Of a DNA stretch of 64,000 bases, positions 1-64,000 are shown piece by piece (the stretch's first letter is position 1; each line of letters starts with the position of its first letter). The position numbers and the translations under genes were made by a program. The notes under the pieces were generated by a model. The model did not search any database and was not told the DNA's origin. It saw only the letters and a list, made by a program, of their open reading frames with translations. This DNA is from Candidatus Krumholzibacteriia bacterium (GTDB lineage: Bacteria > Krumholzibacteriota > Krumholzibacteriia > JAJRXK01), in assembly GCA_041484665.1 (NCBI GenBank), contig JBGPIA010000001.1:320001-384000 (forward strand). The letters run 5' to 3'.

Positions 1-903
1 ACGCGCGGCTCGATGAGCGTGGGTGAATCGCAGGGAGGGTTGCCCCCCGACCGCTGCACGCAGGACGAGCAGGACGTCTTGCGCGACTGCCAGCGCGTCG
101 TCGAGACCTGGCACGACCCGCAACCCTATGCGATGCTGCGCGTCGCACTCGCCCCCTGCAGCCCGTTCTCCGTGAGCGCCGACCTCATGCGCGAAACGGC
201 GCTGCTCGCCCGCGCGCACGGCGTGCGCCTGCACACGCACCTAGCCGAAACCCTCGACGAGGAGCGCTACTGCCTGGAGCGTTTCGCCCGGCGCCCAGTC
301 GACTTCCTGGAGGACGTGGGCTGGATGGGCGACGACGTGTGGCTCGCCCACGGGATCCACTTCAGCGACGCCGAGGTGGCGCGCCTGGGCAGACGCCGCA
401 TCGGGATCGCCCACTGCCCCACCAGCAACATGCGCCTGGGCTCAGGGATCTGCCGCGTGGCCGATCTGCGCGCCGCCGGCAGCCCGGTGGGCCTGGGCGT
501 CGACGGCAGCGCGAGCAACGACACCGGCCATGCGCTCCACGAGGTGCGCCAGGCGCTCTACCTGCGCCGGCTGGTGGGCGGCGCGTCGGCCATGACCGTG
601 CTGGAGGCCCTGGAGCTGGCGACCCGCGGGGGCGCTGCGTGCCTGGGGCGCGACGACATCGGTTGGCTGGGGCCGGGCGCGGCGGCCGACTTCGCGGTGT
701 TTGACCGGTTGGCCGACATCGCACTCAGCGGCGCCCACGACCCGGTCGCGGCGCTGCTGCTGTGCGGGCCGCTGCGGGCACGCACCGTCGTGGTCAACGG
801 CCGCGTCGTGGTGGACGAGGGCGAGCTGCTCACCGTCGACCTGCCGACGTTGCTGCCGCGCCATCGCGAGGCGGCACAGAAGCTCGTGGAGGCAGCACGG
901 TAG
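1..903 (+). CDS. 8-oxoguanine deaminase / hydroxydechloroatrazine ethylaminohydrolase-like amidohydrolase (5' partial)
   Basis: Frame open from base 1 (TRGSMS...). Motifs APCSPFSV, LHTHLAET, WLAHG, AHCPTSNMRLGSG and GLGVDGSASND match metal-dependent amidohydrolases. Confidence 0.85.
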   Translation, partial: TRGSMSVGESQGGLPPDRCTQDEQDVLRDCQRVVETWHDPQPYAMLRVALAPCSPFSVSADLMRETALLARAHGVRLHTHLAETLDEERYCLERFARRPVDFLEDVGWMGDDVWLAHGIHFSDAEVARLGRRRIGIAHCPTSNMRLGSGICRVADLRAAGSPVGLGVDGSASNDTGHALHEVRQALYLRRLVGGASAMTVLEALELATRGGAACLGRDDIGWLGPGAAADFAVFDRLADIALSGAHDPVAALLLCGPLRARTVVVNGRVVVDEGELLTVDLPTLLPRHREAAQKLVEAAR

Positions 904-970
904 AAGCGCGCCCACCGTCGCGGCAAGGCGCTCCGAGCCCTGCCCGTCCCACTTGGCGCCGCGGGGGATG

Positions 971-1468
971 TCAGTAGTCGAGCCCGTTGGGGCGCACGTG
1001 TACCGTCGGATCGCCCGAGCGCGCCTGCACCGCTCGCGTCACCTCGCCCAGCACGATGACGTGGTCGCCGGAGAGCATCGCGCGCAGCGTGACGCATTCC
1101 AGCCAGGCGAGGCAGCCGCGCACGACGGCCAACCCCCCCGGCGTGCGATCGACCGCAAGCGCATCGAGGGCGCCCGGATCGGCCCCGACCGGCTTGAAGA
1201 ATGGCCCCAGCTTCCTGCGCTCGTCGGCACCGATCACGCTGATCGCAAAGCGCGCGCCCGCCGGCTCCATGAAGGCCCGCGCCGGTCGCGTCTGCCCGAC
1301 GCCGACCGTGACCGCCGGCGGTGCGAAGCCCGCCTGCATGACCCACGAGGCGAGGAAGGAGGTCTCCTCCTCGCCGCGGCGCGCGGTCACGACGAAGAGC
1401 CCCGACGGGATGCGGCCCAGGGCCTTGGCCACTGCGTCGACCTTCGCTGGGTCGTTGCGGCCGGTCAT
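971..1468 (-). CDS. Flavin reductase family protein
   Basis: ALGRIPSGLFVVT, SWVMQAGFAPP, AWLEC and GDHVIVLGEV motifs. Start taken at ATG 1468 (uncertain). Confidence 0.85.
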   Translation of the reverse strand: MTGRNDPAKVDAVAKALGRIPSGLFVVTARRGEEETSFLASWVMQAGFAPPAVTVGVGQTRPARAFMEPAGARFAISVIGADERRKLGPFFKPVGADPGALDALAVDRTPGGLAVVRGCLAWLECVTLRAMLSGDHVIVLGEVTRAVQARSGDPTVHVRPNGLDY

Positions 1469-1590
1469 CTCGCTCACGTCTGCAGTCCTTCCCCTGGGAG
1501 CGCGGTCCAAAGACTCACAGCCGGAGCATAGCGCAATCGGCGCTGGGCTTCCTAGGCTGAGCGGCGTGGCTTCCCGCGTGGATGCGGCGC

Positions 1591-2706
1591 CTACGGTCCC
1601 CGCTGCGGCGGCTGCAGCCCCGGATGCGAAAGCAACAGCTCCGCGGCCCGCGCGATCGTGAAGCGCTCGTCGACGCGGCGGCGTCCCGCCTCGCCCAGCG
1701 CCCGCGCGAGCGCCGGATCGTCGAGGGCCTGCGCCACGGCGCGCGCCAGGGCCACGACATCATCGACCGGGACCAACCAACCGGTGCGCCCGTGCTCGAC
1801 GGCCTCGGGCGTGCCGCCGGTCGCGGTGGCCACCACCGGCCGTCCCAGCGCCAGCGCCTCCAGCACCGTGTTCGGCAGCGCTTCCCAGCGGCTGGGTTGC
1901 ACCACGACGTCGGCGCGGGCCATCAGCGCCGGTACGTCGTCGCGGCGCCCCAGCAGCTCGCAGGCGATGCCGCGCTCCCGCGCGAGCGCACGCAGGCGTA
2001 CGTCGCGTGGCCCCGTGCCGGCGAGCCACACACGCAGATCGGGCCGCCGCAGATGCGCGGCCGCCTCGATCACCAACTCCTGTCCCTTGTTGTGGTCGAG
2101 GCGGCCCACGCTGAGCAGCACGCGCCCGCCGGGGGGGGTGGGCGGGACACTCGAGGTTGGGCCGCCCGCGGCGCGGGTGCGGAAGCCGTCGGCGTCGATG
2201 CCGTTGGGGACCACCGCGATGCGGCCGGCGGGCACGTGCAGATAGCTGCGCAAGTACTCGCCGACGAACGCCGACACCGGGAGCACCGCGTCAAAGCGGC
2301 GGTACGCCCATGCCGCGAGCAGGCGGTAGAGCGCGCGCCGCGGCCGTGACGGCACCTCGAGGCGGAAGATGTTGTGAACGCTGCTCGCGCGGCGAAACGG
2401 CGTGCGTGCGCCCAGCATGGCTACCGCCACGTCGGCGCGCAGCATGTGGCTATGGACGAGATCGGGCTGCCACTGCCGGGCGAAGGCCAGCAGCTCCGCT
2501 CGTGCCGCGCGCAGCGGCCCGCGCAGCGGCAGCCGCAGGGTCGTCACGCCGTGCGCGCGCAGGGCGTCGAACCGGTCGGTGTAGGGGCCTTCGGGGCTGG
2601 CCAGCGCCACGACGTGCCCGCGGCGCGCGAGCGCGGCGGCCAGGAGCGCCGTGTTCTCCTCGGCGCCGCCGACGGTCGCGGAATCGATGACCTCCAGGAT
2701 GCGCAC
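1591..2706 (-). CDS. Glycosyltransferase family 4
   Basis: MRILEVI..GGAE N-terminus, VPNGID, VGRL, and the EALPNTVLEALA (ExxxxxxxE) GT-B signature. Confidence 0.9.
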   Translation of the reverse strand: MRILEVIDSATVGGAEENTALLAAALARRGHVVALASPEGPYTDRFDALRAHGVTTLRLPLRGPLRAARAELLAFARQWQPDLVHSHMLRADVAVAMLGARTPFRRASSVHNIFRLEVPSRPRRALYRLLAAWAYRRFDAVLPVSAFVGEYLRSYLHVPAGRIAVVPNGIDADGFRTRAAGGPTSSVPPTPPGGRVLLSVGRLDHNKGQELVIEAAAHLRRPDLRVWLAGTGPRDVRLRALARERGIACELLGRRDDVPALMARADVVVQPSRWEALPNTVLEALALGRPVVATATGGTPEAVEHGRTGWLVPVDDVVALARAVAQALDDPALARALGEAGRRRVDERFTIARAAELLLSHPGLQPPQRGP

Positions 2707-2712
2707 GGAGGC

Positions 2713-3531
2713 TCAGCTCTCGTTGCCGCGTCCGGATCCCGGCCCGGATGCCGGCGCGCCGGTGGAGGTCGAGGTCGTGCTCGCCGGACCCGTTGGCCGG
2801 GCGCCCGGCGCGCCCGCCGCCCCGCCCTCACCTAGCGCGCGCAGCAGGAACGCGGCCGCCTCGGGCGCCTTACTGGCGAGGCGGTAGTTGCGGTCGCTGA
2901 GCACCCAGTTGGTGGCCAGCTCGTCGAGCACGCCGAACACGAGCTTGGCGGCCTCCAGGGGCGGGAGGTCTGGCGCGAAGCGCTCGGCCCCCTGGCCGCG
3001 CGCGACGATGCCGGCGATGAGCTCCAGGTAGCCACGTAGCGTCCCGCGGCTCACCTCGCTGAGGAACTGCAGGCTGTGTCGCAGGTCGATCTGGAAGACC
3101 ACCGCGAGGTCGCGATCTTCCCCCAGCAGCTCCAGGTGCAGCTCGATCAGGCGCTGCAGCTGGTGCACCGGATCGTCGTCCTCCCACAGCCGCGCCTCGC
3201 CGCGCGCCGAGAATCGCTCCATCGCCGAGGCGAACACGGCGGCCAGCAGGTCGTTCTTGCTGTGGAAGTAGAGGTAGATCGTCCCGTCGGCGACCCCGGC
3301 GATGCGCGCCACGTCGCTCACCCGCGTGGCGTGGAAGCCCGCGGCGGCGAAGGCACGGATCGCGGCAGCCAGGATCCGCTCCCGTTTGTCCTGCCGCCGG
3401 GTGGCGCGGACGCGGCCGGTCACCGGGGGGCGGGCGCGCACCGCTGGAGCGGAGTGGGCGCCATCCGCCACCGTGCGGCGGGCCGGGCGAGCCCTCCCGC
3501 CGAAGGGACGGGCACGGGGCGTGCGAGGCAT
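2713..3531 (-). CDS. TetR/AcrR family regulator, FadR(YsiA)-like
   Basis: HTH RERILAAA..F...GFHATRVSDVARIAGVADGTIYLYFHSK. Divergent from the beta-oxidation operon. Start uncertain. Confidence 0.85.
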   Translation of the reverse strand: MPRTPRARPFGGRARPARRTVADGAHSAPAVRARPPVTGRVRATRRQDKRERILAAAIRAFAAAGFHATRVSDVARIAGVADGTIYLYFHSKNDLLAAVFASAMERFSARGEARLWEDDDPVHQLQRLIELHLELLGEDRDLAVVFQIDLRHSLQFLSEVSRGTLRGYLELIAGIVARGQGAERFAPDLPPLEAAKLVFGVLDELATNWVLSDRNYRLASKAPEAAAFLLRALGEGGAAGAPGARPTGPASTTSTSTGAPASGPGSGRGNES

Positions 3532-3568
3532 TGTGGCCTCCGGGTGGAATCGTTGCGACCCACGTGGA

Positions 3569-3586
3569 AATGAACGACCATTCATT
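3569..3586. promoter_or_regulatory. Candidate TetR/FadR operator palindrome AATGAA-N6-TTCATT
   Basis: AT-rich inverted repeat AATGAAcgaccaTTCATT in the divergent tetR/fadN intergenic region. Resembles the TGAATGA..TCATTCA box of Bacillus FadR. Confidence 0.6.
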
Positions 3587-3731
3587 CATCCACGGCGGGC
3601 CGTCGGGACGCCACCGGCTGGAGATCGCGGCGCCTGAACCTTGCAACTTTGCCATCCTTAATGGTTTGCCACTACGGAGTCAAGGGCCAGCCGGCGGAGA
3701 CTGCCGCCGTATGCTCTGAATGGGGACCCAG

Positions 3732-6155
3732 ATGACCGACATCCGAGCGGACCGGGTCTTCCGGCGTGCCACGGTTCTGGGCGCCGGTGTCATGGGGCGA
3801 GCCATCGCCGCTCACCTGGTGAACGGCGGGCTGGACGTGCTGCTGCTCGACGTTGCCGCCACCGAGCCCATCCCCGCAGAAGCGCAGCGCGGCCTGACCG
3901 CGGGGGACCGAGCCGTCCGCGATCGCCTGGCGCGCGAGGCCATCGCCCAGCTCGCCCGGACGCGCCCCGCGCCGCTGTTCGCGCCCCGGCTGGCCGGCCG
4001 CATCGAGCCCGGCAACCTCGAGGACGACCTGCCGCGCATCGCCCAGTGCGATTGGGTGATCGAGGCGGTGGTCGAGCGACTCGACGTCAAGCGCGCGCTG
4101 TGGGCGCGCATCGACGCGCTCGCCGCGCCACGTCCCGTCTACTCTACGAATACCAGCGGCATCTCCATCGCCGCGCTGGCGGAGGGCCGCTCGCCGGAGT
4201 TCCAGCGTCGCTTCCTGGCGACCCACTTCTTCAATCCGCCGCGCTACATGCACCTGCTGGAGTTGGTCCCCTGCCCGCGCACGGATCTGGAGGTGCTGGA
4301 GGCGATCACCGCCTTCGCCGAGAGGCGCCTGGGCAAGGGCGTGATCCTGGCCAAGGACCGCCCCAACTTCATCGCCAATCGCATCGGCGCCTACGGCGTG
4401 ATGCGTGGCGTGCAGCTCATGCAGGAGCAGGGGCTCACCGTCGAGGCCGTCGACGCGCTGACCGGCCCGCTGATCGGACGTCCCAAGACGGCCACGTTCC
4501 GCACCTGCGACCTGGTCGGACTGGACATCGTCGTGCACGTGGCGCGCAACATCTGCGAGGCCGCGCCCAACGACCCCGAGATCGACGTCTTCGCCCCCGC
4601 TCCGGTACTCGAGCGCATGGTCGCCGAGCATAGGCTGGGCGACAAGACCAGCGCGGGTTTCTACCGCAAAATTGCGGGCCAAGGTGGCGAAAGCGTGATC
4701 GAGGCACTCGACCTGACGACCTTCACCTACCGGCCCAAGAAGAAAGAGCGCTTCCCGGAGATCGACGCGTTGCGCGCCAAGGACGACCTGGGAGAGCGCC
4801 TGAACGGTCTGTTCGACGCGAAGGGCGCAGGGGCCGCGTACGCGTGGGCAATCGTACGGGATTGCCTGCGCTACGCGGCCACTGTCGCCGCCGAGGTCGC
4901 AGACGACGTCGCGAGCATCGACCGCGCCATGCGCTGGGGCTACGGGTGGGACCTGGGTCCCTTCGAGCTGTGGGAGCGGCTCGGCCTCGCGCGGGTGGCT
5001 GCGCGCATGGAGCAGGAGGGCCGGCCCGCCCCGACGTGGGTGCTGGAGCACATCCGCAAGGGCGCGCCGTCGTTCTACCTGCGCGACGAGAGCGGCGCGC
5101 TGCGCACGCTGGCAGTGTCGGGCAGCGGCACCCACGCCCTCCCCGACCGGCCGGGAGTGCTCACGCTGCGTCCAGCCTCGACGGGCGTGCGCTGGATCGA
5201 AGGCAACAGCGGAGCCTCGCTGTGGGATCTCGGCCACGGTGCGCTGCTGCTGGAGTTCCACAGCAAGCTCAACACGCTGGGCGGCGATGCGGCGGCGATG
5301 GCCGGGCGGGCGGTGACCCGGGCCGAGGCGGAGTTCGCCGCGCTGGTGGTCGGCAACGAGGGCACCCACTTCTCGGCCGGCGCCAACCTCGCGCTGCTGA
5401 TGATGGCCGCCGTCGAGGGGGAGTTCGACGAGATCGACCTCATGGTGCGCCAGTTCCAGCAGATGACCATGGGCTTGCGCCGCTGCGCGCGGCCAGTGGT
5501 CGTCGCACCGTTCAGCCTGACCTTGGGCGGCGGCACCGAGGTCACGCTGCACGGCGACTCCGTCGTCGCCGCCGCCGAGCTGTACATGGGCCTGGTCGAG
5601 GTCGGCGTGGGGCTGATTCCCGCCGGCGGCGGCACCAAGGAACTCTACGTGCGCATGCTGGAGCGGCTGGGGCCGGGCGCTGATCCCAAGGAAGCCGCGC
5701 GGCTGGCCTTCGAGACGATCGGGATGGCGCGTGTCTCGGGCTGCGCGCAAGAGGCTCGCGAGCTGGGCCTGCTGCGCGAGGGCGATTCGATCGTGATGAG
5801 CCGCGATCAGCTGCTGGAGCGGGCGAAGACCGCGGCCCTGGAGTTGGCCGCGCGCGGTTACGTGCCACCGCCACCGCGCACGGCGATTCCCGTGGGTGGC
5901 GCGCAGACGTGGGCATTGCTGGAGATCGGCCTGCACAACCTGCTGGCGGCGCGGCGCATCACCGAGCACGACCGCACGATCGGCCGCAAGCTGGCGCGCA
6001 TCCTCAGTGGCGGCGACCTGCCTGGCGGCGAGACCGCCAGCGAGCAGCAGCTGCTCGATCTGGAGCGCGAGGCGTTCTTGTCGCTGTGCGGAGAGCGCAA
6101 GACGCTGGAGCGCGTCCAGCACATGCTCAAGACCGGCAAGCCGCTGCGGAACTGA
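3732..6155 (+). CDS. fadN: 3-hydroxyacyl-CoA dehydrogenase / enoyl-CoA hydratase (FadN-type)
   Basis: VLGAGVMG Rossmann motif, EAVVERL, STNTSG, HFFNPPRYM, PNFIANRIG, C-terminal crotonase domain (FSAGANL, GGGTE) and the ending MLKTGKPLRN. Confidence 0.9.
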   Translation: MTDIRADRVFRRATVLGAGVMGRAIAAHLVNGGLDVLLLDVAATEPIPAEAQRGLTAGDRAVRDRLAREAIAQLARTRPAPLFAPRLAGRIEPGNLEDDLPRIAQCDWVIEAVVERLDVKRALWARIDALAAPRPVYSTNTSGISIAALAEGRSPEFQRRFLATHFFNPPRYMHLLELVPCPRTDLEVLEAITAFAERRLGKGVILAKDRPNFIANRIGAYGVMRGVQLMQEQGLTVEAVDALTGPLIGRPKTATFRTCDLVGLDIVVHVARNICEAAPNDPEIDVFAPAPVLERMVAEHRLGDKTSAGFYRKIAGQGGESVIEALDLTTFTYRPKKKERFPEIDALRAKDDLGERLNGLFDAKGAGAAYAWAIVRDCLRYAATVAAEVADDVASIDRAMRWGYGWDLGPFELWERLGLARVAARMEQEGRPAPTWVLEHIRKGAPSFYLRDESGALRTLAVSGSGTHALPDRPGVLTLRPASTGVRWIEGNSGASLWDLGHGALLLEFHSKLNTLGGDAAAMAGRAVTRAEAEFAALVVGNEGTHFSAGANLALLMMAAVEGEFDEIDLMVRQFQQMTMGLRRCARPVVVAPFSLTLGGGTEVTLHGDSVVAAAELYMGLVEVGVGLIPAGGGTKELYVRMLERLGPGADPKEAARLAFETIGMARVSGCAQEARELGLLREGDSIVMSRDQLLERAKTAALELAARGYVPPPPRTAIPVGGAQTWALLEIGLHNLLAARRITEHDRTIGRKLARILSGGDLPGGETASEQQLLDLEREAFLSLCGERKTLERVQHMLKTGKPLRN

Positions 6156-6162
6156 GGCGAAC

Positions 6163-7308
6163 ATGGCCCATGCCTACATCCTCGATGCGATCCGCTCGCC
6201 GCTGGCGCGCGCGGGCAAAGGCAGCCTGGCCAACGTGCGGCCCGATGACTTCGCCTCCGCGGTGGTCGAGGCGTTGTTGAATCGCCATCAGTTCCTCGAT
6301 CGCGCGCGCATTGACGACGTGATCGCGGCCACGGCCATGCCCGAGGCCGAGCAGGGGATGAACCTCGGGCGGATCGTGGCGCAACGCGCGGGCCTGCCCG
6401 ACTCGGTGCCGGGGATGACGCTGAATCGCTTCTGCGCCTCGGGCCTGGAGGCCGTGGCGACCGCCTGCGCCAAGGTCCAGGCCGACATGGCGGATCTGAT
6501 CGTGGCCGTCGGCGTGGAGAGCATGAGCTGCATCCCCATGGGCGGCCATCGCTTCAGCCCCAACCCGCGGTTGGCCGAGACTCGGCCGGACAACTACCTG
6601 GGCATGGGACTGACGGCGGAGCTGCTCGCCGACCGCTACCAGATTTCGCGCGAGGAGCAGGACGCCTTCGCGCTGCAGAGCCACCGCCGCGCGGTGGATG
6701 CCGAGCTGCGTGGGTTGTGGGCCGATGAGCGTGTCGCCGTCGGCACGGGCAGCCCGGACGCGCGCTTCGTGCGCGACGAGCTGCCGCGCCCGGATACGTC
6801 CCTGGAAGCGCTGGCGCAGCTGAAGCCGGCGTTCCGCGAGGGCGGCACGGTCACCGCGGGCAACAGCAGCCCGCTGACCGACGGCGCGGCGGCCGTGCTG
6901 ATCGGCAGCGAGGCGCTGGTCAAGCAGCTGCAGTTGGAGCCGCTGGGGCGGCTGGTCAGCTACGCCGTCGCCGGCGTGGACCCGGCGCTGATGGGCATCG
7001 GGCCGGTGCAGGCCGTGCCCAAGGCGCTGGCCAAGGCGGGCTGGACTCTGGATGAGATCGAGCTGATCGAGCTCAACGAGGCCTTCGCCGCGCAGTCGCT
7101 GGCGGTGCTGCGCGAGCTGCGCCTGGATCCCGAGCGGGTCAACCCCCAGGGCGGCGCCATCGCGCTGGGGCACCCGCTGGGCTGCAGCGGCGCACGGCTG
7201 GCAGCGACGTTGCTCCATCGCCTGCGGCGAACGGGCGGCAAGCGCGGCATGGTGACGCTGTGCGTGGGCGGAGGCATGGGCGCGGCGGCGGCGTTCGAGA
7301 CCGCCTGA
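6163..7308 (+). CDS. fadA: Acetyl-CoA C-acyltransferase (thiolase)
   Basis: [25 protein letters not shown] and LCVGGGMG motifs. ATG follows the fadN stop. Confidence 0.93.
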
Positions 7309-7437
7309 GCCGCCGATCGTCCGGCGGTCCGTTCCGCGAACGATCCGCGGACGGTCGCCTGAACGGCTCCCATGCGGGCGAGGCGCGACGGCCGGCGCTG
7401 CCCGCCGGGCAACCAACGAGAGAGGCACGACGTGACG

Positions 7438-9213
7438 ATGACCCAGACGACACTGCGCGGGGGGAGCTTCCTCATCCAGCAGACCCAGCCTGCCGAGTGC
7501 TTCACGCCGGAGGACTTCAGCGAGGAGTCGCGCCTGCTGGCCCAGACCACGCGGGAGTTCATCGCGGGCGAGGTCGGCCCGATCATGGATCGCCTCGAGA
7601 CACAGGAGAAGGGCCTCATGCCCGCGCTCCTGCGCAAGGCCGGCGAGATCGGGCTGCTGATGGCCGATATCCCGCAGGCCTACGGCGGGTTGGAAGTCGA
7701 CAAAGCTACCTCGATGCTGATCGTCGAGAGCATGGGGCGCGGCGGGAGCTTCCCCGTGGCCCATGGGGCCCACACCGGCATCGGCACCTTGCCCATCGTC
7801 TACTTCGGCACGCCGCAGCAGAAGCAACAGTGGCTTCCGCGCCTGGCCTGCGGTGAAGTGCTCTCCTCCTACGCGCTCACCGAGACCGGCAGCGGCAGCG
7901 ACGCGCTGGCGGCCAAGGCTGTCGCGCGACTTGCCGGTGAAGAGTGGGTGCTCAACGGCGAGAAGCAGTTCATCACCAATGCTGGCTTCGCGGATCTGTT
8001 CATCGTGTTCGCCAAGATCGACGGAGAGCAGTTCACCGCGTTCCTGGTCCCGCGCGATAGCCCGGGCGTGAGCGTGGGCGCCGAGGAGAAGAAGATGGGG
8101 ATCAAGGGCAGCAGCACGCGCTCCTTGATCCTGCAGAACGCGCGCATCCCCAAGGACAACCTGCTGGGCGAGGCCGGCAAGGGGCACGTCATCGCGTTCA
8201 ACATCCTCAACGTCGGCCGCTTCAAGCTGGGCGCCGGCGCCGTGGGTGGCGCGAAGGTCGCCCTGGAGGATGCCACGCGCTACGCCAGCGAGCGCGTGCA
8301 GTTCGGCCGGCCCATCGCCCAGTTCCCGCTGATCCAGGGGAAGCTCGGCAGCATGGCCGCGCGCATCTACGGCGGTGAGAGTGCCGTCTATCGCACGGCC
8401 GGCTTGCTCGACCGCGCCATCGCGGCGATCCCGCAAGGCCCCCACCGCGACCGCGAAGTGATCCGCGCCATCGAGGAGTTCTCCATCGAGTGCTCGATCA
8501 TCAAGGTCTACGGAAGCGAGGTGCTCGATTTCGTCGCCGACGAGACGGTGCAGATCTACGGCGGCTACGGCTACGTCGCCGATTACCCCGCCGAGCGTTA
8601 CTACCGCGACGCGCGCATCAACCGCATCTACGAGGGGACCAACGAGATCAACCGCATGATCATTCCCGGGATGCTGTTGAAGCGCGCCATGAAGGGCGAC
8701 CTGCCATTGCTGGCGGCGGCGAAGCAGGTGCAGGAGGCGCTGCTTGCGATCCCCGATGTCCATGGTGGCAATGGCTCCGCCGCCGACTTCGGCACCGAAT
8801 CCGAGCAGATCGAGCAGGCCAAGAAGGCAATTCTGCTCGTGGCCGGCGTCGCGGCCCAGGCCTACGGCTCCAACCTGCAGGGCGAGCAGGAGGTGCTGGC
8901 CTGGGTGGCGGACATGGTCATGGAGACCTACGCGCTGGAGTCGGCCGTGCTGCGCGCGCGCAAGCTGGCGGCCGCCGGGCAGCCGACGACCGTCGTGCGC
9001 GACATGGTCGCAGTACTGGCGTACGAGTCCGTGGAGAACGTCGGCCGCGCCGGTCGCGAGGCGCTGGCACACATGAGCCACGGCGATGACCTGCGCATGC
9101 AGCTGGCGGGGCTCAAGCGGTTCAGCAAGCCAGCGGCCGTCGACACGGCGGGGGCACGGCGCAGGATCGCGCAGGCGGTGGTGGAGAACCGCGGGTACCG
9201 GGTGCCGGCGTAG
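7438..9213 (+). CDS. fadE: Acyl-CoA dehydrogenase (long FadE/YusJ-type)
   Basis: GGSFL N-terminus, [38 protein letters not shown] and [12 protein letters not shown]. Confidence 0.92.
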
Positions 9214-9220
9214 CCGCTGG

Positions 9221-9349
9221 GCGGGGACCCAGATGGGACCGAGGAGAGCCCGCGCCGTCCGCTATCGCCATCAAGCCTCCCGCCTCCCAGAAAGAGACCT
9301 GATGACGATAGCCCCCGACGGCGCGGGCCCTTTCCACGTTCTGGCCCGC
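9221..9349 (-). other. Long imperfect hairpin, candidate structured RNA or terminator-like element
   Basis: Stems 9245-9259/9317-9331 (15 bp) and 9261-9279/9294-9312 (19 bp). All four within-stem mismatches become G-U pairs on the minus strand. Confidence 0.5.
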
Positions 9350-9713
9350 GAGTAGGGCACGAAACGTTCCGCTCGCGCAGTCGCGCGCCCGCAGATCGCG
9401 AGGGGTCCTCAACTGCCATGCAGAACGCGAGTTCGCGCCGACTCAGTCGTGGCATGCGCGCGAGCAGGGCGCCACGCGTCGTTGACAGTGGTGTCCGAGC
9501 GTCCGGGCACGACGAGGCAGTCGCGAGTGTAAGCCGCGCGATGACAATGCCATGCGGCTTTGTACGGGAAACAGGGCGGCGCAACGCGAGGCGAGCGCCG
9601 GTGCTGGGGCTGCCGTAGGTGCCGCTGCCGGCGCCAGTGCCCTAGCGCCGCTGCCTGCGGGTCGCCGGCCGCTCGCCGAGGCAACTGCCCCGCCCCAGCC
9701 GCCGGCGATTGCA

Positions 9714-10436
9714 CTACCCTTGGAGCAGGCGGGGCAGCTCCCCCAATTCCTGCAGCAGCACATCCGGGCCCGCGGCCGCGACGGCCTCGGGCGAGCACAG
9801 CCCACTGGTCAGCCCGATCGTGACACACCCGGCGGCGTTGCCCGCGCCAATGTCGTTGGGGCTGTCGCCGACGACCCAGGCCTGCCGCGGCTCCACGCCC
9901 ATCTCGCGCAGCGCCAGCACCACGAGGTCCGGCGCCGGCTTCACCGGTACTTGCGGTCGTGCGCCCACCACCACCGCGAAGTGCCGAGCCATCCCCAGGC
10001 CGCGCAGGATGGCATCACACATCTCTTGGGGCTTGTTGCTGACCACCGCCATCCGCAGGCCCGCGGGCCGCGCCCGCCCCGGCCGCCCTGCTCGCCCCGG
10101 CCACCCAGCCCAAGCGGCGAGGGCCACCAGCGCCTCGACCACGCCAGGATACGGCTGCGTGTGGTCCAACAGATGCTCCGCGTAGTGCGCGCGGAATAAA
10201 CGCAGCGCTTCGTCCACCCGCGGATCGTCATCCCCCAGCGTACGCTGGACGAGCTTGCGAGCGCCGTCGCCGATGTAGCTGCGCACCCGATCGGTGGACA
10301 GCGGCGCAAGGCCGTAGTGCGCACGCACGTGGTTGGCCGAAAGCGCGAGATCCTGGACCGAATCGATCAAGGTGCCGTCCAGATCGAAGAGGATGGCCTG
10401 CGGGGGTGGCAGCGGGCTCGGCCTGGACAACGACAT
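9714..10436 (-). CDS. gph: Phosphoglycolate phosphatase-like HAD-IA hydrolase
   Basis: FDLDGTLIDS, VVSNKP, KPAP and VGDSPNDI HAD motifs I-IV. Confidence 0.85.
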   Translation of the reverse strand: MSLSRPSPLPPPQAILFDLDGTLIDSVQDLALSANHVRAHYGLAPLSTDRVRSYIGDGARKLVQRTLGDDDPRVDEALRLFRAHYAEHLLDHTQPYPGVVEALVALAAWAGWPGRAGRPGRARPAGLRMAVVSNKPQEMCDAILRGLGMARHFAVVVGARPQVPVKPAPDLVVLALREMGVEPRQAWVVGDSPNDIGAGNAAGCVTIGLTSGLCSPEAVAAAGPDVLLQELGELPRLLQG

Positions 10437-10632
10437 GGGCGCACGCTAGCCCGCGCGGTGCCGGGGCGCAAGCCACGCCCAGCGGCGCAAGCTCCCGCGG
10501 GCGCCAGGTCGCATGCCACGACGCGGGCCGGCGCAGCGCTGCGCCGGCCCTCACCCGACTTCGCCCGGTTGCTGCCGTGCAGGCCCTGCCGTACCCTGAC
10601 GCAACGCCACGAGCGCCCAGGAGGTTGATTGC

Positions 10633-11736
10633 ATGCGCCCGGATCCCGCGCTGATCGCCCAACAAGCCTTCGACAGCCTGCCGCAGAGCCTGCGCTGCCG
10701 CGAGGGGCTGGCGCCGCTCACCCAGCAGGTCGCTCGAGAGGTGATGAACTTCGCCGAGGGGATCGTCCGCAGCCGTGACCATGACCAGCCCGACGCCGTC
10801 CTCAAGATGCTCTGCGAGGACCTCGAGGCGGCGGTGCTCTTGAGCGACCTGCTGGCGACCCAGCAGGAGGAAGAGGAGCCGCTCACCCCCGAGCAGCGCG
10901 CCGAGCAGATCCTCAAGAAGGCCGAGGAGGTCGTCACCAAGCTCAAGACGGGCGCATCGCTGCAGCAGCTGATCCGCGTCGAGCTGGCCGACACCGATTG
11001 TGGCGCATGCGACCACCCCACCTGCGACGAGTACGCCGTCGCGCTGGCGAAGGGGACCGACAAGGACAATACGAAGTGCGAGCCGGGTGGCCCCAAAGTG
11101 ACCGCCCAGGTCGAGCTGGTGATGGAGGTCTCCGCCGGCCAGACGATCGACCCCGGCAAGATCATCTCGATCGCCGACCAGGCGGCCGAAGTCATCGGCC
11201 ACGAGGGCGGCCTCAAGGTGCTCGAGATCGGCACGGGCCGCGGGTTCCCCGCGCTGCTGCTGTCGCGCATCTACCCCGACGTCGACTTCACGCTCATCGA
11301 GCAGGACGTCAAGCGCGGGTGGTTCTGCAAGCGCCTCGTCAACGTGCTCGGCGCCCGCAACTGCCACGTGCTCACCGGCAAGTGGTCGGACTTCGTCGAC
11401 GAGCTGGCGGCCAAATACGACGTCGTCCTGATGAAGCACCTCAACCTCATCGACGCGGTCACGCGTGGCGTGGCGTTCGCCCGCCCCGGTGGCACCATCG
11501 TGGATTGGCAGGAGCGCAACTGGAGCAGCGCGGCCGCGCAGTACCAGGCGGAGGGCCCCGGCTACCGCCTGCCGCTGATGGCGCCGCGCTATTTCGAGAG
11601 TGAGCCGGTCGCCCGCCAGGTGCTGCTTCTGGTGCGGCGCCCGGAGGAGGAGAAACCCAAGGCGGCTTCCGTCTCCGCGCCCGGGCCGGACGCGCCGGCG
11701 CACGCTCCCGACGACAAGGACGCGGTCACGGCCTGA
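10633..11736 (+). CDS. RsmG/GidB-like class I SAM methyltransferase with inserted RnfB-type Fe-S (CxxCxxxxC..C) domain
   Basis: KVLEIGTGRGFPALLLSRIYPDVDFTLIE..KR..F is RsmG-like. DCGACDHPTCDEYAVAL..CEPGG matches the RnfB N-terminal cluster motif. Confidence 0.7.
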   Translation: MRPDPALIAQQAFDSLPQSLRCREGLAPLTQQVAREVMNFAEGIVRSRDHDQPDAVLKMLCEDLEAAVLLSDLLATQQEEEEPLTPEQRAEQILKKAEEVVTKLKTGASLQQLIRVELADTDCGACDHPTCDEYAVALAKGTDKDNTKCEPGGPKVTAQVELVMEVSAGQTIDPGKIISIADQAAEVIGHEGGLKVLEIGTGRGFPALLLSRIYPDVDFTLIEQDVKRGWFCKRLVNVLGARNCHVLTGKWSDFVDELAAKYDVVLMKHLNLIDAVTRGVAFARPGGTIVDWQERNWSSAAAQYQAEGPGYRLPLMAPRYFESEPVARQVLLLVRRPEEEKPKAASVSAPGPDAPAHAPDDKDAVTA

Positions 11737-11860
11737 GGGGTCGTCCGACGGCGTGCCGGAACGCCATGCTGGCGGACGCCCCGAGGGCTGGCTGACCTGG
11801 GTTCGCCATACCTGCGGCCTGGCCCGTGGCGCGGTCCGTGCGGAACGGGAGGGCTCGGCT

Positions 11861-12229
11861 TTGCTGCGCAACATCACTCTCGGCGCCCTGCTCGGTGTGC
11901 TGCTCGGGGCGGGCGCGTCGATCTTGCCCGGCCTGCTAGCGGGCGTTGCGGCGACGCCGCTGCCCGGCCTGCGCTTGGGGATCGTATTCTGGACCGCGAC
12001 GATGGCGGCTATCGGTGGCTTCCTGGGCTGGATGGGCGGCTGGATCCTCTTGCAGAGCGGCGACGCTCCCAAGATGCGCGTCAGCCTTCCCCTCACCGGG
12101 CCGGTGCTGGCCACCTTCGCGTGCCTGCTGACGGGCGAGCGGTTCCTGCTTCCTGTGGTTTCGTCGCTGGTCCTGGGATGGACGGTTGGCCGGCTCGTCC
12201 GCCGTCCGGCCGCGACGCCCGCCGCTTGA
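11861..12229 (+). CDS. Small integral membrane protein (about 4 TM helices)
   Basis: TTG start after GGGAGGG. Gly/Leu-rich hydrophobic stretches throughout. Confidence 0.6.
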   Translation: MLRNITLGALLGVLLGAGASILPGLLAGVAATPLPGLRLGIVFWTATMAAIGGFLGWMGGWILLQSGDAPKMRVSLPLTGPVLATFACLLTGERFLLPVVSSLVLGWTVGRLVRRPAATPAA

Positions 12230-12308
12230 CGGATCGGCCGCCAGCGCCTAAGCAAGGGGGGCCCCGCCGCCCGTCCGGCCGCACCTCCAACCGGGGAGCT
12301 TCCACGCC

Positions 12309-13064
12309 ATGACCGACCGTGAGGTGAAGAAGGGACGCCCCCTGCTGCTCTATGGAATCGCCGTGGTGATCATCGCCGCTGCCGCGCTCTATCTATTCTG
12401 GCCGCGCAGCAAGGAGCACACGCCCGGCGCTCTCACCTTCACTCCACAGGGCAGCGAGCCGTCCGCGGTCGCGGAGGGCTCCGCGGGTGCGACGCCCGCG
12501 GCTTCAGGGTCGGGGGGGCAGCGGCAAACGCGCACGGACCTGGGTGACGTACCACCGCCCAGCGAGTCCGAGCCGAGCCCGGGAGAGTTGCACCCGGCCG
12601 AACCCGCGGGGGCAGCCGCGCGGACCGGCGCCGCCGCGGCCAGGGGCACTGCAAGCGCGGAGCTGAGCACTGCCGAGACCGGAGAGATCGTGGCGGCCAA
12701 CCCGACGCGTCACGCGGCGGCCTCGACGCAACCCTTCGCGAAGCCTCCCCGTACCGGACCGACCGGCATCAGGACCGGGCCAGCCCAAGCCGAGATCGTT
12801 CCCACGCCCGGCACGACCGGCGCGTATCTGGTCTGGCTGGGCAGCTTCCAGAATCAGGAGAACGCTCGAAAGCGCGTGTCCCAGCTGGCGGAAGCTGGGT
12901 TCGACGGCGTGATCGTCCCGGTGGACATGCCCAACGCCGGACGTTTCTACCGTGTGCGCGTGGGGTTCTTCCGCGACGTGAAGGCCGCCCAGATGTTCGG
13001 CGACGCGATGGCCAAGCGGTTCGAGATCACCTACTGGGTGGACAGCCGCGAGCCTCAGCGCTGA
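12309..13064 (+). CDS. SPOR domain protein
   Basis: N-terminal TM, Pro/Ala linker, then YLVWLGSFQNQENA...FYRVRVGFF (SPOR). Confidence 0.85.
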   Translation: MTDREVKKGRPLLLYGIAVVIIAAAALYLFWPRSKEHTPGALTFTPQGSEPSAVAEGSAGATPAASGSGGQRQTRTDLGDVPPPSESEPSPGELHPAEPAGAAARTGAAAARGTASAELSTAETGEIVAANPTRHAAASTQPFAKPPRTGPTGIRTGPAQAEIVPTPGTTGAYLVWLGSFQNQENARKRVSQLAEAGFDGVIVPVDMPNAGRFYRVRVGFFRDVKAAQMFGDAMAKRFEITYWVDSREPQR

Positions 13065-13265
13065 GTGCCGCGCCGGCGCCCGACGAACCGTGCCCTGCGC
13101 CGGCTGTCGACTCCTGATCGCCGGCATCGCGCCGAAAGCCGCAGCTTTCGGCTCCGCGCGGCGGCCGTTATACTCAGCAGCACGCGCCTCCCTGCTCGGT
13201 TAGCCGCGCTCCCCCGGCCAGCCGGCGCATCCCCGACCCCGCACGATCGGACGAGGACGACTCCC

Positions 13266-15389
13266 TTGAAGAACGGCAAGCGAGCCAATGCCCTGCAGAC
13301 CACGACAGACCCCAAAGGCGAGGATCTCCTGGCGGCCTATCGCAACATGGCGCTCTCGCGCTACGTCGATGACGAGGAGATCCGGCTCAAGCGGCTGAAC
13401 CAGTACTACTTCCAGATCTCGGGGGCCGGGCACGAAGCGATCCTCACCGCCGCCGGCACCGTCCTGCGGCCAGCCTACGACTGGTTCCTGCTTTACTACC
13501 GCGACCGGGCGCTGTGTCTGCGGCTGGGGATGACTCCACACGAGATGTTCCTGCAAGGCGTGGGCGCCGAGTCCGACCCCAATAGCGGCGGCCGCCAGAT
13601 GCCCGCCCATTGGGGCCACGAGCAGCTCCACATCATCAGCAAGAGCAGCTGCACGGGGATGCACGCGCTCCACGCCGTGGGCATCGCCGAGGCGGGCCGC
13701 TACCTGGAGCGGATCGAGGAAGCGCGGGCGAGGGCGTCGGCGTTCCATCGCGACGAGGTGGTCCTCCTCTCGATCGGCGACGGCGGCCTCAGCGAGGGGG
13801 AGTTCTGGGAGGCCCTCAATAGCGCCTGCAACATGAAGCTGCCGGTGCTGGTGCTGGTGGAGGACAACGGCTACGCCATCTCGGTGCCGCGCAGCGTGCA
13901 GGCTGCCGGCGTGCCGATCCACGAGCAGGTGGCGTCGTTCCCCAATTTGCGCACGTGGGACGTGGACGGCACCGATTTCCCGGCCAGCCTGCGCGTCATG
14001 AGCGAGGCCGTCGCCCATTGCCGCGACCGCCGCGGCGTGGCCCTGGTGCGCGCGACGTGCATCCGGCCCTACGCGCACAGCATGAGCGATGACGACAAGC
14101 TCTACCGCCCCAAGGCGGAGATGGAGGCGGACCTGCACCGCGATCCGCTGACGCGCATGCGCGGCTGGCTCATTGCCGAGGACGCTGCGACCGCCGAGAA
14201 GCTCGACGCGCTGGGAGCGCAGTGGCGGGCCGAGGTGCGCGAGGCCTCCGAGCGCGCGCTGATTGCGCCGCGCCACGACCCCGACAAAGCGGAGCTGTAT
14301 CTTTACAGCCCCGACGTCGATCCCTCCTCTGCGCAGTTCGAGGCGCAGCCGGCGGCGGACGGGGCGCCGGTCACCATGGTCGAGGCGGTCAACCGCGTCC
14401 TGCACGAGGAGATGCGCCGCGATGCGCGCGTGCTCGTGTTCGGCGAGGATGTGGCGGACGCCACCAACGTCGACGTGCTCCAGGAGTGCAAGGGCAAGGG
14501 CGGGGTCTTCAAGGCCACCCACGGTCTGACCAAGGAGTTCGGTGCGCAGCGCTGCTTCAACTCGCCGCTGGCCGAGGCCAATATCGTCGGTCGTGCCGTG
14601 GGGATGGCGCTGCGCGGGCTGAAACCAGTCGTGGAGATCCAGTTCTACGACTACATCTGGCCTGCCTACATGCAGATCAAGAACGAGCTGGCGCTGATGC
14701 GCTGGCGCAGCTTCAACCACTGGAAGGCGCCGGTGGTGATCCGCGTGGCGGCCGGCGGTTATCTGGGCGGCGGCGCCATCTACCACAGCCAGAGCGGCGT
14801 GCATCTCTTCGCATCGCTGCCGGGGCTGCGCGTGGTGATGCCCAGCAATGCCGCCGATGCGGCCGGACTCCTGCGCACAGCGATCCGCTGCGACGACCCG
14901 GTGTTGTTCCTGGAGCACAAGCACCTCTACCGGCAGCCCTACGCCAAAGCGCCCTACCCCGGGCCGGAGTACACGGTCCCCTTCGGCAAGGCCCGCGTGA
15001 CGATGGCCGGTGATGACATCACGGTCGTGACCTTCGGCGCGCTGGTGCGTCGCAGCGAGATGGCCGCCAAGCAGGTCGAGCGGGAGTTCGGCCTGTCCAT
15101 CGAAGTGATCGACCTGCGCTCGCTGGCGCCTTGGGACCACGACACCGTGGCGGCAAGCGTCCGCAAGACCGGACGCTGCCTGGTGGTCTACGAGGACAAC
15201 CGCACGCTCGGCTTCGGAGCCGAGGTGGCTGCCTGGGTCGCCGACGAGGTGTTCGAATGGCTGGACGCGCCCGTGCGCCGCGTGGCGGCCATGGACGTTC
15301 CGGTTGCCTACGCTCCGGCCACGGAGGATCGCATCCTCCCGCAGCAAGAGAACGTCTACGCGGCCCTGATGGAGTTGGCGGGGTACTGA
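13266..15389 (+). CDS. 2-oxoacid (2-oxoisovalerate/pyruvate) dehydrogenase E1, fused alpha/beta subunits
   Basis: SGAGHEA, YYRDR, GDGG..EG..WEALN (TPP motif), [35 protein letters not shown] and EVIDLRSL. Start approximate. Confidence 0.92.
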
Positions 15390-15508
15390 GACTCCCTGCC
15401 CACGCGATGGCGGACCGGGGCCAAGTCGCCTGGACCCGGCAGTGGACGGTCGGATCCTCTACGAGTCGGGCGCTATTCCGATTGCCGCTGCTGCGCGGTG
15501 CGCCCACA

Positions 15509-16081
15509 TCATCGCGTCGCCTTGGCCGGGACCATGAGGGGGATCAGGCTCTCCGTGAGCGCGTCGCGCGTGCGGAGGATCGTGGAGCCCACGTTGATCA
15601 GGTGAGACGGCTCGTCGTCCCAGCGGGATTGGCGGTCGTACAGGAGGTAGGTGTCCCACCAGACTCCCTCTCCAGCGCCGTAGTGGGAGTTCGCCGCGAA
15701 CCAGCTCCCCAGCAGTTTGTCCTTGTCCCAGAAGTGTGCCACGCGCGGATCGCGCATGAGTCTGGCGGACCAGGCTGCGCGCCGGTCCATGAACACCATG
15801 TTGAACCACACGGCGTAGACCTTGAGGTCGGATTCGGGATGCTTCTCGAGGATTTCCTGCTGCACCCACCGGGCGCCTGCGACGCAGGCGGGTCAGGTGG
15901 GGGACACCAGCAGGATGAGGCGCGGCGAACCGGCATCGGCGTTGAAAACCGCCTTGAACTCCTCGAGAGTTCCGACCGCTCGCAGGTCGGTTGAGCCGGG
16001 CGAGCCGCCACCGCACGCGACCGCCAAGCTGCACGAAAGAGCGAGGGCCAGCGCCGCGCGCCGGGAGTCTCTGCAACGCAT
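15509..16081 (-). CDS. Putative selenoprotein: thioredoxin-fold lipoprotein with UxxC motif (UGA at 15893-15895 read as Sec)
   Basis: ORFs 15893..16279 and 15509..15865 are in one frame joined by TGA, giving LILLVSPT-U-PACVAGARWV. ATG 16081 follows GGAGG, lipobox-like LAVAC, SECIS-like hairpin after the UGA. Confidence 0.75.
15856..15888 (-). promoter_or_regulatory. Candidate bacterial SECIS element
   Basis: After the UGA, CCUGC(+5..9) pairs with GCAGG(+33..37). Upper stem GCGCCC/GGGUGC closes a GGU loop at +23..25. Confidence 0.6.
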
Positions 16082-16361
16082 CCTCTGGACACCTCCGCGG
16101 GGGGCGCATCGTCGGACGTCACGGTCGGCTCTCAAAGCGGTGCAATCATGTATCAGCGCGACCGATTCCTCCAGCTCCAAGACCCCCGGCCGGCCTGCAT
16201 CAGGGACTTCGCAACGGATGTCCGGCTCCCTCCAAGCGATCGTCGCTTGTGGGTGGCGCCGTTTCGCCGCTAGAATCACCCTCGGCCAGGCCCCCTCCGC
16301 CCGCCACGCACGCTTTGGTCCTGCAGTTCGTTCGCTTGACCCGGAACTTCACCGCGGTTCC

Positions 16362-19226
16362 ATGCGCATCGCCCTGGTGCTCGCGTGCTTCTTCCTTTCG
16401 GGAGCCGCAGGCCTGATCTACGAGGTCTGCTGGATTCGTGCGGCCACGCTGCTGCTGGGCTCGACCTCGTACGCGTTGGGCGCGGTGCTCGCGGTGTACT
16501 TCCTCGGGCTGGCGGCGGGCAGCTACGTCCTGGGGCGCATCGCACAGCGCGTTCGAACACCCCTCCAGCTCTTCGCGCGCATCGAGCTCGTAGTGGGATT
16601 GCTGGCGGCGCTGAGTCTGCCGCTGCTGCACGCGCTGACGCCGCTGTACGGGGCCATCTATCGCGCGACGGGCGGGCAGCCGCAGGCGGCGTTCCTGGCG
16701 CGCCTGGCGGTGCTGTCGCTCGTACTGCTCCCCCCGACGTTTCTCATGGGCGGCGCGCTTCCGCTGCTGTGCCGGCAGTTCGTGACTGACGCGTCGCGCG
16801 TGGCGCGAGGCGTGGGCAGGCTCTACGCCTTGAACACCTTCGGAGCGGCGGTGGGATGCGCAGTGACCGGGCTCGTGCTGGTGCCGGCTCTCGGAATGCA
16901 GTCCACGGTGTTGATCGGCGTCGGCGTCAGCATGCTGTGCGGCCTCGCGGTGATGGGCGTTCGCTTGCCGGGGCCGACGCTCCCCGCAACAACCGCCGCG
17001 GGAGCGTGGCCGGCCACGACCGATCCGACTGGAGCCCGCCGGGCTCCCGTCGGGTTGCCGCGCGACTTTGAGCCGACGCTCGTAGCGCTGCTCTTCTTCG
17101 TGACGGGGCTGGTGGCACTGGGGCAGGAAGTGCTCTGGACACGGTATCTCGCTCTCTTGGTGCGCAGCACGTTCACGACGGCAACGCTGACGTTGACGGT
17201 GGTGCTGGCCGGCATCGTGCTGGGCAGCCTGCTGAGCGCGTGGGCCAACGACCGGACGGCCGCGCGCGCCCGCCGGTTCGGCCTGCTGCAGGCGCTCACG
17301 GGGCTCTCGCTGCTGACCCTGATGCTCCTTCCGCCGTCCGCGTGGCACGCGTTGGGCGGCCAGCTGCCGACCCTCTTCGTCTTGATGCTGCCGGTCGCCG
17401 CGCTCTCGGGTGCGCTGTATCCCCTCGCGGTGAGCATGGTGGTGTCGGATGCGCGGCTGGCCCCTGCCGGGGTCGGCCGCATGTCAGCCGTCAACACGCT
17501 GGGCGGGATCGTAGGCTCGCTCGCATTCGCATTCGTGATCCTGCCCGGCCTCGGACTGCGCTCGAGCGCGCTCTTGTCCTCGGGGTTGAGCGTCGCGTGT
17601 GGGGTCGCGGCCTGGTTGGCGATCGACCGCAGCGGGACCTGGCGCGATCGTGGGCTGCTGTGCGCAGCAGCGCTCGCGCTCTGGCTGCTGCTGCCTGCCG
17701 TGTTGCGCACGCGCCTGCCGGCCGACTTCCTGGCCAGCCGCGACGCGCTGGTGGACTATCGCGAGGGCCGTGAGTCGAACCTGGCCGTGGTCCGCCGGGA
17801 GGACGCGCAGGTGCTTGAGATCGACCACTGGTGGCAAGGGCAGGACCGGCCGACCCATCAGATCGTCGCCGCCCATCTGCCGATGCTCCTGCACCCGGAT
17901 CCACGCCGCGTGCTGGTCGTCGGTGTGGGCGCGGGCCAGACGCCGGACCGCTTCACCTACTACGGCCTGCAGCGCCTCGTCTGCGTCGACATCGAGCCCG
18001 CCGTGTTCGAGCTGATCCGCGAGCATTTCGACGCTGGCTGGATGTCCGATCCAAGGGTGATCCTGCTGCGGGAGGACGGCCGCAACTATCTGCAGCACGC
18101 CGCCGACCGCTACGACATCGTCTCCCTCGAGCTGGGTCAGGTCTTCCGGCCCGGCGTGGCGGCCTTCTACACCGTCGAGCTCTACCAGTCCGTGCGCAAT
18201 CGCCTGGAACCGGGTGGGGTTGCCTGCCAGTTCGTGCCGACGTCGTTCCTCACGCCCGAGGCGCTGTGCAGCGTGATCCGCACGTTCGCGAGCGTCTTCC
18301 CGCACTGCATGCTCTGGTACAATACCTCCGAGCTGCTGTTGCTGGGCGGCCGCGATGGGCTCCCGCGCGTAGACTTCACAGCGTTGGCGCAACGCCTGGC
18401 GCAGCCGCGCATCGCGCAGGACCTGCGTTACAGCCACTGGGGCGGCGCCGCGGAGCAGCTAGGGCGGCCCAGCGCGCTGCTCGGCAGCTACCTGTGCGGA
18501 CCGGCCGAGTTGGAGGCGATCGCGGCGGGAGCGCCACTCCTGCGCGACGACCGGCCCGTTCTCGAAGTCACGGCGCGGGCGGCGGACGAGCTGCAGGCGC
18601 GCGAGCTTCCAATCGTGGAGCTCCTGCGCGGCCATCTGGGGTCGTTCGAGCAGCTGACGCTCGACCCGCTCCCGCCCGATTCGATGGCAGTGGCCGCTTC
18701 GATCCGCGCGGCGAATCTGGGGGACATGGTGGCCAGCGCGCTGCTCCGCCGCGTGGAGAGCGTGCGCCAGTCGGGGAGCACACCCGAGCTGCGCGCGCTG
18801 CTGGCGCGGGCGCTGGAGGCCAATCCACGCAGCGTGCTCGGGCTGCGCCTGATGGGAGACGCGCTCACGCTCTCGCAGGAGTTCGCAGAAGCGCGCCACG
18901 ACTACGAGCGCGCGATCGCGCTGCGACCGGAGGACGCGCGCGCGCTGCGGGGCTTGGCGGTTCTGCTGCACCGCACTGGAGACCTGACGGGAGCCGTCGA
19001 ACGGTATCGCCATCTGCTGGCGCTGCGCCCCGCGGATGCGGAGTTGCACAACAACATCGGGGTCGCGCTCGCCCAGCAGGGCGATCTGCCCGCGGCCCGC
19101 CAGCACTTCGCCGAGGCGGTGCGGTTGCAACCGGGCTACGACGAGGCCGCCCGCAATCTGGCGAAGGCGCAAGCTGCGCTCGGTGGAGCGCAGACTCCAC
19201 GCCCGGGCGCTGCGCGCGGCGAGTAG
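16362..19226 (+). CDS. Fused membrane domain / spermidine synthase-like SAM domain with C-terminal TPRs
   Basis: FFLSGAAGLIYEVCW duplicated membrane module, RVLVVGVGAGQT, VDIEPAV, EDGRNYL, then TPR repeats (HNNIGVALAQQG). Confidence 0.88.
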   Translation: MRIALVLACFFLSGAAGLIYEVCWIRAATLLLGSTSYALGAVLAVYFLGLAAGSYVLGRIAQRVRTPLQLFARIELVVGLLAALSLPLLHALTPLYGAIYRATGGQPQAAFLARLAVLSLVLLPPTFLMGGALPLLCRQFVTDASRVARGVGRLYALNTFGAAVGCAVTGLVLVPALGMQSTVLIGVGVSMLCGLAVMGVRLPGPTLPATTAAGAWPATTDPTGARRAPVGLPRDFEPTLVALLFFVTGLVALGQEVLWTRYLALLVRSTFTTATLTLTVVLAGIVLGSLLSAWANDRTAARARRFGLLQALTGLSLLTLMLLPPSAWHALGGQLPTLFVLMLPVAALSGALYPLAVSMVVSDARLAPAGVGRMSAVNTLGGIVGSLAFAFVILPGLGLRSSALLSSGLSVACGVAAWLAIDRSGTWRDRGLLCAAALALWLLLPAVLRTRLPADFLASRDALVDYREGRESNLAVVRREDAQVLEIDHWWQGQDRPTHQIVAAHLPMLLHPDPRRVLVVGVGAGQTPDRFTYYGLQRLVCVDIEPAVFELIREHFDAGWMSDPRVILLREDGRNYLQHAADRYDIVSLELGQVFRPGVAAFYTVELYQSVRNRLEPGGVACQFVPTSFLTPEALCSVIRTFASVFPHCMLWYNTSELLLLGGRDGLPRVDFTALAQRLAQPRIAQDLRYSHWGGAAEQLGRPSALLGSYLCGPAELEAIAAGAPLLRDDRPVLEVTARAADELQARELPIVELLRGHLGSFEQLTLDPLPPDSMAVAASIRAANLGDMVASALLRRVESVRQSGSTPELRALLARALEANPRSVLGLRLMGDALTLSQEFAEARHDYERAIALRPEDARALRGLAVLLHRTGDLTGAVERYRHLLALRPADAELHNNIGVALAQQGDLPAARQHFAEAVRLQPGYDEAARNLAKAQAALGGAQTPRPGAARGE

Positions 19227-19256
19227 GGACAGTGTCCTCGGGGATCGGGTAGAATC

Positions 19257-19879
19257 ATGGGCGCAGGCCTACGAGAATCTCCCAGCTGCGTTCCCGATTC
19301 TGCACTCTGGTCGTGCTGGGTACAGCGCTCCTTCGTGCGCCCCGCCCAGCCAGCGCGGGGCTCGCCGCTGTGCCGCAGGCGCCGGGCCCCGCCCGCGAGA
19401 CAGTCGAGGGGCCGACCTCGCGGTCGGCCCCGCAGCCGGCGGCGGCGCCCTCAGTCTCGGTGGACGCGGTCAAGGAGCTCATCCGCAACGGTCGCTACGC
19501 CGAGGCGGAGGCGGAAGCCAGGGGCCTGCTCGCGGCGATCGAGACCCGTCAGGGGAACGAGTCGCTCGACGCCGCCACTGCCCTGGACCTGCTGTGCGAA
19601 TCCCTCTGGAGAGGGGGCAAGTCCGCCGCGCCGGAGTCGAGTACGCTCGCGCAGCGCGCCATCACGCTTCACGAGCAGCTCCAGGGGCCCGCGCACGCCG
19701 ACCTGGCGCGCAGCCTCAACAACCTGGCCAACATGTACCGCCTGACGGCGCAGTATCCGCGCGCGAAGTCGCTGTTCGAGCGGGCTCTGGCCATCCGGGA
19801 GAAGGCCCTGGGCCCCGAGCACATCCACACAGCCGGCGTCATGAACAACCCGACCCGCGGACCCGGATCGACAGCGTAG
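19257..19879 (+). pseudogene. Truncated secreted TPR (kinesin-light-chain-type) protein
   Basis: LARSLNNLANMY..A..LFERALAIREKALGPEH repeat breaks off mid-repeat. ATG 19257 is one base out of frame with the signal-like sequence. Confidence 0.6.
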
Positions 19880-19880
19880 C

Positions 19881-20408
19881 TCAGTCGGACCACAACAACA
19901 GCCGCGCGCCGTCGGCGCGCCGCTCATCGAAGACGAGGCCGGGCCCGCGCCGCTGCAGCTCTGCAGGTGACACCTTCAAGACCAGGTGCCTCCAATCGCG
20001 TGCCAGCGCGGCGCTGAGCGTCCCCAGATTGAGCGTCTCGGACATCTTCATGCGCACAAACCAGAAGGGGAACGCCACCCGCAGCAGCTTTCCGCTCGCG
20101 GGCTCCCAGGCCAGCATGTGCAGCGAGTGGAGGGAGACCGGCTGGGACCGCTCCAGCTCGCGGCGCGCGCGCAGGCTCCCGCCCGCGGAGACCTCCAGGT
20201 ATGCGGGACCCCCCCCGGAGCAGGAGATGGCTTCAGAGAATGCGCGCTCCGCGTCCTGCGACGTCGTGCTGGTCAGACTGCTCCAGCGGGAAAGCAGGAA
20301 GGCGCCAAGGCCGCCCAGCACGGCCGCGAACGCCGCCACGGCCAACATCAGGTAGGCCGGCGAGCGCCTCTTGCCTTGCGCGGGTTTGAACCCTGCCGAT
20401 CCTTCCAT
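19881..20408 (-). CDS. Hypothetical protein with one N-terminal TM
   Basis: 175 aa ORF with hydrophobic LMLAVAAFAAVLGGLGAFLL followed by a globular-looking domain. Confidence 0.6.
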   Translation of the reverse strand: MEGSAGFKPAQGKRRSPAYLMLAVAAFAAVLGGLGAFLLSRWSSLTSTTSQDAERAFSEAISCSGGGPAYLEVSAGGSLRARRELERSQPVSLHSLHMLAWEPASGKLLRVAFPFWFVRMKMSETLNLGTLSAALARDWRHLVLKVSPAELQRRGPGLVFDERRADGARLLLWSD

Positions 20409-20727
20409 CCGTACCCTTCGCGACGTTTGTTTCCTTCGCCGCTTCCGTTCACCCGGCTCCTCTGCGGCGATCCCATGCGCCCGGCGGCTCGGGGCGAGCG
20501 CCGGGGCGCTTGAGAGGGCGCCTGCCGGGGCGCCTGGCCCCGGTCATGGCGGCCCGCGTGTCGATGCGCAGGAGATTCCTCCGTGGCCGGGAGGCCGGCA
20601 AGCGTTTGGTATGGGCGCCCGCTGTTCTCCTCCTGCTTTGCCGCGGTGGAAGCGCTTCGTACACTCGGCCCATCGGCGTCGCCTCCCCAGTTGTGACGCT
20701 TGGCTTTGACCAGAGGAGAGTTGCACG

Positions 20728-21951
20728 ATGCACCGTTTCCGCCTCCCCGCCACACTGCCCGCGCCCCACGCCACCGCGTGGATCTCCCCCACTGCCACAC
20801 TGCTCGCCGTGGGCCTTTGGCTCATCGCAACGGCTACCGCGGTTTCTGGTGAGGAGCATAGCGCGGCGCAGCAGCAGCCTGCGGCACTCCAGCAGCCCCC
20901 AGCGCAGCAGCCTGCCACTCCCGCGCAGTCGACACCTCCAACGCAACCCGCCAGGCACCCGCCGGCGGTCGCTCCGTTGACGATCGACCGCTGGCTGGAG
21001 CTGGGGCCGGGCGACCTGCCGCTCCCAGCGTTGGCCGAAGACGACGACAAGCACAAGGTGGGCGAGGGCGAGCTGCTCGCGAATCCACCGCTCGACACCA
21101 AGGACCTCTGGCCACGCGCGATGCAAAGGGTGGTGTAGCCGGGCGGGGGAATGGGCAGTGGAGGGGGCGCGATGCCGTGTGCGGGTGCCGGCGCAGGCGC
21201 TCCCGCGGGTGCCCTCGCGTGGGCAGAGGTTGCTGCGCCTGCGGGGCAGCTGACACTGGCAGAGCCCGTGGCGGGACGACCACAGGCGGCGCTGCTGGCC
21301 GCCTACCTGTCGGCGGCGAAGTTCACGAAGGCAAAGCTTGCCATCGGCACGACGCATCCGTTCACGGCGTATCTGGACGGCAAGCGGATCACCGACCGCG
21401 CCAAACCGGATTCATCGGCCGCCGACGTATCCACCGACCTCAAGCTCACCCAGGGCAAGCACGTGCTGCTGCTGGTCGCGCTGTCCGACCCTAGGGGCTC
21501 CAAAGCGTGGACGGTGACGGCGAGACTGACCGCGGCCGATGAGGCAGCCCGCGCCGCGCTGCTGGCGGACGCCGACCCGCAGCGCGCCATCCGGGTGCTC
21601 GACTACCTGAACGCCGATGCCGTCTCGAACGTCGAGCTGTCGGCGTCAGTCGCAGCCCTGGAGTACGCTACGGGCCGCGCGCCCGTGATGCTCGGTAAGC
21701 CGGCACCGGAGTTCTACCGGTCGGCGCTGGCGCTGCTGCGGATCGACGAGAGCGAAGCGGCGTAGGTCGTGATGATCGGCGATGACATCCTTGTGGACGT
21801 CGCCACGGCGCAGCGCGCGGGGATGCGCGGGGTCCTCGTGCGCACCGGGAAGTTCCACCCCGACGATGTGCAGCGCGGTGTGGAGCCCGCCGCGGTACTG
21901 GACTCGGTTGCCGAGCTACCCCAGTGGTGTCAAGGGGAGGCCGCGCGCTGA
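20728..21951 (+). pseudogene. Chimeric relic: N-terminal part of a secreted (probably S9 peptidase-type) protein fused to the C-terminal half of a HAD-IIA hydrolase, with two in-frame TAG stops
   Basis: Three ORFs in one frame separated by TAG at 21136-21138 and 21763-21765. From about 21645: VAALEYATG..LGKPAPEFY, MIGDD..DV..AQRAGMRGVLVRTGKF (HAD-IIA). Confidence 0.65.
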
Positions 21952-22210
21952 TGCGGTCCGCCGCCGGGCGCTGAGCCTGGACGCCTTGGCGTCGGGCGCA
22001 ACCGCAGCGTCTCCGCCTGGTCCGCTGCCAGCGTGCACCTTCACTCGCCGTAATCCGCCCATGGCTTGACGGTCGCCCCGGTGGACGGCCCACCCCGCCG
22101 GGTGTGCCGGCCGGGCTCCACGCCCTTACCACGACGCGCTCTCCGTAGAGCTGCGCGCGCGCCGGAGAGATCGGCGCGCGCCTCGGGGTCACAGGCTGTG
22201 ATTGCAGCGG

Positions 22211-22780
22211 TCAGTGGGAGTGCGAGCCGCCTTCATCTGCGCCGCGTTCGACCTGCACCTTGGGCACCACCGGGTTCTTGAAGTGATCGATGACTGACTC
22301 CAGGGCCGCCACCGCGTCGGTCTTGCCCGCTGCAAGCGCGTACTTCAGCTGGATCTCCAGGACGCCCAGTTGCGCCTGCTGCTTGGCAGCTTGCACCTGA
22401 CGCTGCAGGGCCATCGCCTCGTCGGCGCTGGGGCCTGCGGCCAGCTTGGCTTCCAGCGCGGCGACGGCCTGATGCTCCTGCTCCAGGAGCTGTCGGATCT
22501 CCTCGTGCATGGGGGCCGCCACGACCGCAGCGGGCGGCGCCTGCCCATCGATCTGCACCGTTTGTATCGCCGCTGAGGCGTTGTCAGTCGCAGCCGTCGC
22601 GCCGGCACCAGCGGGTGCAGGCACCGCGGTCTGGGGATCCTGCGCCGGGGCACTTGCTGGGGCAGGAGCGGCCTTGCGCGCCGCCCAGGCGCCTGGCGAG
22701 GCGGATAGCGCAAGCAGCGCCAGGAGCGCGATCGCGCCGAGGAATGGAAGGGCGTTCGAGCTGCGATTTCGCCGGAACAT
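22211..22780 (-). CDS. Hypothetical secreted coiled-coil protein
   Basis: ATG after GGAGG, signal peptide (LLALLALSASPGAWA), Ala/Pro linker and a helical Gln/Ala-rich domain. Confidence 0.7.
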   Translation of the reverse strand: MFRRNRSSNALPFLGAIALLALLALSASPGAWAARKAAPAPASAPAQDPQTAVPAPAGAGATAATDNASAAIQTVQIDGQAPPAAVVAAPMHEEIRQLLEQEHQAVAALEAKLAAGPSADEAMALQRQVQAAKQQAQLGVLEIQLKYALAAGKTDAVAALESVIDHFKNPVVPKVQVERGADEGGSHSH

Positions 22781-22875
22781 GGATGGTACCTCCAGGATGA
22801 GAAGAGCCTTCAGAGGAGAGGGTTTGGTCATTGTGACGCTGGATTCGAGGTCAGTACTGGAACGCATGGCGTGCC

Positions 22876-25800
22876 TCACTTCACAAGCATCAGCTTGCGC
22901 CGGTCGAGCGCGCCGGCGCTCTGCAGCTGCACGAGGTACACGCCGCTGGCCACGGAGAGGCCGGTGTCGTCGATGCCGTCCCACACCACCGAGTAGTGGC
23001 CGGCCTCGCGCACGCCGCTCTCCAGGGTCCGCACCAACTGCCCGCGCAGGTTGTAGATCGCCACCAGGATGCTGCCGCTGTGCGCCAGGTCGAACTCGAC
23101 GGTCGTGCGCGGATTGAACGGGTTGGGGTGGGCATCGCGCAGGGCCGTAACCTCGGGAGGCGTGCGCGGCCCCGGCTGGTCGCCCGAGACATCGGTGGCC
23201 CCGGCGTCGAACACCAGCCGGAACTGCCCCGAGCTGGCGAGGTCCACCGCTCCCGCCTTCCACACGCTCAGGCAGTAGTTTCCGGTCACGGGGATCTGCA
23301 CGGTGAGGTACTCGTTCTGTCCGGGCCCGTTCACATTGGCGAACCAGCCGGGCTGGGGGGCAGACTTGCTGCCGAACGAAACCAACGCGTCGTGCAGCGT
23401 GATGCCCCAGTCCACCGATCCCGTAACGTTTTCCAGGCGGATGTTGTAGAAACCGGCGCTGAGCCCGACCTCGAATAGCTGGAGGATGTGCCCGCTTCCC
23501 AGCGTGTACGGCCCGTGAGCTGCCTTGGCGGTGCCGAGCGAGGTCGAGGCGACCACCTCCGCCGTGTAACCCTGGGTGCCCGTCCAGCGCATGACCCCGG
23601 CGTCGAACGCGCGGAAGGGCATGACGTGGAAGTTGGCCAGCACGTAGTCCGACTGCGCCGTACCCCACGCCGAGCTCGTCTGCCCGAGATCGAAGCCAGA
23701 CTTCGCTCCGCTGGAGGTCTCGAAGAGCGCGAGGTCGACATCGCTCGCTGCGCCAGGCATGAGGGCAACGGCGGCGAAGTAGCCGTCGGCGCCGCTGGGG
23801 GCAAACACGGGAGTGCGCAGCCCGTCGCAGTTGTAGTACAGCGGGTCGAGCGTGGTGATGTCCACCCAGCCACCGTTGAGCACCGGAGGCGCGCCGCGCG
23901 TCACCGGCGTGTTGAGCGCCAGCTGCAGCGGCGTCCACACCCACGGCTCCCCGTACAAGTTGTTGGTCTCGTAGATCTCCTCGACCAGATTGGATGGATC
24001 CAAGCGCATGGAGAGGACGTGGCGCCCGCCGGACACTACCAGTTGCGGCGTGTTGTTCACGAACGCCGTGCCGAGGCCCGGATCCACCGGCAGCGTGGGG
24101 CTGGCGATCGCCTGCCCGTCCAGCAGCACGTCCGCCGCGAACGACGGCACGAAGGTGGGGCTGGCGTTGGTCGCCATCAGGTTGAGGTACGTCGTACCGC
24201 CGCCCGGCAGCGTCAGCGGAGCCGGCGCATTGAACTCGTTGCCGTCGGCGGTGACCCGTGGCACCAGCGGGGCGTACCAGCCGAAGAACGTCAACGGCTC
24301 GAAGTCCGGCGGGGTCTTCTCGACCTTCATCGTGACCGAGATGGGCGGGTTGCTGATCTTGCCGGCGCCGCCGGTGGGGTTGCGGTACAGCACCAGACAG
24401 TAATAGCCGGCGGCGCTCACGTTCAGGTCCAGGCGCACCCGACCGGTCTGCGGGTCGCTTCCCGCGGACGCCGACGCGTTGCTCTGTCCGGCCACCGTGG
24501 TCGAGCGATCGAACCAGGCCAGGTGCACGGGCCCCTGCGAAGGGCTGCCCAGATCGGCCACGACGCTCACCGGACCCACGTCCGCCCCGAACACCCAAAC
24601 CTCCCAGAGCTTAAGCATCTCGTCCTGGGCGAAGCTCACGGCGAGCGACTGAGCCGCGCTGGGAGACAACGCGCTGCTGCCGCTGACACCGAGGTGGTAG
24701 TTGCCGGTGAGCACGTCGGTGTAGTCGAGGATCCCGGCATCCCAGTTCTGCGCCGGTTGCAGGTTGTTGTTCACCAGGACGAAGTCCAAGGCCCCGCGGC
24801 CGTAGGCCGAACCGGCCACGGCGTTGACGAACCCGTTGGTCAGCCAGCTCGTGGGTTGGTAGAGGTACAGATCGTAGTCGGCCGCGTTGTCCAGACTGTG
24901 CATCCAGCACGCCGTCCACCAATGCCCGTCGGAAAGGGGGTTGGTCGCTAGGCGCATCCCGTCGAGGTTCTGGTGGATCGGCGGGGAGGGAATGGTCGAC
25001 GTGCCGCCGTAGGGCGACGGCGGGCTGGCGCGCTCGACCATGGCGCCGCTGGCGACGGTGGACGGCGTCCAGGCCCACTGGTGGCCATAGGAGTTGTCGG
25101 TCTCGTCGCTCTCGAGCACGGCGTTCGTGGCGTCCACGACGCCCGACAGCGTGTGCAGCCCGCCGGTGGCATACACCACAGTGATGTATCGCGTGTTGAT
25201 CGCGCCGGCCTCCAGGGGAAGGATGCCGTACTGGTTTCCGAAGATCCCATCCACGTACAGATTGGTATAGGTGACCACCCCCGTGCTCACCTCACCCGTG
25301 TTCCACACCAGATTGTTGGCGTAGCTGTAGGCATCGCCCGTCACGGCGGACGGAACGCCGTCGGCGGCCGCGCGCGGCACCAGCGGGGCCTCCCAGGTCC
25401 AGCCGAACGGCAGCGCCTGGACGAGGTTGGCCGGGATCGCGGCGCGGATGCCGATGGCTCCGAGCTTGGTCCAGTTGGTGCTCACCCGCCCCGCGCGGTC
25501 GATGGCGCGGATGGAGAACCACCAGTTGCCCGGCGCCAACGTCCCGGTCGTGTAGCTGGTGACGTCCCCGATGTCAATGGTGCCGTCGGGCCCGAACGCC
25601 GGGTCGTATTGCGTCATCATGACGCTGTACCCGCCGACCCCGGAGCAATCGTCCGAGGCGCGCGTCCAGGCGTAGGTGATCTTGGGATTGGTGCTGTCGA
25701 AGATCCCCACCGTGTGCGTTGTCGAGACAAGGTTCGTTACCACGCCGGGCTCGAACTGGTCCAGTTCGTAGCCGCAGTTCTTCGCCGTCGCCCACAGCCC

Positions 25801-27522
25801 CTCCGCGTACTGCGGATAGCGCGCCTTGAAGGCGTTGAGGAACCCCATGGGCGTGAACGTCTTGTCGACGGTAACCGTCGTCAGGATCGGCGCATCCCCA
25901 AGCGCGAGCTCATCCGCTCCCCCCGGGTAGACGCCGTGGACGTCCTGGGTGCCGTCCTCGATGTCGCGCATGACCGCTCCCAGGAACCCCTCGGTCCGAG
26001 TGGGGTCGTCGTACGGGCCACTGCACGTGGCGAGACCCTCCATGTTGAGGGTGGTCAGCGGCTTGATGCCGTAGTCTCCTTGCAGAGACCGCGTGATGAT
26101 GTCACCCACCCAGTCCGCGAACCCTTCCTCGTAGGCGTCGTGATCGGTCTCGCGGCACCACATGCAGTGGCCGCAGCCCTGGCTACCACTGTCGCAGATG
26201 CCGTTGCAGTAGTCCGAGCCCACGCTCTTCCCGAAGCAATTGATGAAGTGGTGTCCGTACTCGTGCAAGTGCACGGCTTCGAGCCAGGCGTGACTATTCG
26301 AGACCGTATCCAGGATGAAGATCGCCTTGCCGTAGGAGATCCAGTCTACGGTGAACGACCAGCTCGCGTCGGGGAACCGTCCGGCGACGGTCTGGCAGTC
26401 ATAGCCGTGGTTGAAGAACCACCGCCACCCCCGCACGAAATCGGTGTGGATGTGGACGGCCTTGCGATCGCGGTCCGACGGGGGTGCCACCGTGCCGTAG
26501 TCGAGATCGCTGCCGGGGTAATCGTAGGTGACCGACGTCTGCCAGGAGTACGTCGACGAAAGCAGATCGGTCCCCTTCACGTGCACCTTGGAGTTGTTCA
26601 GCTCGAAGATCAGGTACAGATCCGGGTTCTCCGAGTTGGAGTTCCAGAAAAAGGTGACGTCGAAATAGCCGAAGGCGTCGGTGGCGACCGCGAACAGCTG
26701 GGAGTCCCCCCAGTCCTTCTTGTGATAGCCGCGCACCGCGACCGCGTCGCCGCCCACGAAGAGATTGTCCGAGCGGACGTACCCGAAGCGGCCGTGCACC
26801 CGGATCGAGCGCGCCTGTGTGGCGGTGGCCGGGCCTGACGCGTTGCTCGTGATGGCTCCGGTGGACGTGACGGTGGCCTGCAGCATCTCTGCCGGGAGCG
26901 GCGGCACGGGCATGGGCTTCGCTCGCAGTGCGGCCGGGGGTGGGGGCGCGCTCGCGTCGGGGATCTTCTCCAGGGGCCCCGGCCCCAGAGTGTGCTGGTA
27001 GGCCTCCGCCGAGAGGTCGATCGTGAGGTGCCCCACCATCGTTCCCATGTGGAACGACACCAGCAGCGGGTACGGCCCCTCCGCGGGCGTCCCCTGGAAG
27101 GGGACCCGCACCGGAACTCCCGGGGTCATGGAGAACTCCGAGGGGCCGCTGTAGGAGACGGCGGTCCACGAGTCGCCCTCAATCGTGAGCCCCATCAGCA
27201 CGTCGTTGACGCCGGAGGTCACGATGAGGGTGTCGCGGAACACCTGCCCGATCTGGGCGGGGCGTGGCCGGCCGGCCAGCTGGACGAAGACCGGAGGCCC
27301 AGTATCGGCGCTGGCGACACCGGACAGGCCCGCGACCACGGCGACAAGCAGCAGTGGCACCGCCCAGAGCGGTCGGACCAAACGCCGGCGCGCGAACCGT
27401 GAAGTGCCGGGGCGGTCAGAGAGCGGCCCGCGCGCGGCCGGGTGATCGGGCCACAAGCCCAGCCGCAGGGGGCTTGCGGCGCAATGGGAGCCAGATGTCG
27501 GGGCGTCGTTCGCGATGCGCAT
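22876..27522 (-). CDS. Large secreted zinc metallopeptidase-like protein (HEYGH..EGFAD, FN3-like, two CARDB-like repeats, C-terminal FlgD-Ig domain)
   Basis: Signal-like VPLLLVAVVAGLSGVASA, HLHEYGHH, YEEGFADW, FN3-like segment, VLESDETDN/VEEIYETNN, and PNPFNPRT..WDG..SGVY C-terminus. Start uncertain. Confidence 0.8.
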   Translation of the reverse strand: MRIANDAPTSGSHCAASPLRLGLWPDHPAARGPLSDRPGTSRFARRRLVRPLWAVPLLLVAVVAGLSGVASADTGPPVFVQLAGRPRPAQIGQVFRDTLIVTSGVNDVLMGLTIEGDSWTAVSYSGPSEFSMTPGVPVRVPFQGTPAEGPYPLLVSFHMGTMVGHLTIDLSAEAYQHTLGPGPLEKIPDASAPPPPAALRAKPMPVPPLPAEMLQATVTSTGAITSNASGPATATQARSIRVHGRFGYVRSDNLFVGGDAVAVRGYHKKDWGDSQLFAVATDAFGYFDVTFFWNSNSENPDLYLIFELNNSKVHVKGTDLLSSTYSWQTSVTYDYPGSDLDYGTVAPPSDRDRKAVHIHTDFVRGWRWFFNHGYDCQTVAGRFPDASWSFTVDWISYGKAIFILDTVSNSHAWLEAVHLHEYGHHFINCFGKSVGSDYCNGICDSGSQGCGHCMWCRETDHDAYEEGFADWVGDIITRSLQGDYGIKPLTTLNMEGLATCSGPYDDPTRTEGFLGAVMRDIEDGTQDVHGVYPGGADELALGDAPILTTVTVDKTFTPMGFLNAFKARYPQYAEGLWATAKNCGYELDQFEPGVVTNLVSTTHTVGIFDSTNPKITYAWTRASDDCSGVGGYSVMMTQYDPAFGPDGTIDIGDVTSYTTGTLAPGNWWFSIRAIDRAGRVSTNWTKLGAIGIRAAIPANLVQALPFGWTWEAPLVPRAAADGVPSAVTGDAYSYANNLVWNTGEVSTGVVTYTNLYVDGIFGNQYGILPLEAGAINTRYITVVYATGGLHTLSGVVDATNAVLESDETDNSYGHQWAWTPSTVASGAMVERASPPSPYGGTSTIPSPPIHQNLDGMRLATNPLSDGHWWTACWMHSLDNAADYDLYLYQPTSWLTNGFVNAVAGSAYGRGALDFVLVNNNLQPAQNWDAGILDYTDVLTGNYHLGVSGSSALSPSAAQSLAVSFAQDEMLKLWEVWVFGADVGPVSVVADLGSPSQGPVHLAWFDRSTTVAGQSNASASAGSDPQTGRVRLDLNVSAAGYYCLVLYRNPTGGAGKISNPPISVTMKVEKTPPDFEPLTFFGWYAPLVPRVTADGNEFNAPAPLTLPGGGTTYLNLMATNASPTFVPSFAADVLLDGQAIASPTLPVDPGLGTAFVNNTPQLVVSGGRHVLSMRLDPSNLVEEIYETNNLYGEPWVWTPLQLALNTPVTRGAPPVLNGGWVDITTLDPLYYNCDGLRTPVFAPSGADGYFAAVALMPGAASDVDLALFETSSGAKSGFDLGQTSSAWGTAQSDYVLANFHVMPFRAFDAGVMRWTGTQGYTAEVVASTSLGTAKAAHGPYTLGSGHILQLFEVGLSAGFYNIRLENVTGSVDWGITLHDALVSFGSKSAPQPGWFANVNGPGQNEYLTVQIPVTGNYCLSVWKAGAVDLASSGQFRLVFDAGATDVSGDQPGPRTPPEVTALRDAHPNPFNPRTTVEFDLAHSGSILVAIYNLRGQLVRTLESGVREAGHYSVVWDGIDDTGLSVASGVYLVQLQSAGALDRRKLMLVK

Positions 27523-28020
27523 GTCAGGATCCTTCTTCACGGAAGTTGCGCCGGGCCGTACAGCAGCGGTTCGGCAGGGAGGCTGGCCGGGCGGCGCGGC
27601 CTCCGGTTGCTGACAAGGTCGTGGGGCTTCTGAATGTGTGACGCATGCTGCGGCAACAGGCGTGCTGCCACATGGGTCCACGTCAAGCGTAGCACTTCCG
27701 AGACGGCTCCTGGCGGGCGTCCACTGGCCTCCGTGGCCGTGGCGGGCAATTCGGCCCTTCCGAATCCAGCGTCGCAGCAACGATGCGCGCTCGCACGATC
27801 CTCGGAACCTCGGTCGCTCGTCGAACTTTCTCCTTTGTTTCGCCATCCCTCCGAGTGCGACCCCGATCGCTGGGGGAACGGCGCGGTTCGCTTCCGACGT
27901 GGGCGAAGCGGCTTCCGCCGCCCGCCCGGTGCTGGGGGTCCCACGTCGGTAGCGCAACGGGTCGCGGTCTGAGAGCACCACCCGCAGCTCGCGCGCACGT
28001 CTCTGTTCCGGGGACCGCCG

Positions 28021-28266
28021 TGGCGCTGCGTGGGCCCGATGGTCCAGGGCGGGCGCGTGGTGGAGGTCGAGCCCGTCCCAGGTAGGCCCGTCCAGCCTCT
28101 GCGTGCCCTACGCTACGGGCAGGCTCTGGCGCACCGACAACGATGGGGCGACGTTCACACCGCTCTTCGATGCGGAGCCCTTGGTCATCATCGGCGACGT
28201 CGCCGTCGACCTCAGCGATCCGAGGGTCGTGTAGGTCGGCACGGGCGAGAACAACTCCTCCAGAGT
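28021..28266 (+). pseudogene. Relic of the N-terminus of a BNR/VPS10-type beta-propeller glycosyl hydrolase
   Basis: WRCVGPMVQGGRVVEVE, then a frameshift, then YATGRLWRTDNDGATFTPLFD..IGDVAVDLSDPRVV*VGTGENNS with TAG at 28232-28234. Confidence 0.65.
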
Positions 28267-28957
28267 TCATTGCGAGAGCCTGGAGCGCGCGCCAGTCATC
28301 GGCCACCTCGGAGGCTGCGCCATCACGAACCAATTGGCGCGCCGGCATTGTCCATTCCGGAGATGCGATCTCGGCACGTGTCGACACTGCCGGCGGACCG
28401 GGGAGCTTCACAATGCGGATGCGATCCCCAGCATCGCCCGGCTCCGAACGAAGTGCCTCGAAATCACGGATCGGAAGACGCCCACAGCGAGGTCTCCGAC
28501 GGCCGCTGCGCGTTCCATCAAGTTCGGCGCACGTCTCGTTCGCGGCCCCACCCACACGCGGACCGCTCCCACGCCCAAGTCGAGCCTCCGCCGGCTCGCC
28601 CGGACCCTGGCGCCGCCCGCGCCCGGACTTCCATGGAGGGCACGATGACGGCTGCGGGCTCCCGCGCGTGACCCGTCTGGCATCCCGTCGCCGCAAGACG
28701 GACTGCGACGGGCAACGGCGGTCGCTTCTTCCCATCCGTGGCGCGAAGTGGAGTCGCCACGTGCCAACGACTGTGCCGGTCGCGCGTCCGCTGCGTCCTC
28801 GCGGCTCGTGTGACGCGCGCCGACGTCCTTGCGCGCTGCTGCGAAGTCGGTGCGTGGTACAATTGGATATCGACAACGCTGCCCAGACAACTCGGGCTGG
28901 TGGGATGTCGTCGCAACATCAGGTCATGCAACCCACCTCGCAATCAGGGAGGGCAGG

Positions 28958-29728
28958 ATGAACCGCACGGCTACAGGACTTGCGTCACTCGCTGTGGGAA
29001 TATTCGGGATGACTGCGCCGATGGCGCACGCCTCGTTCACCGTGATCTGGGGCACGTCGTGGGATGGCGCGTCGTTGCAGGATGTGCTGGACGCCGAGTA
29101 CGGCGTCGGCGCGATCGACGCTGCGACCGACTACGAGGGGTTCAAGCCGGAAGACATGGACCCCCCATACTGGCGCGACGATGCGCTGAACAGCTGGATC
29201 GTGCGCGAGATCGCCGGCTTCCGCGACACCAACATCATGGGCTGGTACAAGGAGACCTGCCGCAAGCCATGTCTGGACGACCTGCGCAACCAGGTGATTT
29301 TCACGGGACCGATGGCCGAGGGCGCCACGGTGCAGGTGACGTTTCCCTGCGGAACCACCAAGTTCGGATTCTATCTCAATCCCAACGGGACGAACGACTC
29401 GGCCAACGCCCCCGAGCCGGAGCTGTTCTTCACGAACCGCTGCTACAATGACGATGGACCCAGGGGGCATGGAACGGTTCATGAGCCGACTGGCGGGGAT
29501 CCCCAGTGCCTGATCTACAATGTCACGCGGCTGCGCGGCGGCGTTCCGTCCTTCGTGCTCGCCTGGGAGGATCTGGATTCGGGCGGCGAGATCGCGCCGA
29601 GCTATGCACCCGGGAAGACCGACAACGACTTCCAGGATCTCGTCGTGGAGATCTCAGCGGCCTCCCCCATGCCGATTGAGCAGTCGAGCTGGGGGCGCGT
29701 GAAGACTCTCTTCGGGGGCGGCCAGTAG
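28958..29728 (+). CDS. Secreted DUF4114-like protein with C-terminal SWGRVKTLF tail
   Basis: ATG after GGGAGG, signal peptide (AHA), KFGFYL, LAWEDL..TDNDFQDLVVEI, ends PIEQSSWGRVKTLFGGGQ. Confidence 0.75.
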   Translation: MNRTATGLASLAVGIFGMTAPMAHASFTVIWGTSWDGASLQDVLDAEYGVGAIDAATDYEGFKPEDMDPPYWRDDALNSWIVREIAGFRDTNIMGWYKETCRKPCLDDLRNQVIFTGPMAEGATVQVTFPCGTTKFGFYLNPNGTNDSANAPEPELFFTNRCYNDDGPRGHGTVHEPTGGDPQCLIYNVTRLRGGVPSFVLAWEDLDSGGEIAPSYAPGKTDNDFQDLVVEISAASPMPIEQSSWGRVKTLFGGGQ

Positions 29729-30165
29729 GGAAGAGAGGCGCGCGGGAAGCCGTGGGGCTGGCGATGCGTTGCGAATCTGTGCTCACTGCTCGTCGCGCCC
29801 GTTGCCCGCCCCACGCTCGTCATTCTGGTGTGGCTCAGCCATCAGTTCCTGGCCCCTCGGTGGACACGGCCTCTTCCGCCCCCCAGAGCGGCCTGGGGCC
29901 CACTAGGATTCCATCGGCGCCTGGTGAAGTCTGCGCCGCTTCAGAGAAGGGCGTTCGACCCGCGCCCCGGTCGCCGACTCGGGCTCGCGACGCGAAGCTG
30001 CGCGGATTGCCGAAAGCAGGCCAGCTGGAGCTCGAACCCCACCCCGTCGAACGATCGAGGCCACGTTTCGATTTCGTGATGCCGTTCGATGGCCGTGCCT
30101 ACCAAGCACCCTATCCGCCCGGCCAGTGCTACACTTCCGCGCCCTCCAACCCACGGGCCTTCACG

Positions 30166-31182
30166 ATGCCCACCCTGATTCCACGCTCCCTGCTGGCCGG
30201 TCTGCAGGCCCGGCGATCCCTGGTCCTCGAGAATCTCGCCCTCCGCCACCTGGTCCAGGTCCTCCAGCGAGGCGGCAAGCGTCCCCGGCTGAACAACCGC
30301 GACCGTGGCCTTTGGGTGATCCTGCCACAGGTCTGGAGCGATCGGTGACGCCCGCTCCTGATGGTAGGCCCCGACACGGTCGTCCGCTGGCACCGTGCCG
30401 GCTACCGACTCTACTGGCGTTTGAAAAGCCAGAGGCGTCGGTGTGGCCGGCCGCGCCTCACACCTGAAGAGCGCGAACTCATCCGCCGCATGGCCCGCGA
30501 GAACCCCCTGTGGGGCGCGCCACGGATGCATGGCGAGCTGCTGAAGCTCGGCGTCGAGATGAGCCAGGCCACGGTGGCCAAGTACATGAAAGGCCGTCGG
30601 CCGCCATCCCAGGGCTGGAAGACCTTCCGGGTCAACCACCCCCACGAGATCGCGTCGGTCGACTTCTTCGAGGTCCCGACCGCGACGATGCGCAGCTTGT
30701 ACGTCTTCCTGGTGCTCGCCTACGATCGCCGGCGGGTGCTGGGATTCGAGGTAACCGATCCGAAGTCCGGGAAATGGGCAGCCGAGCAGGTCATCGAGAC
30801 CCCAGACTTCGACGGCGCGCCGAGGTTCGTCGTGCGCGACGGCGATCACAAGTACGGCGACGTGTTTGGAGCGCCCGCCGGCCGGGCCCGCCTCGAGCAG
30901 ATCGTGTCGGCGCGGCACTCGCCCTGGCAGAACGGGTACGTCGAGAGGCTCATCGGGACTATCCGCCGGGAGTGCCTGGATCACGTCATCGTGTTCGGAG
31001 CGGGCCACCTGCGGCTCGTGCTCGGCGAGTACCTCGACGACTACCACCGGTCACGGACGCACCTTAGCCTGGAGAAGGACTGCACGGTGCCGAGGGGCGT
31101 GGAGCCGCGAGAGGCCGGGTGGACCGTGAGCCTCGAGGTGCTCGGCGGGCTTCACGACCGGTACGTACGACGGACTGCCTGA
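30166..31182 (+). mobile_element. Integrase-core (rve, DDE) transposase of an IS element, interrupted by an in-frame stop
   Basis: LVLENLALRH, PDTVVRWHR, MARENPLWGAPR.HGELLKLG, SVDFF (D), VRDGD (D), SPWQNGYVERLIGTIRRECLDH (E). TGA at 30346-30348. Confidence 0.85.
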
Positions 31183-31593
31183 TCCCTCTCGGACATCGAC
31201 ATCGATGATGCCTGCCGCGGCCAAGCTACGTCCGCGATCAGCGGTCTGTCCCGGTCAGCGACGCCCGGGCAATCGCGGCTGCTCTGGACGTGGTAACCGC
31301 GGCGCTCGATCGCGGTGGCGAGGTCCTTCTTCGTGCTATCCCGGGAGCCGGAGGAATCGGTGATAGCGACAATGGCGTGAGCGCGAGGAGATAAAACCCT
31401 TCTCGAAGCGGGTGCCGGAAAACGAATCTGCCTCCGGGGGGGAGTAGGGCGGCGACCCGTCGGCTAGTTGCGGGCCGACGGGTCGATCGGTGGAGGTCGT
31501 GCACCCAGCCCCGCGCGTGCTCCGATGGGCTTGGCCGCTCAGCGCGGAAGTAGCTCCCCAGAGCAAACGCGGGTGCTCGGCGACGGGCGCGCG

Positions 31594-32424
31594 CTAGTGC
31601 GCGCGCGTCGTGAACTGCTGGATGGCGGTGTCCGCCTCGAGGACGCCGATCTGCCGCTCGATGAGCTGGCTGTCCTTCTTGGCGACCTCTTCGGCCGTCT
31701 CGGAGCGGTCCTTCATGGCCTGTAGCACGCGGAGCTCGTCGCTGCGGATGTCGACCTGGAGCGACACGATGTCCTGGGCCGACGCCCCCGGCACCCATGG
31801 CTGGGTCAGGCTGTCCCAACGTGTTCGCTTCTTGCCCATCTCGAGCTCCGACTCGAGCGCGAGCATACTCGCGTCTGCGAGCTTTCTGCGCGCCCGCGCT
31901 AGTTCGACCTGACACTCTCGAACCGCGACGAGACGCTCCAGGAGCTTGATGCCGAGCTCCTCCTCCTGCCGCTGTCGGTCCAGCGTCGCGAGCTCCGACT
32001 CGTTTCCTCCCTTCTTCGCGAGGTCGAGCCGAGTTTTGAGCGCGTCAAGCTCCTTCTTCTTGATTTCGAGCGTGGCCTTGGACTGGATGACGTCGCCGCC
32101 AGCTCTCTGCTCGTCGGCCTGGGCCTTCGGCTTCAGAGCGCGTGCGGCGTCCCGATCGCTCTGGATGTCGGCTTCCGGGCGCATGTCCACGATGAGCACG
32201 GGCAATTTGGGCGCTACCGGCACCTGCGTAGGGGCTGTCGTCGTCGCCGTCGGAGGCGCGGTGGCCGGTTGACTCGTCTGCGGCGTCTTCGCCGGAGGCG
32301 GCGGGGAGATCTGGGGTGAGTCCTGAGACTGAACGGCTCCCGCGCTGAGGCATAGGGCGAATCCGGCGGCCGCGGGCCAACCCGCGAATCGGAGCCATCC
32401 CCGAATGATCATGAAGTGTCTCAT
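31594..32424 (-). CDS. Hypothetical secreted coiled-coil protein
   Basis: Signal-like AAAGFALCLSAGAVQS, Pro/Thr linker and long K/E/L-rich helices. GGGAGA RBS. Confidence 0.7.
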   Translation of the reverse strand: MRHFMIIRGWLRFAGWPAAAGFALCLSAGAVQSQDSPQISPPPPAKTPQTSQPATAPPTATTTAPTQVPVAPKLPVLIVDMRPEADIQSDRDAARALKPKAQADEQRAGGDVIQSKATLEIKKKELDALKTRLDLAKKGGNESELATLDRQRQEEELGIKLLERLVAVRECQVELARARRKLADASMLALESELEMGKKRTRWDSLTQPWVPGASAQDIVSLQVDIRSDELRVLQAMKDRSETAEEVAKKDSQLIERQIGVLEADTAIQQFTTRAH

Positions 32425-32763
32425 CGAGTCTCCCTTTCTTCTGGGGCATCTTTGCAGGGTGCTCGGGTCGGTACCTATACGTCAAGGCCCTTGTTCGTGG
32501 GCGGAACTGACCCCAGCACAGGGGTTTGCCCTGGAATTGGACCCTACCGAGGACGTCGAACACCTGGCCGCCAAGTGCCTGACGCCTGCTCGAGCTTCTC
32601 GAGGAGCGTCCGGTAGACGTCGCCCTCACAAAGCGCTAACTGGGGAACAGGCTAGGCCCATGTCCGTTGGCGTTGGGCGGAACCGTCGCGGTGAAGCGGG
32701 GAGCGCTTACTGGGTGCGCTCCTTGAGCGCCTCGCGGAAGGCCGCGACCGCTTCCTCCATGCG

Positions 32764-33020
32764 GCGCGCCCGAACCCGTTCAACCCTTCGACGACGATCG
32801 CCTTCGACCTATCAGAGGCAACTTTTTGAAGCTCACGATCTCCAGCCCCGACAGTCGAGCGGTCAGCACACTCGTCGACGCGAATCTCGATGCCGGAAGT
32901 CACTGGGTGGAATGGGACGGCCGGGATGATACGGCGCGACCACCTGGGTCGGGCATTTACCTGTGCCGACTCGAAGCCGGTGATCGCCTGTACACGAGAA
33001 AGATGGCGCTCACGAAATAA
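32764..33020 (+). pseudogene. Isolated, frameshifted FlgD-Ig-type C-terminal domain
   Basis: ARPNPFNPSTTIAFDL, a frameshift in the T-run near 32823-32827, then LKLTI..LVD..AGSHWVEWDGRD..SGIYLCRLEAG..RKMALTK*. No upstream coding region. Confidence 0.7.
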
Positions 33021-33046
33021 GCTGGTGCCCGGGAGGTATGAGGGCG

Positions 33047-33280
33047 ATCGGGATAGGGGGCAGCGCGCTTTGCCCCGCTGCTCCCCTCCCACACCACCGG
33101 ACATGCGGGTTTGCATCCGGCGGTTCGAAGGGTTGAGGTCATCCGGCCAGCCGGGGCATTCCCAGCTGGTCGAAAAGCGAGTTCGGCAAGGCGATGTGGA
33201 GCTGCATCGCGGAGTTCTTCCACCAGCGGCGGGCGTTGGCGGCGACGTCGTCGGGAGTTCCCCGCCGGCTCCCACGGCCG
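33047..33280 (-). mobile_element. Group II intron 3' remnant (maturase C-terminus, domains V and VI), class IIC-like
   Basis: Minus strand: ..ANARRWWKNS..LPNSLFDQLGMPRLAG* then GAACCGCCGGATGC..GCATGTCCGGTGGTGT (DV, CGC triad), GGGAGGGG..CCCCCTATCCCGAT (DVI and 3' end). Confidence 0.85.
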
Positions 33281-33419
33281 ATCGCCCGGCGCCGGCCCGA
33301 CGGAGCGCCGACCAAGGCCGATAGAATGCCCTTCTGCGTGCCCTGCTCGCCTTGCCCCCGAGGCAGCGCTGGACGTATGTTCACAAACGGCTCCCGTATC
33401 CCTCGTCAGGGAGGCCGCC

Positions 33420-35291
33420 ATGCAGTTGCACCGTGGCGCGCACCACGCCGGATGGTCGCTGGTCGCGCGCTCGCTCGTTCCCGTCGCGTCGCTGCTCATC
33501 CTCTTTCCCGCCCAGGCGATTCCCGATAGCGGGGGACCACGACCGGGCGAGATCGGAATCTTCCTCGACCCACAGGGCATCGAGGCGGCGGGATTGCGCC
33601 CGCAATTCTCGCAGTTCACATACTACGTCGTGGTGCGAAGGCCCCAGCCGGGGATGTCGTCCTGCCGGTTCCGCGTGCCAAGTCCCGCGGGTGCCATCGT
33701 GCTCGAGACAAGGATCGCGGACGGGCTGGTCGACCTCGACCCCAGCGTGGACGGATACGAGCTGGTGCCGGCGGACGGGTGCTTCGAGCCCTCGGGCTCC
33801 ATCGTGCTGGTCACTTGCTTGGCCCTCTTGATCGAGCGCGCATGCTGGGTCGACCTGCTGCCGGCCGATCCGTCGTCCGTATTCCCGGCGAGCCCCACGT
33901 ACACGCCGTGCGGGGAACCGATCGCGCTGCCGCTTCGCCCCAACCCGTGGGTGTGCGAGTACCAGATCCCAGGCTCGCTCATGGTCAACAACGGGTGCTT
34001 GCTCGGTGCGTACATTTTTACCTATGCCGTCGTCACACCGACGACCGCCGGCCTGCCGGGGGATCGCGTCACCGTCCCGCTGACCGCGTTCACCGGGACC
34101 CAGCTCGACAAGGCGAACTGCTCGCCGCCGCTGAGCATCGCCCAGATCGAGGTCTCGGTGGAATGGGACAGCACCGCGGCAAGCCTGGAGTGGGTCGACC
34201 GGGCTGCCGCGACGCAGCACTGGCAGCTCAGCCATGAAGTGCTACGTCCGGGAAAGCTGCGGGCCTCCCTGGACCGCGGCCAGGAGCCGCCCCTGCTGGC
34301 CACCGGCCGCGACATCCTCGAGCTGGGCTTCCTGCTCGCCGACCACAGCGCCTGGACCGGAGTGAACTGCGTCGTCCTGCATGCGGCCGACGAGCACGGC
34401 GAGAACTGTACGGGTGGCTGGGAACTCGGCCAGATCTTCGTGGGTTGTGAGAGCGGCGATGTCACGGCAGATCGGCAGGTGAACGCCGGGGACGCCACGG
34501 TCGCGTTGCAGATGCAGCAGGGTCGGCGGGCGCTGCACTATACAGACCTCTGCGCCGGCGACATGGACGGCGACTGGGCACTGGACCTGCGCGACGTGCA
34601 CAACCTGCTCCGGCGCGCCATCGGCGCCCCGCTGAACCGGAGCGATCCACTCGACCCGCCGTTGCCTGCGCCACCGTCGAATCCGTTGAGTGTCACTCTC
34701 ACGGTGCGAGAAGTACACGCGTTCCAGGCGACGCTGCAATTCGATCCTCAGGCGCTGCAATTCAATCGTGCGGTCCCGGCGAGCGGTGTCCTCGAAACCC
34801 ATCTCGCATCCCCGGGACTGCTCAGACTCGCGGATGCACTGCCGGCCAGCGGCGACCGGAGCATCGAGGTGACCTTCGCTGTGATCGGGCCCGTCAGCCC
34901 GGTTCGCCTGGTCGGCCTGCGGGGCTTCGACGCCGACGGCCACGAACGGTCGGTGCCGTTCTCGTTCCCCGACGGCACCGTCGCGGTGGACCCACCACCG
35001 AGTGAAGCACAGCGCACGAGGCTGCTCCCGGCAGCGCCCAATCCGTTCAATCCGCGGACGCAGATCCGATTCATGCTCGCGACGGGGGGAGACGCGGGGT
35101 TGCGCATCTTCGACGCAGCGGGCCGGGAGGTGCAGTCGCTACGAATCCCGGGGCTCGCCCCGGGCCTGCACGAGGTGGGTTGGGACGGCCGCGACGGACA
35201 GGGACAGTTGCTGGGCAGCGGCGTATACCGCGTCCAGCTGCTCGCGCCTGGAGGCGAAGCTTCCGTGCAGAGCGTCGTGCTGTTGAAGTAG
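33420..35291 (+). CDS. Secreted modular protein: unknown N-domain, cohesin-like, dockerin, cohesin-like, FlgD-Ig CTD
   Basis: ATG after GGGAGG and signal peptide (PAQA). GDVTADRQVNAGD and GDMDGDWALDLRD are paired Ca-binding loops. FQATLQFDP is cohesin-like. PNPFNP..WDGRD..SGVY C-terminus. Confidence 0.75.
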   Translation: MQLHRGAHHAGWSLVARSLVPVASLLILFPAQAIPDSGGPRPGEIGIFLDPQGIEAAGLRPQFSQFTYYVVVRRPQPGMSSCRFRVPSPAGAIVLETRIADGLVDLDPSVDGYELVPADGCFEPSGSIVLVTCLALLIERACWVDLLPADPSSVFPASPTYTPCGEPIALPLRPNPWVCEYQIPGSLMVNNGCLLGAYIFTYAVVTPTTAGLPGDRVTVPLTAFTGTQLDKANCSPPLSIAQIEVSVEWDSTAASLEWVDRAAATQHWQLSHEVLRPGKLRASLDRGQEPPLLATGRDILELGFLLADHSAWTGVNCVVLHAADEHGENCTGGWELGQIFVGCESGDVTADRQVNAGDATVALQMQQGRRALHYTDLCAGDMDGDWALDLRDVHNLLRRAIGAPLNRSDPLDPPLPAPPSNPLSVTLTVREVHAFQATLQFDPQALQFNRAVPASGVLETHLASPGLLRLADALPASGDRSIEVTFAVIGPVSPVRLVGLRGFDADGHERSVPFSFPDGTVAVDPPPSEAQRTRLLPAAPNPFNPRTQIRFMLATGGDAGLRIFDAAGREVQSLRIPGLAPGLHEVGWDGRDGQGQLLGSGVYRVQLLAPGGEASVQSVVLLK

Positions 35292-35424
35292 AGTGTCGGG
35301 CGCAGCGGTCCGCAGCGGTGCCTGGCGCGGTCGGGACGCACGACGGGTGGGGCGAACCGACTTGGCCGTCGGCGATGGACGCTCGCTCCGATCGGACCCG
35401 CAGGCACGGAGCCGTAAGGGACCC

Positions 35425-36603
35425 TCAGGGAGCCCTGCGCACCCACTCCTCCACCCACTCGACCTTCGCCTGGTACTGCTCTGCGCTGGGCGTCTGGCCG
35501 GCCATGCTCGGGTGCGGGACCGCGAAGAACTCGCCCTCGCCCTTCACCGCCAGGCCGGCGCCCAGCTCGATGTAGCAGTAGCCCTTGCCGTCGAACTTCG
35601 CTTGCGCCGGTTTGCCCAGCACGTTCGCGGCGATCTGGGCGGCGACGATCTCGCCTTGCGCCTGCGCGAAGACCGCGGCCTTGGGCAGCGCGAGGGGCAG
35701 CTCCGGCCGGAAGCGGCCGGGCAGCGGCACGCCGCACACGTCGCCAATGGCGAAGCAGGGCCGGCTGGGGCCCCGCATCTGCAGCGTGGCCGGGTCCACG
35801 GGGATCCACCCACTCTCCGCGGTGAGGCCGCTATGCCGCACGGCGCGCGGCGGCTCGTGGGGGGGAATCGCGATCAGCAGGTCGTAGCGCACGGTGCTGC
35901 CGTCCTCGAACTCCACGACGCGCTGGGCCGCATTGACGGCCTTGGTCTTCTTGACGTTGTGCAAGGTGATGCCGCGCTCGGCCAGCGCGCTGCGGATGAA
36001 TTGGCCCATCTGCGGGCCGGCGGTCGCCATGGGAGCGCCCTCCACGGTGTGCAGCGAGATGCGCACCTTGTCCCCCAGCCCGCGCTGGTTGAAGTGGTGG
36101 CGCAGCAGCATGGCCGCCTCGTAGGGCCCGGGGGGGCACTTGAACGGTGTGCGTGGAATCAGCAGAACGATCTCGCCGCCATTGAATTCGCGCAGCCGCT
36201 CGCGCAGGTCCAGGGCGCCCTGCAACGCGTAGAACGTGGACGCGGCACGTTGCAAGCCCGGCACCGCGCCCATGTTGAGGTTCGCTCCCAGGGCGATCAC
36301 CAGATGGTCGCCATGGAGGTGCTCCTGCTCGGTGAACACCTCGCCCCGGTCGGGGTCGATGCGCGTTACGTCGGCCGCGAGCAACTCCACGCCTAAAGCA
36401 AGCAGCGACTCCACGCGCCGCGAGATCTGCTCGGGGGTGCGCAGCCCGAGCATGACCCACGTCTTGCCCGCGCCGATCAGCACGGTCGGGGACTTTTCCA
36501 CCACCACGATGCGGTGCTGCGCGGGCAGCGCACGTCGCAGCGTATTGGCCGCTGCGATGCCGCCCGGCCCGGCCCCGAGGATCAGTGTTGTGGTTGCGCG
36601 CAT
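35425..36603 (-). CDS. Sulfide:quinone oxidoreductase-like FAD-dependent oxidoreductase
   Basis: ILGAGPGG, LVIALGA, KCPPGPYE, GWIPVD, FAIGD, LPKAAVFA and GYCYIELG motifs. Confidence 0.82.
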   Translation of the reverse strand: MRATTTLILGAGPGGIAAANTLRRALPAQHRIVVVEKSPTVLIGAGKTWVMLGLRTPEQISRRVESLLALGVELLAADVTRIDPDRGEVFTEQEHLHGDHLVIALGANLNMGAVPGLQRAASTFYALQGALDLRERLREFNGGEIVLLIPRTPFKCPPGPYEAAMLLRHHFNQRGLGDKVRISLHTVEGAPMATAGPQMGQFIRSALAERGITLHNVKKTKAVNAAQRVVEFEDGSTVRYDLLIAIPPHEPPRAVRHSGLTAESGWIPVDPATLQMRGPSRPCFAIGDVCGVPLPGRFRPELPLALPKAAVFAQAQGEIVAAQIAANVLGKPAQAKFDGKGYCYIELGAGLAVKGEGEFFAVPHPSMAGQTPSAEQYQAKVEWVEEWVRRAP

Positions 36604-36733
36604 GGTGATCTCCTGTGGAGTGGCTCGGGGTGGCTTCGCCGACCACCACATTTCATCCCGTGGGCCGCCGCGGGGCAAGCGTTTCGGTGGTCGGGGCGCG
36701 AGCGTCTTACGGCTGGCGCCTCGCGGCGTGCGC

Positions 36734-37786
36734 TCACGGCTCGACCCGCGAGGTCCGGTCGGGCTCTCCCAGCCCGTCCGGCCGGTCCGGCCCCTGTGGC
36801 CCGTCCGGGCCGTTTTGCGCCTCCTGCGCTGCCTCCTCCCCAGGCTCGAGCTCGGCCAGCGGCGCGTTGCTCAACCGCATGCCGGCGCGCGCCAGCAGGA
36901 AGATCCCCAGCCCTGTGACCGGCAACGTCACGAGCGCGTGGAACAGCAAGGTCGACGACACGGCCAGGCTGTGCGGGACCTCGTGCAGGCTGAGGGCCCC
37001 CAGCGCGCCCAGCTCCAGGGTTCCCAGCGCACCTGGAGCGGATGGCAGCGCCCCCGCGAGGTTCATCGCGGCCACCGTGAGCGCAAGAGCCGGCAGCGGC
37101 AGCGCGAGCCCCAGGGCCCGCTGGGCGCCCGTCAGCAAGACCAGCTGGCCGCCAATCGAGAGCGCTCCCCACGCCACGATCTGCACGATCGCCAGCGGCC
37201 TCCCCAACGCCAGGCTCCCGGTGCGGACACGGGCCAGCAGCGACCGCAGCCGGCCGCCGGCCTCAGGCTGCGGGCGCCGCACCACCAGCAGCAGCCCCAG
37301 CAAGACCAGCAGGCAGCCGGCCAGCAGCACCGGAGCGGCGCGGTCGAACCAGGGCAGCGAGCCCGAGCGCGCCAGCGCCACGATTCCGATCGTCACGAAG
37401 AGCACGCCGTTGGCCAGGATCTCCACCAACACGGTGGCTAGCACCGGGACCACGTCGCGGCGCGCCTCCAGCGCAACGACGCTGGCGCGGAAAGGCTCCC
37501 CGATGCGCCCCGGCAGCAGGTTGTTGACGGTGAGGCCGAGCACCACCGCGCGCGTCACACTCCACACCGAGAGCGGTCCACTGACCGCGAGCAGCACGCG
37601 CCACATGAGCGCCTTGCCGATCACGGTCACCGCCAGCCCGCTCACGCCGAACAGGACCCAGTCCAACCGCGCGCCCCGCAGCAGCGTAAGCACCGCAGCC
37701 CAGTCGGTGCGGCGCAGCAGCGCGACCAGAAGCAGCATCGAGAGCAGGCTGCACGCCAGGCCCACACGGACCTGACGGCGCCTCAT
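36734..37786 (-). CDS. Lysylphosphatidylglycerol synthase TM-domain (UPF0104 / flippase-like) protein
   Basis: NNLLPGRIGEPFRA and LPSAPGALGTLE motifs, multiple TM helices. Start approximate. Confidence 0.82.
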   Translation of the reverse strand: MRRRQVRVGLACSLLSMLLLVALLRRTDWAAVLTLLRGARLDWVLFGVSGLAVTVIGKALMWRVLLAVSGPLSVWSVTRAVVLGLTVNNLLPGRIGEPFRASVVALEARRDVVPVLATVLVEILANGVLFVTIGIVALARSGSLPWFDRAAPVLLAGCLLVLLGLLLVVRRPQPEAGGRLRSLLARVRTGSLALGRPLAIVQIVAWGALSIGGQLVLLTGAQRALGLALPLPALALTVAAMNLAGALPSAPGALGTLELGALGALSLHEVPHSLAVSSTLLFHALVTLPVTGLGIFLLARAGMRLSNAPLAELEPGEEAAQEAQNGPDGPQGPDRPDGLGEPDRTSRVEP

Positions 37787-38076
37787 GCCGCGCAAGCGGT
37801 GCCGCGCGCGCATCGTATGGAAATGGCGGTCCTGGCGAATGATCAGCCCCGCGGTCGGAAGATCAGCAGTGATGCCGCTTTCGCCAACGGCCACCCACAT
37901 CTGCGTCGTGCGCGCTCGCGCTGGGCAGGACGGGCCGATTCTCGCGGCGGACCCCCGAACGTTCCGGCAGGGGGGTCGCCCCTGCCGAGAATGTAGGGGG
38001 GACGCGGGCCCAGATCCAGCCTTCGCGGCGCCGCAGCGTTCAAAGTGCGAAGGCGTCCGCGGGCAGCAGGCGCGAG

Positions 38077-38766
38077 CTAGCGGTACAGCCCCTTCACCGT
38101 CCCCCAGCTGTCGCGCTGGCCGGGGATCGGCGGCGTGAGCGTGGGATTGACGACTGCACAGCCAGGCGGGTAGTGCCCCGCCGGATCGCGTTGGGCGAGA
38201 GCGAAGGGACGGATCTCGTCGCAGGGCGGCGCGGGAGCCCACGCAGGCAGCCCCGACCCAGGCAATGACGACGGTACAGAGGGCCCCAGACAGATGAGCA
38301 GATCCGTCCCACCGGACTGGGCGACCCGGATGTCGTACTCGACGAAAACAATGGGGTCGCCCCCAGGAGGCAGAATGCCCGCCAGCCCGATCAGCCAGTT
38401 GTCCCGTCCAGCTGCGACGTCGAACCAGCTGGGATCGCCCAGCCGCACGTCCACCACCTCGAGTGCAGAGTCGAGGGCGAGACTGAATTCCGTACCGTAG
38501 ATCCCACAGGTCGGGACCCGGGCCGCGACGTAGAACGTGTGCACCTCACCGGGCGCCAGTTGAAGGGTCGAGACCGTGGCCCCCGGATCGAAATAGACGC
38601 CAATCTCGGCAAACTCGCGCTGAACGCTCGCCGCGCTCGCCCCCGTCGGAGCGCAGACCGTGGACGATAACAGTAGGAAGAGCTCTGGAACGAGCCAGCG
38701 CCTGCGGTGGACTGCCGTGGCGATGTCCCCCGGCTCGGGTGTGCAGGAGTGCGGAGCCTTACGCAT
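38077..38766 (-). CDS. Secreted hypothetical protein with C-terminal SWGTVKGLYR tail
   Basis: Signal-like LFLLLSSTVCAPTGASA, EIGVYFD domain, ends RDSWGTVKGLYR*. Start uncertain. Confidence 0.7.
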   Translation of the reverse strand: MRKAPHSCTPEPGDIATAVHRRRWLVPELFLLLSSTVCAPTGASAASVQREFAEIGVYFDPGATVSTLQLAPGEVHTFYVAARVPTCGIYGTEFSLALDSALEVVDVRLGDPSWFDVAAGRDNWLIGLAGILPPGGDPIVFVEYDIRVAQSGGTDLLICLGPSVPSSLPGSGLPAWAPAPPCDEIRPFALAQRDPAGHYPPGCAVVNPTLTPPIPGQRDSWGTVKGLYR

Positions 38767-38833
38767 CGTATCATACCAGGCGGGTGCCATACCGTCCAGG
38801 CGCCACCCTCTGCGGGCACCGGCAGCCGTCCCG

Positions 38834-39325
38834 CTAGCGGGCCCTGGCCGTGAGTACATACAGCCCGGCCCACGCCAGATCGCCCAGCGCAAAGCACACG
38901 TACGGCCCGGGCGCGACCGGCCGTTGCCATGTCACCAACACGCCGATCGCGACTCCACCGACGAGCCGCAGCGCGATGGAGAGCCGCACGAGCTCAGGAT
39001 GCCGCCCGGGATCGATCGCTGCCGATAGGTAGACGAGGGGCAGCATCAGCAGCGGGAGCGCGGCCAGCCGGAACAAGAACGGCTCCGCCGGCAGCGGATG
39101 ACGCCACAGCGACAGCAACCACGGCGGCATCCAGATCAGCAGCGCGAAGGCCAGCAGGTCGTAGGCGGCCGAGAGCCGCAGGACGCTCGAGAGCCTGCGC
39201 GCGGGCAGCGCGGGATGCTCGGGCGGGACGGGAGGCGCGGGCGGCCCAGTGGACCCGGCGGGCGCGACCCGGCCCGCCGGCGCCCCAGGCGCCGACCGCC
39301 GCGATTCAGCGTTTCGAGCCGCCAC
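38834..39325 (-). CDS. Small integral membrane protein (about 4 TM)
   Basis: GTG after GGAGG overlapping the upstream gene end. Hydrophobic segments AAYDLLAFALLIW and LAALPLLMLPLVY. Confidence 0.6.
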   Translation of the reverse strand: MAARNAESRRSAPGAPAGRVAPAGSTGPPAPPVPPEHPALPARRLSSVLRLSAAYDLLAFALLIWMPPWLLSLWRHPLPAEPFLFRLAALPLLMLPLVYLSAAIDPGRHPELVRLSIALRLVGGVAIGVLVTWQRPVAPGPYVCFALGDLAWAGLYVLTARAR

Positions 39326-40193
39326 GCGCGGCACCTCCGACTCCGGCGGCGAACCGGATGATCTCGTCCATCGCTTCTTCCCAGGCCTGCTCCGACGTGC
39401 GGCCGCTGCGCCTTGGAACCTCGAGGCTGTGATCGCCCTCCTCGATCCAGTGCACGTGAGCCGGAGCGCCCAGCCGCAGAACCGCCTTCTCCAGCAGCGC
39501 TGGCTCGGCCAGGGTATCGCGCGTTCCACTGATGAACAGTGACGGCACACCGACGCGGCTGAAGTGATCGGCGCGCAGCTCTTGCGGCGTGCCTGGCCGG
39601 TGCAGCGGATAGCCCAGCAGCACCAGCCCCGCGCACGGAGGCGCATCGGTCTCGGCCGCGAGCATCGTCGCGACGCGGCCGCCCATCGACTTTCCGCCCA
39701 GCAGCAGTCGTCCATTGGCGGGCAGGCCGCGCATGGCGCGAGCGGCGACCGTTCGCAGCTGCTCGACCAGTGCGGGCGCGCGATCGGGCAATCGCCGCCC
39801 CTGCTCCATGTAGGCGAAGTTGAAGACCACGGTCGCCAAACCTCGCCGCGCAAGCCCGTGGGCGAAGGCCTGCATGAAGTCGCTGTGCATCGGCGCACCC
39901 GCGCCGTGGGCGAGCACCAGCCGCAGATGCTGCAGCTGCGCCCCCAAGGCCCCTGGCTCCGCTCCGCTGGTGCCGGTGGCACCGGTGGATGGGCGGGTGG
40001 TCTTGGCGCGCGCTGCCTTGGCGGGCGCGGCCGCGCCGCCCCGGGGCGTGCTGCGCCGCGTCGCGTTGAGCAAAGTGGTGCTGCGCGGAACTGCGCGGGG
40101 CTGCGCTGCGCTGCGTGGTGCCGCAGGCTCGTGCAGCTCGCAGCGCGTGCGGACGCCTACGGGCAATCCAACGGTGAAGCGGCGCACGGGCAT
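39306..40193 (-). CDS. Alpha/beta hydrolase (KANL3/Tex30-like)
   Basis: VLAHGAGAPMHSDFM, FNFAYM, GGKSMGGR nucleophile elbow, LGYPLH, GTRD and GDHS. Confidence 0.88.
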   Translation of the reverse strand: MPVRRFTVGLPVGVRTRCELHEPAAPRSAAQPRAVPRSTTLLNATRRSTPRGGAAAPAKAARAKTTRPSTGATGTSGAEPGALGAQLQHLRLVLAHGAGAPMHSDFMQAFAHGLARRGLATVVFNFAYMEQGRRLPDRAPALVEQLRTVAARAMRGLPANGRLLLGGKSMGGRVATMLAAETDAPPCAGLVLLGYPLHRPGTPQELRADHFSRVGVPSLFISGTRDTLAEPALLEKAVLRLGAPAHVHWIEEGDHSLEVPRRSGRTSEQAWEEAMDEIIRFAAGVGGAARGGSKR

Positions 40194-40205
40194 GGCGGCA
40201 GGCCC

Positions 40206-40970
40206 TCAGATCTCCAGGAGCGATAGCGCCGGGCCGCCGATCGCGTCCTCGCAGAGGAACGATTCCCCCATCGCCGCGCCGATGCGCTGCCCCATGGCCT
40301 GCCGACGCACGCGCAGGACATCGAGGATCGGCGCGCCATGGCGAGCGATGGCCATCTGCGACGCGTGGGCGCGGATCGCCGCCTCCAGCATCTCAGCCTG
40401 GGGCGTGACGTCCACGGTCCAGCTGGGGACCACGTCGTCGGCCAGCATGTAATAGTACACACGCCGCACGGCGTGGGCGCGCATGAGCGGGAAGAGCTTG
40501 GACAGCCGCGCCAGTTTGCAGGCGTCTCTCACGAGCAACCCGGCGGCCAGGTGGTCGACGTTGCTGCGTCCGTCGCGGTGGCTGGTGCGCGCGTGCGGAT
40601 AGGGGACGAACACCGTACGCGGGCGCAACTGCCGGATCAGCTCCACCACGCGATGGCGACTGGGCTGGTCATTGGCCAGCCCGCCGTCGGGGAAGTCGAG
40701 CCAGTGGAGATCGCAACGCAGGATGCGCGCCGCTGCGGCCGCCTCGCGCTCGCGCAGTTCGGGCGTACCGTGGGTGCCTAGCTCCCCGTGGGTGAGGCAG
40801 ACGATGGCAACCGTGCGGCCCGCGGCGGTCAGCGCCGCGACCGTGCCCCCCATGGCCATCTCCACATCGTCGGGGTGCGCGCTGAAGGCAACCGCGTCGT
40901 GCAGGAAGCCGTCAATGTCCGCGTTACCGGATCGTGCTGGGGCGCCAGAGTCTGCGGTCGTGCCCGTCAT
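40206..40970 (-). CDS. PIG-L family deacetylase (BshB1-like)
   Basis: AHPDDVE, LTHGELGT, R..EA..AA, DHLA and AHASQ motifs. Confidence 0.85.
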   Translation of the reverse strand: MTGTTADSGAPARSGNADIDGFLHDAVAFSAHPDDVEMAMGGTVAALTAAGRTVAIVCLTHGELGTHGTPELREREAAAAARILRCDLHWLDFPDGGLANDQPSRHRVVELIRQLRPRTVFVPYPHARTSHRDGRSNVDHLAAGLLVRDACKLARLSKLFPLMRAHAVRRVYYYMLADDVVPSWTVDVTPQAEMLEAAIRAHASQMAIARHGAPILDVLRVRRQAMGQRIGAAMGESFLCEDAIGGPALSLLEI

Positions 40971-41144
40971 GAGGCCAGCGTAGGGGCAGGGGCGTGGCCG
41001 CGCAAGCAGGGAGCCTCGCGTCGCGCCCGGACATCGACGCACGATAGCGCACCAAGGTCCGCCGCAGCACGCCGGCACGGTGCCCACCCGCCGCCCAGGC
41101 CGCGGGCGCGGCTCCAACGCGGGCACGGGCGAGCCCAGCGCGGC

Positions 41145-41633
41145 CTAGGCGAACAGGTCCAGCAGCGATCCGAGCAGCTGGTCGCCGCGCTTGAGCGTCC
41201 GCGCCATGAGCTCGAACGCGCTGGCCGCTTGTTGCACGTTCACCAACTCGGTCGCCAGGTCGACGTTGCTCCCCTGGGTCGGCGCAGCCGAGCCCGCCGG
41301 GCCGGCCGCGCCCGTGAATGAGCCCGCCGTGGCTGGATCGGTGGAGAGGTCCTGATCTGGGGCGGTCGAGGGGTCCCACGCGCCCGGCGCGGCGCCTGGC
41401 GCTGGCTGCGCACCCGGCGCAGCGCTCGCATCGTACCCCAAGAGCAGCGGTGGGCCGGGCGACAGATCGCGGGTCACCGACGCTTGGACGCCGCCGCCAG
41501 CGCCTTCGACGTTGGTCACGACGAAGCGCTTGTATCCGGGCGTCCTCGCGTTGGCGATGTTGTTCGCGGCGGCGCCGAGCGCCTTCTGTTGCGCCTGCAG
41601 GCCGCCGAGCAACGACGAGACGAAGTCGAGCAT
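41145..41633 (-). CDS. Short flagellar basal-body rod-like protein (Flg_bb_rod N-terminus plus Flg_bbr_C)
   Basis: GLQAQQKALGAAANNIANARTPGYK N-terminus and SNVDLATELVN C-terminus. ATG after GGGAGG. Confidence 0.8.
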   Translation of the reverse strand: MLDFVSSLLGGLQAQQKALGAAANNIANARTPGYKRFVVTNVEGAGGGVQASVTRDLSPGPPLLLGYDASAAPGAQPAPGAAPGAWDPSTAPDQDLSTDPATAGSFTGAAGPAGSAAPTQGSNVDLATELVNVQQAASAFELMARTLKRGDQLLGSLLDLFA

Positions 41634-41830
41634 GGGAGTCCCTCCCCCGTGGGAAACGGCCCTCCCCCCCTGGAAAGCGGCGGGAATCGCCGGAGCGCGC
41701 ACCACGAGGGTGCACGTCGCCGCATCCGTCCCGGTGATCGGCCGCCCTGTCCCGGACTTGAGCGAGATTTGGGCGCATTTACGTCGATGTGTCCGGCCCT
41801 GTGCCCGGGTTGCGCGAGCGTGGCGCCGCC

Positions 41831-42568
41831 TCAGCGCGCCTGCGCGAGACTGCCAAAGCCCTCCACGTCTTCGTGCACGTGCTGCGGGTCGCCGTGGTAA
41901 CGCACCTTGCTCATGCCGTTGACATGGGCGTCGAGCTCGCGCGCCACGTTCAGCTCGACCTCCCCGATGCCGCCAGCGTGGACACGTGCGCTCTGCGCCA
42001 CCAGGTCGCGCAGATCCATCTTCCCCACGCCGGCCAGCTGGACCTCTAGATCCTCCGCCTTGCCGGCGACCTCGATGTTGCCCACGCCGGCCAGCTGCAG
42101 GGTGAGCTGCCGCGCGTCCAATCCGCGGACGTCCACGTTCGAGACGCCCTGCACCTCGACGCGGGTCAACTCGGGCATGACGATCCTCAGATGGATCCCC
42201 TCCTCGGTATCGATACCATCCCAATCCCGCGTGTCGATGATCAGCGACCGTCCATCGACATGAGCATCCACGCGCTCGATCAGGTTGTCCTCTGCGCTCA
42301 GCTCGACCGTCATGTCCGTGCCCAGGGCCACGTCGATGTCGGCGACGCCCTTGACCACGATCGCGTCGAAGCCCTTCAGGTTCAGGGTACGGCTGACCAC
42401 GTTGCCGGAGCCCTTCAACTGGTGCCCATGGTGCCGGTGGGAATGCCGATTCCAGAATCCCGCCTGCGCGGGCGCCGCAAACGTGACGGCGGCCAGCGCA
42501 CCGAAGGCGGCCAGCCCCGCCAAGGTGGCTCTGAGAACGCCCCAGTGGGCGAGTGCGCGACAATGCAT
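41831..42568 (-). CDS. DUF2807 (head GIN domain) secreted protein
   Basis: Signal peptide, KGSGNVVSR..GFDAI...G, AEDNL, repeated L.GVG.I units and V.Y.GDP. Confidence 0.85.
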   Translation of the reverse strand: MHCRALAHWGVLRATLAGLAAFGALAAVTFAAPAQAGFWNRHSHRHHGHQLKGSGNVVSRTLNLKGFDAIVVKGVADIDVALGTDMTVELSAEDNLIERVDAHVDGRSLIIDTRDWDGIDTEEGIHLRIVMPELTRVEVQGVSNVDVRGLDARQLTLQLAGVGNIEVAGKAEDLEVQLAGVGKMDLRDLVAQSARVHAGGIGEVELNVARELDAHVNGMSKVRYHGDPQHVHEDVEGFGSLAQAR

Positions 42569-42733
42569 CTCGACATCCTCTCCTGCGCGCTGCGCGCGCG
42601 ACGTGGAGCGCCGTTTCGGGGGGGATGCGCTCCGTGGGGGTGCCGTTAGGACGCCCTTGCCCGGGGAAAGGTTGCCGTGAGCGGGTCGGCGAGGCTCGTG
42701 CCGTTCTCGCGCGGCGCGCTACGCGCGCCGCAC

Positions 42734-44857
42734 CTACTTCTGCAGCGCCTTCACTGCGCGCTCCGCCGCCTCGATCAGCGGCTGCGGTGAGAGCGAAGCC
42801 CCTACCGCCTGGCGCATCCAGAGGTCGGGGGTCAGGCGCCCCTGCCGGCACACCCGCTCGAACTCCTTCGCCAGGTCCCCGGTGCGGAAGTGCTCCTCGA
42901 GCTGGAAGGCGATCAGGTGGCCCAGTGGGTAGTTGGGCAGGTACAGCGGGTAGTCCAGCATGTGGGAGTAGATCGCCAGCAGCACCGAGTCCTTGACCCC
43001 GATCAGCGGCGCGAAGGTGCGATTCCAGACGTCCTGCGCGATGCCGACCGTGGCTTCCCGCAGCTGCGCTGGCGTGGCCGTGGGATGCTCGTACATCCAT
43101 TGCCAGACGCCGATGTCCACCAGCGCCACGGCCGCAATCTCGCAGGCGCCCCAGAACTCCTCCAGCGCGTGCAGGTGCTGCGCCAGCTCGTCGGGCGCGT
43201 CCAGACCCAAGAGCTGCAGGTCACGGCCCTGGAAGACGAAGGCGAGCGCCTCGGTGAACGCGCTGGCGGGGACGCCGGCCAGCAGAGTGTGGTCGATGGC
43301 GTTGAGCGAAAAGACCTGCTCCACGTTGTGGCCGAACTCGTGGACGGCGATGTTGTAGCCCTTGTAGTCCATTCCCTGCGGGCCCACGCGCGTGCGCAGG
43401 TGCGCCCGGTCGTCGCGCCGTGCCGCGGCCAGGGCGTGCCCCGCGCCGCGCGACGGGTCCACCACGACGTGCGAGGTGACGAGCTGCGCCTGCTCGTGGC
43501 CAAACCCCAGGTCGTGCAGCATGCGGGGCAGATCCTGCTCGAAGGTCGCCGGGGTGGGATAGCGCTGGCGGGTGGCCGCGTCGAGCTGGGCCTCGTCGTA
43601 GCGGGACCGTGGCTTGAAGCCAGCGTACCAGATGTCGAACGGCTCCAGCTTGCGCGAGAGCCGATGGCGGATCAGCTGCGCCACGTCCCGGGCGGCCGGG
43701 CCGGCGAACAGCTGCTCGAGCATCCGTATCACCTCGGCCTGAGGAATCTCCATGTCGTGCTCGAAGGTGCGAGCCACATGCGTGGGCAACAGCGGCGTGG
43801 CCCGGTCAACCTCCTGCATGGCGTGGAAGATCGACAGCAGCAGCGCGTAACGGGTGTCCGGCTCGCGGGCGTTGTCCGGCGCCGCGGCCGCAGCAGAGGG
43901 CGCCGGCGCCGCGCGCGGCGCGGCCGGCCCCGCGGACGAGCCCTGCGCGTCGTCTTCCGGCGACAGGCGCAGCTCACCGTTGGCCACCAGCCAGTCCAGC
44001 CGCGGATTGTCGATCACCGCCCCGGGAATGGTCTGGCGTACGATCGCCTCCATGACCTGTGCGATCATGCGCTGGCGGGGCAGCCCGTCCTTGTTGGCGT
44101 ACTGCGCCTTGAGCTCGTCGCGGAGATTCCAGTGGCTGATCAGGCGCAGGCCGGGCGGGAAGAGCCGCTCCCCTTTGGGCGTGAGCAGGTGGTGCATGTG
44201 GATGTTGTAGGCGGAGACGTACGCGTCGGCCCGGGCCACGGCCGAGCTCACTGCCTGCTGCGCCGCGGCGGGCACGCGCGTCGTGAAGCGCCCGGTCAGG
44301 CGCGCCTCCGCCCACTGGCGTCGCGTCCAGCCCGGCCCCTCCTGCAGGCGCTGCGCCAGCGTCGTCACCGGAAAGTTCAACAGCGCCACGATAGCGATCT
44401 TGCTGGCGAAGAGGTCGTCGTTGAGGTGGGCCGTGGGGTCGTAGGCGGCCAGCAGCCGGTCCACCGGCAGGATCGGCCCGGTCTCGACGTCCATGTGCCA
44501 GTGCAGGTCGCGCCCCAACGACGTGAAGGATCCGTCCATGCACTCCATGGCGCGCTCAAGATGAGCGAACGTGGAGTCGATCTGGGCAGCGTCCACTTGC
44601 AGGTGCTCGGCGGCGAAGGCGACGAACTCGGGGGTGCTGCCGTCTGCGGGGCGCCACTGCGCGGCGGCCTGCTCCACGCCGCGGCGGATGCGCGTCTCGT
44701 GCTGTGCGCCGTGCTGCGCCACGAGCTTGCCGACCGTCTCCTTCACCGCGGCGGACGCCTCGAACTCGGCCGCGGGAGCCGCGGCTGGCGAGGCGCCGGC
44801 GGACAGACTGCACAGCAGGAAGGCCACGGCGAGCGCGGTCAGGTGGTGGTGGATCAT
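42734..44857 (-). CDS. Secreted gluzincin-like (HEFGH..E) hypothetical protein
   Basis: Signal peptide, NIAVHEFGHNVEQ, AFTEALAF and Y..NY.LGH arrangement typical of M2/M3/M32-like peptidases. Confidence 0.7.
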   Translation of the reverse strand: MIHHHLTALAVAFLLCSLSAGASPAAAPAAEFEASAAVKETVGKLVAQHGAQHETRIRRGVEQAAAQWRPADGSTPEFVAFAAEHLQVDAAQIDSTFAHLERAMECMDGSFTSLGRDLHWHMDVETGPILPVDRLLAAYDPTAHLNDDLFASKIAIVALLNFPVTTLAQRLQEGPGWTRRQWAEARLTGRFTTRVPAAAQQAVSSAVARADAYVSAYNIHMHHLLTPKGERLFPPGLRLISHWNLRDELKAQYANKDGLPRQRMIAQVMEAIVRQTIPGAVIDNPRLDWLVANGELRLSPEDDAQGSSAGPAAPRAAPAPSAAAAAPDNAREPDTRYALLLSIFHAMQEVDRATPLLPTHVARTFEHDMEIPQAEVIRMLEQLFAGPAARDVAQLIRHRLSRKLEPFDIWYAGFKPRSRYDEAQLDAATRQRYPTPATFEQDLPRMLHDLGFGHEQAQLVTSHVVVDPSRGAGHALAAARRDDRAHLRTRVGPQGMDYKGYNIAVHEFGHNVEQVFSLNAIDHTLLAGVPASAFTEALAFVFQGRDLQLLGLDAPDELAQHLHALEEFWGACEIAAVALVDIGVWQWMYEHPTATPAQLREATVGIAQDVWNRTFAPLIGVKDSVLLAIYSHMLDYPLYLPNYPLGHLIAFQLEEHFRTGDLAKEFERVCRQGRLTPDLWMRQAVGASLSPQPLIEAAERAVKALQK

Positions 44858-45033
44858 GACGAACCCCCTCGGGCCGGGCACCGGGCACGCTGCGAGCGAA
44901 CCGGCGCGCAGTATACCCTTCCCGCCTCTGCGCGCCAACGCCCGGTCCGGCGCCCTTGACCGCTCGCGGCGCCCCCTCCTAGGATCGCCGCTCGCTGGCC
45001 GTGTTCCCTTCCCACACACCCTGCGTGCGCGCG

Positions 45034-46467
45034 GTGAAGACCCGTCACAAGATCACCATCGACCGCTGGTTCGGCCTGCCATTGGTCTGGTCGCTGAATC
45101 TGCTGGCGCGCGCGCTGGGCGTGCTGTTGCGCCGCGACCACTCGGTCCACCCCCAGACGACGCGTACGATCGTGGTGGCGAAGTTCTTCGGCATGGGGAG
45201 CATCCTGCAGGCGACGCCGCTGCTGGGCGCCCTCAAGCGTCACTTCCCGCAGGCGCGGCTCGTCTTCGTGACGGCGCGGGGCAATCGCCCGCTGCTGGAG
45301 CGCCTCCCCGGGATCGACGCCTGTCTGTACGTGGACGATGCAAGCTTGCTGGCGCTGGCCACGACCACGGCCACAACGGTCGTGCGCCTGTGGCACCTGC
45401 GCGCCGACCTCTACTTCGACCTCGAGGTGTACTCCGCGTACGCCGCCCTGTTGTCTATTCTGAGCGTGGCCCGCAACCGGGTCGGCTTCTACCGGTACTC
45501 CACGGCATTCAAGCGCGGCCTCTGCACCCACCTGGTCTTCTTCAACGCCCGCCAGCCGATCCGGCGCATCTATCTGCAGCTCGGCCGGGCCGCCGGAGTG
45601 CCGCCCCCACCGCAGGACGAACTGGCCCCGCCGCGGGTGGATGAGGCGGACCGCGCGGGGCTCGTCGGAAAGCTGGCCGCCCTGGCGGGCACGGAGCGGG
45701 CGGCCGGGCCCGCATGGGAGCGCGGGAACGGCTACCTCGTGATCAATCCCAATGCCTCGGACCTGCTGCTGGAGCGCCGGTGGCCCCTGGCCGGGTTCGC
45801 GGACACGATCGAGGCGCTGGCCGAGGGCGAGGTGCGCATCGTGCTCATCGGATCGCGCGACGAGGCCGCGCACGTCGCGGCGCTGCGCGAGCGACTCTCC
45901 CCCACCGTGCGGCGGACCGTCGTCGATACCAGCGGACTGCTGACGCTGGGCGAGTTGCTGGCGCTCCTGCAGGAAGCGCGCTGCCTGTTGACCAACGACA
46001 CGGGCCCCATGCACATGTCGATCGCCTTGGGGCGCCCCACCGTCTGCCTGTTCGGGCCGTGCAGCCCCGACCACTACGGCATCGACCGTCCGGGAAACGA
46101 GATCCTCTACCGGCCCGTCTTCTGCAGTCCGTGCGTGCACGAGGTTGAGCGACCGCCCTGTGGCGGCAACAACGTCTGCATGCAGCTGATCGAGCCGGGC
46201 GAGGTGGTGCGGGCCGTCCGGCGCGCTCTCGCGCACGACGCCTCCCAGCGCGGCCACGCCCGGCACTCGCGCAGCGAGCCACCGCCGGAGGCGGGCCCGC
46301 CTTCGCGGGCCATGACCGCGGCAGCCCCCGGCGGCAGCAGCCCGGCTGCCGCCCGACCGGCCGCAAGCCACGCCGCGGCGGCGGCGGACCGCGCTGCGGT
46401 CGTGCTTGATGACGCGAACGGGCAGCCCCTGGGCGTCGTGGCGCGCTCCCGGTCGTCGACCCGATGA
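45034..46467 (+). CDS. Glycosyltransferase family 9 (ADP-heptose:LPS heptosyltransferase-like)
   Basis: GMGSILQATPLL.ALK..FP, RRWP, LIGS, TNDTGPMH..ALGRPTVCLFGP and CSPC..C..C tail. Confidence 0.88.
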   Translation: MKTRHKITIDRWFGLPLVWSLNLLARALGVLLRRDHSVHPQTTRTIVVAKFFGMGSILQATPLLGALKRHFPQARLVFVTARGNRPLLERLPGIDACLYVDDASLLALATTTATTVVRLWHLRADLYFDLEVYSAYAALLSILSVARNRVGFYRYSTAFKRGLCTHLVFFNARQPIRRIYLQLGRAAGVPPPPQDELAPPRVDEADRAGLVGKLAALAGTERAAGPAWERGNGYLVINPNASDLLLERRWPLAGFADTIEALAEGEVRIVLIGSRDEAAHVAALRERLSPTVRRTVVDTSGLLTLGELLALLQEARCLLTNDTGPMHMSIALGRPTVCLFGPCSPDHYGIDRPGNEILYRPVFCSPCVHEVERPPCGGNNVCMQLIEPGEVVRAVRRALAHDASQRGHARHSRSEPPPEAGPPSRAMTAAAPGGSSPAAARPAASHAAAAADRAAVVLDDANGQPLGVVARSRSSTR

Positions 46468-47336
46468 GCGTCCATCCCTGCGAGATCTGCGGCGAGCGCT
46501 CGTTCGTGACGATGTTCCAGCGGGACGGGCATGGCTTTGTCCGCTGCCGGAACTGCCAGCTGGAGCGGATCGATCCCCAGCCCACCGACGCGGAGCTGGG
46601 CGCGATCTACGGCCAGCGATACTACGACGCGTGGGGGCTTGCCGAGGACGCCGGCGCGGTCGGCCGCCTCAAGCGCGCGACGTTCGCGCGGGGCTTGAAG
46701 CTCCTGCGCGGGCTCCCGCCCGGCGCCCGGGTGCTGGACTGCGGAGCGGCGACCGGGCTGCTGATGGAGGCCGCGGCCGAGTCCGGCCTCGAGCCCTACG
46801 GCGTCGAGCTCTCCGGGTTCGGCGCAGGAAAGATCGCTTGCCGATTTGGCGCGCACCACGTGTTCGAAGGCGAGCTATCGCACGCGGCCTTCCCCGACCT
46901 TGGCCCGCGGCCATTCGCGGCGGTTACGATGTATGATTTCCTTGAGCACGTGCGCGATCCGCGCGCGACTCTCGTCGCGGCGCACGCCCTGCTGGCGGAT
47001 GGAGGAGCTCTGCTGATCTGCACGCCGCGCACCGGGTCGTTATCGTACCGGCTGATGGGCCGGTCCTGGACCCATTACAAGACGGAGCATCTGTACTATT
47101 TCAACGTGCGCAACCTTACCGCTCTGCTCACTCAATGTGGATTCGCGGTGCGCGGCCGCCACGCCGCCTGGAAGGCGGTGAGCTTGCAGTACCTCGCGCA
47201 CCAGTACGAGGTCTATCCCAACTCGCTCCTATCACGGCTGCTGCACGGGATCATGCCGGTCGTGCCCGCCGCGCTGCAGAGGCGGCCGTTGCCCGCGCTG
47301 CTGGGGGAGATGCTTCTCCATGCGCAGAGCACCTGA
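46464..47336 (+). CDS. Class I SAM-dependent methyltransferase with N-terminal CxxC..CxxC
   Basis: CEICG..CRNC, VLDCGAATG, GVELS, FLEHVRDP and EHLYYF. Start overlaps the GT9 stop. Confidence 0.88.
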   Translation: MSVHPCEICGERSFVTMFQRDGHGFVRCRNCQLERIDPQPTDAELGAIYGQRYYDAWGLAEDAGAVGRLKRATFARGLKLLRGLPPGARVLDCGAATGLLMEAAAESGLEPYGVELSGFGAGKIACRFGAHHVFEGELSHAAFPDLGPRPFAAVTMYDFLEHVRDPRATLVAAHALLADGGALLICTPRTGSLSYRLMGRSWTHYKTEHLYYFNVRNLTALLTQCGFAVRGRHAAWKAVSLQYLAHQYEVYPNSLLSRLLHGIMPVVPAALQRRPLPALLGEMLLHAQST

Positions 47337-48684
47337 GGCGCCGCTCGCGCACAACCCGGCGGGAGCAGCGAGGCCGCCGGGCGCGGTGACGTTCGCCCGC
47401 GGCGCTTCGACGGGGCGCTGGGGGATCGCCGTCGCAGGCGCGGTGGTGCTTGCCATGGGAGCTCACCAGGTTTGGTACGCTCACGGGCTCGGGGGCGGAC
47501 TCTCGCGCGTGGCCGATCCCTATTCCGAAGCCGACGCCATCCGCTCCGGCGAGGGCTACGCCGCACGTGGCTTCGCCGTGGACAGTGGCTTGCCCGACCT
47601 GCTGTATGGCGGCCGTTACCCCGAGGCAGGCACGATGTCCGAGCCCGCGCTCAAGGGTTTCGCGCGCCGCATCTATACCCACTACCCACCCGGACCGAAC
47701 TGGATCGTGGGACTGATGACGGTGATGTGCGGTGCAGGCGCGACCGGTTGCTACCGCGCCCTCCCGATCGCGTGTGGCGTGCTGGCCATGGCATTCCTCG
47801 CGTGGTCATTACTGAGCACCTTGGGGGGCGCACGTGGCGGCGCCGCGCTGGTGCTGCTGGCCTGCGCGCGGATGTCGTACAACATGATGCACGGGCTCCA
47901 CTACCAAGGGTATGCGCTCTCGCTGCTGCTGGTGCAGGTGGGGCTCAGCCTGCGCATCTTGCGCCTGCCGGGTAGACTGCGCTGGGCGCGGGCCGTCGCA
48001 TTGGCGCTGCTGGGCTTCGCACAGGGCTGGCTGTCGTTCGACTACGTCTTCCTCGTCTCCCTGGCGGCCCTGCCCCTGTGGCTCTTGCAGCCCAAGCCAA
48101 GCGGCCGGTCTGCGCGCTGGCAGCTGGCCGCCCTCACCTGCCTGCCGGCGGCGGGGTTTGCGCTGGCCTGCCTGCTCCACTTCGCGCAGGTGGCCCACTT
48201 CCTCGGCGGGACCCCAGCCGCATTGCGCGACTTCCGGGTGGTGGCGAGCTGGCGTCTTGCCGGCGCGGACCCATCCGGCGGCGCACCCGGCGGCGTTTGG
48301 GGACGATGGGAAATCCTCCGCGCGTATGTGTTCGAGCATCTGCCGCGGAGCGGCAATCTGGGCAAGTCCGCCTACCTGCTCGCGCTCATCGCGTTGCTCG
48401 CGCTGGTGGTCCCGCGGGCGCGGGTCACGGTGGGCGCGCGGCGGCGGTGGGTGGTGACCTGGCAGCCGGCGATCCGGAGGGCGCGGCGAGCGCTGGTGTT
48501 GCTCGCAGCACTGGCGGCGTCGGCGACGTGGATCCTGATCATGCGCAATCACGCCTACTACCACCCCCACTTCCTGCCCCGGCACTTCCTGCTGTTGTAT
48601 TTCGTTGCGGAGCTCCTGCTGCTGGATGGCCTGACGATCGAGCGCGCCGCGGGGCGCGCGCGTCCCCGCTCCGGCCAGCCATGA
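47320..48684 (+). CDS. Polytopic membrane protein, probable GT-C-fold glycosyltransferase
   Basis: DPYSEAD loop after TM1, YTHYPPGP, many TM helices, located in the glycosylation operon. Confidence 0.6.
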   Translation: MRRAPEAPLAHNPAGAARPPGAVTFARGASTGRWGIAVAGAVVLAMGAHQVWYAHGLGGGLSRVADPYSEADAIRSGEGYAARGFAVDSGLPDLLYGGRYPEAGTMSEPALKGFARRIYTHYPPGPNWIVGLMTVMCGAGATGCYRALPIACGVLAMAFLAWSLLSTLGGARGGAALVLLACARMSYNMMHGLHYQGYALSLLLVQVGLSLRILRLPGRLRWARAVALALLGFAQGWLSFDYVFLVSLAALPLWLLQPKPSGRSARWQLAALTCLPAAGFALACLLHFAQVAHFLGGTPAALRDFRVVASWRLAGADPSGGAPGGVWGRWEILRAYVFEHLPRSGNLGKSAYLLALIALLALVVPRARVTVGARRRWVVTWQPAIRRARRALVLLAALAASATWILIMRNHAYYHPHFLPRHFLLLYFVAELLLLDGLTIERAAGRARPRSGQP

Positions 48685-50297
48685 ACGAGGCAGCGGGCGG
48701 CAGCGCGGGCAAGCGAGCGCGCAGGCGGATCCCCACGTCGGTGCCGATCGCGCTGGCGGTGGCGTCGCTGGCGCTGCACGGCGCGTGGTCGCTGACTCGT
48801 CACCGCCAGTTCACCAACGATTCGATGAACTACGTCGACGTGGCCCGCAACATCGCCGCCGGCCACGGCATCATGCAATCCACGATCGGCTTCAACGTGC
48901 CGACCTGTCCCGCGGGGCCGTCGACCGAGCAACCGCTGACAGCCCAGGCGCCGCTCTACCCGATCCTGATCGCCGCGGGCCATCGCAGTGGACTGGCGGA
49001 GACCGACGCGGCCCTTGCGATCCCGTTGCTGGCGTACGGAGTCATCCTGCTGGCCGCATTCGGCGTCATGCGCACACTCTACGGGGACGCGCCGGCGTGG
49101 CTGGCCACGGCGCTCCTGCTGGCATCCTACCCGCTGCGGCAGGTCAGCGCCGCAGCATGGACCGAGGCACCGGCGATCGCGCTGGCGCTGCTGAGCATCG
49201 CGGCAGGCCTGCGTGCCCGCGGGTCGGCCCCCGGCGAGGCCGCTCGCGGCGCCGCCTCGGCGTTGCTGTCCGGTCTGCTCGGAGGCCTCGCCTTTGCGAC
49301 CCGCTATGCCTTTCTGCTGGCCCCGGCGCTCACGACCGTGCTGGTGGCGCTGCGACGGCCGTGGCGCGTGGGCATGCGCGACGGCCTCTTCCACGTCGCG
49401 GGATCCCTGCTCGCGGCCGCTGCGGTGCTCTCGCGAAACGTCGCGCTGGTGGGTGCCCCGCTGGGGCCGCGGTTCCAGCCTGAGCCGGGGCTGGCCCGCC
49501 GCAACCTGGCAAAGGTCTGGGAATATGCCCTGGGCGAGCACCTCTCGTCGCGCAGCGAGCTGCAGCAATGGGTGGTGCTGCTGAGCGCGGCGGGCCTGTT
49601 GCTGTGGGGAGTCTACCGCCAGCGCCGGGGCTGGCTGGGCGCCGCGCGGATGCTGCTGTCACAGGGACGCTTCGTCCTTCCGCTGTGGGCGTGCGTGTAC
49701 CCGGTGCTCGCCGGGTTGGTGCTGTGGATGAGCGTGGACTCACGCCTGCTCGCGCCCGCGACGGTGTTCGTGGAGTTGACCTGGGCCGGGTTGTTCTGCG
49801 CCGTCGTCCGGCCGCGGCCGGGCGCGATGGCGTCGCTGGTTGCCGTCGCGGCGCTGGCGCACGGAGCGCTCTGCGCGCGGGAGTTCGTGCGCACGGCACC
49901 CGCGAACGAAACGCTCACCGTACGCAGCACCCCGCGCCTGGAATGGCTGCGGACGCACACGACGGCCACCGACTACATCATCGGCGACGACACGGTGTAC
50001 GTTCCCTTCTACTTCCGCAGGCCGGCCGCGTCGTTCTCGCCGTACCCATTTACGCGACGCCCGACCTACGAGGGACTGATGGGCGTGGCGCAGGATCACT
50101 GTGTCCAGTTCGAGCGCGTGCTGCTGGTGCTGCGCAAGCTGCCGTTGCGCGACAACGAGTGGCGCAGCCTGTTCGGACCCTTTGTCGCCGATCTGGCCGT
50201 CGGCAGCTTCGAGGCGTATCCCGCCCTGGAGCCCCTGGCCAACCTGCCCGATGCCTGGGTGTTCCGGATGCGCTGCGCTGCGCGGCCGAGCGGTTGA
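48681..50297 (+). CDS. ArnT/GT39-like (GT-C) membrane glycosyltransferase
   Basis: DSMNYVDVARNI, PLYPILIA, WTE and GLAFATRY motifs. ATGA overlap with the upstream stop. Confidence 0.75.
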   Translation: MNEAAGGSAGKRARRRIPTSVPIALAVASLALHGAWSLTRHRQFTNDSMNYVDVARNIAAGHGIMQSTIGFNVPTCPAGPSTEQPLTAQAPLYPILIAAGHRSGLAETDAALAIPLLAYGVILLAAFGVMRTLYGDAPAWLATALLLASYPLRQVSAAAWTEAPAIALALLSIAAGLRARGSAPGEAARGAASALLSGLLGGLAFATRYAFLLAPALTTVLVALRRPWRVGMRDGLFHVAGSLLAAAAVLSRNVALVGAPLGPRFQPEPGLARRNLAKVWEYALGEHLSSRSELQQWVVLLSAAGLLLWGVYRQRRGWLGAARMLLSQGRFVLPLWACVYPVLAGLVLWMSVDSRLLAPATVFVELTWAGLFCAVVRPRPGAMASLVAVAALAHGALCAREFVRTAPANETLTVRSTPRLEWLRTHTTATDYIIGDDTVYVPFYFRRPAASFSPYPFTRRPTYEGLMGVAQDHCVQFERVLLVLRKLPLRDNEWRSLFGPFVADLAVGSFEAYPALEPLANLPDAWVFRMRCAARPSG

Positions 50298-50393
50298 CCC
50301 TGCCCTTGGTAGCAGCTACCCTGCTGCTTCCGATCCGCGCCGCGCGGGCGAAGCTCGCGCCGAGCGCGGGCCCGCTCCCCCCGACCCCAGGCG

Positions 50394-51392
50394 ATGGCCA
50401 TGGAGCCCAGCCGCCCCCGCATCCTCTCGGGCGTTCAGCCCTCGGGCAAGCTGCATCTGGGGAATTACTTCGGAGCGATCCGCCAGCACGTCGAGCTGCA
50501 GGATCTGCCCGGCGCGCAGTGCTACTACTTCATCGCCGACCTCCACGCGCTCACCACCGTCCAGGACGCGGCACTCCTGGCGGAAAATATCCGCGACGTG
50601 GCCATCGCCTATCTGGCGCTGGGGCTGGATGCCAAGCGCACGGTGTTCTATCGGCAGAGCGACGTTCCTGAGGTCACCGAGCTGGCATGGCTGCTGGCCA
50701 GCGTCTGCGGAATGGGGCTGCTGGAGCGTGCCCACTCCTACAAGGACAAGATCGCCAAGGGCATCACCCCGTCGGTGGGCCTTTTCTACTACCCCGTGCT
50801 GATGGCCGCCGACATCCTGATCGTGAAGGCCGACCTGGTGCCGGTTGGCCAGGACCAGATCCAGCACGTGGAGATGACCCAGGATATGGCCGGCTCGTTC
50901 AACGCCGCGTTTGGCCTTGAGGTGCTCAAGCGCCCCGCGGTGCAATTGTCCAAGACGCCGAAGGTGCCTGGCACCGATGGCGCCAAGATGTCCAAGAGCT
51001 ACGGCAACACCATCGAGATCTTCCAGGAGGGCGGCCCGCTCAAGAAGGCCGTGATGGGAATCGTCACGACCTCCACGCCCCTGGGCCAGCCTCTGTCCAC
51101 CGAGAACGATACAGTCCTGGAGCTGTACAGTCTCCTGGCCACCGCGCAGGAGCGGGCCGAGCTGACCGAGGCCTATCGCACCGGCGGGATCGGTTACGGC
51201 GAGGCGAAGAAGCGCCTGCTGGCCCGCCTGGACGCCGCCTTCGCCCCGGCGCGGGAGCGACGGCGGGAGCTGCTGGCCGATCCGTCCCTGGTGGAGGACG
51301 TGCTGCGCGATGGCGCGCAGCGCGCCCGGGAAGTCGCCCGCGCCACCCTCGACGAGTGCCGCAGCGCCTGTGGGCTCTCCCGCTCGCGCTGA
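50394..51392 (+). CDS. trpS: Tryptophan--tRNA ligase
   Basis: SGVQPSGKLHLGNY (HIGH), YPVLMAADIL, VPVGQDQ and KMSKS. Confidence 0.97.
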   Translation: MAMEPSRPRILSGVQPSGKLHLGNYFGAIRQHVELQDLPGAQCYYFIADLHALTTVQDAALLAENIRDVAIAYLALGLDAKRTVFYRQSDVPEVTELAWLLASVCGMGLLERAHSYKDKIAKGITPSVGLFYYPVLMAADILIVKADLVPVGQDQIQHVEMTQDMAGSFNAAFGLEVLKRPAVQLSKTPKVPGTDGAKMSKSYGNTIEIFQEGGPLKKAVMGIVTTSTPLGQPLSTENDTVLELYSLLATAQERAELTEAYRTGGIGYGEAKKRLLARLDAAFAPARERRRELLADPSLVEDVLRDGAQRAREVARATLDECRSACGLSRSR

Positions 51393-51646
51393 GCGCGGGC
51401 CTGTGCCGGGCGGCGCCCTTGGCCTGTGCGCCCGCCGCTGCGCGCACGCCCAGCCGGCAGCCTCCCATTGCGCCGGCCCGCTGGGTGCGGCACCTTTTGC
51501 GCACGGCATGTTATAAGGAGAGAGCGCGCAGGCGCCTGCAGCCTGGCCGCCCCCCCCGGCGCAGCCGCCCGCTCGCGCGATCGCTGGGAGTGAGGCTCCG
51601 TCCGGCGCTCGACTGGGGAAATCCTCCACAAGGAGGGCACGAGGCA

Positions 51647-53521
51647 GTGGAGACGGGTTCCGATCTCCGGCAGGCGAGGGCACTGCGGGCAGCCAGCGCG
51701 ACTGCGCTGTCACTCGCGGTCGTGCTGCTGCTCGCCACAGCGGCGGTCACCGCAGAGACGCTCGCCGCAGGGACGATCGCCGCAGAGACGCTCGCCGCAG
51801 GGACGATCGCCGCAGAGACGCTCGCCGCGGGGGCGATCGCCGCAGAGACGCTCGCCGCGGAGCCGGTTCCGGCGCAGGCGCAACCCCCCGATGCAGCGAA
51901 GCCGCCGGCTCCTCCTCCCACCGCTGGCTCCCCTGCGACCACCGGCGCTCTGCCCGCGGAGCGTGCTCCCGTCGCGACCCAGGCCGAGGAGCCAGCAGAC
52001 GCGGCCTTCCAGATCGAGCAGCTCAAGGCGTCTCTGACGCAGAATCCGTACGACTTCGCGACCTATACGCGGCTGGGGGTGCTGTACATCGGTCAGAACA
52101 TGCTCGGGGAGGCGCGCGACGCGTTCATCTCCGCGATCCAGGCCGCCCCCACGCAGCCCATCGCCCACCTGAACCTCGGCATCTGCCTGCTGCGAATGGA
52201 GCGCTACACGGAGGCGCTGGCCCCGCTCAGCAGCTACCTGGGCTTCAAGCCCGACGATGGGCAGGCCTACTGGAATCTCGGCACGGCCCAGCGGAAGGCT
52301 GGCGACATGGAGGCCGCGCGGAAGACGTGGGACGAGGGGCGGCGGCGACCGGCCGTAGCGGTGGCCGACCGCGTCGATCTCACCCAGTTGCTGGCGCAGA
52401 GCTGGCTCGACGAGCACGATCTACAGCGGGCCGTTGCGGTGCTCGAGGAGGATTCGCAGCTGCTGAAGACCGACGAGGGCAAACCACTCCAGGAGCTGCG
52501 CTGTAACACCTGGCTGGCCTTGGCCAAGCAGGCCAAGGAGGCGGGCAACGACGACGAGGCGCTGGCGGGCTTCGCCGGAGCGCGCACCGCCGGGGTCACG
52601 GCCGCCGCGGTCTACCTGACGCCGGTGGGGATCCTCATGGGCAAGGAGCGCTACGACGAGGCCGCCGCGCTGCTGGAGGAGGCCGATCCCCACCTGAGCG
52701 ACGACCCCGACGTGCCCTATCTCAAGGGACTGATCGCCGACCGCCGCGGCGACGCACAGGCGGCAGCCACGGCCTATCGCGAGGCCGTGCGCCGCAGCCC
52801 CGACTATGCCGGCGTGCAGGCCGCCCTCGGAATGGACCTCGCCAAGCTGGGGGACAACGACGGAGCCAAGCAGGCGCTGGCCAAGGCCGTCGCGCGCGGA
52901 GAGGGCGGGGCGCCCGTCGCGTACAACCTCGGGGTGATCCTGGGCAAGACGGGGAACTACGCGGCGGCCATTCCCGAACTCCAGAAAGCCATCGAGCTGG
53001 ATCCCACCCTGAAAGACGCCCAGCGCGCGTTGGGGGCGGCCTACGTCAAGACCGAGCAGTTCGTCAAGGCGCAGCAGCAGTACCAGAAGCTCGTGGAACA
53101 GTTCAGCAACGATCCGCGCGACGTCTACCAGCTCGCCTTCACCCAGACCAAGCTCGGAAACCACCTGGACGCGGTCGAGAACTACCGCCAGGTGGCGCAG
53201 GCAGAGCCCAAGAACTACGGCGCGCACTACAGCCTGGGCGTCTCGCTCATGACGCTGGAGCGCTGGGACGAAGCGGTCAAGGCGTTCAGCTCCGCTGCCG
53301 CCGTCGACCCCAAGAGCGAGCTTTCGTACTTCAACCTGGGCGTCTGCAACCAAAAGCTGAAGCGCTGGAAGGACGCCATCTCCGCCTACCAGAAGGCCAT
53401 CGAGCTGCACCCCTCCGCGCGCAGCTACTCGAACATGGCAGTCTGCTACCGGGAGCTGGGCGACATCGCAGAGAGCGATCGGTGCTTCAAGCTGGCCAAC
53501 GAGCTGAAGAAGAAGGGCTAG
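51647..53521 (+). CDS. Secreted tetratricopeptide repeat protein
   Basis: GTG near AGGAGG, signal peptide, many TPRs (AHLNLG, AYNLGV, YFNLGV). Confidence 0.85.
   Translation: METGSDLRQARALRAASATALSLAVVLLLATAAVTAETLAAGTIAAETLAAGTIAAETLAAGAIAAETLAAEPVPAQAQPPDAAKPPAPPPTAGSPATTGALPAERAPVATQAEEPADAAFQIEQLKASLTQNPYDFATYTRLGVLYIGQNMLGEARDAFISAIQAAPTQPIAHLNLGICLLRMERYTEALAPLSSYLGFKPDDGQAYWNLGTAQRKAGDMEAARKTWDEGRRRPAVAVADRVDLTQLLAQSWLDEHDLQRAVAVLEEDSQLLKTDEGKPLQELRCNTWLALAKQAKEAGNDDEALAGFAGARTAGVTAAAVYLTPVGILMGKERYDEAAALLEEADPHLSDDPDVPYLKGLIADRRGDAQAAATAYREAVRRSPDYAGVQAALGMDLAKLGDNDGAKQALAKAVARGEGGAPVAYNLGVILGKTGNYAAAIPELQKAIELDPTLKDAQRALGAAYVKTEQFVKAQQQYQKLVEQFSNDPRDVYQLAFTQTKLGNHLDAVENYRQVAQAEPKNYGAHYSLGVSLMTLERWDEAVKAFSSAAAVDPKSELSYFNLGVCNQKLKRWKDAISAYQKAIELHPSARSYSNMAVCYRELGDIAESDRCFKLANELKKKG
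51751..51860 (+). repeat. 30-bp in-frame tandem repeat (3.7 copies) encoding AETLAAG(T/A)IA
   Basis: CGCAGAGACGCTCGCCGCAGGGACGATCGC at 51751 and 51781, a variant at 51811 and a partial copy at 51841. Confidence 0.95.
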
Positions 53522-53686
53522 GGGCAGTCGGCCAGGCCTTGGCTGCCGCCGCCGGGGTTGCATCGCCGCCGACGGCGCTTCGGCGGATTCGCCCCGACAC
53601 CGCGCCGGGCGCCCCCCGGCCGTGCGGCAGGCCTCGCTCGCCCTGCGCGCCGCCGTTGGCTATGCTGGGCCCTGCCGAGGGCCCCC

Positions 53687-56600
53687 ATGCCGCCTGTTCA
53701 GTCGACCCCGCCGCAACCATCGCGCTTCCGAGCGGCCGCCGGCCCCCGGGCGGTCGAGCGTTTGCTGCTGGCGGAGATCGACCGGCTGCTGCCGCGCGCG
53801 GGACTCGACCCCGGGCTACTCGCCCTGCCGGTGCTCGTGGTTGTCCCGTCGGCGAGCCTGCGCCTGCACCTGTGCGCGCGCATCGTGAACCACCGCGGAT
53901 GCGCGCTGGCAGGGCTGGCGGTCCGTACCCATCGCACACTCGCGGCGCAGATCGTCGAACGGTCCGGCGAGCCCGTGCCCGCAGGCGAGCTGCTGTTCGA
54001 CGTGCTGGTGCGCCGGGCGGCGCAGCGCGAGCCGGCGCTGGTGCAGGCGCTGGACCGGTTCGGCGACGGCTACTCCGCTGCCGCACTGAGCGTGCGTGAC
54101 CTGCTGGACGCGGGTCTCACCAGCGACCACGCCGAGGCGCTGCTGGAGCTGCTCGCCCAGGCTGGGCCGGAAGCGCAGGCTGGCGGCGGGGCATTTCTGG
54201 CCGAGCGCGAACGCGTGCGCGCGCTGGTGCGGGTGGCGGCACGGGTGCACGACGAGATGGAGCGCCAGGGACTCGGGCGCGTCTCGACCGTGCTCACCCG
54301 CGCGCGCGAGCTCGTCCTGCTCGACGGCGGCGCCGTGCTCCCCGCCCGGGCGGTGCTCGTGCACGGATTCGCCGACGCCGTGGGTCTGGCCGCCGACTTC
54401 CTCCAGGCTCTGCTGCAGAGGCCGGGAGCGCGGCTGTTCGTCGACACTCCCCCCGACCCCACCGACCGCACGCGCCCCGATGATGGCGCCGCCCTGTCGA
54501 AACGTTTCCTCGAGCACGTCACGCAAGGCGCGCCGATCCTCGCGCCCGCCGGGGAAGTGCCGCCCGCTCCCACCGTGAGCTTCTGCGAAGCGCCCGGCGT
54601 GCACGCGGAGGTGCGCGAGGCAGCGCGCCGCATTCGCGCGCTGCTCCACCTGGGCGTGCCAGCGGAGTCGATCGGCGTGGCAGCGCGCACGCTGGACGCC
54701 TACCGGTTGCCCGCGCGCCTGCATTTTGGCCGCCTGGCCGTCCCGTTCTCGGGCGTCGGCGCCGCCGGACCGGCGACGGCGCTGCACCGGGCTGTTGGCG
54801 CTCTCCTTGCACTGCTGCGGACGAAGGAGCGGACGCCGGCAGATCGCTGGCTGGATTGCCTGCAGCTGTGGGACGCGCCGGCGCCGGCGCAGCAGCGATG
54901 GTCGCGCGGGTCGCTGCCGCGGCCCCTCACACCGGAGTTCGAGCTGCGCCTCGCGCTGCGGACGGCCGGCGCCGCCCGCGTCTCGGACGTGGCTGCGCTA
55001 CGCCCGGCGCTCTTGCTGAACGCGCGCGATGAGCTCCCGCTGGCGGTGCGCCGCGGGCTGGAGGACGATTTCGACCCGGATACCCGGGACGCGGACGGGC
55101 TTGCGGGCGGCCCGGCGGCCGGGCCAGACGCGGCACCCATCGGCCGGACGCGGGCTCCGCGCCGCGCCGTCGCGGGCACGATGCTGCGTGCGACAGTGGC
55201 CGCGGCGCAACGGCTCTGCGCGCGGCTGCGGGAATGGCCGCGCAGCGCTCCCTGTGCGCAGCATCTGGCGCTACTGCGCACGACGCTCACAGACGAGTTG
55301 TGCTGGGGCTCGCCGTCTCCCGCCGCAGACATGTGGGAGCAGCTCGTGGACGGCCTGGCCGGCGCGCTGCCGCCCGACTTCGCGCTGAGCGACGAGGAGC
55401 TCGTCCTGATTCTGGGGCGTGCGCTCGCCGACGCGGGACGCGGCCCGGTGGGTGGCGCGGGTGGCGGCGTGCGCCTGCTGAGTGTAACCGAGAGTCGCGG
55501 CTGCACCTTTACCCACCTGTTCGTGCTGGGTCTCAATCGCGACGCGTTCCCCGGCAGGATCCGCCGCGATCCGCTCCTGCCCGATCCACTGAGAGCAGCG
55601 ATGCGCGCGCTGCTCCCGGACCTGCCGCTGAAGGAGAGCGGATTCCACGAGGAGCGCTACCTCTTCGCGCAGCTGCTGGAGGCGGCCGATCACGTCACAC
55701 TGTCGTGGTTGACCGGCGACGACGACGGCACCCCGCGCACCCGCTCGCCCCTGGTTCAGCGGCTGGTCCGGGCGCTGCCGGAGGCGGCCGTGGAGCGCGC
55801 CCCGGCCCTGGTCACGCCCCAAGCGCAGGGCCCAGTCACCGCCTTCGAGGGCGCCGTGCAGGCGGGCCTGGCCGGACGCGCGCAGCGCGAGCCGCAGTGG
55901 CAAGCTACCCTGCAGGCCGCGATCGAGGAGGGTTGGCGCGAGCTTGCCGGCCACGCCCCCGGCCTGGACGCGCGCGTGCTGGCACGCGCCCGCATCGCAA
56001 TCGCGCGCGAGTTCGACCGTTCGCCGTGGACGAGCGCCGCGGGCCAGCTCGATCTGGGCCCCTACTTCGGGTTCCTGGGAGCCATCCGCGCTGCAGGCGA
56101 TCCGCGCGCCAACGACCTGTACGTGTCGACCCTGGAACGGATGGCGGAGTGCCCCTGGCGCGCGTTCCTCACCCGTCTGCTGCACCTGCAGCCGCTGCAG
56201 GATCCGACCGCGGAGCTTCCCGTGCCGACCCCGCTGGTCGTCGGCGAAGCGGTCCACGCCGTGCTGCAGCGCGTGGTGCGCGATGCCCTGCCCGATCCGC
56301 AGCGCGCGCTGGCCACCATCGAAGCCGCGCTCGCGCAGGGGCCGGTCGCCGTCCCCTGGCCGGACACGGCCACGCTCGAGCGCGCGCTGCACGAGGAATG
56401 CGCGCGGGTCGCCCGGGAGCACGGGCTCAACCTCCCCGTTGTCGCTGCGATGTTGCGCGAGCGCGTTCGGCCCCACCTCGAGGCGGCGCGGACAGCTGAC
56501 TGGTCCGATGAGCCTCCGCTGGTGCTGGGCGCGGAGCTGCAGGGCGTCGCGGCGAGCGGCGGCGCGGATGAAAGCGGCGCGCCCACGCGTGGCGCGGCCG

Positions 56601-57340
56601 CAGGCGCTACGCATGCGAGCAGCGCAGCCGGCGTCCGTGGGCCGGCGCTGCGCTTCCGCGCCGACCGTGTCGACCTGGTCGGCCAGCGCCTGCGCCTGAC
56701 CGATTACAAGACCGGCGCTCCGTTGAGCACCGATGCGAAGGAGGATACGCGCCACCGCAAGCTCGTGGCCAAGATCGCCGCAGGCACCACGCTCCAGGCC
56801 GCGCTCTACGCCCGCGCGACGGGGCCGGTAGGCGCGGCGCCGACCTTGGGCCGCTACCTTTACATCAAGCCCGATCCGCCGGGAGGGGAGTTCCCCGAAC
56901 GCGCCTTCGAGGTCGCAGCGGACGACGCACAGGCGCGTGACGCGCTATCGGCCGCGGTGCGGGCCCTGCTCGCCGTGTGGCGCGAAGGCGCGTTCTTTCC
57001 CCGCCTGCTCGACCGCGACGGAACCAAGGAGCCCGAGCTTTGCGAGCGTTGCGAGGTGAAACAAGCCTGCGTGCGCGGTGACTCCGGGCTGCGGGACCGC
57101 CTGCAACTGTGGACGCGGGACGCGCTCGAGGCCGGCGCGCGCTTCACTGCCGCCGCGTCACGGCCCGAGCGCGCGCTCATGGAGCTGTGGGCGCTGGGGG
57201 CCCCCAGCGTGGGTGAGCGGTCGGACGAGCCGGGCACGGCCGCAGTGCCCAGCGAGCCCAGCGAGCCCAGCGATTCCGGGGAGCCGGCCGCGCCGGACGA
57301 GTCGCCGGACATGCAGAACCCACCGGGGCCGCGATCATGA
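53687..57340 (+). CDS. addB: AddB/RexB-like subunit with C-terminal PD-(D/E)xK nuclease and Fe-S cysteines
   Basis: VVVPS, RG..F..LFVLGLN...FP, EERYLF, CPWRAF, RADRVD, LTDYKTG, Q..LY and CERCEVKQAC. Directly upstream of addA. Confidence 0.8.
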   Translation: MPPVQSTPPQPSRFRAAAGPRAVERLLLAEIDRLLPRAGLDPGLLALPVLVVVPSASLRLHLCARIVNHRGCALAGLAVRTHRTLAAQIVERSGEPVPAGELLFDVLVRRAAQREPALVQALDRFGDGYSAAALSVRDLLDAGLTSDHAEALLELLAQAGPEAQAGGGAFLAERERVRALVRVAARVHDEMERQGLGRVSTVLTRARELVLLDGGAVLPARAVLVHGFADAVGLAADFLQALLQRPGARLFVDTPPDPTDRTRPDDGAALSKRFLEHVTQGAPILAPAGEVPPAPTVSFCEAPGVHAEVREAARRIRALLHLGVPAESIGVAARTLDAYRLPARLHFGRLAVPFSGVGAAGPATALHRAVGALLALLRTKERTPADRWLDCLQLWDAPAPAQQRWSRGSLPRPLTPEFELRLALRTAGAARVSDVAALRPALLLNARDELPLAVRRGLEDDFDPDTRDADGLAGGPAAGPDAAPIGRTRAPRRAVAGTMLRATVAAAQRLCARLREWPRSAPCAQHLALLRTTLTDELCWGSPSPAADMWEQLVDGLAGALPPDFALSDEELVLILGRALADAGRGPVGGAGGGVRLLSVTESRGCTFTHLFVLGLNRDAFPGRIRRDPLLPDPLRAAMRALLPDLPLKESGFHEERYLFAQLLEAADHVTLSWLTGDDDGTPRTRSPLVQRLVRALPEAAVERAPALVTPQAQGPVTAFEGAVQAGLAGRAQREPQWQATLQAAIEEGWRELAGHAPGLDARVLARARIAIAREFDRSPWTSAAGQLDLGPYFGFLGAIRAAGDPRANDLYVSTLERMAECPWRAFLTRLLHLQPLQDPTAELPVPTPLVVGEAVHAVLQRVVRDALPDPQRALATIEAALAQGPVAVPWPDTATLERALHEECARVAREHGLNLPVVAAMLRERVRPHLEAARTADWSDEPPLVLGAELQGVAASGGADESGAPTRGAAAGATHASSAAGVRGPALRFRADRVDLVGQRLRLTDYKTGAPLSTDAKEDTRHRKLVAKIAAGTTLQAALYARATGPVGAAPTLGRYLYIKPDPPGGEFPERAFEVAADDAQARDALSAAVRALLAVWREGAFFPRLLDRDGTKEPELCERCEVKQACVRGDSGLRDRLQLWTRDALEAGARFTAAASRPERALMELWALGAPSVGERSDEPGTAAVPSEPSEPSDSGEPAAPDESPDMQNPPGPRS

Positions 57341-60300
57341 ACGACGCGGCTTCCGCCATCGGGCTGGGCGCGCGAGATAAGCAGGCGCGCTGGCTCGCGC
57401 AGACGGAGTTCCGCCGGCCGCTCATGCTGGAGGCAGGTGCGGGGACGGGCAAGACCACCACGCTGGTCAGCCGCGCTCTGGCCTGGCTGCTCGGTCCCGG
57501 GTGGGACGAGGCTGCGCAAGCGGAGCAGGCCGCGGCGCAGCAGCACGACGCGGCTCCAGCGCGCGAGATCCAGATCGCGGCCTTCGCCTTGGACCGTCTG
57601 GTAGCCATCACGTTCACCGAGGCCGCGGCGGCCGAGATGGAGAATCGCATCGGCGAGGCGCTCGCAACACTCGTGGGCGGCGCGGCGCCCATGGGGATGG
57701 AGTTCTGGTGGGAGCGAGCCGACGCGCCTGAGCGGGAGCGCCGTGCCCACCGCTCGCACGTCTTGCTGGACGCCTTCGACCACCTGCGCGTGAGCACGAT
57801 CCACTCCTTCTGCAGCCAGCTCCTCGCCCGCCACCCCTTCGAGGCCGGCCTCGCCCCGCGGTTTGCCATCGACGACGAGCAACGCCTGCTCCCCGAGGCG
57901 GCCCGCGAGGTGGTCGAGCAGTGGCTGCGCGCCGCCCAGGGAACGGCGCTGGACGCGCCAGCAGCGCATCTTGCGGCCAGGGGGATCGGCCTCGACAAAT
58001 TGCTGGAGGCGTTGATCACCCTCGCCCAGGAAGGCGCGCCGCCCAGCGCCCTGGCGGAGGACCCGCTCTCGCCCGCGCGGCTCGACGCGCTGCTGGACCG
58101 GTTGCTGGCCGCGACGCACGCGCTCCTCGCAGTCGTCGGTGAGCGGCTGGCGGGCGCGCCGCGGCGCGGCTACGCCCACCTGCTGCCGGGAGCCTTGGCA
58201 GGCCTGCGCACGGCGCTGGCGGCGCCGGCCTCCCGCCCGCGCGACATCAATGCGTTGCGCGGGCTCATCGACGAGCAGCTCTCCCCCGCAGGCAGGAAGC
58301 TCGCCGGCACGATCGGCAACTGGTGCCGTGGCAAACTGAGCAGCGCGGGCGAGCGGGAGCTGCTGGGCGGCGTGCAGCCGCTGCTGGCGCGGCGAGCGGC
58401 CGCGTTGGACCAGCTGCTTACGCACGTTGCACGGCTCGATCCCCAGTTGCTCGACAGCGCGCGCCGGCTGTTGCATCCCTGGCTTTGCGCGACCTACGAG
58501 CGGCTGCGAGCCTCCGGGGTCCAGACCTATCAGGCCCTGCTGGACGACACGTGCGCCCTGCTGCGGGACCATCCGGCGGTGCGCGCGCAGATCCGGGCCC
58601 GGATCCGCCAGCTGCTGGTGGACGAGTTCCAGGACACCGACGTGGTCCAGTGCGAGATCGTACGCTGGATCGCTCTCGACGGACCCGAGGCGGAGCGTCC
58701 GGGACTGTTCCTGGTGGGCGACCCCAAGCAGTCGATCTACGGTTGGCGGCGGGCCGACCTGCGCGCCTACGACGACTTCTGCGCGCGCGTGCTGGGCGAG
58801 CGCGCGCAACCGGAGCGGCTCGCTGTGAACTTCCGTAGCGCGCCGGCCATCCTCGCGGAAGTGGACCGGGTGATCCGCGGCGGCGAGCTCATGCGCGAAG
58901 AGCGTGGCGTGCAGCCCCGGTACGTCGAGGTGCTCGCGTCCACCCGCAACCAGGAGCAGCGTCCAGGCACGCGCCTGGCTGTCGGCGATCCGTCTACACC
59001 AAGCCACCGCATCGAGTACTGGGTCTCGTGGAAGCCGAACGCCGCGGGCGTCCCCGATCCCAAGAGCACCCGTGCGGCCGACGCGGCGCGCATCGAAGCG
59101 GAAGCCATCGCGGCCGACATCCTGACACTGCAGGAGCGCCTGCGTGGCGCGGCGCTGGGCGCCGTAGCTCGCAAGGCCACCGCAGAGAAACCGTGGGGGC
59201 TCGACCAGGTCGCAATCCTGCTACGATCCACATCGGACCTGGACGCCTACCTGTCCGCGCTGCGGAAAGCCGGCATCCCGTTCGCTGTGGAGCGCGACCG
59301 CAGCTACTACCGGCGCCGCGAGATCATCGATGCCGCCGCCCTGCTGCGCGCGGTGCTCGACCCAGCCGACCAGCTCGCGCTGGTCACCTTGCTGCGCTCG
59401 CCCATGGTGGGCGTCCCCGACGCCGCGTTGTTGCCGCTGTGGGCCGGCCGCCTGCCGGAACGGTTGATGGAGCTGCGGCCCGACGACGCCGTGGCGCTGC
59501 GCGAGATCGACGATCTCCTGCAGGGCGTGGCCCGCGGCCTGCCACCGGACAGCCCGGGGCTGCGGCGCATCCAAGGCTGGGAGACCAGCGCGCTGGCGGC
59601 GCTGCATCACCTGGCGCTGCTGCGCAGATCGTTTCGCGCGGACGATCCCGACGTCTTCCTCGAGCGCGTGCGGCAGACCTTCCTGCAGGAAGCCACCGAG
59701 GCGACGCGCTACCTGGCCCCCTACCGCATCGCCAACCTCGACCGCTTCTTCCGCGTGCTCGCCGGCGCCGTGGACGAGGCCGGCTCCGACGTGCAGGCGC
59801 TGCTGCGCGCTTTGCGCCAAAGCGTCGCGCAGGAGCGCGACGCGGAGGAGGGGCGGCCGCCGGCGGCACTGGCCGACGCCGTGCGGATCATGACGATCCA
59901 CAAGGCGAAGGGGCTGGAGTTCGAACACGTCTATCTCGCGCAGCTGCACAAGCAGCATGGGCGTGGCGAGCACGCTCCCGCCAGCGCCGCCGTCATCGCC
60001 GGCCGCTGGGAGTACTCGTTGCTGGGCGCACCCACGCTGGGATACGACCAGGTGCAGGCGCGCGCACGTGACGTGGAGGGCGCCGAGCGCGTCCGCACTC
60101 TCTACGTGGCCATGACCCGCGCCAAGGAGCGCCTGGTGCTGCTGGGCAACTGGCCGCTCCCCGCGCAGCCGGTGGATGCGGGCCAGGCCCAGACCCTCCT
60201 CGAGCTGCTGCACTCGCGCCCCGGGCTACCGCCGCTGGCCGCGCTGGCAGCTGCGTGCGCGCAGGGGGCGCCCGTGCAGATCCACGCCGACGCGGCGGAC

Positions 60301-61161
60301 GCCGGCTGGCGCTTCGCGCACACGTTGCAACTCCCCATCCCCCGCACAGACGCGGCCCAGGAGCCCGCCGGGCTGCCCACGGCCGAGCAGCTCGACTTAT
60401 CCTCGCGGGATCTTCACGCGGCGCGCGCCGCCGCCCGCGTGCGCATGGCCCGCCCGTTCCACGGCGCCGCGTCGCAGCAGGCGCACGAGGCGCTGCGCGA
60501 GCTGCGCTACGAGGATGGGCCGCCGGGAATGACCCTGGACGAGGACTCGGCGGGCACCGCGAGGACGGTCGCCAGCCAGGCGCACCTCGCAGGGGCGCGC
60601 GCGGAGGCCGAGCAGCGCATCGCGATGGCGGTCGGCAGTGCGCTCCACCGCGTGCTGGAGGAGCTCGACCTGCAGCAGGCTGCGCAGACCGGAGCGGACC
60701 AGGTGCAAACCCGTGTCGAAGTGGTGCTGGCGGCCCTGTTGGATGAGCCATTGCGCGCGCAGGCGCGCGCTCGAGCTGCCCAGCTGCTCGCGCGCGTCAC
60801 CGCCGGTGGGCTGCTGCAGCACCTGTTCGCGTTGCGCGATCAGGTCGTGGCGCGCGAGCTGCCGGTGCTGCTCTCGCCGCGGCGCGATGACGGGCCGGTG
60901 GGCTTCCTGAGCGGGACCATCGACCTGCTGTATATCGATCCGCAGAGCGGCGAGCTGGTCGTGGCCGACTACAAGACCGACGCCGTCGCGGACGATGCGG
61001 ACCTGCACGAGCGCGCCCGCGCCTACTGCCTGCAAGGTGCCGTCTACGCCCAAGCCGTGCAGGAAGCGCTCGGTCTGCCGGCTGCGCCGCGCCTGGAGCT
61101 GTGGTTCCTCGCCGCCGATCGGATCTGGCGCGAGGACGCGGCAGCGGGCCCGCTCGCGTGA
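57337..61161 (+). CDS. addA: AddA/RexA-like UvrD helicase-nuclease
   Basis: EAGAGTGKTT, AITFTEAAA.EM, STIHSFC, VDEFQDTD, VGDPKQSIY, NFRS, MTIHKAKGLEF, LYVAMTRA and GTIDLL..VADYKT. Confidence 0.9.
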   Translation: MNDAASAIGLGARDKQARWLAQTEFRRPLMLEAGAGTGKTTTLVSRALAWLLGPGWDEAAQAEQAAAQQHDAAPAREIQIAAFALDRLVAITFTEAAAAEMENRIGEALATLVGGAAPMGMEFWWERADAPERERRAHRSHVLLDAFDHLRVSTIHSFCSQLLARHPFEAGLAPRFAIDDEQRLLPEAAREVVEQWLRAAQGTALDAPAAHLAARGIGLDKLLEALITLAQEGAPPSALAEDPLSPARLDALLDRLLAATHALLAVVGERLAGAPRRGYAHLLPGALAGLRTALAAPASRPRDINALRGLIDEQLSPAGRKLAGTIGNWCRGKLSSAGERELLGGVQPLLARRAAALDQLLTHVARLDPQLLDSARRLLHPWLCATYERLRASGVQTYQALLDDTCALLRDHPAVRAQIRARIRQLLVDEFQDTDVVQCEIVRWIALDGPEAERPGLFLVGDPKQSIYGWRRADLRAYDDFCARVLGERAQPERLAVNFRSAPAILAEVDRVIRGGELMREERGVQPRYVEVLASTRNQEQRPGTRLAVGDPSTPSHRIEYWVSWKPNAAGVPDPKSTRAADAARIEAEAIAADILTLQERLRGAALGAVARKATAEKPWGLDQVAILLRSTSDLDAYLSALRKAGIPFAVERDRSYYRRREIIDAAALLRAVLDPADQLALVTLLRSPMVGVPDAALLPLWAGRLPERLMELRPDDAVALREIDDLLQGVARGLPPDSPGLRRIQGWETSALAALHHLALLRRSFRADDPDVFLERVRQTFLQEATEATRYLAPYRIANLDRFFRVLAGAVDEAGSDVQALLRALRQSVAQERDAEEGRPPAALADAVRIMTIHKAKGLEFEHVYLAQLHKQHGRGEHAPASAAVIAGRWEYSLLGAPTLGYDQVQARARDVEGAERVRTLYVAMTRAKERLVLLGNWPLPAQPVDAGQAQTLLELLHSRPGLPPLAALAAACAQGAPVQIHADAADAGWRFAHTLQLPIPRTDAAQEPAGLPTAEQLDLSSRDLHAARAAARVRMARPFHGAASQQAHEALRELRYEDGPPGMTLDEDSAGTARTVASQAHLAGARAEAEQRIAMAVGSALHRVLEELDLQQAAQTGADQVQTRVEVVLAALLDEPLRAQARARAAQLLARVTAGGLLQHLFALRDQVVARELPVLLSPRRDDGPVGFLSGTIDLLYIDPQSGELVVADYKTDAVADDADLHERARAYCLQGAVYAQAVQEALGLPAAPRLELWFLAADRIWREDAAAGPLA

Positions 61162-61862
61162 GCTCCCACCCGCCCGCCGGTCCCCCGCCCACACCCCACG
61201 ACCCGCGGCCCGCGCCACGCACCACGCGTCCCCTCCTGGTCCTTTTCGACCTCGGAAACGTGCTGTGCGCGTTCGACTGGCCTCAGTCGCTGGCGCGGCT
61301 GGCGGCGCGGCTGGTCGAGCTCGACCCGGCCCGAGCGCCGGCCCCCGGGCAGATCGTCGACTGGCTGCTGGGCGAGGACGGGCCGCTGCACCCCTACTGT
61401 CGCGGGGAGATCGACGAGGCCCAGCTCTGGTCGGCCTTCCACGAGCGTCTTGACCCGCGACGACGGCTGGACGACGCCTGGCTGCAACAGCTGTGGTGCA
61501 CCATGTTCTCGCCCCTGCCCGCCAGCCTGGCCCTGGTCGATGCCCTGCGTGGGCAGGTCCGGCTCGGGCTGCTCTCGAATACCAACCGGCTGCACTTCGA
61601 ACATCTCGACTTCGTGTTGCGCCTGCGCGAGCGGTTCGATGCCGTCACGCTGAGCTACGCGGTGGGGGCGCTGAAGCCCGACCCAAGGATCTACCACGCC
61701 GCGCTCGCTGCCGCAGGCATTGCGGCTGAGGAGGCCTTCTTCGTAGACGACGTCCCGGAGTTCGTGGCGGCGGCGTGCGCGCAGGGCATGCGGGCCACGG
61801 TCTTCAGCGGCGCCGGGAAGCTGGCTCTGGAGCTGCGGGCGCTGGGGTTCAGCCTGCCCTGA
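61158..61862 (+). CDS. HAD family phosphatase (YihX-like)
   Basis: FDLGNVL, LLSNTN, LKPDPRIY and FVDD motifs. GTG overlaps the addA stop. Confidence 0.88.
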   Translation: MSSHPPAGPPPTPHDPRPAPRTTRPLLVLFDLGNVLCAFDWPQSLARLAARLVELDPARAPAPGQIVDWLLGEDGPLHPYCRGEIDEAQLWSAFHERLDPRRRLDDAWLQQLWCTMFSPLPASLALVDALRGQVRLGLLSNTNRLHFEHLDFVLRLRERFDAVTLSYAVGALKPDPRIYHAALAAAGIAAEEAFFVDDVPEFVAAACAQGMRATVFSGAGKLALELRALGFSLP

Positions 61863-62040
61863 CGCCGCGGCGCTCGGTTGCTGCCGCCGCCCTGGTATGG
61901 CAGACTTCCCCGATTTCCATCGGCACCGGCGGCTTTTGGCAGGCGCGGGCCCACCGCGCGCCGATCGCGCGCCCGCGCGCGGCACGGCAGTCTCCCGGCT
62001 TGCAGCGCAGACCGGGTCCCGCAGCGAAACGAGGCAGGCG

Positions 62041-64000
62041 TTGAGCAGCACGGCCCACTCGAGGATCGACGAGCTCTACTCGCAGCAGCAGCGCAACTTC
62101 GCGCACTGGGAGCTCATCAAGGACTGCATCGACCAGTTCATCGACATGATGCTCAACTACCGCCAGAGCGGGCACCCGGGCGGCAGCCGCAGCAAGGTGC
62201 ACGCACTGGTGGCCACCACGCTGGGCGGCGTCATGCGCTGGGACATCCGCCGCCCCGAGCACCGCTTTGCCGACCGCTTCGTTCTAGTGGCCGGGCACAC
62301 CGCGCCCTTGGTCTACGCCACGCTCCCCGTCTACCACGAAGCGCTGCGCGAGATGCACAAGCGTACGGGCGAGCCGCGCTACCTCGTACCCAATGCCGAG
62401 CACCGCGCGCTCGTGTGGGAGGACCTGCTGCTGTTCCGGCGCCACAAGGGCCTGGCGGGCCACGCCGAGATGGAGGGCAAGACCCTCTTCTTCAAGTTCA
62501 ACACCGGGCCCAGCGGCCACGGATCGCCGCCCGCGGCGGGTGAAGCCTTCGCGCTGCTGCGGGCCGGGTTGCGCGACGTACGGGTCTTCGCGTTCGAGGG
62601 TGAGGGCGGCCACACGGCGGGCGCTGCCCATGAGACCAAGAACAGCGCCTGGGGTCTGGGGCTGGAGAACCTCAACTACGTCCTCGACTGGAACGACTAC
62701 GGCATCGACTCGATGTCGATCAGCTCGGTGGTGCCGGGCACGCCGCCCGAGTGGTTCGGTCCCTACGGCTGGCGAGTCTACGGGGCGGACCCGGGCAGCG
62801 AATGGGAGCCGGTGACGCGAGCGCTGTTGGCCATGGTCCACGATCCCGACAAGGACCTGCGCCCGGCCGTGACCTGGGTGCGGACGCGCAAGGGGCGCGG
62901 CTACGGCAAGTACGACTTCGCGAGCCACGGCTCGCCACACAAGCTCAATAGCCCCGAGTACTGGGAAACCAAGCGCCCGTTCGCCGAGAAGTACGGCGTC
63001 GACTTCGAGGGCTTCGGCCAGCCGGCGCCCGCGGACAACGACAAGCTGCGCGAGCAGGTGCGCAACAACCTCGCCAAGGTCGCGCAGGTGCTCCACCGCC
63101 GCGAGGACACCCTCGCCTACCTGGCCAACCGTCTCGTCGAGCTCGGCGAGAGCGTTCCGGCCAGCCATCCGGGCTTCGCGCTGGGCAAGCGGGGCAACCC
63201 TGCGCGGGACGCCCGACTGTTCGATTTCCGATCGTATCCCGAGGCGATGTGGAAGAAGCCGGGCGAGAAGGCGCCCAACCGCGCAGCGCTGGCCACGTTC
63301 GGTAGCTGGGTCAACAGCTGGTGCAAGCAGCATTACGATCAGCCGCTGCTGCTGGCCATGAGCGCAGACCTCGCCGACAGCACGAACATCAGCGGCGTGG
63401 CCAAGGACTTCGGGGACCTGAAGAACTACGGCCGCTACGAGCGGCGCCAGAACCCCGACGGCGTGCTGTTGCCGCAGGAGATCACCGAGTTCGCCAACAG
63501 CGGGATCACGGTGGGGATCGCCACGGTGAACATGAGCAGCAAGCCCGAAGAGGAGTTCCTGGGCTTCTGGGCCGCCTGCAGCACCTACGGCAGCTTTTCC
63601 TACTTGAAGTACGGGCCCATGCGCCTGTTCAGCCAGCTTGCCCAGGATTGCCCGCTGAAGGTGGGGAAGGTGCTCTGGGTGGCCGGCCACTCCGGGCCCG
63701 AAACGGCGGACGACAGCCGCACGCACTTCGGCGTATTCAGCCCCGGCGTCACCCAGCTGTTCCCCGACGGACACGTCTGCGACTTGCACCCCTGGGAGTA
63801 CAACGAGGTGCCGGTCATGCTCGCCGCGGCGTTGGCGGGGAGCTGGCCGATCGTAGCGCTGCACCTGACGCGCCCCGAGATCGAGATTCCCGACCGCGCG
63901 AAGCTGGGGATGGCCCACCACTTCGAGGCGGCGCGCGGGGCGTACGTGATCCGCGATCACAAGCACGGTCTGCCGCGCGGCGGCACGATCTTCGTGCAGG
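62041..64000 (+). CDS. Transketolase-like TPP enzyme (3' partial, absent from the ORF track because no stop lies in the window)
   Basis: Open frame from TTG 62041: SGHPGGS, DRFVLVAGH, GHAE, NTGPSGHG, GEGG..HE....W..N, RTRKGRG, SHG, SADLADST, GHSG.ET..D.RTH. Confidence 0.85.
   Translation, partial: MSSTAHSRIDELYSQQQRNFAHWELIKDCIDQFIDMMLNYRQSGHPGGSRSKVHALVATTLGGVMRWDIRRPEHRFADRFVLVAGHTAPLVYATLPVYHEALREMHKRTGEPRYLVPNAEHRALVWEDLLLFRRHKGLAGHAEMEGKTLFFKFNTGPSGHGSPPAAGEAFALLRAGLRDVRVFAFEGEGGHTAGAAHETKNSAWGLGLENLNYVLDWNDYGIDSMSISSVVPGTPPEWFGPYGWRVYGADPGSEWEPVTRALLAMVHDPDKDLRPAVTWVRTRKGRGYGKYDFASHGSPHKLNSPEYWETKRPFAEKYGVDFEGFGQPAPADNDKLREQVRNNLAKVAQVLHRREDTLAYLANRLVELGESVPASHPGFALGKRGNPARDARLFDFRSYPEAMWKKPGEKAPNRAALATFGSWVNSWCKQHYDQPLLLAMSADLADSTNISGVAKDFGDLKNYGRYERRQNPDGVLLPQEITEFANSGITVGIATVNMSSKPEEEFLGFWAACSTYGSFSYLKYGPMRLFSQLAQDCPLKVGKVLWVAGHSGPETADDSRTHFGVFSPGVTQLFPDGHVCDLHPWEYNEVPVMLAAALAGSWPIVALHLTRPEIEIPDRAKLGMAHHFEAARGAYVIRDHKHGLPRGGTIFVQ

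Follow-up and report, generated by a model that had tools for sequence, protein, structure and literature searches.

A 64,000-nucleotide stretch of the genome of a Candidatus Krumholzibacteriia bacterium, here called the window, holds a gene that almost certainly encodes a selenoprotein, since 100 of 102 related loci retain the in-frame TGA that takes the place of the first cysteine in a thioredoxin-type active site. The predicted product is exported, and as its relatives adjoin or are fused to mercury-resistance genes, the capture and hand-off of toxic metals outside the membrane is a likely function. Some 119 prokaryotic selenoprotein families are listed, and this one adds to them; in its clade it is almost invariably encoded with Sec, and gene callers split its members in two. 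It offers a direct genetic handle on whether bacteria use the mercury affinity of selenium on purpose, casts merR-merT clusters that lack merA in a different light, and indicates that the true N-terminal domain of some MerA genes is hidden behind a TGA codon.

A single reading frame interrupted by TGA

The following features were assigned to the gene:

15509..16081, minus strand: predicted selenoprotein gene, 190 aa, export leader and thioredoxin-fold domain with U63-P-A-C66 (sequence, comparison and model)
16092..16096, minus strand: GGAGG ribosome-binding site, 10 nt ahead of the ATG (sequence)
16013..16081, minus strand: predicted signal peptide, residues 1-22, to lipobox-like LAVA-C23 (pattern match)
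15893..15895, minus strand: in-frame TGA, codon 63, predicted selenocysteine
15884..15886, minus strand: Cys66, second residue of UxxC (alignment)
15862..15876, minus strand: SECIS hairpin, GGU loop at +23 to +25 from the UGA on a 6-bp stem GCGCCC/GGGUGC
15653..15658, minus strand: Trp142-Asp143, strand start, at the cis-Pro-Thr/Ser place of thioredoxin-like proteins (low-confidence profile register)

Read from 16081 down to 15509, the gene comprises 190 codons and a TGA stop, with a single internal TGA in the context RLILLVSPT-U-PAC. In the standard ORF list this frame appears as two, an upstream ORF that stops at 15893 and one of 118 aa (15865-15509), and the protein database entry for the gene consists of the 118-aa tail alone (P0004). 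An earlier interpretation of this DNA made from its letters alone (the sequence-only reading) had rightly joined the two ORFs into one TGA-broken frame; it gave no strand, and only the minus strand yields the frame, the plus strand giving nonsense. The GGAGG site that it named is present at 16096-16092, 10 nt 5' of the ATG, and GC3 is coding-like in both halves (0.81 and 0.88). A scan for promoters and terminators found none. Both flanking genes, a 2-oxoacid dehydrogenase E1 gene and one for a spermidine-synthase-like TPR membrane protein, lie on the opposite strand; elsewhere in the window, a short TPR ORF (19313-19879) resembles an N-terminal fragment of a longer TPR protein.

A sequencing error, which had been named as one way in which the proposal might fail, was looked for at the TGA, and other runs carry the same codon. 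Contigs of runs X2 (possibly the source sample), X6 and X7 span it well, and a 151-nt contig of run X9 covers it but stops 12 nt from the codon; none of the four shows a different letter where it covers the gene.

Homologs and conservation of the TGA codon

Related loci were retrieved by a peptide pattern 25 residues 3' of the TGA, which yielded 22 genome loci, plus 203 metagenome loci of which the best 80 were taken, a redundant set that reduces to 67 at 90% identity. The U63 column holds TGA in 100 of these 102 loci and Cys in none, the remaining two being frameshift-looking. The TGA loci come from at least three phyla, with coding conserved on both flanks, and the family was found in MAGs of Acidobacteriota, Chloroflexota and Vulcanimicrobiota. 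Among 51 full-length database proteins picked by length (alignment A5), the column is Cys in 49, Trp in one (P0164) and Gly in one (P0071). Homologs with TGA or Cys in this column had been anticipated, and the TGA indeed takes the first position of the CxxC motif, aligning with the Cys of homologs between conserved flanks. The Cys66 column is Cys in 103 of 103 aligned rows; two other loci have TGA there, of which L087 is a clean UxxU variant (L087:944-955, two in-frame TGA codons and one hairpin) and L037 carries TGA at both motif positions and a later TAG. Loci L037, L039 and L040 look damaged.

A profile search found 2701 clusters (50% identity) at E<=0.001, many of which may be split halves. 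Nine of ten homologs checked are unnamed or hypothetical in the database, the tenth, with an HMA domain, being called a copper chaperone; the Atlas clusters nearest a Cys homolog are likewise unnamed hypothetical proteins. Since a family member, with TGA or Cys, occurs in 9 of 41 relative genomes and the window copy shares 58% identity with its closest aligned relative, a metagenome locus, the sequences hint at a patchy distribution and possible transfer of the gene. A quick tree search, whose mer labels were set by hand and from which no counts were drawn, places the window copy near the mer-linked loci L043, L064 and L046, with no well-supported clade holding it.

Two further observations concern family architecture. 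Two Terriglobia genomes each contain two near-identical copies of the gene (L027-L030), with a transposase beside L027 and L030. L007, L016, L017, P0027, P0031 and many of P0016-P0165 carry, ahead of the thioredoxin domain, a further domain of some 110 aa that has no name; this large group includes both Sec and Cys forms, and two members tested gave no Pfam match for it.

Selenocysteine machinery and genetic code

The Sec machinery on which a selenoprotein would depend is complete in the source genome (G000; completeness 93.65%), with selA, selB, selC and selD all found: selA, selB and selD score above the NCBIfam cut-offs, SelB reads as 627 aa, and a tRNA with anticodon TCA (tRNA-Sec) is present. 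The selD gene itself and a peroxiredoxin-like gene have an in-frame TGA with a similar hairpin. As TGA is otherwise the commonest stop of the genome (183 of 297 long ORFs on contig C1), the genome does not use a code in which TGA means Trp. All 41 class-level relatives carry selA, which therefore does not discriminate between carriers and non-carriers of the family at that level; so do 25 of the 27 genomes holding a homolog, the other two being G048, with a tRNA-Sec match of 64 bits, and G041, with none above cut-off. Two redoxin-like matches with in-frame TGA were also noted in G000, one with a good hairpin (TPG-U; C15:47426-47821, minus strand) and one without (U-x-x-C; C2:780512-780892, plus strand).

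A conserved SECIS hairpin

The bacterial SECIS consensus consists of a loop of 3-9 nt with G in its two initial positions, a stem of 4-16 bp, a spacing of 16-37 nt and an energy of at most -7.5 kcal/mol (PMC13188914, Fig. 2 legend). According to our own script the window hairpin fits it, with a GGU loop, a 6-bp stem, a spacing of 22 nt and -8.5 kcal/mol. When the free RNA including the UGA is folded, the SECIS stem has a pair probability of 0.0, outcompeted by a rival hairpin at +4 to +18; with the first 6-12 nt after the UGA removed, as the ribosome would cover them, it rises to 0.98-1.0. Folded alone, the window RNA gives z-scores of only -0.5 to -1.1, which are not significant. Among 1544 random TGAs of the genome, 222 have some such hairpin and 22 have one at this spacing; the hairpin of a single sequence is weak evidence.

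It is conservation across relatives that makes the predicted hairpin solid. Among 75 distinct sequences, a stem at this spacing reaches 4 bp or more in 73 and 5 bp or more in 70; for the latter, 1000 synonymous recodings gave 14.6 +/- 3.3 (maximum 26). Within the stem, 72 of the 75 spell their Ala/Thr codon GCC or ACC and none GCG or ACG, though these two are commonest elsewhere in the same genes. In the alignment 96.2% of cells pair, with 11 double changes; pairing exceeds all 500 shuffles and the percentage paired also all slid controls, relatedness inflating counts of this kind. Among the five Cys homologs whose DNA was compared, three lack such a hairpin and two have a weak one. The upper stem GCGCCC/GGGUGC with its GGU loop, as drawn in the sequence-only reading, is thus present and conserved, if not formed in the free RNA. 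The lower stem CCUGC/GCAGG proposed with it was rejected: it is not conserved, 53% of its cells pairing, which is below every one of 500 shuffles; the same pairing slid by 3 columns gives 79.7%.

These data bear on whether the TGA might instead be a true stop (of a pseudogene or between two genes), an error or a Trp codon. Such a reading could draw on the Trp of P0164 and the Gly of P0071, both known from protein records, on the damaged look of L037, L039 and L040, and on the carrier MAG G041 without selA or tRNA-Sec above cut-off. It is nevertheless highly improbable in view of the TGA retained in 100 of 102 loci of at least three phyla between conserved coding flanks, the excess of hairpins over synonymous recodings (70 of 75 against 14.6 +/- 3.3), the prevalence of TGA among the stops of the genome (183 of 297) and the identical letters in other runs.

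Predicted export and thioredoxin fold

The lipobox pattern, as in PROSITE, combines a basic n-region, a hydrophobic h-region and the lipobox Cys. The window protein shows this order by pattern match, its basic n-region and hydrophobic stretch leading to LAVA-C23, with Ala rather than the usual Leu at residue -3. Leaders of 63 non-redundant members comprise 15 with the lipobox pattern, 47 other hydrophobic ones, some of them twin-arginine-like, and one below threshold. Of the membrane-anchored extracytoplasmic location suggested before, the predicted export is therefore well supported, by a leader in 62 of 63 members; the lipid anchor, a pattern match found in 15 of 63, is likely for the window protein.

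An AlphaFold model built from 103 sequences is confident (pLDDT 93.1, pTM 0.89) and agrees with the thioredoxin topology proposed from the letters. Its best structural matches are DsbE/ResA/TlpA-like proteins (Z 11-12.6), and DipZ and glutathione-peroxidase-like structures also match; the top Foldseek matches are glutathione peroxidases (E about 1e-4, 12-16% identity), and a profile matches the redoxin-like proteins of the genome with a probability of 93.8%. A TlpA/ResA-like thioredoxin fold is thus predicted, with U63 and C66 at the start of the first core helix.

The cis-proline usual in this fold is lacking. Residues 113-157 of the window protein contain no Pro, and in a profile alignment of low-confidence register W142-D143 stands where the TlpA-like proteins of the genome have P-S/T. 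The W142 column is Trp in 99 of 103 rows and the D143 column Asp in 101 of 103; 19 of 103 members have a Pro two places earlier. Further conserved residues are W92, D111-x-R113, W118-D119 and W154. In the excerpted text of PMC2757866, cis-proline is described as highly conserved in dithiol oxidoreductases and, with reference to Su et al. 2007, as a residue that may keep metals off CxxC.

Relation to catalogued families

No Pfam model reaches its cut-off with the window protein (best PF13462, 11.7 bits against 23.2) or with 14 members (best PF00578, E 0.0011), and no NCBIfam model does so with the window protein or the 103 aligned members. The selenoprotein models of NCBIfam 20.0 (NF041057, NF040730, NF047660 and others) do not match, including the many that cite Haft and Tolstoy 2025 or Haft and Gwadz 2023. 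Sequence searches of the PDB returned nothing with the single protein and weak thioredoxin/glutaredoxin matches with the profile. Among the 119 families in Table 1 of PMC13188914 no entry fits, a separation that rests on HMM libraries and not on the Table 1 sequences, and none fits in the excerpts of PMC12013277, PMC13326102 and PMC13745706. Literature linking selenoproteins to mer terms amounted to general reviews at most. The family matches no catalogued one in these sources; it may be listed in Haft and Tolstoy 2025, Haft and Gwadz 2023 or Deng et al. 2026.

UxxC thioredoxin-fold selenoproteins, including a selenolipoprotein (NF041057), are already known, as are selenoproteins in metal transport. 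For comparison, the UxxC selenoproteins in Table 1 of PMC13188914 include Redoxin (PF08534), Prx-like (PF00578), thiol:disulfide interchange (PF13098) and deiodinase-like (PF00837) proteins. The present family shares with UxxC thioredoxin-fold selenoproteins Sec as the first residue of CxxC after a hydrophobic strand, a SECIS right after the UGA, Cys homologs and a TlpA/AhpC-like fold; it differs from those four in that no model comes near its cut-off, cis-Pro is replaced, extra W/D residues are conserved and relatives are tied to mer genes. The Rcas_1661 family (NF041057, thioredoxin-like (seleno)lipoprotein, listed as DsbG-like) is also an exported thioredoxin-fold UxxC selenolipoprotein, yet its model matched one of 14 members, at E 0.082, and none of 103 at E<=0.01. 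With TlpA/ResA/DsbE the window protein has in common the thioredoxin fold and a CxxC-type site at the helix start after the first core strand, but it lacks the cis-proline before the third core strand.

Two metal-related groups complete the comparison. Selenium also occurs in heavy-metal clusters in MerT-family (PF02411, NF045683), UxxU metal-binding (NF041115), SaoT (NF040730), DF-family (NF049942) and Csac_0668 (NF045877) selenoproteins, and DF and Csac_0668-like genes adjoin relatives here; however, their Sec lies in a transporter, HMA or small Trx domain, and none of these models matches. Like MerP and NmerA, the HMA domains of Tn21/Tn501, relatives of the window protein either follow merT, are fused to it, or head MerA as its N-terminal part, and offer two chalcogen ligands in x-x spacing. 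Unlike them, they have a thioredoxin fold without the HMA fold or GMxCxxC motif, Se replaces S, MerA was mostly not found in carrier genomes, and the domain can coexist with HMA.

Association with mercury-resistance genes

Neighbours were counted at the 52 non-redundant TGA loci whose upstream sequence spans 600 nt or more, using neighbour profiles built from the same loci. MerT-like genes were found at 30 loci, in each case just upstream or fused, MerR-like genes at 25, zf-CopZ at 13, DF-family at 8 and CsoR-like at 3, with at least one of these five metal genes at 35 of the 52. At the 29 loci with at least 2500 nt upstream, MerT was found at 16, MerR at 13 and at least one of the five at 18. 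By eye, most MerT neighbours keep both Cys pairs, and MerR neighbours have three Cys spaced as in Tn501 MerR (excerpted text of PMC5027573). A separate HMA gene is near only 5 loci, so that most such operons show no MerP in the DNA examined. Sensors of Zn, Cd and Pb are likewise found among three-Cys MerR-family proteins, which counts against a mercury-specific reading; the regulator at L060 scores the same 101.6 bits, short of the cut-off in either case, with the MerR and ZntR models. The Cys columns of MerT, MerR, DF and zf-CopZ neighbours (one query each) showed no Sec.

Fusions extend this association. In L033 and L108 (525 and 532 bits against the TIGR02053 cut-off of 454) the domain, without its leader, forms the N-terminus of MerA (L033:428-2452 and L108:1872-3875, with L110 and L112 near copies of L108), and gene calling would place the start of MerA beyond the TGA. 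Fusions to MerT (L075, P0103), to HMA (P0016, P0025, P0163; with DF-domain fusions counted as well, also P0155) and to MerT plus HMA (L010 and L014, the paralog in G000) were also found; a separate merA-like gene, with a Cys pair at its end, is present in L065 and L070. The single MerT in the 5.4 Mb of G000 is that fused to the paralog. The paralog operon (C12:155-2378, minus strand; L123) runs from a three-Cys merR through a DF-family thioredoxin-like gene to a MerT/HMA/unknown domain/UxxC fusion, whose frame continues across a TGA that has a hairpin of its own. A reverse-transcriptase-like ORF (YADD motif; L123:6317-7369, minus strand), probably a group II intron piece, lies 4 kb away.

None of the five metal genes stands beside the window copy, as is also the case at 17 of the 52 loci, and 44 ORFs sampled around 18 loci without metal genes showed no common theme. 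The generic redox role assumed in the sequence-only reading was proposed from a view in which neither the merR/merT/merA link nor the missing cis-proline was visible. A general envelope thiol-oxidoreductase or peroxidase, whose mer link would be a secondary recruitment that does not describe the orphan window copy, may fit orphan copies: the window neighbours are the E1 dehydrogenase and spermidine-synthase-like TPR genes on the other strand, glutathione peroxidases head the Foldseek matches, the profile reaches a large wider family of 2701 clusters (E<=0.001), and L007, L016 and L017 are fused to another N-terminal domain and have no metal gene. For the family this is unlikely, as MerT, HMA, DF and MerA fusions recur in both tree clades and in Sec and Cys forms, and the nearest quick-tree relatives of the window copy, albeit outside any well-supported clade, include the mer-linked L043, L064 and L046.

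Proposed mechanism

We favour, at about even confidence, an exported selenolate/thiolate module for the capture and hand-off of soft metals, because this accounts for both HMA-like positions and the lost proline. The TGA, the conserved SECIS and the full Sec machinery almost certainly bring about insertion of selenocysteine, and the resulting U-x-x-C site of the thioredoxin-fold protein likely binds a toxic soft metal ion, mercury first and possibly others. Loss of cis-proline would be loss of a residue thought to keep metals off CxxC. Relatives of the gene come after merT and under a MerR-type regulator with three cysteines, or form the C-terminus of MerT(-HMA) or the N-terminus of MerA, the positions that MerP and NmerA take in classical mer operons. 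The selenolate would outcompete protein thiols for the metal, and the protein would pass it to the cysteine pairs of MerT or MerA, or simply hold it. As Hg-Se bonds are very stable, hand-off to thiols would be uphill. Since L010 and L014 join the domain and HMA in one chain, the domain is not a simple MerP replacement. The window copy would be a stand-alone scavenger detached from its operon, the C12 paralog keeping the merR-DF-merT-HMA context.

The same arrangement may be read as the endpoint of a redox relay in a metal-stress operon, which is possible although we doubt it. Electrons would run from a DF-family/zf-CopZ protein or the MerA flavin domain through MerT-like Cys pairs to the exported UxxC protein, and envelope thiols (HMA, MerT) would be kept reduced or the metal reduced outside the cell. 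Extracytoplasmic disulfide reductases have this fold, an exported U/C pair would depend on a reductant, and the order merR - DF or zf-CopZ - merT - selenoprotein gene resembles Trx-DsbD-DsbE; the MerA fusion can be read as Grx-reductase-like, and the rarity of MerA and the coexistence with HMA (L010, L014) are explained better than by capture and hand-off. On the other hand, the window protein lacks the cis-proline highly conserved in dithiol oxidoreductases (excerpted text of PMC2757866), and MerT is known, in the excerpted text of PMC3737084, as an ion transporter and not as an electron conduit.

Returning to the favoured capture and hand-off, classical import-and-reduce detoxification cannot be the rule, because MerA scores above cut-off in only 1 of 22 carrier genomes (incomplete MAGs) and in G000 no MerA does. 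It is tempting to speculate, more tentatively, that this widespread, uncatalogued family is the core of a MerA-independent, selenium-based detoxification of mercury or other soft metals in soil and sediment bacteria, in which a thioredoxin fold, having lost its cis-proline, turned into a selenolate trap that replaces MerP/NmerA; trap and MerT-like partner would sequester or reduce the metal at the cell envelope. Separately, G053 has two MerA-like matches below cut-off with one and two in-frame TGA codons (C134:5907-7262 and C82:195-1580, respectively), possibly selenoprotein reductases or broken genes.
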